Of a stretch of 40,482 bases of DNA, positions 1 through 40,482 are shown piece by piece. A program made the position numbers and the translations under genes. Within the stretch, counting starts at the first letter, position 1; each line of letters starts with the position of its first letter. The stretch spans positions 1 to 40,482 of the forward strand of contig JAHLWZ010000770.1 in the NCBI GenBank assembly GCA_020536535.1, written 5' to 3'. A model generated the notes under the pieces. It was not told the origin of the DNA and did not search any database. It saw only the letters and a list, made by a program, of their open reading frames with translations. Source of the stretch: Pelomyxa schiedti (lineage: Eukaryota; Protista; Evosea).

Positions 1-64
1 AAAACCGTCTCTGGAGTCTCAGTGAAATGATTGGCTATGAGTTTGCCAGCAGCTTCGAGAATAG

Positions 65-69
<5 letters not shown>
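1..69 (-). repeat. Inverted exact copy of THUMP copy-1 segment 2563-2631
   Basis: 1-69 is the exact reverse complement of 2563-2631, carries the copy-1 alleles, and joins the (GTT)n tract through GTTGTT microhomology. Confidence 0.95.

Positions 70-135
<66 letters not shown>
64..135. repeat. (GTT)24 microsatellite
   Basis: Perfect trinucleotide run of 72 nt, probably in a DERA intron. Confidence 0.98.
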
Positions 136-172
136 AGAGTGTGGGATATGGGCGAATTTGACTTGGGAATAG

Positions 173-1188
173 GAGTCCTGTGAGGCAAGATATTCTTACC
201 AAGTTGGGGTTCAATGGGAAGATTACTGTTGGCGCCGTGTGCGTGTACCCAAGTAGGGTCAAGGATGCCGTGGCTGCCCTTAAGGGGTCTGGGATTCCTG
301 TAGCGAGCGTAGCGACTGGCTTCCCATCTGGCCAGATACCTCTTGAGCTTAGACTTGGTATTCCTGCTGTTGGCAATATCTTCCTACTTACTCTGCATTT
401 CAAGCTGAAATTAAGCAAGCTGTGGCTGATGGCGCGAGGGAAATAGACATCGTCATCAATCGTCACTATGCACTCACCGGGCAATGGAAATTGGTATTTT
501 GAGCACTTAATACTTTGATGACTTTGACAATGTGAAGCTCTACGATGAAGTGAAGCAAATGCGAGCCGCCTGTGGCGAAGCTCATTTGAAAACGATTCTG
601 GCCACTGGGGAGCTTGCCACTCTGACAAACATTAGGTTTCCCTTGCACAAGTTTTTCTGTGTCTCATTGTCTTCCAGGAAAGCATCCCTTGTGTGCATGA
701 TGGCTGGTGCGGACTTCATCAAGACGAGCACTGGTCTTCCATTTTGTCTTTGGAATTTTTGGGTAATATTCTTCGTAGGCAAAGAACGTGTCAACGCCGT
801 GATTCCAGTCGGAATTACAATGGCCCGAGCAATACGAGATTACTACATGAGGACTGGTTACAAGGTACCAGCACTTTTGAATGTATCCTTAATCTTTGCT
901 GATAAACCAACAGGTAGGGTTTAAACCAGCCGGTGGGATAAGGACCGCCAAAGAAGCCACCAATTGGCTTGCCATGATGAAAGAGGAACTCGGTGACGAG
1001 TGGCTCAACAACCAGCTCTTCAGGTTATCTTTACCTCCTTGGAATCTCCAAATAGCCTTGTTCCATAAATTCAATAATGACCATTGTTTAGGTTTGGAGC
1101 CAGTTCCCTTGTGACAGATCTCGAGCGTCAGTTGTGGCACAATGCAACTGGTGAATATGCCGCAGACCACTACATGCCACTGGGCTAG
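173..1188 (+). CDS. DERA: Deoxyribose-phosphate aldolase, 5'-partial, 6 short introns
   Basis: Spliced exons give AVCVYP, VATGFPSGQ, GAREIDIVINR, HLKTILATGEL, GADFIKTSTGK, VGFKPAGGIR and FRFGASSL. Stop TAG at 1186-1188. The N-terminus is absent from the window. Confidence 0.95.
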
Positions 1189-1400
1189 ACACACTACTCA
1201 AAAATCAACCAGCAATTGGAGAAAAGAAACGAACCATTTTGACAGCCTTAACTTGTTGGACTTGTTTCATGGGATAAAGGCCAAACTCAGAAGTGGCTCC
1301 CGCACTAGTCGTACATTTGGGTGTAGTTGTTGTCGTGGTGGTAATACGTATTACCATCCTCAATCAGTACGTGAGGTTCGCTGAAAAGGAAGCGACGAAA

Positions 1401-2962
1401 ATGCAAGGCGCAGAAGAACACGGTGCACCGACGCGGGAGTCGGGAGATGCAGGAGATGCGGTGTTGCCTCAAATACGACGGGGTGATGGTGGTGACACGG
1501 GACCTGGGACTACGAGGGCAACCGAGCCAACAATAAAGAAGAGGAGGTCCGTAGTTGTTGCTGCCGAAGGTGGTGGTGATGCCACAACCACAACCACCAC
1601 AACAACACCAACAGCAGCAGGGCCCGCGTCCACTGCATCCGCTTCGGTGTCGCGGTCACAGGACCCGAGCGTCACCACCATCACGCCGGGAGGAGCAAGT
1701 ACATCGGGATGTTGTGCAGCAACAAGTGGCGCGACGGAAGTTACTGCTGATGGCACGACGAATGAGGGTGGACGCAAAACCAGTGCTGCTGCGGCTCCTC
1801 AGAAATTTAAACCTGCACGCCCACCAATGTTGGCAGTACGATCTTTTACTTTTTTTTTTTTTTTTTTGTTTTGTTTTGTTTTGTTTTGTTTGTTCTGTTT
1901 GTTTTGTTTCTTATTACCCTCTTTCCTTTTTTTATGTATGGTTGGGACCTAATTACCATTTGGTAAACATTGCAGAAGCACACGCAGCTGTTTTACAACA
2001 CCAAGGAGAATCCAAGGGGCTTTATTATAACACACCAAGTAAGTCGAGGTGCTCAGGCTGTGAGTGAGTGCTCCCAAATGTTGACCCGTGTTTTGGTGAA
2101 AATGCAATCCCAAAGTACTACATGTGCAGAACTGCAGCCATCAACATCTGAAACATCAAATACAACCACACCTACACCCACTACCACTGCGACAACTTCC
2201 AGTAGTGCGCCGCCACCTTCAACTGCGGCAAATACAACTATTGATTCACCCCTTGACTCAACAACAACACACGGCCGCAAGTTTCAGGCAATCCTTTTTA
2301 TTCCTCCTCCATTTCCACCTAACTGTTCAAGGGCTTTAGTTCTGCCACAGTGGAGTTGAAGGAAAACTTGGAATTCGAATTATTGACAAAGCACTAGACC
2401 CTGTTGTTCTTCTGCATGCCTTGTTTGAGGATATAGCCGCAAACCCCAAAGAGTATAAAATGTATGAATCATCGCCAGCACTCTCAATCAAACCGTTCAC
2501 CATAAAGACAGAAAGGTTTGCTGCAGGATGTATCCTGCACAATCCTTTGTTGCTGCCACGAAAACAACTATTCTCGAAGCTGCTGGCAAACTCATAGCCA
2601 ATCATTTCACTGAGACTCCAGAGACGGTTTTTTTCCCTTTTGTTTGTGTTTTCTTTCACTGAAACTTCCCAGTTTGGCATTCTCTATGACTGCCGAAACA
2701 ATGAATCGTTTGAAAAAAAAGACATGATCGACAGTATTGCCAAATTGGTACCGCCATTGCACAAAGTTGATCTGGCCAATCCATCCTCCACTATCCTAGT
2801 CACTGTGCGTAACACAAATTCAGTCAACTGTATTAAAACGCACCTCAGGTGTCGAAATCGGCATGTGGAATAGGCATTGTGAGAGACTTCAAGCAATGGT
2901 GCAAATACAACGTACAGGAGATTGCCAAAAAGCTCCCACCCCCACCAACCAAAAAGCCCTAA
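1401..2962 (+). CDS. THUMPD1: THUMP-domain protein (THUMPD1/Tan1-like), copy 1, spliced, Thr/Ser-rich N-terminus
   Basis: RKFQFCHSGVEG, LDPVVLLHALFEDI, CRMYP, FGILYDCRNN, HKVDLANPSSTILVTVSKSACGIGIVRDF and KYNVQEI after splicing. Confidence 0.85.
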
Positions 2963-3051
2963 AAACAGCCCACTTCACAAAATCAAGTTCTTGTTTTTGG
3001 TAACAAAAGGGGCCAAATACTGTGTTTAATACAATGTTGGTGTGGTGCCAC

Positions 3052-3674
3052 TCAGGAATCCCCGGAAGCCCTTTTGCCGCGAATTTGCCCGAGCATTGCA
3101 TCCACAGCAGGCCGCCGTTCAAAGCACCTCTGCAGCGCCTCCCTGTCTGATGCAATCTGCTGCAAATAGCCCGTGATTAGTCCCACGAGTGCTTCTGAGA
3201 GTTCACTATCACTCGCCGTTTGTGCGCCGGTTCCAGTTGTTGCTGTTGCTGCTGCTGCTGCTGTGGTTGGTGGTGGTTCTAATGATGCCGAGGATGAGGC
3301 CGGTGCAGCGGGAAGAGCCTTTTTCAGTAGAGGGGCGACTGACTTTGGCAGGCCGGTGTTGGATGTGAGAGACGGAGGGATGAGGGTGACGCCGGATGAA
3401 GTCAAAAGCTGCGAGAAGGGAGTGCTCATTTCGCGGCCGACATGAAGGTCCATGTCAAGCAGGCTTTTGTAGCCCTTGTCCCATATACAAGGAGGGCCAG
3501 GCCCCGGCGCAAGCCGGTGATACACTGATTGGTATCCATGTTCTAGGAGCATCAGTGCCCTTTTCAGTAATAGGCACTTATCTCGGCCGGATGAAACATC
3601 TCCTTGGAGCTGAATATCTGTACCACAAAGGTAAGATTGCAAATGTTGATTTCAAGGAGGGTGGTACCTGTTGG
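3052..3674 (-). CDS. 3' part of ADP-ribosylglycohydrolase gene, copy 1 (cut by the gap)
   Basis: Closely similar to the last exon and intron of the ARH gene at 15876-16498. Confidence 0.85.
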
Positions 3675-3774
3675 NNNNNNNNNNNNNNNNNNNNNNNNNN
3701 NNNNNNNNNNNNNNNNNNNNNNNNNNNNNNNNNNNNNNNNNNNNNNNNNNNNNNNNNNNNNNNNNNNNNNNNNN
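3675..3774. other. Scaffold gap (100 N)
   Basis: Run of N. Confidence 1.
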
Positions 3775-4260
3775 TGGGAAGAAAACTAGAGTTCCCAGTA
3801 CCCAATGTATGGCAATAAAATGGCCTGCGTAAAGAACTATGAATGGATACTGTATCGGAGTATTAATTAGTAGGAATATCTTTGAAGAAGTTACCGCGCG
3901 GTGACAGGGTACAATTTGTAGTGAAACTTTACTTGTGGATATACCAAGCTATGTTTTCCGTTACTATTTTGTCACAGAACAGGAAAGCTTACCATGGTAA
4001 TGGGCTGACAGAGAAGGAGCACAGATTTGAGAATCATCCAGGTTCGGGACCACCCGGTTCCAAATCGGAAGCGGGTCGGTGTGGGTCCATCGACAAGCAA
4101 TTTCTGTTTTTTTTTGAAGTCAAACACAAGGCCAGAGGACATCCTAAATTCATGGGGTGTCCCAAGCAAGGAGTGCTCACCGTACTTAGTCACCACTACA
4201 CATCGCTATGATGGCTGAGCCACCAACGATCCAATTCAACCAACCTGTACAGCAGTTAAC

Positions 4261-4367
4261 AGGAAAAGGGGGAAAAGGGAAAAGGGAAAAGGGGGAAAAG
4301 GGAAAAGGGGGAAAAGGGAAAAGGGGGAAAAGGGAAAAGGGGGAAAAGGGAAAAGGGGGAAAAGGGA
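4261..4367 (+). repeat. Pure purine tandem repeat of alternating GGGAAAA / GGGGGAAAA (G4/triplex-prone)
   Basis: About 107 nt of only A and G, with many G3-G5 runs separated by A4. Confidence 0.95.
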
Positions 4368-4554
4368 CTACAGGGAGTATCAGCAGTGTGTAGCGGGCGT
4401 AGCGACCTACGCACTGCCCTTGTTTTTTTTCAACGCAACTGTGGATTCTGGTGATTCACCGAAGATGCCAAAGTCTTCGGACTCCAGGCGAGTTGGCAGT
4501 GAACCTTGGTTTGTCCCATTTCTTGGATTTCTGCTTCTATCATCCAACCCGACA

Positions 4555-5967
4555 ACAGGTGACCATTATTAAGGAATGCACTGTTGTACTTGCCAAAGAG
4601 CAAGAGAGGTTGTAGGTTTGTTCTTTACAAAACAATTAAAACAACTGGTGGACACTTAGAAGAAGGAAAAATATGAGAAAATACCTGAAGAACTGCAAAA
4701 GAATCTTGCAAGTAGCTTGGTTTGCTTGGGATGGTTCTATTCAAACCATTGCCTCTTAGAGTTTCCCATCATGAACAATAAAACTGTCTCTGAATGTATT
4801 AAGAAAGTGTTACAAGTACTTAAGAAAGTAGATATACCAACACTGTGGCTTGTGAGTGATGGCTTCAACAAAGGAAAAACATCAGACCCAGAACCGGAGC
4901 AATGCGGTCAATGCATCAGATTGTAGCTCCAAAGAAAGAAGTCTTTAAAGCTAAAGGCTTGACATCCTATGATACATTATTCCCATCTAACAAGCAAGCA
5001 AATGGTGAAATTGAACTTATTCATAGCTTACTTCTTGTATTCCAAAGTTTTTCCCACCACCAAAGACTCCTTAGAGGCAGTCAAGTACTTGGAGTGTGAG
5101 TAAAGTGCATACACTATTTGTTGATGATAAGCAGATCAGAAAAAATTCCACAACTCAAGGAAGCTCTAGAGTGCTTCAAGTCCGTAGCTGTAACAAAACT
5201 CACCCCCAAGAAACCAAAGGAGAGGAAAGAAACAAACAGGCAGATTATATTTGCTTACAAAAGACCATTGAAGCCTTTGAGCAGATTGCTGCTATCTTAC
5301 AGTGTGAATACAATATCATTCTTCATGATATGAAGCCTGTCAACATCGTTTCTAGAGAATACTTTCAGTCAAGCACGTGCTATTCAAGAAGTATTTACAG
5401 TATGTCAATTCATGAATATAACAGAGCAAAAGCAAGAGTATGATAGCTATTTGGCTATATGTGATAGAACTATGCATTGACAATAGTCCAAACCACAGGT
5501 GCACAACACAACAAATATGTCCGCGATAACATCGGCAGTGGATGTCTACATTTTTGTGAATATATTGATGAAAAAGGCTCTCATTGCTACCAAATAGCCC
5601 CATTCAAGTCTGAGCAAAGTTATGAAGTTCATAAGGCATCTCATAGCTAACCATCCTCTATTGTGTCTGCATTTAAAGATATCAGTCAGACAGACAGTGA
5701 TATGTCACTGTCACATTCATAGTTGCATGATGACACTACCTCTCCCAGAAAAAGGCCCCACAAACACAATTGAAAGACAGTAGCACTCCTAAAAAGCCAA
5801 GGTTAACATGGAAATGCAAGATATGTTTATGTACAGCCAATGAAAAACAACAAACTCACACAAAGTGGAGCCACAAGTTTGAGTATGTACGAGAGTATGC
5901 TTTTATTGAGAACATGCAGAAGGAACACCATATCACTGTGAAACCGAAAAGTACCCCTACTATTTAG
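4555..5967 (+). mobile_element. Degenerate DDE transposase relic, P-element/THAP9-like
   Basis: Broken frames give IKECTVV..EVVGL, LASSLVCLG..CIKKVLQVLKKVDIPTLWLVSDG and SLSTSFLENTFSQAR..TVCQF (LENTFSQAR at 5352-5378), resembling P-type RNase H motifs, plus a C-terminal CKIC..H..H. Multiple stops and frameshifts. Confidence 0.65.
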
Positions 5968-7214
5968 GATGAGTGGATTTGTTTAGAAAGTTAAGTACAT
6001 TGTTGGAATTAAACCTTCAGTTTTTCAGAGCTTTATGTTTTTACAATTTAGTGGCAAGGTGACAGATGTGTCCCAGGTCAAACACTGTTAGCCCAACAAG
6101 GGGGGCAACTGGTGACCACACTTGGTAACCTCCACAAGCCTCTGACACCTCTGGCTCCCTCACCAAACAAACTCAACCCGCCAATGGAGACTTGGTGGCC
6201 GCACAGCACACAATTGTGGTGTCAGCAGCAGCACCCACACGTCCCGGTATTTCAGCAGCAGCACTACCGGCCTTGGCGGGGGTCGTCCTATGGCTATGCA
6301 TCCCGGTCAATGTTGTGTGGGACTGGGTTGTGGCACCTAAACAATGCAATCTACACCACCGCTCCATCCCTGGTGTCGGTCCATGAAATTTCGTCAAGTT
6401 AATTTAACACACAGCAGGAAACACCATGGTGTTGGTAGAACTTGAAATGACGGGAATCTTAATACTACGTGTTGGGTCACCTACTCCTGGAGTTGGGTAA
6501 TTACAGTCGCATTGGCGTGTGTTTCAGCACTGCTGATATCCCGAGTTGAACTTTCCACAAATACTCATGAACACAGTATTTCTCCTTGGCGAAGAGCACA
6601 TGCAAGATACCTTGTATTGAACCAGGTAGTTTTGTTCTGTATCTTCTTTTACTCATTGAATAAAAAGTGTTGGATATTTGTGCAGTACAGGGGCATAGTG
6701 TTGGCACAGCTGTTTCATGTGACTCCGTTTTGCACAGGTCGAAGTGCAGTTCTCAGAAGTTGCTACTGATTGCTTCAGAGGATACTTGTGACTGGAAGAG
6801 TACAGGAGGATACTGTACCCAGATACTGTTGTAACCCAAATAATGTGTGTATTCTTTCTGTGTTACTGGTGTGGTTTTTGTTTCTGAGCCTGGTAGGGGA
6901 ATTCGAAATGGAGTTGGTGCTGGATCCTCTTCTTCCTCAACACCTTCATCATGCTCTCTTCTCTTGTTGAGACCAAGGCTGGCAAGGTATTTTACAGCCA
7001 GGCATCGCTTCAATCCCTGATGTGACTGAACTTTGGCAAAGACAAGTGATGATTATGGTGACATGTTTCTGCACAAACAGCATATCCCGTGCGCAAGTTG
7101 CATGTATAACAGTCATACCATGGCTGTAGCAAGAAAGTCTTTTGTTCTTAGTTAGTGGTGTGGTTCTTAGAGTAGTGGACCCGTGGCACTAAATGTACAG
7201 GCATTACTGAGGAT

Positions 7215-8150
7215 GCACCTTTCTATGAGTGGGTCCATGGCTATTGCAGTAGCCAGTTGCAGGTTTCTCAGGGTTACATCGCATGTTTCCCTCACCTAAG
7301 GAGAGTAAGGCAATGGGAAATAAAAGGATTTGGCGTTACTTCTGTGATTCCCTTTTTCGGGAAGTCATCACGGATAGTATTTTGTGGTGAGGTAATGGTT
7401 GCTGCCGACTTGACAAAGCCCTTTTCAGCCTTGTACTTATTCAACATTTGGAGTATCTTTTTCGGCTTGTGTTTCCTTACGTGAGGAGTATTGATTGGCC
7501 ACCTAGGAAAAACAGTGGGTTTTTTCGAATATTCTACAGTTTTAACCAAAGATTTTCTTGCTGTAACCTGGAAAGCAACTTGAAGTTGTACGTAATGCAG
7601 GGAGCGCCTGGATGTTATGTGCGAGCTTGAGGATCTTTTTTTTTTTCGGTAAAAACCTGTCAAGTCTCGTAGACTTTCGCCAAGGGTTCCAGCTGTAAGT
7701 GCTTGGTATGACTTTTCAGTTTTGCATAACCCTTTTCTAAGTAGCAGAGCCAAAGGGATTCATTCCCTCAAACCATAAACACCTTGGGGATTGTATTCTA
7801 TCTTCAGAAATAATCGTAGAACCAGCTCAGGTCGTGTCGAAATCATGCAGAGAGCACCAAGAAACCAGCAGTCGCCAAGCAAACCCTGGGGCAATAGAAC
7901 ATGAATCAATGTCACCTGATTTGGCATCATGTGAACTTTTCTATCGAAAAACTCAACTGGGGTTTTCCAGTGGATTGGGATTTGTGGTTTTGGTTTGTCA
8001 TTTTGAGTAAATCTACAAGGATTTCTAAACAAAACTCAGGAAAAAAACAAATAGACAAGTCCATACTTCGGAAGGAGGGAACTGGGAGTCCATAAAAGTG
8101 AGTACCCTGGAGGAGTGCCGCGCAATTAGTTCTTGAATGTCTTCAGTAGA
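7215..8150 (-). pseudogene. Calpain (CysPc) pseudogene fragment
   Basis: FMDSQFPP, IHWKTP, QGLLGDCWFLGAL, LWLCYLEKGYAK and SYQALTAG..LRDLTG. The V.IDD segment is missing, there is a frameshift near 7715, and downstream stops. Confidence 0.8.
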
Positions 8151-8519
8151 AGATGGGGTTGTTGGTGGAATCAACTTTGAAAAGACTGATATTTTATGCA
8201 CAAACCTTGAAGATGAGTTTTTTTTTTTTATAGTGGTACATCATTTCACACATCCACTTCAATCTATGGAGAATGGGTGAGTGAGGATGAATTTTGAAAC
8301 TTCACAGACTAGACGTTGCTAGATATCCCTGACGAAGTATTGGCAGAGTATCAACAGAAGAAGAAAAATTGGAAGACGATTGGGGAGCCAAATATTCAGT
8401 GTGGTTGACATCCAGAGGGTAGGAAATGGGAAGCATCGACGCAGTGTTATTATTTGCAAGTTGAAATGTAGCGGAACCTTCAGTGGTCGTTTTGAAAAAA
8501 TAGATGTTTTCAGTCCAAT

Positions 8520-9443
8520 ACTTGGCCTCATCAATGGTTACCTGCAATAAATTGCTGTTCCGATTCCGGTTATTGGTCCTGATACTGGAAGATGCAGATG
8601 CAGACACAGAATCCACTTTTGGTGTTGATGCCGATGTTGCGGTTTTATTGCTGCTGGTACTGGCACTGGTACTGGTACTGGTACTGCTATCTTCATCATT
8701 GGCACTGACAGGGGGGTCGCGGTACACAACCCAGTCAATGAACTGTGACCCGTCGTGCGCCTGCCGCGAAGAGGGCGCGAGGTTGGGCCTCCAGCCACGG
8801 AACGTGGAGAACTTGCACCCGTTGTCCTCGCGTCTCTGGGCCTCGGTCCACGTGTCACCGAATCCCTCAGTGCACAGAAAGGAGCACACGGCCTCGCGGG
8901 TCTTGATCGTGTTCATGTCCCCGACCAGTATGTTCACGCAGTCCCGGCATTCCGGCACCTGCAGAATTAACGCGGTTAATTTGGAATGATGGGAACGGAA
9001 AAAGGAAAAGGGAAAGGGGGAATGAAGCCGTACTTGCTGCATCATCTGTACAACGACTCTCAGCAACGGGAACGTGGGAACGAGGCAAGCCACTGTTGTT
9101 GTCAGGCCCCTCAGCTTCAACCGCGTCAAAGCGGGCCCAAGTTACCATCCTAGGCAAAGCCGATTTCCAGCTGCTGGAACCAGGAACATCAGGAGTCTCA
9201 GACAACCAGAAATCACCATGTGCCCCACTCTTGTTCCCAGTCCCAGTCCCATTATTTTGATTCGCAGTCCCAGTCTCCCTGCTGGACACACAGCACGGCG
9301 GGCCTGTGCCTCCTCAGGAGGGCCAGCGCCACGTCGCATCTGTTGCCGTTTTCGTCGTCCGCTGCGTTGGCGGACCTCAGGTTGAACGTCATCACGCTCA
9401 CCTCCGCCGCGGTGCTATTTACGGGTGTCACCGCCGCACTCAT
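8520..9443 (-). pseudogene. Endonuclease/exonuclease/phosphatase (EEP) family gene, probably defective
   Basis: VMTFNLR, GDFWLSETPDVPGS..W..ALPRMVTWARF, ILVGDMN and IDWV are present. The segment after QQG, the NTH motif and the terminal SDH were not found, and the frames are not joined by obvious introns. Confidence 0.7.
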
Positions 9444-9553
9444 TCGCCTTAATTTCGGTGTTTGATCGATGTTCTGTGCCGAACCGAATCAGATCGAATC
9501 AAATTAAGGCAACGATTGTTTTACCCTCGGCCATTCACTTCAGGTTGCGGCAT

Positions 9554-12254
9554 TTACGGTAAGGGCTTGGGAGGCTGAGGGTGTTGTGCCTGGGTTGTTG
9601 AAGATTCAGAAGCTTGTGTTGTTGTTTCCGTCGCCGGTGCCTTGGGTATGGTTGCGGTTGGTTTTGCTGTTGAACTTGGTGCCGGCATGGGCAGTATTGC
9701 TGAACTTGGTGCCTTTACTGGTGTATCTGTTGGTGGCTTGGATGTTGCTGTTGCTGTTGTTGCCTGCTTGGGTGTTGTATTTGAAATTGATGCCTTGGAT
9801 ATTGTCTGCGCTTTTGTTGATATCTGTGTTGGTGGCGTGGCTGTTGTCTGTGCCTTTGTTGGTGTCTGTGCCTTAGGAGGTACCGTTTGTGGCTGTGGCT
9901 TGGTCCTTGGTTGCTGTGGCACAGGGGGCGGCCCTGCTGCTGCTGCCGCTGCTTGGCTTGATGCCTGCTGCAGCACATTAATTAATTAATTACTATGGCT
10001 ACTAACACTTAGATCATTTGCTGGGTGGGCATACCGAAACGTTGCTGATAATTGTTTGGTTCGCTGTAATGCGAGCTGCTGTAAGTTTTGTATACAGGTG
10101 GAATAGGTCACATATCGAGCGGCGGTATGCCTCACTGAGACTCAGAGTGTCCAGCACCATTTCAGAAGGCAACTCCCCTGTGCCATTCACCACGTTCGAA
10201 ACCTCAGGCAGTGCTTCTATAAGAAATATGAATGGTTACCAATACTGGTGGAGCAACGGAAAAAGATTGTACCTGCCAACTTCAGATCATTTAACCCCAA
10301 GGCCTGAGACAGCATTTCTAAGTGGAAGGGTCACTAACACACAAGAAACAAAGAAACAAAAAGAAAAACACAGGGCAGGAAATACCTGTTAAATGTTTCG
10401 CAACTTGCCCTAGCTTGGCACATTGGATAAGAGGTGATGTTTGTGGGAGCTGTGCGGAAACGACCCCGATTTGATGATGATGAATCGGGCCTTGTTGTCC
10501 AGTCTCCTCCTCCTCGTCAAGTATAATTTCATTTGGATCTTTGTATGCTGCCGGACTTTCGGTGTTGTTTCCTCCTCCTACGTTTTTCCCCATTTGGCAT
10601 TAGTTTTGTGCACTGACGGAATGTGTTGGAGAAGTACCTTCATCCAGTATGATCATCTCACTGGGATCTTTGTATGCGGCCGGACTTTCGGCATTGTCTC
10701 CTCCTACTTCTCCGTCAGTGGCACAAAACTGATACAGATGTGGGGAAAAAGTACCCATTATTGGTGATCCAAAGTTTGATGAAACTGAGGCACCGCCAAG
10801 ACCTGCCTCCTCCTCACTTCCACTACCTGATGCTGAAGAATCCTCATCAGAAGATGATGAAGAGTTGCCGGAACATTCACCCGACGACTCGTTCTTGGTG
10901 GATGACTCAGATGATGGCTCAGACCGATTAAAAGGTGGAGGTACAGCGTCGGTTTCGGTGTTATTGTCAGTGTCAGTGTCAGTGTCAGTGTAGTTCGAGG
11001 TCGCGGGGGTGATCCGAGACTTTCTAACCGCGTCCCAGCTCCGTTCTAGTTGTGGCCAAATAAGGAAAGGTAAAGAATCTCTATGAAATGGTACTTATTG
11101 CGGATAAAATTCGTTTTGTATGAGGTTCCATAGGCGGTCGTGGTATGATTAGAGGTACAACTCTCCTCTTATGTAACTTCCTCAAGTTCGCTTGCGAAGG
11201 TGATTTTGCGGTGCTACTGCTTTTTGTTTGTGTGGACTTGGGGAGTCTGTCCATTATGGTAGTGGAAGAAGCTCCTTCCGTAATAATAGTACACAGGGGC
11301 AGTTGTAGTGCTGCCGTGTGGTGGCCATTGTCATCGGTAATCATAGGCGTGGAGGTTACATTGACATTACTTGCAGCAGAATTTGTTTCTCCGTCACCTC
11401 CACCTCCTCCTGCACCACTTGCAACAACACCCCCGCTTACACCACTTGCATCTCCAATTGTTCCAATTCCAGCTGCTGCAGAAGTAGTTCTGGAGGTGGT
11501 GACGACTGCAGGCTCACGTAATAACATGCTGCTCAAGTTCGACTGCAAAGGTGATGGCGATGATGAACTGCTTGTTGTACCAGTACTAGCACCGCCACCA
11601 CCACCACAAGTGAGGTCGCTTCTTTGCGTTGATTTGTCCAGCGGTAGCACTTTCGCGTTGTCATCACTCATTTCACTCATTGCTTGCTTGACGGGCTCCT
11701 CTTCTAGTACAATGGTTAGTGGAGGAGAAATGGAGAAACGAGAGGAGAAAAGAGTGAAAGGAAACCAGAAAAGAAAGGAAAAGAAATGGAGAAATGGTTA
11801 CTATTATTAATAAACAAATACCTGAGCCAATTCCAAATGAACTTGCTGTTTTTATCTTTCGTGTAGCGAGAGTGCTGTTTGATGCTGTGATACTGCCCGT
11901 TGTTTGTCCGAGCACAGCACCAACGCCATCCCCAATCCCACTCCCTCCTGTGGGTGATGCTATTTGTGGGATAACGGCGGACGTTGCAGTTGTAGACGAT
12001 GCAGTGACGTCATTTGTTAGTTTCGGCGATGAAGTGATTGTGTTGCTGTTGTCGGCTACTAGCTGCTGTGTTGTTGCGGTTGCTGTTGCGCGTTGGCGGC
12101 AACGCTTCGCCGAAACTTTTTCCGCGCCCTCGGGCGGGTTGTTTGCTTTCCGGGTGAGTGGCGTGATCATGGTGTAGACGTCAGGCAAGAGGTGCCTCTT
12201 AGAGCCACGCGGAAGAGACTGTCTGGTCGGTATTGTTGGGTATCGGTAGCTCAT
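9554..12254 (-). CDS. Hypothetical low-complexity S/T/P-rich protein, multi-exon
   Basis: ORFs 11673-12254, 11081-11680, ~10755-11050, 10318-10593 and 9554-9976 can be joined in frame through short GT-AG introns. Contains a duplicated ESPAAYKDP[SN]E.IILDE motif. Confidence 0.7.
10578..10754 (-). repeat. Pair of mutually inverted introns flanking a 66-nt duplicated exon
   Basis: Intron 10704-10754 is the near reverse complement of intron 10578-10637. Exon 10638-10703 repeats the start of the next exon. Confidence 0.9.
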
Positions 12255-12384
12255 GGCCTTCGACTTCGTGTTCTTTTTTTATTATCTAGATCAGATCTCG
12301 GGTCTATTTCCAGCATAAAAAACTGGAGATAGAACTAGAAAATAGAAAATGGAAAATGGAAAATGCAACTAAGAATTACTTCCA

Positions 12385-13922
12385 CTAGGGCTGTGTGTGT
12401 TGCTGCGCCATGTAGGTTGCACCAATCATGTTTATGTTGACTTTGACTTCCTGCTGCACGACGGGGATTCCATTCAACCAGGCCTTCTTTGGGTGATTCA
12501 TGAACTGCTCTTGCAGCTGGGTAGCATTTGATCGCACAAATGAGTGGTTGCTTACCTGATACAAAATGTTAGAGAGCAAATGTGATGATTTGGGTCGGAT
12601 ATTACGCAACTTGATTGTCTCCGGCCAGAATTACACCCTTGGTTTGCACTCCAATGCAGGTATTCTGTGCCACTCTCAGCAAGTATTTATAATGGATCCA
12701 CAGTGCTTCACGTGCATAAGGGCATGGTGACTCAGCCGATCCTCTCTCGGCGACTGTCGTGCGTTTAGTTGAAATGGTAGCAGCAAACGAAGAAGAACTG
12801 AACACCTTTGGCTGCTGTGAGTTTTGGCTCAACATCTGCTGCTCTGTGTGATGCAACAACCCATTCATAGGCCCACTCCAAACCACGTCCGCTGCAAATA
12901 TCTTCAAATTCCACACCATGCCTTCCTTCATACCTGTAAGCTGGTGAGGACATGAACAACATCAGGACATGGATACTTACAATTTGGTTGAGAGGAAATT
13001 GGCCAACGAGGTATCAGCAGCATATTCAGGGTGTGCAGGTCCAAAGCTGGTGAGGAGGGTGTGTCCAATTTCAGCTGGCACGACTTTGAATTCATTACCA
13101 ATGCGCAGTAAAAGCCCAACGCCGAGGCCAGTACCCATTGCCAGAACAAGGTCTATGAAACAGATAAATTAATCTAAGAAGCCCAGGAGTTACATACAGT
13201 GGAAAGGCTGCATAGCTACTAAATTTGGTCCCCTTGGCATCAAAAAGTGAGGGAAGAAAGTATTCAGCAAAGGTGGTTACCACAAAGGAGCGAAGAATTT
13301 CCCCAGTGTTCCAGCAGCATCCAGACCAAGAATTCCGTAGCAGCAGGCTTCGAGGTCATTCAGAAGGAGAGTTTTGCCTGATGGGAACATTTTGGGATTC
13401 ATGGTATCAACGTTGAGGGTGCGGTCTGCTTTATCTGGCCAGTTTGTGATTTCAACCTAATAAAAACCAAGTGTTAACAGTGTCTTTGAAAACTGGTTCA
13501 TCAACCCACTCCCATAATTCATTCATCCCACAAGTAGACACGAACCTCTTTTCTGTTGGCAGAAATAGGGCCGGCCGCGTCGATGCATGAAGACAAAGGG
13601 CTCACGCCACCAACCAAGGGCAAAAGTGCCGATGAGAGTGTCTCCAACTGAGCCATCAAAGTGCTCACCCGGTCGGCCTGAATCTGACTCACAAACACAA
13701 CCTCAGGGTCCCCCACGCGTTGCAGGGCCACTCGAGTGTTCGTGGCCCCGATATCTACTCCAAGCACATATCGCAAGTTCTGGATTGTGGGTGTTCAATT
13801 AGAACAACTGTACGACGGTAAAGGTCGGAAAAAAAAAAATAAAACAGAATGGCCGTTACCACGCCAGTAGCCTTTGCGGTGCCGCACCACGTTGCGAGTT
13901 TTTCAACGACAGTGGCCTCCAT
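12385..13922 (-). CDS. Glucokinase, bacterial Glk-type (as in trichomonads and trypanosomatids), spliced
   Basis: VLGVDIGATNTRV, IDAAGPI, EITNW, LLNDLEACCYG, GTGLGVGL, EFEDICSGRGL, ILAGDNQ and NHPK..WL. Confidence 0.88.
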
Positions 13923-14135
13923 CTTCCTTGGTTTTTTTTTTTTTGCTGAAAGAAAACGCCTTTTCAACCAGTATTCCTGGGCTCTTGCTACTCTGAAGAA
14001 CTCAACAACGTTTACTGTTCCATCACCCAGTTGCGCAATGCAGCTCCGTGTGGCAACCCACTGAAAAGCCCCTCCATTGATGAGATGTGGCAGTGGGCGA
14101 TAATGAATCTTTTTTTCTTCTTTCAGCTGGCAAAA

Positions 14136-15719
14136 ATGCAGGAGAAGCCGAAGTCGGGAGACCCAGGAGAGCCCGTGTTGCCTCAAATACGACGGGGGGC
14201 TACGACGTGTGATGGTGGAGTCACATCAGGGACTACGAGGGCAACTGAGCCAACAATAAAGAAGAGGAGGTCCGTCGTTGTTACCGCAGCTGAAGGTGGC
14301 GGCGGTGATGTCACCACAACATCAGCAGAGCCCCCGTCCCCTGCATCCACGTCGGTATCGTCGCCGTCGCCGTCGCCATCGCCATCGCCGATGCCGGAAG
14401 GAGCAAGTACATCGGGATACTGTGTCGCAACAACAACGGCCGCGACGGCAGTTGCTGCTGATGGAACGACGATTGAAGGCGAACGCAAAACCACTGCTGC
14501 TGCGGTTCCTAAGAAATTTAAACCTGCACGCCCACCAATGTTGGCAGTACGACCTTTTACCTTTTTTTTTTTTTTTTTTTTTTTGGTTTGCTTTGCTTTG
14601 CTTTGGTTTGTTTCTGATTACCCTCCTCATTCTGGAACCTAATTGCCATTTGGTAAACATTGCAGAAGCACACGCAGCTGTTTTACAACACCAATGAGAA
14701 TCCAAGGGGCCTTATTATAACACACCAAGTAAGTCGAGGTGCTCAAGCCGTGAGTGAGTGCTCCCAAATGTTGACCCATGTTTTGGCAAAAATGCAATCC
14801 CAAAGTACTACATGCGCAGAACCTACCATAAATTCCACTTATGCTTCTCTCTCAACACCGATTTCTGCTTCCTCTGCAACTCCAGCTGTCACTTCCTTAC
14901 TGCAGACATCAACATCTGAAGCCTCAAATACAACCACACCTGCACCCACTACCACTACTACAACTTCCAGTAGTGCTCCACCACCTCCAACTGCGGCAAA
15001 TGCAACTGTTGATTCATCACTTGACTCAACAACACACTGCCGCAAGTTTCAGGCAATCCTTTTTATTCCTACTCCATTTCCTCACTGTTCAAGGGCTTTA
15101 GTTCTGCCACAGTGGAGTTGAAGGAAAACTCGGAATTCGAATTCTTGACAAAGCAGTAGACCCTGTTGTTCTTCTGCATGCCTTGTTTGAGGATATAGCC
15201 ACAAACCCCAAAGAGTATAAAATGTATGAATCATCACCAGCACTCTCAATCAAACCGTTCACCATCAAGACAGAAAGGTTTGCTGCAGGATGTATCCTGC
15301 ACAATCCTTTGTGGCTGCCACAAAAACAACTATTCTCGAAGCTGCTGGCAAACTCATAGCAAATCATTTCACGGAGACCCCAGAAACGGTTTTTTTCCCT
15401 TTTGTTTGTGTTTTCTTTCACTGAAACTTCCCAGTTTGGCATTCTCTATGACTGCCGAAACAACGAATCGTTTGAAAGAAAAGACATGATCGACAGCATT
15501 GCCAAATTGGTACCGCCAATACACAAAGTTGAGCTGTCCAATCCATCCTCCACTATCCTTGTAACGGTATGTAGCACAAATTCAGTCAACCATTGTAAAA
15601 CACAACTTCAGGTGTCAAAATCAGCATGTGGAATAGGTATTGTGAGAGATTTCAAGCAATGGTGCAAATACAATGTACAGGAGATTGCCAAAACGCACCC
15701 ACCAACCAAAAAGCCCTAA
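14136..15719 (+). CDS. THUMPD1: THUMP-domain protein, copy 2
   Basis: Same exon structure and motifs as 1401-2962, with an extra S/T-rich insertion near 14822-14900. Confidence 0.85.
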
Positions 15720-15875
15720 AAGCAAAACCAAACACCTCACACTTTGAGGAAAAGAAGGAATTGAAAATCAACTCTTATTTTTTTCTTTTCTGCTCCACAA
15801 TGGAAGCCAAAGAGTGAGCCTATACAATGGCACAAACCAATGTGGCTGGGAGACATGTGGGTCCATCCCACTCAT

Positions 15876-17846
15876 TCATGAATCCCCTGAAGGCCTTTTA
15901 CTGCGAATTTGGCCGAGCATGGCATCCACAGCAGGGCGCCTTTCAAAACACCTCTGTAGCGCCTCCCTGTCCGATGCAATCTGCTGCAGATAGCCCGTGA
16001 TTAGTCCCACAAGTGCTTCCGAGAGTTCGCCATCACTCGCCGTTTGTGCACCGGTTCCAGTTGTCGTGGTTGTTGTTGCTACTGTTGTGGTTGTTGGTGG
16101 TTCTGATGATGCCGAGGATGAGGCCGGTGCAACAGGAAGAGCCTTTTTCAGTAGAGGGGCGACTGACTTTGGCAGTCCGGTGTTGGATGTGAGAGACGGA
16201 GGGATGAGGGTGACGCCGGATGAAGCCAAAAGCTGCGAGAAGGGAGTGCTCATTTCCCGGCCGACATGAAGGTCCATGTCAAGCAGGCTTTTGTAGCCCT
16301 TGTCCCATATACAAGGAGGGCCAGGCCCCGGTGCAAGCCGGTGATACACTGATTGGTATCCATGTTCTAGGAGCATTAGTGCCCTTTTCAGTAATAGGCA
16401 CTTATCTCGGCCGGATGAAACATCTCCTTGGAGCTGAATATCTGTACCACAAAGGTAAGATTGCAAATGTTGATTTCAAGGAGGGTGGTACCTGTTGGAT
16501 TCCGCCCAAGCAAAGAGAGGGAGTGAAGTTGTGAACCCCACATCTCAATTAACTTGGAGAATACAAGTTTTGCTCTCCACTCTTTCGGGATGCCATTGAG
16601 TCCATAGTAGGCACCTGCGAGCTGTCCATACACCGCAGCTACTGTGTCAGCATCATCTCCAAGGTTTGACACAAGGAGGCAGCCCTCTCTGAATGAATTG
16701 GTTTTATAGAATCCCCAAAGTGCTGCCTCTAGGGTTAAGTGTGCTTTCCCCCGGGCAACAATCTCGGGAGGTTCCTTGACCTTAAAGTCTAGTTACTAAA
16801 TTGCCCAAAAGGGAGCTTAAACAGACTTGCCTTATATGATCCAGTGGCAATGGAAGCAATCAATGGGTCTAGAGGTTTTTCGGACCAATAGTTTGGCGAA
16901 ACACCATCAGGAACAAAGATGTGCGTTGTATCAAGAAGTTGTTCCTTTGTGGCCCCATTTATTGCCCCGACAATTAGAGCTGCTAGGTACCTACAAGCAT
17001 CCACGCACGCAATGTTACCATGGGTAGCAGTGGATGAAGACCCAGCTAATTTCGAGATTATTTCATTTGAGTGATTTGCCAAGTAGTGATTACCGTGTGC
17101 TATAGCAAGTTGCGGATTGAACGAAAATGCAATAGGTACGGGTGCAAGTCTCATTATAGAGCCATTTCCCTGTCCCTTATGCTCAGGGGAGGCAAGTTCC
17201 CCAGTAGCTTGAAATCTTTTTCATATAAATCCGGCACATTTTAGTGTGGTAATTTCACAAGGAAGAAGTACTTTTGTATGGAAGTGAGACAAGTCGAACC
17301 TATTGATGGTCACAAGGGATAAAATGACAGTACATTGGACCCACCAATATCAAAACGCCTTCCATTGCTGCTGAGATGAGAATGATCGTTCCACTCACAA
17401 TACCTAATCCGTATGATTAATATAATCAATGCTACTTGCTATGGGAACTGTACCTTCTGCATTGGTCAGTAATATCACAAGTACCATTGAGCTCAATAAT
17501 GCTCTCTGCCAGGCACAATGCCATGGAAGTATCATCTGTAAACTTTTCTCCAATAAGAACTTCCATTCACCAGGCACCTTTTTTGTCCCACAACAAAAAA
17601 AACCACTGAGGAACAACAAACCTGACCAGGCAGTAACTTGAAGCAACCACCACCAACAATGTCAACCAGGGGTGAAAATGATCCAGGGTGTTGAAATTCA
17701 TTTGTAGTCCCAAGTGCATCACCAACTGCCAAACCAACAAGGGCTCCAACACCCCTTTCGCGATTGCTAGTCGTGACGTCAGCAGAGGCAACTGCGGAAC
17801 TCGTCGTTGTGCCGTTGCTGGCAGAAACGGCCGTTGTTGCCGACAT
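15876..17846 (-). CDS. ADP-ribosylglycohydrolase (DraG/ARH family) with a ~190-aa C-terminal extension
   Basis: [43 protein letters not shown] and [24 protein letters not shown]. Confidence 0.93.
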
Positions 17847-18008
17847 GTTGGTTTGTTTTTCACCAAAAAAATCTTTCTTTTGGTTTTTGAAGGAACCTTC
17901 TCGGGCTGTTTGAAGAGGCACCGGATAGAGGATGAGCAAATAATGATTTTGTGGGTGCTTGGATGGGAATGGTGTTCCTTTTAATTTGTTTGTTACGAAG
18001 GGAGTGAC

Positions 18009-20338
18009 ATGTTTTCAGTGGTGTTTTTGCTGGTTTTGGGCTGTGTTGTTCGTGGTTTGGCTCAAGATGTGTGCAGGTGGGTCAATAGAAACTCCCTTAC
18101 AGTTGTACTTTTGGGTGACTTACCAGTAACCATAAGTGTGGAGGAATTGTGCAATGCAAGCTCGGAATTAATGCCTATGGGAACTGCTGATAGGGCAACA
18201 AATAGTCCATACCCTGTTTCGAAGCTTCCCACTGTTGTCTGGGTTCTGAGTCTGTGGGTGTGCGAAGTTAGTTCATAGAGATAAAATGGGAACCTTACTG
18301 CATACAAGCCGCTCAATGAAGACGAAGTGATTCTGGCCATGAGCTTAAGTGGTGTTGTGGCAAAGCAAAAAAGTACTGGTGATTTCATTTATCTGCGCGG
18401 AAATCCCGAGTCATTCTCAATATGGTAGAAAGTATTGTCATCTGGTCGGTTGCTTATCTTGTGCTAGGCGAGACTTGCTAAAAAGTAGGCCTGATCTCAC
18501 TGTAAGAGAAGACTATGACACGAATCTGGAGGGTCTTCTGCGAGCATTCTCTTGGGCTGTGAGCGGATATACATTCTGCAATTCTTCAGAAGGGCCAGGA
18601 GTTCAAAATGCTGTGAGGTCAGTAATGCACTTGTAACTTTCGACCGTCAAGTTTTGAGCCATTACAGCATAGCCGGCCTTACAAGCACAGTGGTAGCCAC
18701 ACCAGTAACTCTGAGTCTCGTAAGGAAAATCGGTTTGAAATCTTACCTTATTAATATGAAGTAACTCAGAATTAGGGCTTTCTGCAAAGTACAATGCTGA
18801 TTCTGGGACACCCTCCCAATTATACAATCATTTCCGACAGCAGTGGTCAAATAGTATTTTGTGTCATCAGAACAGCCAATTGTTTCTTGCTGACTATGCT
18901 GTCTTCACTGGTGTATGTTACATATCAGGAAGTATGTTGTGAAGTAAAATCAAATGTGAACAGGCGTTCATGTTCTGGGACTCGCAGTTGGACACAGATT
19001 TGGCCCTTCAGGCGCTAGATCATCTTGTCAATCCTGGGGCTGTTCTCGGCTGGTAGATTCTCTGTTTGGAACCAGGGTGTTTCTTCATACTAAGTTTTAT
19101 ACCCAGGGGAGAAGATGAGTACGGCTTGGTTAGGCGGGCAACTCAACAGGGAGCTTACGTACACCCAGGTTAGAAAGCTGAAAGACTGAGAAGTACTAAC
19201 CAGATGAAAAGCGGATTACAGTGTGAACTTTCCCCTTTACTCGAATATGAACAGTTTGTTGCACACGGATACAACAAGACCATTGCAGCCATCTACTGTA
19301 GAAAATGCGCCACATCATACAGTGTGCTTTATGATGAGGTAATTGATGAATTGCTTCACAGTTTGTTACTTAAGGAATCAATCAGTGATGGCGATAACCT
19401 CCAATGGGCAATGAATGACATGTTCACCAGCGATTGGTAAATTGACTCCCACTTTATGACGATAACGGAACAATAAAACAGGTGGTGGGCCTCCAGTAGT
19501 CGAGGAGGGGTGCCACTAGGTTGGACAATGTCCCCCGCACTCTCTGAACTTGCGCCACTGATTTTGGATGAGTACAGGAATACAGCAACAGCAAATGATG
19601 AATTGATTGGGGCAGCTTCAGGGTAAATATTCCTTGACAGGAGAAAGAAGGGGCTCACTGAATGTACAGGTTGGGGTACATGTATCCGGACCTCTATCCA
19701 AATCTGAATCAGTTCGTCACTGTGAACAATCCGTTGATGGTATAAACATGCTTCCACCGAGCGTTTCATTAACGACAAGGCAACAGAGCAAGTCGGGATT
19801 CAATATAATGTCAGTAATCGGCGATAGCTTCAATCAGAGAACGTGCAATACTCTACTCACGAATTCTACAACAGCGGGCCTGATATGGTAATTAATTATA
19901 ATTCAGTGAAATTGTCCCTTACATATGAAACATGACAACACAGGTTGGATTATGCGAATTACGCGCGTCTTGAGGGAGCAGTGTACAGGTCATCAAACAA
20001 CAAGGTCATCACTGGTCCTCGCTATGTAATGTCGTACGCGAAGTCCCCCCCCCTCCCCAGCGCGCCCATAATTGGATTCGTTTCGCCACAACTCGCCGTG
20101 AAATGTAACCTCGCTCGGCAGGACTTCGATGGGGATCACGCCGTCGCAGCTGGCGTCGAGGATCAACCGGGCGTCGCGCGACGTGACGTCGGCGTCGGCC
20201 TACTCGATCGTGGTGGTGCACGTGTGGACCATGTCCGTGGACGACGTCGTCTCGGCTGCCTCGATGTTCGACCCCTCAGTGGTTGTGCGCAAGCCCTCGG
20301 ACTTCATCAGCGATTTGGCCTCAAACGTCAGATTCTGA
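18009..20338 (+). CDS. Secreted GxGYxYP-family putative glycoside hydrolase, spliced
   Basis: Signal peptide MFSVVFLLVLGCVVRGLA, then SDGDNLQW, RGGVPLGWTMSPAL.ELAP.IL, TATANDELI, spliced SGLGYMYP and YSIVVVHVW. Confidence 0.85.
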
Positions 20339-20383
20339 CGCGTTGTTGCCCGATTCCAGGAATGAAGGGAAACCAAAAACTTT

Positions 20384-20627
20384 TCGGAGTGTGAATGACC
20401 ATCGATCTCTCCGACTCACAAGCCGTGTCCTCATGGCTTACGTAGTGCAATTATGGGAACACCAGCCCAGTCCACTGAGAACATTTCCATTCCAAAGCCG
20501 TACCCAAAAAGGACTTGGCGCAAGGGTGTTCTCCTCCCACAATTAGCTCATTTCCACAGGCACCCTGTGATTCTAAGAGTTGCATGTAATTCCTCACTAA
20601 CTAACTAAAGAATTTCCAAATTTTTTG
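20384..20627 (+). ncRNA. Candidate structured RNA of unknown class
   Basis: Six mutually compatible helices with G-U pairs favouring the + strand, followed by AAUUUUUUG. No known family recognised. Confidence 0.4.
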
Positions 20628-20841
20628 TATTCTTGAAAACAAAAAGCCTGTTTGCAAAGCCCTTTTAGTGTGAACTGCTAGAAGTTAATGTATGCCTTTC
20701 AGAAGGGATAACTTGCTCGAACTGATTGTGGGAAAAAAATCATGAAATTGTACTTCTTTTTTTTTTTTTTACTTAAGGAATATGTGGAAATGTAAAATGG
20801 AATACATTGTACTCAGCCGAGTTTGCAGCTCCGAGTTTTGT

Positions 20842-21978
20842 TTAGTATTTCACTTCCTGGTATCCATCATGTTTGTGTTTCCGGCAGCAACAAATGACAA
20901 TTACAACAATCGCTACAACGACAACCAGGAGCACTACACCCGCAACCAATAATATCTGCCATAGTTCCCACCCATCATCTGATGATGGACTGCTGGATGA
21001 AGTGGCACTACTTTCACTTGTGCTCTCACTCTCGCTCTCGCTGTAGCTGTCACTCTCACTCTCACTGGTACTCTTACTAGCAGTCACACTTGTGCTTGTA
21101 CTCGTGCTTGTGCTTAAACTCTGGCTCTCGCTGGCGCTAGTGCTTGAACTCTGACTCTCGCTGGCGCTAGTGCTTACACTCATACTGGCACTCTGGCCCT
21201 CACTTGTGCTGCCACTCTCACTTTTACTTACGCTTGTTGCAATACTTGTACTCAGACTCTCACTGTTGCTAACGCTTGTACTTAAACTTGTACTAAGGCT
21301 TGTGCTGGTACTTGTACTTTCACTCACACTTGTACTCCAACTTAGACTTCTACTACTTTCACTCACACTACTACTTGATAAACTCACGCTCTCGCTTGTA
21401 CTCCCAAGTGGCTGGGAGGTGGTAAGGTTCACAACTACTGTAGGGTACGAATTAATGACATCGTTGTCACATGGTAGGGTGCTGTTCGGGTCACATGATA
21501 TACTGACTGGCATTAGGAATATTCCGTAGCACACACAGGCTTCCAAATGTTAGCAAAGCTAACTTGAAGTGCAGCATTACTATTGTTGAGGTCAGCCTCC
21601 AATATAAAATCCTGCACGTTATAACCAGTGGCATTGAGTACAGTGCCTGCCGAGAGAACCACAGCAGTGTCGACATCACTTGGAAAAGACGGGAGTGAAG
21701 ATGGCTCGGCTATATACGGGGCACTGTTTTTGGATTTCAAGTTGTTTTGGGTGAAATGCAAATTTCGAAAAAAAACAAATGTACTTTGTTCTTATGCTAG
21801 AACTCCAAGTCCACACCGAGCCGGAATCAAAAAAAGACTGAGTCCCTGCGTCGACAAAGACGCCGTATTCTGGTGGTGAGGGTACCGACGTTCCCATAAT
21901 GAGGTTTGTGCAAGTCTCCGCGGCCGCTCCATAAAGGCCGAGTAAAACCACCAGGCACAGTTCGCCAAACCGGCACAT
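20842..21978 (-). CDS. Type I membrane glycoprotein with Ser/Thr-rich stalk and GYxxV tail
   Basis: Signal peptide, Cys-containing ectodomain, ~130-aa S/T/E stalk, TM segment LWQILLVAGVVLLVVVVAIVVIVI, tail CCCRKHKHDGYQEVKY. Confidence 0.8.
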
Positions 21979-22041
21979 TTTTTTGTTTTTAGTTTCGGGT
22001 AACTGCCCAACTTGGGAAATCCGAGCGAAAAAATGGAAAAG

Positions 22042-23077
22042 TTACTCCAATAGGGTGCTATTTACACTGACAGAAGATATGGGTTCGCCACGACCACGTG
22101 CACATATACACACAACAGACCTCTTGAAGCCCAAAAAGACACCAGCACAGAGAATGATGAGGGAACCCCCGATTAGAATGCACATTTGCAGGAAGTAGAG
22201 ATGGCTGATCACAATGTCGCTGGACACAATGGAAAAGTAGGCATATGACTCGTAACTGAATAGGGAGTCAACACTCCAACCCAAGTCAGCACCCCAGTTT
22301 ATAACGCCTGTTGAAATATGGTATGCACTGATTACATAAGGATATAAATAAAATGGGCACAAGAAACCATCAGGGTATGAGCACGAGAGAACCTGGCCAA
22401 TACTGTAAGAGAAATAATCTGCATTGGCGTCATCAATGGAGGGATAGCATGGTCCGTAGCTGTGGGTATTAGTCAGTCCGGTTTTGTTTTGCATAAATTT
22501 GGTACTATCCCTAATGTCAACCTTGCAAGGAGGTTACAGGGCAACATGAAACAGGCGAAAAGGTTTACCTCAAAAACAGCTCTGTAACAGTCAGTGATGT
22601 GAGTGACACCATTTTCATCAATGTAGGATTCAGACTCTATTGTGTCAACCCCTGTTTGTCCAATTGTGTTGGGCAGCGAATTAGAGAGCCTAATCTTTTC
22701 GGGAATTGCGAAAAAAAGGGTGTTCACCCACTTTTAGCAGAAATGGTGCAATTGGCAGGATAGAAAGTGTAAGATGTCGAATCAGGGAATCCCAGGCGCC
22801 ACACGAGGCCTCCAATCAACGTGCACACCCCGAACAACAACACACAAAATACAACCACGTCCATCTTGGTCAGCCTCACGCACACAAAGCACCCGCACTT
22901 CTTTGGCCCATAAGTACGGCCCCCATCATCATCGCCTTCGCCGTCTTCGTCCTCCTCCCGGCCCTCTTGGTCTCGATAGGGCTCATCCGTCGTCTTAGGC
23001 GAAGCCGAGTGCGAGTACATCTCGGCAGTGCGCCCCCGGTCGTCGCCGGCCGAGTTGGAGCCGTACTTGGACGTCAT
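22042..23077 (-). CDS. Two-TM membrane protein with Cys-containing extracellular loop (start may be 23161)
   Basis: Three exons. TM1 VVVFCVLLFGVCTLIGGLVW, TM2 MCILIGGSLIILCAGVFLGF, five Cys in the loop. Confidence 0.7.
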
Positions 23078-23242
23078 CACAGAGATCAACCTCAATGTTT
23101 GAAGGAACGGCCAACCGTTGCTCGGAAGGGAACCAACGCAGCGCGGAAAATCAACCGACATCAACGGAAACCCTTTTCGAACCATCTGGCGAACCGTTGG
23201 TTTGTCCATCCAAAAACAAAAGAAAAAAAAGGAAGGAAGTCA

Positions 23243-26200
23243 ATGGCCGCTGTCAGGTGTGTGTCAGTAGTTCCCTGCCTCATCATGATCAATGCATAAA
23301 TAACACGGTATTTCTTTAGTTTAATTAATACCACGTATAGACCGCCAGTATTCCGACCCGTACGGGGATCTGAGTTCAAATACGCTGCCGATTTCACCAC
23401 TAACAAAGCAGTGAATTCTTTTCTTTGCGGAGGATGCAAGGCACCATGGGTTGAACCTGTTACCCACTCTGACTGTGGTGCAACATTTTGTTCTCAATGT
23501 GTTGCAAATGTACGTTTTCCATTTGTTGCATCACTTTTCTAGAAAATTAAATAAATACCTCTTTAAAACTTCATCACTGATTGTTGGATAACTTCCAAGG
23601 TCACAATATGCCCTGGATGTGAATCTCCTTGCACTGCACAGCAAATAGTTCCGTTCCGCGCTGTATCAATCCTCAATACTCTCGACAGCCTCCAAGTTTT
23701 GTGTCCAACATGCCAGAGTCCATTCCCTCGGAAAGAAGTTGTACAGCACTGGGCAAAGTGCAAGATGGGTATGAACCCTTCTTTTTTCTTTTTCCTAGCT
23801 AAAAAACGGACAGACTGCCCAAAAGGATGCGGCGAGAAGGTGGCACCTAGTGAATTCGATGAACATACTTGCCGAAATGCGCTTTTTGTTTGTCCCAGGT
23901 GTTTAGCCAGGGGAAGAAGGGATGAAATTTTATCTCCTGATCATGAGAGCATTTGTCCTTTTGGTAGTCTTCCTCTGCTTGCCTTGTCTGTTCACTGAGC
24001 AAAATAGATTGCCCAAATGGATGCGGAGCTAAATTGACAATTAAAGATGTTCCTCGGCATAATGAATTGTGCACGGAATTGGTGATTACATGTGAAAGAT
24101 GCAAGGAACAGATGAAAAGAGGGAAATACACTGTCGATCACTCACCTTTTTGCCCTATTCGTATGTATAGCTTACATTCTTTAGCTGTCCTAATACAGTT
24201 TTTTCCAGCTTGTGGATGTGGTACCCTTATTCACCCGAAATTGCTTCTGAGCCACTTCGCCTCTGGATGCAAGCTTGCCCCAATTCCCTGTCGTGGCTCC
24301 CCTCTTCTTTGCCCTTGGATAGGTTTAGATCCTTGCCTTGACAAGAAAGTTCGTTTATTTATATTGCCCACAGGTACAGTGGCACTCCGCGATGAACATG
24401 AACGTAATTGTCGTTTCCTCGCAATGTCTGATGTTCTCCAGCCACTTTTGCAAAAAGTTTCTCTGGAGGCACAATGCATAGAATACAATAAATCAGGTAA
24501 ACAGCTATGTGGACAAGATTTCTCCCGGAGGTGTCTGAGATGTTGGGACTTCAGTGGTGCAGATCTGACAGGCTGCAACTTTGAGGGCTCTGATCTTTCG
24601 CATGCAAATCTCAACCATGTGATCGCCTCTGGTGCGAACTTCGCACTTTCAAAGCTGAAGGGAGCAAATCTCGAAGGTGGAAACTTCACTGGAGCGAATT
24701 TCCAAGGGGCCAACCTTACAAAGGCGAACTTAACTGAGGCTATCATTGCGAATGCATATCTTTCAAATGTGATGCTTCAGGGAGCAAAAACAAAAGGCAC
24801 ACGCTTTACTAATTCTCGTGTTATGGGTATGCACCTCACCACAACACCATTTTTTTCACTTCCCACTAAAAAAGATGTGACTTGCCAAACTTCGACGGTA
24901 CCAGCAGCATCCACTTTTAGAGAAAACTACTGGCAGAAGTTTTCCGGTGTTGCCTTGTCCGATAACAATCGAACTGTTTCGAATTCTTGTGCTAAGAATG
25001 GTGCATCCATAATTGCAATGGTTGGAGTTAAGGTTGGGCAAAGTGCCTCCTGGAAAATAAAGCTTGTGGCTGGAAGGGATGTGTCATTTGGAGTTGCACG
25101 GAGCTCCGTGGAGCTAACCGGGACTCCTCCAACGTCAGGCTGCTGGACAGTTGGTAGAACTGCTCTTTCTGGATGCAACGTTGGGGATACCATCAAATTC
25201 TCCTTGGATAGGCTTTATGCCAATTCCCCTTTGGAAGTGAAGCTGGATATGATGGGGCCACGGATTGAAGTACCAATTGTATAGCTCCTTTTCCTGTATC
25301 TTTTGTGAGCTCACACCAAAAAAAACTCGAGACCACTGCGGAAGAAGTTTATCCATTCCTTATTTTGCCACGCCTTGGAGATCAAATTTCCGCGCAATTT
25401 GATGACCTGACTGAGCTATTACAGGATGCCAAGGATAAGCCAGTGCTAGGTGCATCAGTTTCTTCTGGTGTGCTGATCTCTCCTATCTTGTCGACAAAGA
25501 TAACATTTCCGTAGCTCCGCCTGGTGCCCGTAAGGAACCTTCAGGAAGTTCCGAGACAACTGAATGTGGTCTGCATTTCAAAATTCATTCAGTTAAATAC
25601 CTCCATTCATTTTTCTACTTTTAGCGTCATGGCAATTTGCTGAAGATACCCACGATTCTGTCATCTTCTATAATGGAAACATGTCAGTGTTGAATACAGG
25701 CACACAGCCTCAAGTTATAACTTCAACTCCAGCTTGTAGGATAAAGTGGGGAGCATGGAAGTATTGGGAAATGAAAGTACACAGACAATCAAACAAGTTC
25801 TCGGTTGGTGTTACTTGGGACGGCCTTAAACCATGTGTTGGGAAGCCTTGGGAAAAAGGATTTTGGAATTGGGAATCCTCTGGCAGGCAAGTTATTTATA
25901 TTCCTTTTTTTTTTTTATCAACCTTTACTATAAATACAAATCTTCACAACACCAGAACTTGTTGCTCCACTCCCCTTCCTCACTTTCTTTTTTTTGTTAT
26001 TTGTATTCTATTTACACTCTAATAGGACATGGGGAAACGGCTACTTCATGGAACAAAACAACGGTTTTTCAGACGGGGATACAATTGGCATATGTGTAGA
26101 GAGGCTTCACGGCTTTGGCACCCTGCTATTCACCAAGAACGGCAAAGTTCAAACCGTCATCCCAGGAGGACTAGGGATGTTCAACAGCGGCACCATAGTG

Positions 26201-26593
26201 CCGTTCGCGGTACTCGGCTGGGGCGACTGCCTCACTGCATGCTTCCGCCCCCCAGTGGACCCACTTCCCGGCTGCATCTCCCCGCTTATCACTGAAGGAC
26301 TAGAAGAAGTGGCACGGCTGGAAGCAGAAAAAGAAGCAAGAAGAGCAAAAGCGGCCGCAAAGGCAGAGGAAAAAGCGGCCCCAGCTGCCCCCACAGCAAA
26401 TGCTCCCACTGCAAAGCCGATGGTACGAGTAGAGATCAAAAAGCATGCCTCGTCATCTTCGTCTTCGTCTTCGTCTTCATCACCTCTGGTTGTACGACGA
26501 CCCATCAGGGTGGACGTCAAGATGCCTCCCAAAGTGGTGCCAAGGGGTGGCTTGGGGAAGTCATCATCGTCCTCATCAACCTCCTCTTCCTAA
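23243..26593 (+). CDS. RING + TRAF-type Zn fingers + pentapeptide repeats + two SPRY-like domains (putative E3 ligase)
   Basis: CGGC..PWVEPVTHSDCGATFCSQC..CPGC; repeated CP.GC..H..C units; A(D/N)L-type pentapeptides at ~24505-24825; SWKIK..VSFGV..GDTI and YWEMKV..FSVGV..GDTIGI..LLFTKNG. Confidence 0.85.
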
Positions 26594-26684
26594 CTTAACA
26601 AAGGTAGAAATTCGAAAAACTTTTTTGTTTTTAGAATTCCTTCTTTGCTTTTTTTATGCTCTGTGTTGGTTCCAAATTCTTTGC

Positions 26685-28310
26685 CTAGAGGTTGGCAGGT
26701 TTTCCCAGGAGGTCAGACAGAGAGGAGATGGCAAAGTCAGATGCTTGTGGTGGTACTTCTGTTGTTGTCCATGATGGTGTCAAGCTGGAGAAATTCATGC
26801 TGGGAAATGCCTGTGAATAGTCCTGCTGGTCACTGGAGGAACTGGTAGCTGAGCTGTGATTGGGGGTGTTTTCCGCGGTTGACTCGGTGTTGCTGTCAGC
26901 GGTGCTGCCACTGAAGGCCATCAAAAATTCAACAGGAATCCCTGGCCTCGCACTCTTATCCAGTGTTGGGGAAACAGCACTGTCAGGGGCGGGAATTGTC
27001 AATGGGAGTGAAGGGTGTTCCCTTTCTGTTGAGGTTGGACTTGTTGCTTTGGATGTAAGAGGGGAAAGTGAGGTTGTGGTTCCAACGGGAGATGCTGGTT
27101 TCCCTGTAGCTGAAGTGGTGCTTTCCGGCGTTGATGATGCATTTTGTGTGGTAATGACAGTGGTTTTTGCCGTTGTTATTGATATTGGGGTCTGCACTGC
27201 AGTCACCTGAGAGGTAGCGAGTGGGCTGCGTGCTCGGGAAACTTTCTTGCCAGCAGAGGAAGAGGAAGAAGAGTTGCCACTTTGACTGCTTCCACTTTTG
27301 CTGCTTTCTGACTCAGAAGAGCTTCGAGTATGTTTAGGCCGTGACTCTTTTGGTGAGGAAACTTTTTGAGAGACAGGGCTTGGGGAGTGTGGCTGGGGTG
27401 GGGTTGGCTTTGTTGAGTGGTGGGGCCTGTGGTGCTGGTGATGGTGTTTGGGTTTCTTTGAAGGACTGCTTGGAGGCTTTGTAGAAGCAGAAGCAGAAGC
27501 AGGAGCAGGAGCAGGGGGTTTTGCAGAAGAAGTTGACTTTGGTGAGGAAACAGCTGCTTCACTTGGTGTGGAATGAGATGATTTGTTTGAACTTGAATGA
27601 GAAGGAGCAACCGGCGAACTTGGTCTGAGTTTCTCCATTATATGCTTCAACCTAGACACCATCATTTAATCGGTTCTGATTTTGTTTGCCAGTGTAAATA
27701 GGTACCCTCTGGTCCAGTAGTCTGATGCAGTAGGACCCTCGGCAACCAATCTCCAAACACGTGATCCAGTCTTAAATACTATCCCAGTTACCATCTTCTC
27801 ACCAGGTTGCTTTCCTGGAAATGTATGCCAAGCAGCCACTGATTCCAAATCAATGACTCCCTTCCCAAGAGTTGTGAGTGAGTAGTTGAATAGTTACACT
27901 GCCCACCTTGCAACTCTTTTCAGAGCAAAGAGAGTCAGAGTAGTACTTCAATTTGTACAAATCTCGAGAAGAATTGCAGAACCATCTTCGTTGTGCATTG
28001 TAAAAAAAACAAAAGTTTTAGAGATTTTTTAGGTTTTTAAAAACAGGGAATTTCACCTTCTCCGCCATGTCTTGTGAACTGCACCCTCTTTCATCAACCA
28101 TCCACGTAAAACCAGCTCCTGTTTGTGTGATGTGGTGAGATAATAGATTAGAACATCCCTGCGTGCAAGGGTAGTTGGATATTTTCTTGACATTACTTCC
28201 CTGCATGGGGCACCTACCGACTTGTCCAATGTGTTCCAGCTCGTCATCCAGTGTATTCTCTGAAATAACTGAGGAATCAGTTCTGCGAACACTGAGCAGG
28301 TTCGCCACAT
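26685..28310 (-). CDS. PH-domain protein with long S/P/T-rich C-terminus (start uncertain)
   Basis: LRGWLMKEGAVHKTWRRR..F, LKYY, GVIDLESV and RVWRLVAE..SDYW across short introns. Confidence 0.82.
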
Positions 28311-28459
28311 CTCACCTGAGACTCAAAGTGCAGGCGTTTCCATTGGCATGAGGGGAACAAGATGTACATAATGCAGGGCTGAGATCCAATATGACGGCCC
28401 AGGGTTGTGTGCAAGTTGGAGAGGTCCAGATCGGCAAATTGATATTCGCCTGTGCGGAA

Positions 28460-31400
28460 ATGACGGCTGCGTTAGCGGAGAGACTGGCGGATATGTTGGT
28501 GTCGGCAGATCTGGGTGTTAATAGGGGCGTATGTGACGATGTGGGGGGATCTTCGGTTTGCGATTGGGTGCTTGTGACGCGTCGCGTGTCGGAAACAGTA
28601 TCGCTGATCAACTCTTTGCAGTGTGAAAATCGCTTCAAGTACCGTACCCCTTTCTTTGTGCTTTTTCTCCCTTCTAACGAAACAAACAAATTAGCTTTAA
28701 AGCATTCGTGGAGAGAATCAAAACAGGACCAGTGACGAATATTGTGGCTATGACGCAGCTTCACTTGTGCTCTCTGATACCCATTTGTGATTCTCTTGAG
28801 GCACTTGGTGCTTCCCATAATGCGGGTATGGGCCAGGTGCCTTTGGACCCAGCCGAGCTGCTTTCTTCACAACTCCGAGGTTTGATCTCAGCTACATTTT
28901 TCTGTCTCTGATCTGACACTATGAATAAGATATGTGCTCACACCAATGCGCTTTCTTCCATGCTCCGCTTTCACTGCTTGTCTCTATTACTTGCACTGAG
29001 AACAACTTTAGCTCAGCGGCAAAATCTCTTGCCAAGGGTAATTGAGAGCACCACTTTCTGTGACCCACAACATTGTAGATGTTATTTCGAGGATCACCGT
29101 TCCTTCATTGTCACAACCTACTTCTAGTGATGATGCACTCACAACTAATCTCATTTCTGCAATTTTTTGCACCATTACAAAATACATGGATACAGTTTTG
29201 GCAACAAAATTTTTTGAGTGGCAGGCATGTTACTGTATTTCACTCACTTTACGGCAACTGATTACCAATGGAAATCAAATTGCAGCTTTGTCAGTTTGTT
29301 TCAATTGAAGCCGACAGTTCCGAAATGAGCTCACTGGAAACTCTGGTGGCTCTTGCCAACTCCTTGAGTGTCTCCCTCAGTGACATTTCATCAACATTCC
29401 AGCTTCTGTCTGAGCATTTTGTGTCCTTTTGGGGAGCACAGCATGTGTTAGAAACAGTTTTCAAAGCCATACAGCATCACTCTCCGAATTGGATGGGCAT
29501 TTGCTCCCTTCTGGTATGCATCAAGAGAAAACCTGTTGATGAAAATTGTGGGGAGGCAAGCGCAACTGCATCATCTCAATCTAGACTAGTGTCATTTGTC
29601 AAGGAGCTACTATCAATTTCGGAACCCTACATGATGGATGTGGGTCTGATCCTAGCTCGCCTTGTACCAAACGATTGTGAGATTTCTGTTTCCACTGACA
29701 ACATGACTTCCACTTTTTACCACAAAATTTTGCACGATGTTTTTGATACAAAACGCTCAAGTCTTTCTGTTCACCGGAACAATATCCTGCAGCAATTGAT
29801 AACACTCATCCCATTTGAAGATGCTCATTTCATCAAATTACACCTCTCATTATTTTCTAAGTACAGTATGCCTTCATACTTTCTTTGGCCACATTAAACC
29901 CTAAACAAATAGCAGCTACTCAAAGTTTCCGAAATTATTGTGAGTTGGCCAAGTCCAAACTTCACACCCTTGAATCTGAATCCTCCCTGGATACTACTTT
30001 CTCAGAAGACAAGTCTGCAGCACAGGATGAAGTCGACATAGCCACAGATTATTTCGTTGATTCTGAGAAAATTCCACATGTGTTTATTCTTTGTTTTATC
30101 TTGGTTAACCACTTTTTAGTCAATACAACAATGGTGGATTGACAATCGCAAGTGGTTTGAGGTATGGATTTGCGTTGTGGAAGGCACAATGACTGATTTT
30201 CCCTCAAGCAAGAATTTACTGTGGCTTTGATGAAACCCTCACCGGATCCCCTTCGAAATGCAAATAGGAGGAAATTTATTAATGCTCTTGAAACAGGGAC
30301 CATGATACCTAAAGGCTCAGTTTCCAACTTCATTAGAAGTTGCTCCTTAGTGCGCTCTCCCGCAATATCTATGACAATGCCTCATTTTTTTCTCCCCTGT
30401 AGGTCTTGGGCAAAGACAGTGGAAAAACATCTGTTGATAGCCTGTTGAACTTTTACCTGGATTGCACTGAAAAAGCCCCAAATGAATTACCTGCTATTGC
30501 CCAAAAGGTTGAGGCAACACTGCTTGATGTCGCGGCACAATGTGATAACAAGCCCGAATGGATGAATGAAGGCACAGCTGAATGTTCTTCAAAGAATGAA
30601 ACGCATCTACTTCAGGGAATTGAGCGCGTACTGAACTGCACTTGCTTTTGTTTGGCAGTTGAAGTACAGCAAAGTGATTTCAGTAACTTATATGTATCTG
30701 ACTGATCTGTAGTCATTTCAATCACCTTTTCATCTAAGTTCTCTCTTGAGCAAAACAATAAATGGAGGGGCAGCCATATGGCCAGGATCTTGGTGCAGCA
30801 GAACCTCGTTACATACACAATGAAATACATCCATAAGCTAAGTTGCTCGGAGCAAGTAGTGTCACAGATGAATTCACTCAATCTGCATTGTATTTCTCTT
30901 ATTTTATTGAATATAGAGAAGAGTCGCACTGAATCCCTACATAATGTTTTTCCCTCTTGGCCAAGTTGTAAACACTAATTCACTCCATAGTTACTTTTGG
31001 AAATGCACATCAATTCTGATTCGTCACTGGCCTTTCTGGCAAGGCTTTGTGCGAGTCTCCTATGTGCAAGTTACAGCAAGAATAAAGGAGGGAGTGGTCC
31101 ACCTGGTGATGATATTCCCTCTTTAGTGCCGCAGTTGCTATGGTGGTCATGGCAAAGGTTAAAACAGTTTCCAGTGTATAACTCACTGTTGGCTTACAGA
31201 ATTCATTGTTACAAGTTACCCCCGGAACCAGTGGCTGAAGCACAACGTCACCTTTCTAATCTTTTGTCCAATGATTCTATGAGAACTTTGATTCTATCAT
31301 ATGGATATTTACCACTCGACACTTGGCTGCATTATGAGTGCGAACTATCTGTCATGCCACTTGGTTGAACAAGTTTTTTCAGATTGGAACTTGACAGTTC

Positions 31401-32779
31401 GGTGCCCGAACTTCAGCAGTTAACAGTATTGCAAAACTGGATTAATGAAGCATACGTTGGTAATCCTAGACCTCAGTCTTTGAAACCTCTTTTCAGTGGT
31501 TTATGTGATGCATTCCTTAGGATGCGCATGGATAATAAGTTGGACTCTAAGAAGCAACCCTTTATTCTAAATCTCTCTTAGCAATCACCATGGCATCAAT
31601 CCCGGTCCCATGGCATCCATTTTGTTGATTTTGCAAAAGCTTGCAATAACTATATCGAGTACCGAAATGCAAACTGATACTCCAATCCTTCATCCCATCC
31701 TGCCTTGCTTAGGTATCGATTCTTCAAGGGGGTTTCAGAAATGATAAATTTCCAGAATCTGGTTGCTGCGGGTGCTCCTCTGTGGAGTTGCAGGACCGAT
31801 ATGAGTTCCTAGTCGTTTTTCCTGCGCACCTCTTCTTTTTACCCTGTACATCTGCATCTCCTTCTCTGGATGTATTGACCTCAGTAATGAGTTTTGTCAA
31901 GAGCCATTTACCTTTGCTGGACCCAACATCCCCAATATGTATTTCTTCCCTTTGCTTTTTTATGCACTGATATCCTCAGACAGCCCTCTGATTGAATTCC
32001 TCATTAGAGGCATCTCAGAAGTATTACTGATACACAACACCCCTGTATTTTCAACTTTTCGTTTCTCCGCATCTTACTTTTTCCGTTTCTTCCAGAACGT
32101 TCTCTCCATGTTTACGGGGGTACTAGAGGGTATTCCTCATCTTATTTCCGCATCTGCTGCGTGCATAGTTGCACTTCCACCGTTCTTGTATGACAATCCG
32201 TTTGACCTTGTGCACTGGACCCGGATTTCCACCAACCACGTTGTTCAGCAATATCTTAGTATCAAGGTTGAAGAGCTTGAGCTGATCAACCCGCCCCCAG
32301 AGGTAACAGTTTCTATCACATCACCTCACGATTTTCTCACCACCCAAACTTAGCTCGTCCCTGTTGCGGCACTCTCCTTCGTTCTGTGTATTTGCATACA
32401 AGCCAGCACACTTCATTGTGAGATTGTAGTACCAACCACAGCCAAGACGGGTGTTTCCTTTCCCCCCATCAGCACTTCAGACGCCAGCCTGGCCAGCCAC
32501 GTTGCTGGAAGTGCACTGGAAATGCTCCGGACTCACAAGAACATGCCCCCTTTGGTTCAACAAATACTCGGCAGTGCCGTAATCGCATCCATCAAAAAGC
32601 ACCCCAAGGCAACACTGCTCAAGTTGCTGGGGGACGGCACATGCCCACCAGATACTTCCGCAATCGAGGTGATCAAGCCACTGTGTGACGTAATGCTTAC
32701 AGCACACGAAAGGAAGAAAATTGTGGACTCTTTGGCTCCTTGTTACCCTGAGTCTTGGTCTGTAGTGCTCTTGTTGTAA
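28460..32779 (+). CDS. FANCA: Fanconi anaemia group A (FANCA)-like large helical protein, multi-exon
   Basis: Ordered blocks match FANCA as recalled: PNWMGICSLL, LILARL, LITLIPFEDAHFIKLHL, FRNYCELAKSKL, AQDEVDIA..F...KIP, NRRKFINAL...IP and DTWLHYELEL. Confidence 0.72.
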
Positions 32780-32886
32780 AGTTGTAAAGTCAAAGAGATA
32801 ACATAACATTCCCCACATTTTTAAACTGTGGCATTCTTCTTAACACCCAGCATTTTGTGTGTCCCTTTTTCAATTTGTGGCAAGTT

Positions 32887-34782
32887 CTATGGATCAGTTG
32901 GAGTGCTGTTATCCTCTGTTCTGTTTTTTTTCCTCTGTGGTTCAGTTGGGCAGCATTCTAGTGCTCCACTAGTGTTATCAATGGCCAGTTCTGATTCTGT
33001 ACCAGTGGATGTGGATGTGGATGTGGATGTGGATGTGGATGTGGATGTGGATGTGGATGTGGATGTGGATGTGGATGTGGATGTGGATGTGGATGTGGAT
33101 GTGGATGTGGATGTGGATGTGGATGTGGAAGATGGAGTTGTGGGGGTTGGGGGTGGACACATGGGTGGATAGGTTAGACTGGAAGCCGTGGGTGTGGACT
33201 CAACACCCCAAAGATCACTGTGAAATTATGTAAGAACAAAAGGGAGTTACACAAGATGGTTACCATATTTCTTTGAACGTTTTGAGTCGCGCTACAGTTT
33301 GAGAGGTGTGTGCAGCAGACCGGCATGGTTGGTATCTACAGACTTGCAGGAGTGTATATTTGGAGAGCCCAAAAATCTCTTTATCATAATATTTGACGCA
33401 CTATACAGAGTTTAGGTTTGCCTACGCCTTACCCCCACGCCAATCAGTACTCATAGTTGGTCACGCACAATACGCAGGTAATGCTTTATGCTTTCATCCA
33501 ATGTTTGTTTCACAGGACAGAAAATTCCAAGGTCACTTAGTACACCTCTGGCAATCATTGCTGACCGCACCCCTTTTGAGTTTGTGTGAACACAAGATGA
33601 AGATAATAAGGCAGAAGAACCAGTGGCTTGCTTCAATTTCTCAATGTCTTCACGTGTCTCTATCCCACCATTTCCAACAATTGGATAATGTGGATCCACT
33701 AGCTTTCGCACGGCAGCAAGTTCCTTCCAACGGGCCTTTACATTGGGCTTGTCACTCGGGTATCTTTTTCAGATGTCAAAAGAATTATCACTTTTTTTTG
33801 AGAACCTTGCATGAACTGCCACAGCAGAAGCACCAGCAGCTCGTAACATGTTAATGTACTCAGCTGTTTTTTCTGGGGTTTCCTGAAGCCTTATTTTACA
33901 TGTTACAGGCTTTGGCTGTGCTCGCACAAGAGCGCCAATTATCTGAAAACTGGTAAAAATAAACACAGAAAAAGTGTGCCACTTCTTGTATGGTTTCCTT
34001 GTTCTCCGCAAGTGCAGCTCCCATTCCTAGGATTACGTGAGTGATGTAAAGTGCAAGCTACTGTAGGTTAAGTGAAAAAAAAAAACGGTACCTCCCTGTA
34101 CTGAGAAGCGCTTTGTGCAACCAAGATTGATATCTTCATTTGCTTGGATCTTGACCATTGATTGGGGAGGGAAACACACCTATAGCGTCAACGTCATTAA
34201 TCCTGCCACCCAGTGAGAAACTCTGATGCAAGAGAGGAGATACATTTTCAATGCAGCCTGCACTGCAGTGCGTGCATTACTTGTGCCAAGCTGAAGTATC
34301 ATAGGGTGGTCCGCTGGGCATGTGCTGAATATTATGGAACCGTCTTTTTCGCAAATGTAGTCAACACGCCCTGGTGGGATGGAGAGTTATATACAATTGG
34401 CTTTGAATAATATTATTCACAGAGGAGAATCAAGGGAGCTCGCGATCACCATTCGGAGATTCAACACGAGTTGTGGTGAGGAGCTTCAAGTCGATGAGCT
34501 CTTCAGAGTACACCAAATTGGCTCCGCACTCTCTCACAAAAATCCTCATTGGCAAATGGCACTAAATCCAACCCATTAGACACCCTCCTTTCCGCAAATA
34601 TGGGAGCAACACCAAACCCCCCCAAAAAAACAAAAAACCATGGGCCAACGCACCACTCTGACCATGGGACCCAGAATCAATCCGCCGGACGTCATCAACC
34701 CCACAACAGAATTCCCCTCCACAACGGCGGGGGTCGACCCACAATTGCATCCTGTACTTGCATCATCCGCAGAGGTACTCAT
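32887..34782 (-). CDS. tRNA-dihydrouridine synthase (DUS2-like) with (ST)n tail
   Basis: LILGPMVRV|CHLPMR, GANLVYSEELIDLKL, ILQLGT, DAIDINLGCTK.FS..GGMGAAL, PVTCKIRL, AVAVHAR, NGG and MIARG. Start may be the later MTSGG. Confidence 0.92.
33005..33129. repeat. (GTGGAT)20 coding microsatellite
   Basis: Perfect hexamer repeat encoding (Ser-Thr)n in the last DUS exon. Confidence 0.98.
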
Positions 34783-34854
34783 CACAACACAACCGACTTC
34801 AACAGAATACTGTTGGAAAAAAAGAATTTCTGCTAACCACAAACGCAATCAGTG

Positions 34855-35152
34855 ATGGACGATGAACGTTTGAAGCTGGACATCTCCACAGAAACAAACG
34901 AGGGTCGAAGATTGAAGTGCTCCAAGTGCCAATCGTACACTGTGACGTTCTATCAATTGCAGTGCGGCTCTGCGGGTTCCACTACGTTTTTTGATAGAGG
35001 TTTTTAAATAAGTTGGTGATACAGATGAGCCTATGACTACCTTCTGCACTTGCGTTAGTTGTGGATTCCGCTGGGTTTTTTTTTTCCTTTTATAAAAAGT
35101 TGGGTTTACGGTCTTATAACAACATAAACAGACATTTTTGCCAAAACGATAG
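34855..35152 (+). CDS. Stand-alone TFIIS C-terminal zinc-ribbon protein (~63 aa)
   Basis: Spliced product MDDERLKLDISTETNEGRRLKCSKCQSYTVTFYQLQCGSA|DEPMTTFCTCVSCGFRW|TFLPKR. Confidence 0.85.
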
Positions 35153-35306
35153 TATGACCTAACGTTCCATTCCCTGTATGCTGCCGTTTCTGGCTCCAAC
35201 ATAGAAGCCTTTTGGACAACCTTTGCACCATAGAAGCTTGGTGACCATCAAAACAAAAGAATTTTTCCGTTCGAGGAGCATTAAAAGAGCTTTATTTCAA
35301 GGATTT

Positions 35307-35941
35307 TTAAATCAGAAGCTTCTCAATTTGTTCCTTGATAGCAGCGATTTGAGTGTTGAGCTGGGATCCTTCGGCTGTTGTTATGACACAAGCAATGACG
35401 CTTCGTGCTACGCCACAGGCTCGGCCAAGCTCAACTTTGTAGGGGACGAAGACATAGGGTACGTTCTTGATAAAAAGGTAAGTGTAAGGTCCGGAAAGGT
35501 GTTTGTTTTTGTTAGTTTGTTGTTGCGGAACCCAGGAGTAAAGTATTATTAACGGTAGTATTGGTACTTAATATTGTTTAGAGAGCTAGGGGATTGGCTA
35601 CCTTGTCCTCACACAAGAGAGGCAAGTGGAGGAGAATTTCGAGGGGCTCGGTGTCAGCGGCCATAATGACGAGCTCGGCAATACCCCTGTTAAGGGCCTT
35701 GGTGGCTTCGTTCGCGCCCTTCCTCAGTTGCTTGTAGTTACCTTCATAAACCAAGTGAATATACGAAGCAAGGGTAAAAACTAGCGCCCGAGACGGCGAT
35801 CGCGATAATTAAGTACGTATAAATTACGGTATTTATTTAGAGCGCACCAGCGAGTTGAATGAGATCTAGGACTTCGTGAGCGAGGGTGTCGCCGCACAGA
35901 GGGTACGCCTTGGGGTTGACTTTCCTGTCGTCTGCTGCCAT
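35307..35941 (-). CDS. SNU13: Snu13/15.5K K-turn-binding protein (L7Ae family), 2 introns
   Basis: [48 protein letters not shown]|NVPYVFV, LGRACGV and IEKLLI*. Confidence 0.97.
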
Positions 35942-36047
35942 TTTTCTTCGGGATCACTAGATTTGATTCTTCACCCGACTCGGTGCTGCCGCTCGTGGTG
36001 TCTGGTCGTGGTTTTGTTTATTTGAAAAATCTCTCTTTCTTTTCGCC

Positions 36048-36192
36048 TATAAAAACCACAATTAATCGGTGCAACTGTGATTTGATCACTCTCTCTGAGA
36101 ATATTCCCCCTCTGGAAGCTGGTCCCCCCAGTCTGCTCTAAATCCTTGGCTCCACTTCTGTAAGAAGAGTACATAGTCTGGTGAACCAAGGA
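36048..36192 (-). ncRNA. Candidate three-hairpin RNA (H/ACA-like or structured leader)
   Basis: Three stems with G-U pairs favouring the - strand, and an AGAGCA (ANANNA) hinge at 36134-36139. Confidence 0.45.
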
Positions 36193-36269
36193 GAAAAGTT
36201 CAAGCAAACTTGAAGCTTTTCGATCGTTCGTTTTATTCTTACAAGTTAAACGTTCCAAGTAACCTGACC

Positions 36270-38501
36270 ATGGCGGCAGACACAACGGCAATCAAGCGGC
36301 TGACGCAAGATCTACGGGAGTTGGCTGAGAACCCCATTGAGAACGTATCGGCTGAGCCTCTGCCTGAAAACATTTTCGAGGTGCAAAACGCCCCTTTGTT
36401 GTGCCCTTGTTCTCACTTTTTTTTTCCTGTCGAAATTGTAGTGGCACTGCAATTTTGCACAGAGTGGCGGCACTTATCACTTAGTTCTATATTTCCCACC
36501 TAACTATCCTGCAAAAAGTCCAAGGTTTGTTTTCTTTTTTTTTTTTCCCTTGGGTGCAAACAAATTTTTTCTTACTTGCCTCAGTGCTGAATTTGTTCCT
36601 TCATTCTCGTTCTCTGGGGGAGCAACCAAGACAGGCCCGAAGGGAGGCACTCAAGTGTGCCTTAGTATTTTCAGTGACTTTGCAATGTAGAGGCTCCCAC
36701 TTTTTTCCCTTTTTCTCCTCATTTGGCCTATGAAGATACCATACTGAATGGGCAAACGAAAAAGGAACTGGTTGGTCTCCTTCGTACACTGTTCAGACTG
36801 TCCTTCTTAACTTGGTTTCTTTTATTAATGAGCGCTCTTCATCTGGGAGTGAGGATCATAACCTTTACGCATTTTTTTAATGCATGAAAAAGATGCTGCA
36901 CTTGCCCAAGCGTTTGTGTGCAAGGACTGTGGACACAGTCATGCATCCCCTAAACCACCTCTTCCAACTGCTGAAGAACTTCAGGCAGCTACCAAAAGAA
37001 CTGCTGCTAAAGCAGCTACAGCAGTTACAGCAACTGCTACAACAGCATCAGCTTCCACAAATTCAGCAGTCTCTGAGTTTATCAAGTGCTATGTTTCGAA
37101 GGTGGAGTTTCTCTCTGCTCCACCTGCAACAGTTTTTGGTTTTGGTATAAACAAGTAGAGTATCATGGACTATACCACAATTTTTACTCTTTAAAAGGTC
37201 AGGGACTCCCTATAACCCTAGTCTGACGTCTCCCTGTGAATTTATGACATATGACAGTTTTCAGTAAGAAACTAGCCCCCTGCCTCTTCTAATCTCTTTC
37301 AGAATGCTTAAGGCGTCGGGACGGGTGGAGAGTGTAATGCGTGAAGAATTACACTTTTTTATTCCCCAATATATCAATGCTGCACACGGTGCTACAATTG
37401 CTCCTCTTTTTGAGGTCTTTTCTTGTATTACATTTAGGCATTTTTACTGAATTACTGAAGGCCGCTTGTGTAAGTATAACCGGATCTCCGAAGTTTACGG
37501 CCCAATTGGTCCTGCAGGTTTCAGTTAGCCACTAATTCCATCCTTCTAAGGAATCTAAAGGTTCTTCCAAAATTGATGAATTCTTCTGTGGTTGCATTCA
37601 TGAATGGAACTACATTTACTTCTGAACGTGCTCTGCATGGTTACTTCTTTTTCCACAGGTTATTCTTGTGGGCGGTATATGAGAAATACCCAGAGCTATT
37701 GCCTCTTGTCACCCAAGCTGTTTCAGACTTCGTTTCTAACCCAGCAATGGTTAAATCTACAAAGCTCGACCTAATTTGGTTAGACTCACTGGAAACTGTT
37801 TGCAGCGACTCAAGTCGAATTGCCCAAATCTGGGGGAGTGGCTAACCTACTTAACCGTTGTCAATGACCCCGCCCTGCAGTGGAAGAATATTTGTCAGCC
37901 AGTTATCCAAGAGACATTTGAGAGGTAATATTGCCTCGGAGAGTGACAAATTAACAACAAACCAAAGAAATGTAATGTGGTATGTTGCCACCAACCCTCA
38001 ACTAGCCGATACCAACAATGCAACGGTAAGCTTTCTCAAATCTTTTGAGGGTGGTTTTTGTAACACATTTAAAAACTAACCACTAACCTGCAGGTGAACG
38101 CAAACCGCGTTGGCGTTACCTTCGGAGCTACAAAAGTGAGCCGCGACCTTATGGCCTTCCAGACCCGCTTTCTCGATGTTGCCAAGCCGGCTTCCATGCA
38201 GCCTCAGCAAATTGCCGCCCGGTATGATGCCAACTACGGTCTGCCTACAGCAGAAATGCAACAAGGCATGCAAGCCGTTTGCGCAAAGATCAAGTCAGTC
38301 AGCAACTACAACGAGTGGTTCTCAGTGATCCAAGCACCCTCACCAAAGAACCTCTGTGCCGTGCTTTGTGAGTCTGTGACAAGTTCTATGAGCAAACCAG
38401 GGTACACAAAGACAGGCAAAGGTGGCAGGGGTGGTGGAGGGAACAATAACAACCAAGGAGGAGGGCGTGGAAGAGGAAGGGGAAGGGGCAGAGGAAACTG
38501 A
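36270..38501 (+). CDS. Large atypical ubiquitin-conjugating (E2) domain protein with RGG tail
   Basis: AIKRLTQDLREL, AEPLPENIFE|WHCN, FPPNYP, VCLSIF and GWSPSYTVQTVLLNL, followed by CKDCGH, SERALHGYFFFHRLF and a GRGRGRG terminus. Confidence 0.88.
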
Positions 38502-38608
38502 CACATTTGTCTGTTATCACAAGAGAAATGAAAGGAAGTCTATGTGTTTGGTTTGTTTTGTTTTGGGTGGTACAAGTTGTGGTACAAGGTAATACACTTT
38601 TATTGCTT

Positions 38609-40238
38609 TTAAAAATCCCATGGGGATGTTATGTCTCTCCGCGTGTCTATTGCAGTGTACAAGTCACGGAATTTCTTTGGTGTCATTGTGATGGCACTCA
38701 CATTTTCAAAGAGTACATCCTCTTGTATGTCCTTCAACACTACTTAGAAACTTGAAGGGAGGTATGAGAAAGTACCTGAGGAAGGCAGGTCAGCAAAGAT
38801 ACACAGGATTCAAATGGGGCGTGCTGCAAAATCTCTTGGTACATTCGCATTACGCCTAGTGGATTATAAGGATGTCAGGTAGTGTTTCCTTCTGTTTGTA
38901 CCAAGAATTACGCGGAAAATAAATGACTCTCCCTCCAACATATATACATCCCACACTCTTACTGCAACATCGAGAGGGAGGGCCTTACTGAAGATTGTCA
39001 AAACCCTACATCAGTGTGAGCATGTACTTTTTTTGTGTGGGATTACCAGTCCAGGAGAAACATTTTCGGAGACACTCCTTTTTCAACAAAATTCTTGTGA
39101 ATTCTTGGAAGGAATTGCTTCATCGCCTCTTCTAAGGTTCTTAAATAAATATTCATCTAATAGTAACTTAATCGTGAGTGCTTGCGAAACCCATCATACT
39201 TTGGGTATATCAAAGCAGTAGAAGCAGAAATAACAAGGCCGATTTAATATATTTGCCATACAAGTAAAGGCGTCTGGGGCGTCCATATTAAGGAGTAAAA
39301 TTGCAGCAAGATAGGACATTCCCTGCACCTGAACGCAATGTGAGACAAAGGATAAACATTCGGCAAGTAAGAAGAAATAATTAATAATAAAAAATACTCA
39401 CATAGCCGACATCGGGCCTGTAGCACACAAACGCTTCTAATACTTCTTGTATGCTTTGTCGTAGAGGACCGCCTTCCTGTGGTCTTAGTTAATCGGTTGA
39501 AGGGACAAGAGATGGCGCACTGCAAAAAAGTTCAATCCAGCAAATGTTCGTGGCAAATCCACTGGAATGAGCTGAAGGGGTGAGTAAAAGAAAGTACTGT
39601 AAAAACAGCACAAGTACCTTGACTGAACCAGTTTTTCCAATTGGATTGCCCCCAATTTCTGCAGTATGAGAGTCGGTAATCATTTTCTTGGCATGTGTTG
39701 CCTCTTTCACAAGAATGTTGAATAAATCTGAAAGGTTTTTAAAAAGGGGAAAAGCAGAATAAAGCATACCATGAGTTATGTGTTGTGGGTTCCCTAGAGC
39801 CAGTAACCACAGCCTTCCCCTCACAGGAGAAGGCAGACCCTCCCACCACAAGTCGCGAATAGCCTTCTGTTGTAAACTAGAGTTGGGTCACACAGTTGCA
39901 ATGAGGGAAAAGGAAAAGAGTAAATCGAGATTTTCTCGCAGCACTCACGTTGTTGCAGTGTCCCAGGTGCGTATTATTTCTTTCCACTTCACCAACGACG
40001 ATTTTATCCTCGCCTCCCGCGCAGCTCGCGCCGCCATAACAGCAGGAGGCACACTCGGCGTAACGTCCAGCACAGTCGTTGGTGACGTGACAACCCCCGA
40101 TGCTGGCGCAGCGCCGCCGGTCGTCGAAGTTGCAGAACTTGGAGACGATGCAGCGGAGGCAGATCCAGTGGACGGCGTTGTCGTAGATGTCGCCGTTGTT
40201 GTGCTACTACTCGCGGTACTACTTTTACCTTTGCGCAT
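38609..40238 (-). CDS. TBC-domain Rab GTPase-activating protein (TBC1D12/14-like)
   Basis: LWWEGLPSPVRGRLW, IPVDLPRTF, YRPDVGY|VQGMSYLAA, MFLLDW and LPLDVAVRVWD. Confidence 0.93.
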
Positions 40239-40482
40239 GGCCACAGTTCGTTTCCTTTTTTTTTTTTTTTGATTTTGAAAAAATAAACGAAACGATCGTT
40301 GACACAGATCTCTTAAAACGTATTAACAGATTTTGACAAGCCGGCAATTTGTGGTGTTAATTATTGGACGTTTCAGTCAAAAAACGGGCAAACCAATGAA
40401 AAACCAAATGAAATCAACACAACCATTTTTTTTCGCTCAAATGGATTCCTTTTTCCGCCTAATGGATGTCTTTTTCGGCTCA

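Follow-up and report, generated by a model that had tools for sequence, protein, structure and literature searches.

The gene Pelo_9757 of Pelomyxa schiedti carries two neighboring introns, here called I1 and I2, that are inverted copies of each other, and the short exon enclosed between them repeats the start of the exon that follows. The question raised by this locus is how such an arrangement arose and whether the RNA pairing that it permits serves the gene. The first-pass annotation had proposed either an RNA-structure switch, toggling between one and two motif copies by exon skipping or favoring back-splicing, or an origin by whole-intron inversion or a bidirectional introner event. All positions refer to the window, the whole stretch of 40,482 nucleotides that was analyzed (contig JAHLWZ010000770.1, assembly GCA_020536535.1).

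Gene Structure and Splicing of Pelo_9757

The host of the intron pair, Pelo_9757, lies on the minus strand at 9557..12254. It comprises eight exons and seven introns and encodes a 743-aa low-complexity orphan protein. Exon translations were identical to the public protein KAH3758431.1, which was used as the full-length product. Neither an exon-by-exon search nor the reference placed a Pfam domain on any exon, and no paralogue was found in the P. schiedti genome. A HMMER search with exon 7 against 1.84 billion representatives returned only the gene's own product and three spurious repeat proteins. A word search with residues 440-620 of KAH3758431.1 gave a self-match only, the protein atlas offered no usable match for the product, and Rfam yielded nothing relevant over 10300-11000.

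Splicing was read from one 2155-nt cDNA contig (run X4), in which all seven introns, with lengths of 118, 49, 51, 60, 68, 56 and 67 nt on the minus strand, had been removed at exactly the predicted sites. The gene model and intron boundaries of the first-pass annotation were thereby confirmed. I1 (10704..10754, minus strand, 51 nt) and I2 (10578..10637, minus strand, 60 nt) both have the form GTAC..GTAG, as seen directly in the sequence of I1 and in the alignment of I2 to it. Both were spliced out of the contig, as in spliceosomal removal, and the 66-nt exon 4 was retained between them.

The transcript data consist of this single Smart-seq2 contig at a depth of 14, derived from single-cell cDNA; run X4 was recognized as cDNA because the Smart-seq template-switch oligo was seen as a loose end. 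Neither the skip junction 10755>10577 nor a back-splice was present among the contig joints of this one cDNA run, which consists of contigs of poly(A)-primed Smart-seq2 material. Isoforms of low abundance drop out of assembled contigs, and circles escape a poly(A)-primed library.

Inverted Complementarity of the Two Introns

Compared with the reverse complement of I2, I1 matched end to end except for a 10-nt insertion in I2 (AACACATTCC) and four indels of 1-2 nt. The global alignment in inverted orientation scored 51, against 11.9 ± 3.9 for shuffled sequences (z ~10; 0 of 1000 shuffles as high), which bears out the claim that the introns are inverted copies of each other. The differences between the arms, 3 substitutions over 47 aligned positions together with 5 indels, were grouped into an internal loop and a bulge. 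The shared core of 19-20 nt occurred twice in the 40-kb window, where the chance expectation is 0.

In a seed-and-align scan of the 40-kb window, the I1/I2 pair was the top short-range inverted repeat, with a score of 49. The same type of scan over 200 kb outside the window detected one compact pair scoring 48, whose arms are separated by 405 nt and have no obvious intron character; the other matches there, including one scoring 50, were long, GC-rich and of low identity. The control, one mononucleotide-shuffled copy per stretch, produced one match with a score of 41, and the combined 40-kb and 200-kb sample does not suffice to estimate how often inverted intron pairs occur genome-wide.

Both introns lie in a G|GAGGAG context with GG flanking each side, and their positions are exactly homologous within the repeat unit. 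A CTGAC branch-like motif is located 12 nt upstream of the 3' splice site of I1 and a CTAAT motif 22 nt upstream of that of I2; branch-like motifs are present on both strands of the intron sequence, CTGAC one way and CTGAT/CTAAT the other. I2 contains an in-frame TAA, whereas I1, if retained, would preserve the reading frame and introduce no stop codon. In direct orientation, the first 17 nt of I2 and I1 were alike at 13 of 17 positions.

Self-palindromy, measured for each intron against its own reverse complement, was at chance level (z −0.15 and −0.53), and no terminal inverted repeats above chance were found in I1 or I2. The near-palindromic ends noted in the first-pass annotation therefore hold for the ~9 nt that can pair (TACTTYTYC / GGAGAAGTA), but not for either intron as a whole. 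No target-site duplication longer than 2-3 nt was detected, the flanking repeat being merely GG/AGG.

The RNA of 10570-10762 had a predicted folding energy of −74 kcal/mol, compared with −46.3 ± 4.0 kcal/mol for shuffles (z −6.9). The predicted stem pairs the inner as well as the outer splice sites, as had been proposed, and places exon 4 in the loop of the hairpin. Cofolding of I1 with I2 gave a predicted energy of −53 kcal/mol.

Duplication of the Enclosed Exon

Exon 4 (10638..10703, minus strand; 66 nt, phase 1-1) encodes (G)GDNAESPAAYKDPSEMIILDE, as seen in the cDNA contig, its translation and the annotated protein, and is the first copy of a duplicated motif. The second copy (GGGNNTESPAAYKDPNEIILDEEEE) occupies the first ~69 nt of exon 5 (10386..10577, minus strand; 192 nt, phase 1-1). 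The two copies share 82% DNA identity in direct orientation and have the same phase 1, frame and motif. The enclosed exon is thus indeed a direct repeat of the start of the next one, and the two, adjacent and alike in sequence, phase and frame, represent a tandem exon duplication. Their use is not mutually exclusive: both copies are present in the one cDNA contig and in the annotated protein.

Synonymous differences between the exon copies affected 8 of 10.8 sites (pS 0.74) and non-synonymous differences 2 of 43 sites (pN 0.046). By these sequence counts, the exon copies are old and protein-constrained, and the strong purifying selection on both motif copies indicates that exon 4 is normally translated. 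Substitutions in the intron arms (3/47) were far rarer than synonymous differences between the exon copies (8/10.8; Fisher's test, p = 1.2e-5). Under neutrality the intron pair and the exon pair would therefore differ in age. Either the arms are much younger than the exon duplication, or they have been kept complementary. Low divergence of the arms is not proof of recency, since selection for pairing would also preserve complementarity.

The two introns also differ in composition. The pyrimidine fraction of I1 was 0.57, and that of I2 was the lowest of the seven Pelo_9757 introns (0.43 over its whole length, falling to 0.25 across the final 20 nt). When aligned to the other introns of the gene, I1 matched better in sense and I2 better in antisense orientation. 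Judged by composition and alignment, I1 is probably the source copy, with normal intron polarity. Since I2 is purine-rich and antisense-like, as expected of a normal intron copied in inverted orientation, it is probably the derived copy.

Copy Number in the Genome

A profile search of the 52.4-Mb assembly with a sequence-only covariance model of the pair recovered I1 and I2 as the sole copies (E 9e-14 and 3e-10), the next match having an E of 0.2. The further copies of this intron for which the first-pass annotation had suggested a search are thus not present among the profile matches. Searches with the exact 19-20-nt core, with a gapped end-plus-core pattern and with BLAST of I2 likewise revealed no further copy in 52.4 Mb; BLAST with the 60-nt I2 failed to recover I1 and is insensitive here, whereas the profile model recovered both introns.

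The intron ends were also searched separately. The 15-mer of the 5' end, with at most 1 mismatch, gave 27 matches versus 13 in the control (~2x), which reads as a generic T/C-rich intron start. The 17-mer of the 3' end, with at most 2 mismatches, gave 17 matches versus 25 in the control and was not enriched. Membership in an introner family is not supported, given the limit of two copies in 52.4 Mb and end motifs that do not form a family.

Origin of the Intron Pair

With moderate confidence, we favor a genuine local rearrangement in which template switching or repair synthesis produced an inverted copy that splicing tolerates; it is not a mobile element, nor as yet a proven regulator. The first event would have been an old tandem duplication in frame, which gave two copies of the short acidic motif ESPAAYKDPxE-IILDE, both kept by protein-level selection. 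Much later, I2, at the junction between the motif copies, would have been made or overwritten as the reverse complement of I1, ~120 bp away, probably through short-range template switching or opposite-strand repair synthesis. A reverse-complement copy of sequence a short distance away is what template switching leaves, and I2 is the reverse complement of I1 across a gap of 66 nt. Published cases show that template switching over short distances can give rise to inverted copies nearby, to homogenized arms and to new RNA hairpins (PMC5453318, PMC8794818, PMC8604942). The inverted copy would still be spliceable because only its outermost bases were required to be G..G around a TAC...GTA core, because a branch-like motif happens to lie on both strands, and because introns of ~50-60 nt seem to need little else. 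The predicted long hairpin would probably be outrun by co-transcriptional splicing of I1. The whole-intron inversion of the first-pass annotation comes near to this reading and stands in a refined form, in which divergence between the arms is far below that at synonymous sites of the exon copies. We infer the polarity (I2 from I1), the copying mechanism and neutrality; as the gene has neither detectable relatives nor an outgroup, this extends to the state before the copy, to which intron served as template and to the date of the event.

Several observations sit less comfortably with a local copy. Plain neutral decay would not readily give as many as five indels for three substitutions, and clear microhomology at the switch points is absent. 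For I1 and I2 to sit at homologous positions, the I2 site must already have had an intron or the insertion must have favored such sites. Transcript support comes from one assembled contig.

A functional RNA bridge, in which selection keeps the introns complementary so that their ~50-bp stem leaves the 66-nt exon, itself in frame, looped out, appears rather doubtful. It would lead to partial skipping, leaving one motif copy instead of two, to a back-splice circle or, because all four splice sites are within the stem, to an unspliced hold. The strong predicted stem and its cofolding energy are what such a bridge would require, the arms are much more alike than the synonymous sites of the exon pair, their differences cluster in a single loop and bulge, and the phase 1-1 exon can be skipped with the reading frame intact. 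Moreover, miniature introns with 30-40-nt inverted repeats suffice for exon circularization in the animal-cell constructs described in PMC4201285. However, the sole transcript contig includes the exon and the skip junction is not listed, purifying selection maintains both motif copies, and, of the 3 substitutions between the arms, wobble pairing can absorb just one. Splicing of I1 could also precede transcription of I2, and an orthologue in which covariation might be read is lacking. The RNA-structure switch of the first-pass annotation thus neither gained support from the contig nor was refuted by it, as contigs lose minor isoforms and poly(A)-primed cDNA does not capture circles. That a natural whole-intron bridge is under selection and sets the ratio of one- to two-motif protein, or yields a tiny circular RNA in an amoebozoan, seems unlikely to us.

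It is distinctly improbable that two independent insertions, in opposite orientation, of a mobile introner or MITE targeting G|GAGGAG-like sites and spliceable either way produced the pair. The common context with its GG flanks and the branch-like motifs on either strand would agree with such insertions, and opposite orientation is a recognized introner category in the survey of PMC9860276. Copy number nevertheless lends the bidirectional introner no support, as the exact core, BLAST and the profile found no third copy in 52 Mb; the 5' end motif is generic and the 3' one not enriched, terminal inverted repeats are at chance and the target site is not duplicated beyond 2-3 nt. We also regard as very unlikely an old tandem duplication of intron plus exon, followed by inversion of one intron in place and later gene conversion that maintained the likeness of the inverted arms. 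This would account for the homologous positions and phase of both introns, and the likeness of the I2 and I1 starts at 13 of 17 positions is what an older direct-copy remnant would leave. In the yeast cases described in PMC8604942, spacers can be inverted and arms homogenized when the template is switched between short inverted repeats. Yet repeated gene conversion would have only very short arms, of 50 nt, to act on, the 17-nt direct likeness is perhaps generic to GTAC followed by a pyrimidine-rich intron start, and swapping the arm imperfections between the introns means that breakpoints are needed within 1 nt of both intron ends. Whole-genome amplification generates inverted chimeras. The assembly was built from GenomiPhi-amplified single cells (PMC8887013), and an artefact of phi29 amplification or of assembly is nonetheless barely credible. 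Amplification chimeras are exact copies, but these arms carry substitutions and indels. The class of exact copies seen in one library only does not describe the pair: contigs of three DNA runs (X1, X2, X3) contained the identical unspliced arrangement with 0 differences, and the independent cDNA contig agrees, with both exon copies in order and precise splicing at both introns.

Significance and Comparison with Known Systems

At present the locus is a single well-documented curiosity in an orphan gene, with a putative function only. It offers a natural experiment, since the spliceosome removes nearly the same ~50-nt sequence in either orientation at neighboring sites of a single gene. This suggests that a short Pelomyxa intron needs little orientation-specific information: it would have to begin with GTA, finish with TAG and carry a YTRAY-like branch motif, whereas a pyrimidine tract would be dispensable. 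As a local inverted copy, the pair is a concrete candidate case of an intron born or replaced by a DNA-level route apart from introner transposition and reverse splicing. Were the functional bridge true, it would be a structure-controlled cassette exon whose pairing arms are complete introns including their splice sites. If the pairing were selected, structure-controlled exon choice or circularization by inverted repeats would extend to Amoebozoa in an unusually compact form.

Introns that loop out or circularize exons provide one parallel: in the system of Liang & Wilusz (2014, PMC4201285), as described there, inverted repeats longer than 30-40 nt flank an exon and their pairing draws its splice sites close to each other. 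Complementary flanking-intron repeats of at least 30-40 nt are present here too, with arms of 51 and 60 nt. The Pelomyxa arms differ in being entire introns with all four splice sites, unlike the repeats inside long introns that the study describes. The exon is also only 66 nt long and the host an amoebozoan protist, and skip or back-splice products are absent from the contigs of the one cDNA run, unlike in the system reported there.

Like introners (Gozashti et al. 2022, PMC9860276), I1 and I2 are related introns at different positions, and the surveys, in the account given there, admit opposite orientation. Symmetrical sister introns (Fekete et al. 2021, PMC8469720) offer a further likeness, since in fungi some of the introns that proliferate look like their reverse complements. 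In the examples presented in these two papers, such introns are multi-copy, lie in unrelated genes and often have 45-55-nt terminal inverted repeats or target-site duplications. The Pelo_9757 pair, in contrast, comprises two adjacent copies in one gene with no significant self-symmetry. Tandem exon duplication is matched by the adjacent, same-phase homologous exons with the same peptide motif; the locus differs in that the intervening intron is the reverse complement of the upstream intron instead of a direct copy, and in that both exons are included and not mutually exclusive.

Template-switch mutations (Loytynoja & Goldman 2017, PMC5453318; Monttinen & Loytynoja 2022, PMC8794818; yeast, PMC8604942) bear a likeness as well. 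In the cases that these papers detail, tens of nucleotides are inserted or replaced as the reverse complement of sequence within ~100-200 bp, and an RNA hairpin arises in one step, with clustered changes and indels. In Pelo_9757 the mechanism is a probable one, and the sequence copied differs in being an entire spliceosomal intron, which stays spliceable when inverted and sits at the next intron position of the same gene.

Inverted Intron Pair

On the minus strand, exon 3 (ending in ...ATGG) was followed by a 51-nt GTAC..GTAG segment (I1, 10754-10704), a 66-nt segment (10703-10638), a second GTAC..GTAG segment of 60 nt (I2, 10637-10578) and, downstream of I2, a longer exon. The reverse complement of I2 aligned with I1 end to end. 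Two blocks, TAC(G)TTTTTCCCC and AGTTTTGTGC(C)ACTGACGGA, were the same in I1 and inverted I2 save for single-base indels, and the terminal GAAGTA was the same in both arms. The middle of the arms, about 10 nt, had diverged (three transitions, two small indels). Relative to I1, I2 carried an extra 10 nt, AACACATTCC. The global alignment score was 51, far above that of shuffled sequences (11.9 ± 3.9; 0 of 1000 reached 51), in agreement with the first-pass annotation, which had described the introns as near-complete reverse complements with a ~10-nt insertion. Its description of the intron ends as near-palindromic held for about 9 nt only, neither I1 nor I2 being significantly self-complementary when compared with its own reverse complement. 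The 19-20-nt core occurred exactly twice in the window (chance expectation 0), and I1/I2 formed the sole substantial short-range inverted repeat in these 40 kb.

Folding of RNA 10570-10762 gave a predicted −74 kcal/mol (shuffles −46.3 ± 4.0, z = −6.9), and the predicted cofold of I1 and I2 alone reached −53 kcal/mol. The 3′ end of I1 is predicted to pair with the 5′ end of I2, at the inner splice sites, and the outer sites are paired as well, both as previously proposed.

The inverted-repeat scan was extended to 200 kb beyond the window, with the I1/I2 pair scoring 49 on the same scanner. One other compact pair was found (score 48; G000:C231:308-350 and 756-799, locus L030, on another contig of the assembly), with two 43-nt arms of about 80% similarity that are separated by 405 nt and lie near the contig end. 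It is not obviously made of introns and could mark the two ends of a small element of foldback or MITE-like type. The remaining matches were long, GC-rich and compositional, one of them scoring 50; the control, one shuffled copy per stretch, gave a single match with a score of 41. The window also contains a direct segmental duplication (1438-3674 and 14152-16498, ~12.7 kb apart), made up of three blocks that are 81-94% identical. Positions 1-69 recur exactly, in inverted orientation, at 2563-2631, and positions 1-74 recur inverted with 93% identity at 15320-15393; the exact copy at the end of the contig may have arisen as an amplification chimera.

Splicing of Pelo_9757

Four public runs, all from one sample, carried the DNA of the window. 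Contigs of three DNA runs (X1-X3) over 9560-12254 showed 0 differences from it across the whole arrangement. The fourth run, X4, yielded one 2155-nt contig (depth 14) that omitted seven segments of this interval, all CT..AC on the plus strand and hence GT..AG on the minus strand: 9968-10034, 10217-10272, 10318-10385, 10578-10637 (I2), 10704-10754 (I1), 11046-11094 and 11704-11821. X4 was taken as cDNA because the loose end of its contig matches what we take to be the Smart-seq template-switch oligo. This reading agrees with the genome paper, in which the genome was obtained from phi29-amplified single cells and the transcriptome by Smart-seq2 (PMC8887013).

In the X4 contig, both I1 and I2 were removed and the 66-nt exon was kept, so that inclusion is the assembled form. 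The splice sites used were exactly those predicted earlier for the two introns, and the cDNA confirmed the gene model. No joint from 10755 to 10577, as expected of exon skipping, was listed for this contig, although rare isoforms are not visible in contigs, nor circles in poly(A)-primed cDNA.

The cDNA contig ended at 12125 with the presumed template-switch oligo, 129 nt downstream of the annotated Pelo_9757 ATG at 12254 (minus strand). The transcript start may be annotated wrongly, and with it the N-terminus; alternatively, priming by the oligo was internal. Within Pelo_9757 the cDNA departs from the DNA at one base only, T>A at 10955, next to a run of (GACACT)n hexamers in exon 3 (10958-10995, minus strand) that encodes TDTDTD and at which many unrelated contigs stack up.

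Encoded Protein and Exon Duplication

Exon-by-exon translations were identical to a public 743-aa protein (P0001), found by representative-sequence search and titled 'hypothetical protein Pelo_9757 [Pelomyxa schiedti]', which is high in Ser, Thr, Ala, Gly and Pro. With exons searched one at a time and by reference, unjoined, no Pfam family was found on any exon, no paralogue in the genome, no true homologue among 1.84 billion representatives or by word search, and no lead in the protein atlas. The downstream neighbour gene (8300-9480, minus strand) begins MSAAVTPVNSTAAEVSVMTFNLRSANAADDENGNRCDVALALLRRHRPAVLCVQ, only ~80 nt past the Pelo_9757 stop codon; this start resembles an N-terminus of the endonuclease/exonuclease/phosphatase type.

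The 66-nt exon is of phase 1-1, and skipping would preserve the frame and leave one motif copy. Retention of I1, which has no in-frame stop, would add 17 residues with the frame intact; I2 contains an in-frame TAA. As the first-pass annotation stated, the exon is a direct repeat of the start of the next exon, with 82% identity to its first ~69 nt and the same encoded motif, ESPAAYKDP[S/N]E(M)IILDE. Over 18 aligned codons, the copies differed at 8 of 10.8 synonymous sites (pS 0.74, saturated) and at 2 of 43.2 non-synonymous sites (pN 0.046). The motif duplication is therefore old, with both copies under purifying selection as protein, which speaks for normal translation of the 66-nt exon. The intron arms differed by 3 substitutions in 47 aligned positions (Fisher's test against exon synonymous sites, p = 1.2 × 10−5). 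Since arm divergence is far below synonymous divergence, the intron pair either arose much later than the exon pair or has been maintained in its complementarity; under selection for pairing, or under arm conversion, the arms would stay alike at any age.

Origin of the Intron Pair

The pyrimidine fraction of the other five Pelo_9757 introns was 0.68-0.79, except for one at 0.48, compared with 0.57 in I1 and 0.43 in I2, the lowest of the seven; in the last 20 nt before the I2 3′ splice site it was only 0.25. Against each of these five introns, I1 aligned better in sense and I2 better in antisense orientation (5/5). I2 therefore resembles a normal intron copied in antisense; judging from these seven introns, I1 is likely its source.

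The best-supported meaning of the arrangement is evolutionary: one intron sequence functions in either orientation, and one of the two introns was probably made from the other. Long ago the motif unit was duplicated in tandem and in frame, with or without the intron, perhaps through the GAGGAG(G)AC repeats that border it. A later short-range strand switch, by replication template switching or repair synthesis, would have written I1, in reverse complement, into the junction between the two units, so that I2 either arose anew there or replaced an older intron. Over their first 17 nt, I1 and I2 are alike at 13/17 positions in direct orientation, a weak hint of such an older intron, although this may be a generic intron start. 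Template switching is documented as yielding nearby inverted copies, homogenised arms and one-step RNA hairpins (PMC5453318, PMC8794818, PMC8604942).

The inverted copy can splice because the TAC...GTA core has G on both sides, so that inversion restores GT..AG, and because a YTRAY-like motif is present on both strands, suitably spaced from the 3′ splice site (CTGAC, 12 nt upstream of that site, in I1; CTAAT, 22 nt upstream, in I2). A pyrimidine tract is evidently dispensable as well, as I2 has none and the cDNA shows it removed. The full hairpin would bury all four splice sites, yet the mRNA is correctly spliced. I1 is therefore presumably recognised and excised during transcription, ahead of I2 synthesis, so that the full hairpin rarely forms.

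The rival of greatest interest is a selected RNA bridge, in which arm pairing would serve exon skipping, circularisation or retention. The strong predicted fold, the grouping of arm differences in one loop and one bulge, and the symmetric exon fit it, and intronic repeats of 30-40 nt are known to suffice for exon circularisation (PMC4201285). However, only 1 of 3 arm substitutions is wobble-compatible and the X4 contig lends no transcript support. A regulatory role, though possible, finds no support in these data. An old in-place inversion followed by arm conversion would account for the homologous intron positions, but requires conversion between 50-nt arms.

Phi29 amplification makes inverted chimeras, and such chimeras are exact copies. 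The assembly does derive from phi29-amplified cells (PMC8887013), but the arms are inexact (three substitutions and five indels), the three DNA runs are concordant, and the cDNA independently backs the order of the exons and the splice junctions of both introns; within the limits of these data, an amplification artefact is thus excluded. The bidirectional introner suggested in the first-pass annotation fails on copy number. Introner surveys provide for opposite-orientation copies (PMC9860276), but introners are multi-copy by definition, whereas exact-core, gapped-pattern, BLAST and two-copy profile searches of the 52.4-Mb assembly found only I1 and I2 (next best profile match, E = 0.2). Their 5′ 15-mer was at ~2x its control, as expected of a generic GTAC plus pyrimidine intron start, their 3′ 17-mer was not enriched over control, no terminal inverted repeats rose above chance, and the flanking repeat was only GG/AGG.

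The arrangement is a variant of phenomena already described, namely tandem exon duplication, short inverted copies made by template switching, and complementary introns on either side of an exon.

Follow-up and report, generated by a model that had tools for sequence, protein, structure and literature searches.

A probable, highly divergent FANCA orthologue in the amoeba Pelomyxa schiedti, cut in two by its public annotation

Here, we describe a FANCA-like gene of Pelomyxa schiedti, an anaerobic amoeba (archamoeba), located on the + strand at 28460-32779 of the 40,482-nucleotide stretch of contig JAHLWZ010000770.1 that was analysed (the window). The gene is real and transcribed, and is single copy in the genome (G000). 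Stop-free stretches of the + strand chain from an ATG at 28460 to a stop codon at 32777-32779, giving about 19 exons separated by tiny GT..AG introns, and the encoded protein (~1,130 aa) is predicted to be all-helical. A ~4.3-kb spliced gene for a large helical protein had been proposed in the initial annotation, and the chained open reading frames, the RNA-confirmed introns and the all-helical prediction bear this out. The features of the locus are as follows.

28460..32779, + strand: whole coding span of the FANCA-like gene; best model 19 exons, 1,127 aa
29295..29865, + strand: largest exon (P0001 aa 166-355), N-terminal helical region and expected site of Fanconi_A_N
29796..30411, + strand: four exons and three introns, P0001 aa 333-474, aligned with human FANCA 477-630 (phmmer)
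30014..30343, + strand: coding span of FANCA_helical (PF24781), P0001 aa 389-469 (hmmscan)
31338..31382, + strand: inferred GT..AG intron, 45 nt, from reading the sequence, without RNA coverage
31539..31581, + strand: intron, 43 nt, RNA-confirmed by a contig joint from run X2
31713..31755, + strand: intron, 43 nt, RNA-confirmed by a joint in a run X2 contig, shifted +2 for GT..AG
31939..31983, + strand: frame-breaking intron, 45 nt, from RNA joints in runs X1 and X2
32045..32095, + strand: intron, 51 nt, RNA-confirmed by joints in runs X1 and X2
32303..32353, + strand: intron, 51 nt, RNA-confirmed by a joint in run X1
32354..32779, + strand: last exon with the stop codon, within public protein P0002 ('hypothetical protein Pelo_9767')

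Exons 1-13 of the model were taken from the exact spliced mapping of public protein P0001 and the 3' exons from RNA joints; in this 3' part, RNA contigs bear out five GT..AG introns, each 43-51 nt long. Joined with a 41-nt intron at 31939-31979, the 19 exons form a single open reading frame with no internal stops. This 1,127-aa model was used for checking reading frame and length, with P0001 and P0002 serving as reference proteins for searches, and a variant with a GC-AG intron at 29225-29285 yields 1,140 aa. Splicing is tentative at three places, namely the 5' introns (29195-29294 or 29225-29285), a 42-nt intron at 31158-31199 that keeps the frame, and 31338-31382. Codon usage is strongly coding in the largest exon (29295..29865, +51 bits) and coding-like on either side of the inferred intron at 31338..31382, and RNA contigs span 32352-32691 with no joint inside. 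A greedy intron model that maximised the open reading frame was discarded, as it conflicts with three RNA-confirmed introns, and contamination by animal DNA was ruled out by the amoeba-type introns (40-56 nt) and the extreme divergence from animal FANCA.

The public annotation cuts this gene into P0001 and the "hypothetical" P0002 and omits the exons between them, a finding that is new here, as are the FANCL, FANCD2 and FANCI genes of this genome and the frame-breaking junction described below. P0001 is a public spliced model of the 5' two-thirds of the gene (748 aa), and its name in NCBI nr, on the same contig, is "fanconi anemia group A protein [Pelomyxa schiedti]". The FANCA identification is already known from this nr entry and is therefore little surprise; the caveat that novelty would fall if a protist FANCA were already catalogued applies. 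Novelty is low because nr names P0001 FANCA and a 2024 paper has FANCA in early-diverging fungi. P0001 ends at 748 aa because the public model reads through the inferred intron at 31338-31382, and P0002 retains the RNA-confirmed intron at 32045..32095 as coding sequence. The GC..AG intron at 29225-29285 is unused by the public model, which may mis-splice the N-terminal region. The annotation needs correction, with the FANCA model cut at 748 aa and the C-terminal third filed as a separate hypothetical protein.

Similarity to FANCA was detected in the center of the protein. A search of P0001 against Pfam (hmmscan) returned FANCA_helical at 31.2 bits (E 3.1e-7, curated cut-off 28), with P0001 aa 389-469 spanning 2-82 of the 82 profile positions; this is the sole Pfam match of P0001 at E <= 10, and the domain precomputed for P0001 in the database is likewise FANCA_helical. 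Against 177,635 PDB sequences (phmmer), the only match at E <= 10 was human FANCA chain 7kzp_A (E 0.0031), with P0001 aa 333-474 aligned to human residues 477-630 in a collinear, gap-poor alignment of 140 aa that reaches upstream of the Pfam domain by 56 residues. The domain is split across exons 29916-30079, 30120-30161 and 30209-30349, and Pfam and PDB searches run exon by exon were empty because it is spread over these three small exons; a match that needs three joined exons therefore speaks for the splicing as well as for the homology. Judged by sequence comparison, the central block resembles FANCA more than chance would allow. Its ~140 aa share homology with the last part of human FANCA's N-terminal domain and with its helical domain, and the block occupies about the same relative place in the two proteins. 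All six amoeba strings that had been paired with human FANCA motifs are present in the translated exons, and three of the six pairs are present in the human alignment (LITLIPFEDAHFIKLHL, FRNYCELAKSKLHTL and NRRKFINALETGTMIP), where the 7kzp_A residues agree with the human strings of the initial annotation. Exon pieces carrying the other three motifs gave no FANCA match even at E <= 10. The motif KFFEWQ/LCQFVS requires the GC..AG intron 29225-29285 and DTWLHYE/LEL requires the unannotated intron 31338-31382.

No FANCA similarity was detected in the N-terminal 330 aa or the C-terminal 650 aa, and of the four FANCA domains in Pfam a single one was recovered. Fanconi_A_N (PF15865) was unmatched at E <= 10 in P0001 and in parts of it, in exon pieces and in a six-frame genome search of the kind that also misses FANCA_helical at the window; the phmmer alignment, however, starts from human FANCA residue 477, which is upstream of the helical domain. 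The large exon at 29295..29865, where Fanconi_A_N is expected, had no Pfam match at E <= 1 or 10 and no PDB match, and among 1.84 billion representative proteins (E <= 0.001) it had no relatives except P0001. FANCA_arcN (PF24783) and FANCA_CTD (PF03511) were unmatched in P0001 aa 470-748, in P0002 and in 3' exon pieces, and PDB searches with C-terminal pieces, including P0002 and the last exon, gave no FANCA match. A six-frame search for these two families was empty in the window, where the same search also misses the known FANCA_helical. Elsewhere in the genome, a weak FANCA_CTD match of 18 bits at C690:18776-18898, interrupted by a TGA and set in non-coding-looking sequence, was taken as chance, and a lone FANCA_arcN match on C954 (E 6.67, 11.1 bits) is not believable. 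Word-indexed searches with P0001, with its residues 330-476 and with a stretch from the 3' part returned P0001 and P0002 alone, a metagenome scan found no relatives, and an exact-protein look-up found no record. Single-sequence AlphaFold predictions, made with no alignment, were all-helical, with pLDDT values (39.9 for 748 aa, 49.7 for aa 320-480) too poor for fold comparison. ESM Atlas look-alikes were mixed solenoids, including several FANCA clusters, below the reliable range.

The gene is probably a single-copy, highly divergent FANCA orthologue of P. schiedti, encoding an all-alpha-helical scaffold of ~1,130 aa. Human FANCA (1,455 aa; chain A of cryo-EM structures 7KZP-7KZV) is collinear with P0001 over the central block and matches FANCA_helical end to end; both proteins are large and all-helical, with this domain about one third along. 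The amoeba protein is ~22% shorter, and its Fanconi_A_N and arcN/CTD regions are without detectable sequence similarity to the human ones. Of the full-length homologue claimed in the initial annotation, Pfam and the sequence of the solved human structure support the central ~140 aa, and Fanconi_A_N, FANCA_arcN and FANCA_CTD were undetected; a full-length FANCA is plausible. As in animals, the protein would serve as a non-catalytic scaffold, associating with the FANCL module and contributing to FANCD2-FANCI monoubiquitination where replication forks stall or DNA is crosslinked, and its N- and C-terminal arms may have diverged past sequence detection.

The protein could instead be a lineage-specific alpha-solenoid carrying the FANCA_helical module only, with domain homology but no orthology and a role outside the Fanconi pathway. 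The restriction of the FANCA match to the central 140 aa, the lack of detectable relatives for the remainder of the protein in the searches, and the mixed language-model neighbours (AP5Z1, Integrator subunits and FANCA, all at 0.87-0.90 and with low recognition) are in keeping with such an origin. We consider it unlikely, since PF24781 is defined on FANCA proteins and the protein agrees with FANCA in overall size, in its all-helical make-up and in where the domain lies along it. AP-5 zeta, Integrator subunits 2 and 5 and Mediator 23 are all-helical and lie among the feature neighbours at 0.87-0.92, a range that the tool itself calls weak, but P0001 matches none of the AP-5 zeta, Integrator or Mediator 23 Pfam models even at E <= 10. 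A better match to another solenoid, which had been named as a possible outcome, was thus not found (INTS, AP5Z1, Med23 and others gave no profile match).

The splice junction at 31939 raises another reading, in which the gene is a FANCA relic heading for loss or is made mostly as an unproductive transcript. The RNA-observed junction of the 45-nt intron (31939-31983) breaks the reading frame, with a stop two codons on; the open reading frame ends at aa 897 because both RNA contigs crossing 31938/31984 take the frame-breaking acceptor. The extreme divergence of the sequence and the loss of FANCA in the relative Dictyostelium (PMC11061109) also speak for this reading. Against it, use of a tandem acceptor that lies 4 nt upstream, which makes a 41-nt intron (31939-31979), preserves the frame and gives a single open reading frame from all 19 exons, and this 41-nt version is the one used by public model P0002. 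All tested exons score as coding in their own frame (by codon-usage log-odds, frame 2 for exon 31756-31938 and frame 1 for exon 31984-32044), the ~230 aa 3' of the break stay open and coding through two more confirmed introns, and the RNA depth is only 3-6, from one sample. Decay or unproductive transcription is therefore improbable. Such a state is compatible with either of the origins described above.

The modest phmmer E-value against human FANCA alone (0.0031) and the blank searches with single exon pieces would point to helical repeat proteins that are unrelated and match by chance or composition. This is very improbable: the Pfam match (E 3.1e-7) clears the curated threshold and covers the profile from end to end, FANCA is the sole match in both the Pfam and PDB libraries, and the 140-aa alignment is collinear and gap-poor.

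For the FANCA orthologue favored here, the expected pathway partners FANCL, FANCD2 and FANCI, which had been named for a genome search, are all encoded in the same genome. The initial annotation suggested that this protist may have a fuller core complex; the trio recovered equals the minimal set of Dictyostelium. FANCL lies on C876 (FANCL_C at 46.8 bits, with d3 and d2 in collinear order), FANCD2 on C113 (four exon matches, collinear), and FANCI on C306, with collinear matches to S1 (51.5 bits), HD1 (25.5), S2 (54.1 and 31.3), HD2 and S4. A six-frame genome search for FAAP100, FANCC, FANCE and FANCF (PF15146, PF02106, PF11510 and PF11107) was empty and also missed the positive control, PF24781; these blanks carry no weight because the control failed at the window. 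Six-frame family searches are insensitive in this intron-rich genome. For FANCB, PMC11061109 lists an InterPro entry only. A tentative extension, which we hold to be possible rather than probable, is that FANCA is still assembled in Pelomyxa with unrecognised, highly diverged FANCG-, FAAP20-, FANCB- or FAAP100-like partners, and that the minimal pathway of Dictyostelium reflects secondary loss.

The description of FANCA as animal-restricted in the initial annotation is outdated, as the core genes of early-diverging fungi include FANCA (Barua et al. 2024, PMC11061109). Like Pelomyxa, these fungi have a non-animal FANCA alongside FANCL, FANCD2 and FANCI, and FANCC, FANCF and FANCG are absent, as far as detected, in the lineage of the fungal FANCA homologues (PMC11061109); early-diverging fungi are opisthokonts and Pelomyxa is an amoebozoan. 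Dictyostelium discoideum, of the same supergroup as Pelomyxa, has a minimal Fanconi pathway given as FANCD2, FANCI, FANCL, FANCM and FANCJ, together with UBE2T (Zhang et al. 2009, cited in PMC11061109). It thus has the core trio FANCL, FANCD2 and FANCI in common with Pelomyxa, whereas FANCA is not reported for it in that account and Pelomyxa carries a FANCA-like gene; the statement in the initial annotation that Dictyostelium lacks FANCA agrees with PMC11061109. If the Pelomyxa gene is a true orthologue, FANCA would already have existed before Amoebozoa split from opisthokonts, and Dictyostelium's 'minimal' pathway would reflect loss, not the ancestral state. The FANCC-E-F subcomplex, present in plants, has been argued to date to the eukaryote ancestor (PMC10085685), and the Pelomyxa gene is a useful but modest data point that fits a growing view of the core complex as old and repeatedly lost or diverged (PMC10085685, PMC11061109).

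The FANCA-like gene lies at 28460-32779 on the + strand, where stop-free stretches are chained with short gaps across 28.4-32.8 kb of the window. On its 3' part lie public RNA contigs, derived from single-cell transcriptomes of the study that also gave the genome; they reveal five introns, each 43-51 nt long with GT..AG ends:

Introns in the 3' part of the FANCA-like gene, from RNA contigs
31539-31581, + strand, RNA-confirmed intron
31713-31755, + strand, RNA-confirmed intron
31939-31983, + strand, RNA-observed intron
32045-32095, + strand, RNA-confirmed intron
32303-32353, + strand, RNA-confirmed intron

Because the open + strand chain coincides with RNA-spliced 3' introns, the gene is real, transcribed from the + strand and dense with tiny introns. 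The 52-Mb assembly has one copy of it, and its whole stretch is also contained in DNA contigs from two further runs, from which the assembly may have been built.

An exhaustive HMMER search of 1.84 billion representative proteins with the largest exon (203 aa) returned P0001 as its sole match (748 aa, 97% identity to the query), a protein found by word-indexed search in NCBI nr as "fanconi anemia group A protein [Pelomyxa schiedti]". Its exact spliced mapping comprises 13 exons, with introns of 40-100 nt, and begins at ATG 28460, the start codon proposed in the initial annotation; it ends early because a 45-nt GT..AG intron (31338-31382) is read through into a stop. Public annotation cuts one gene into two models, P0001 and P0002, the latter spanning the last exons (266 aa, "hypothetical protein Pelo_9767"). 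Neither model includes exon 31383-31538, exon 31582-31712 or the 5' half of exon 31756-31938, and RNA-spliced intron 32045-32095 is retained as coding in P0002. Once intron 31338-31382 is spliced out and the 3' exons confirmed by RNA are added together with the last one, the result is a single ORF of 1,127 aa with its stop codon at 32777-32779, in agreement with the spliced gene first proposed here. Using the GC..AG intron 29225-29285 of that proposal gives 1,140 aa; GC..AG introns make up 1.59% of P. schiedti introns (PMC8887013).

Both RNA contigs spanning the junction from 31938 to 31984 use an acceptor that leads to a TGA two codons on, stopping the ORF at aa 897; the RNA depth is low (3-6), from a single sample. 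By codon-usage log-odds, with the remaining exons as training set, the coding frame is 2 for exon 31756-31938 and 1 for exon 31984-32044. A tandem acceptor (CAG/ACAG) 4 nt upstream restores the frame with intron 31939-31979, and P0002 is spliced via this acceptor. Intron 31939-31983 may represent unproductive alternative splicing.

The only Pfam family matched by P0001 is FANCA_helical (PF24781; aa 389-469, profile positions 2-82 of 82, E 3.1e-7), at 31.2 bits versus a curated cut-off of 28. Searched against all PDB chains, P0001 matched human FANCA (7kzp_A, E 0.0031) and no other chain at E <= 10, with aa 333-474 aligned to human residues 477-630. Three of the six motif pairs that the initial annotation had drawn up with human FANCA fall inside this alignment, and there the human residues equal the strings it gave. 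Single exon pieces gave no Pfam match and no PDB match to FANCA. The initial observation is confirmed in part, and its interpretation is supported in part: the proposed FANCA homology is supported for the central block; the arms and other FANCA domains went undetected, profile searches with Fanconi_A_N, FANCA_arcN and FANCA_CTD finding nothing on P0001 (whole or in pieces), on P0002 or on the 3' exons. We regard the gene as probably a divergent FANCA orthologue, and its main rival, a solenoid having just the FANCA_helical module in common with FANCA, as unlikely. Single-sequence AlphaFold models are all-helical, but too poor for use (pLDDT 39.9 and 49.7), and protein look-up, word-indexed searches and a metagenome scan supplied no relatives for alignment. 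Language-model neighbours mix AP-5 zeta, Integrator subunits and FANCA clusters (0.87-0.92, low recognition) and are evidence for neither reading. Elsewhere in the assembly, a weak FANCA_CTD match (C690:18776-18898; E 0.037, 18.1 bits), interrupted by one TGA, lies in a frame that is not coding-like and is probably due to chance.

Six-frame Pfam profile searches of the P. schiedti assembly located FANCL, FANCD2 and FANCI, all three of which the initial annotation had suggested seeking:

Fanconi pathway genes in the P. schiedti assembly
C113:56966-59045, - strand, FANCD2 (four collinear exon matches, Pfam)
C876, about 22.6-23.8 kb, - strand, FANCL (FANCL_C 46.8 bits, with domains d3 and d2, collinear)
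C306, about 70.7-75.6 kb, - strand, FANCI (S1 51.5 bits, HD1 25.5, S2 54.1 and 31.3, HD2, S4, collinear)

FAAP100, FANCC, FANCE and FANCF gave no six-frame match in the assembly, blanks that carry no weight because a like search also missed FANCA_helical, which is demonstrably in the window. The minimal Dictyostelium set lacks FANCA (PMC11061109), as the initial annotation had stated, whereas P. schiedti is shown to have a Dictyostelium-like trio of FANCL, FANCD2 and FANCI plus the FANCA-like protein; the fuller core complex put forward in the initial annotation is conjectural. The FANCA-like gene is shown to be expressed and spliced, to have a central domain homologous to that of FANCA, and to occur together with the trio. 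By extrapolation from the animal complex (7KZP; PMC10085685), its product would be a helical scaffold without catalytic activity, which would associate with the FANCL catalytic module and help FANCD2-FANCI to be monoubiquitinated.

FANCA is listed among the core genes that early-diverging fungi, for example Mucor, have and express (PMC11061109, 2024), and the FANCC-E-F subcomplex has been argued to date to the eukaryote ancestor (PMC10085685); the description of FANCA as animal-restricted is therefore outdated, and a FANCA in an amoebozoan adds to this only modestly. The genome paper on P. schiedti, an anaerobic archamoeba with a single-cell genome, makes no mention of Fanconi genes (PMC8887013), and our literature search found no paper tying FANCA to an amoebozoan. 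Novelty is low because P0001 is already catalogued under a FANCA label in nr, a caveat raised at the outset.

Directly upstream of the FANCA-like gene, and divergent from it, is a 326-aa Ser/Pro/Thr-rich low-complexity ORF (26685-27665, - strand). Just downstream, a perfect (GTGGAT)x20.8 hexanucleotide microsatellite (33005-33129) yields long repeat "ORFs" on both strands, and exons of a convergent dihydrouridine synthase (Dus) gene follow at 33451-34011 on the - strand (Pfam Dus E 8.8e-9 on one exon). A 416-aa open frame at 24034-25281 on the + strand encodes pentapeptide repeats (Pfam PF00805, E 4.5e-21), which are best known from bacteria.
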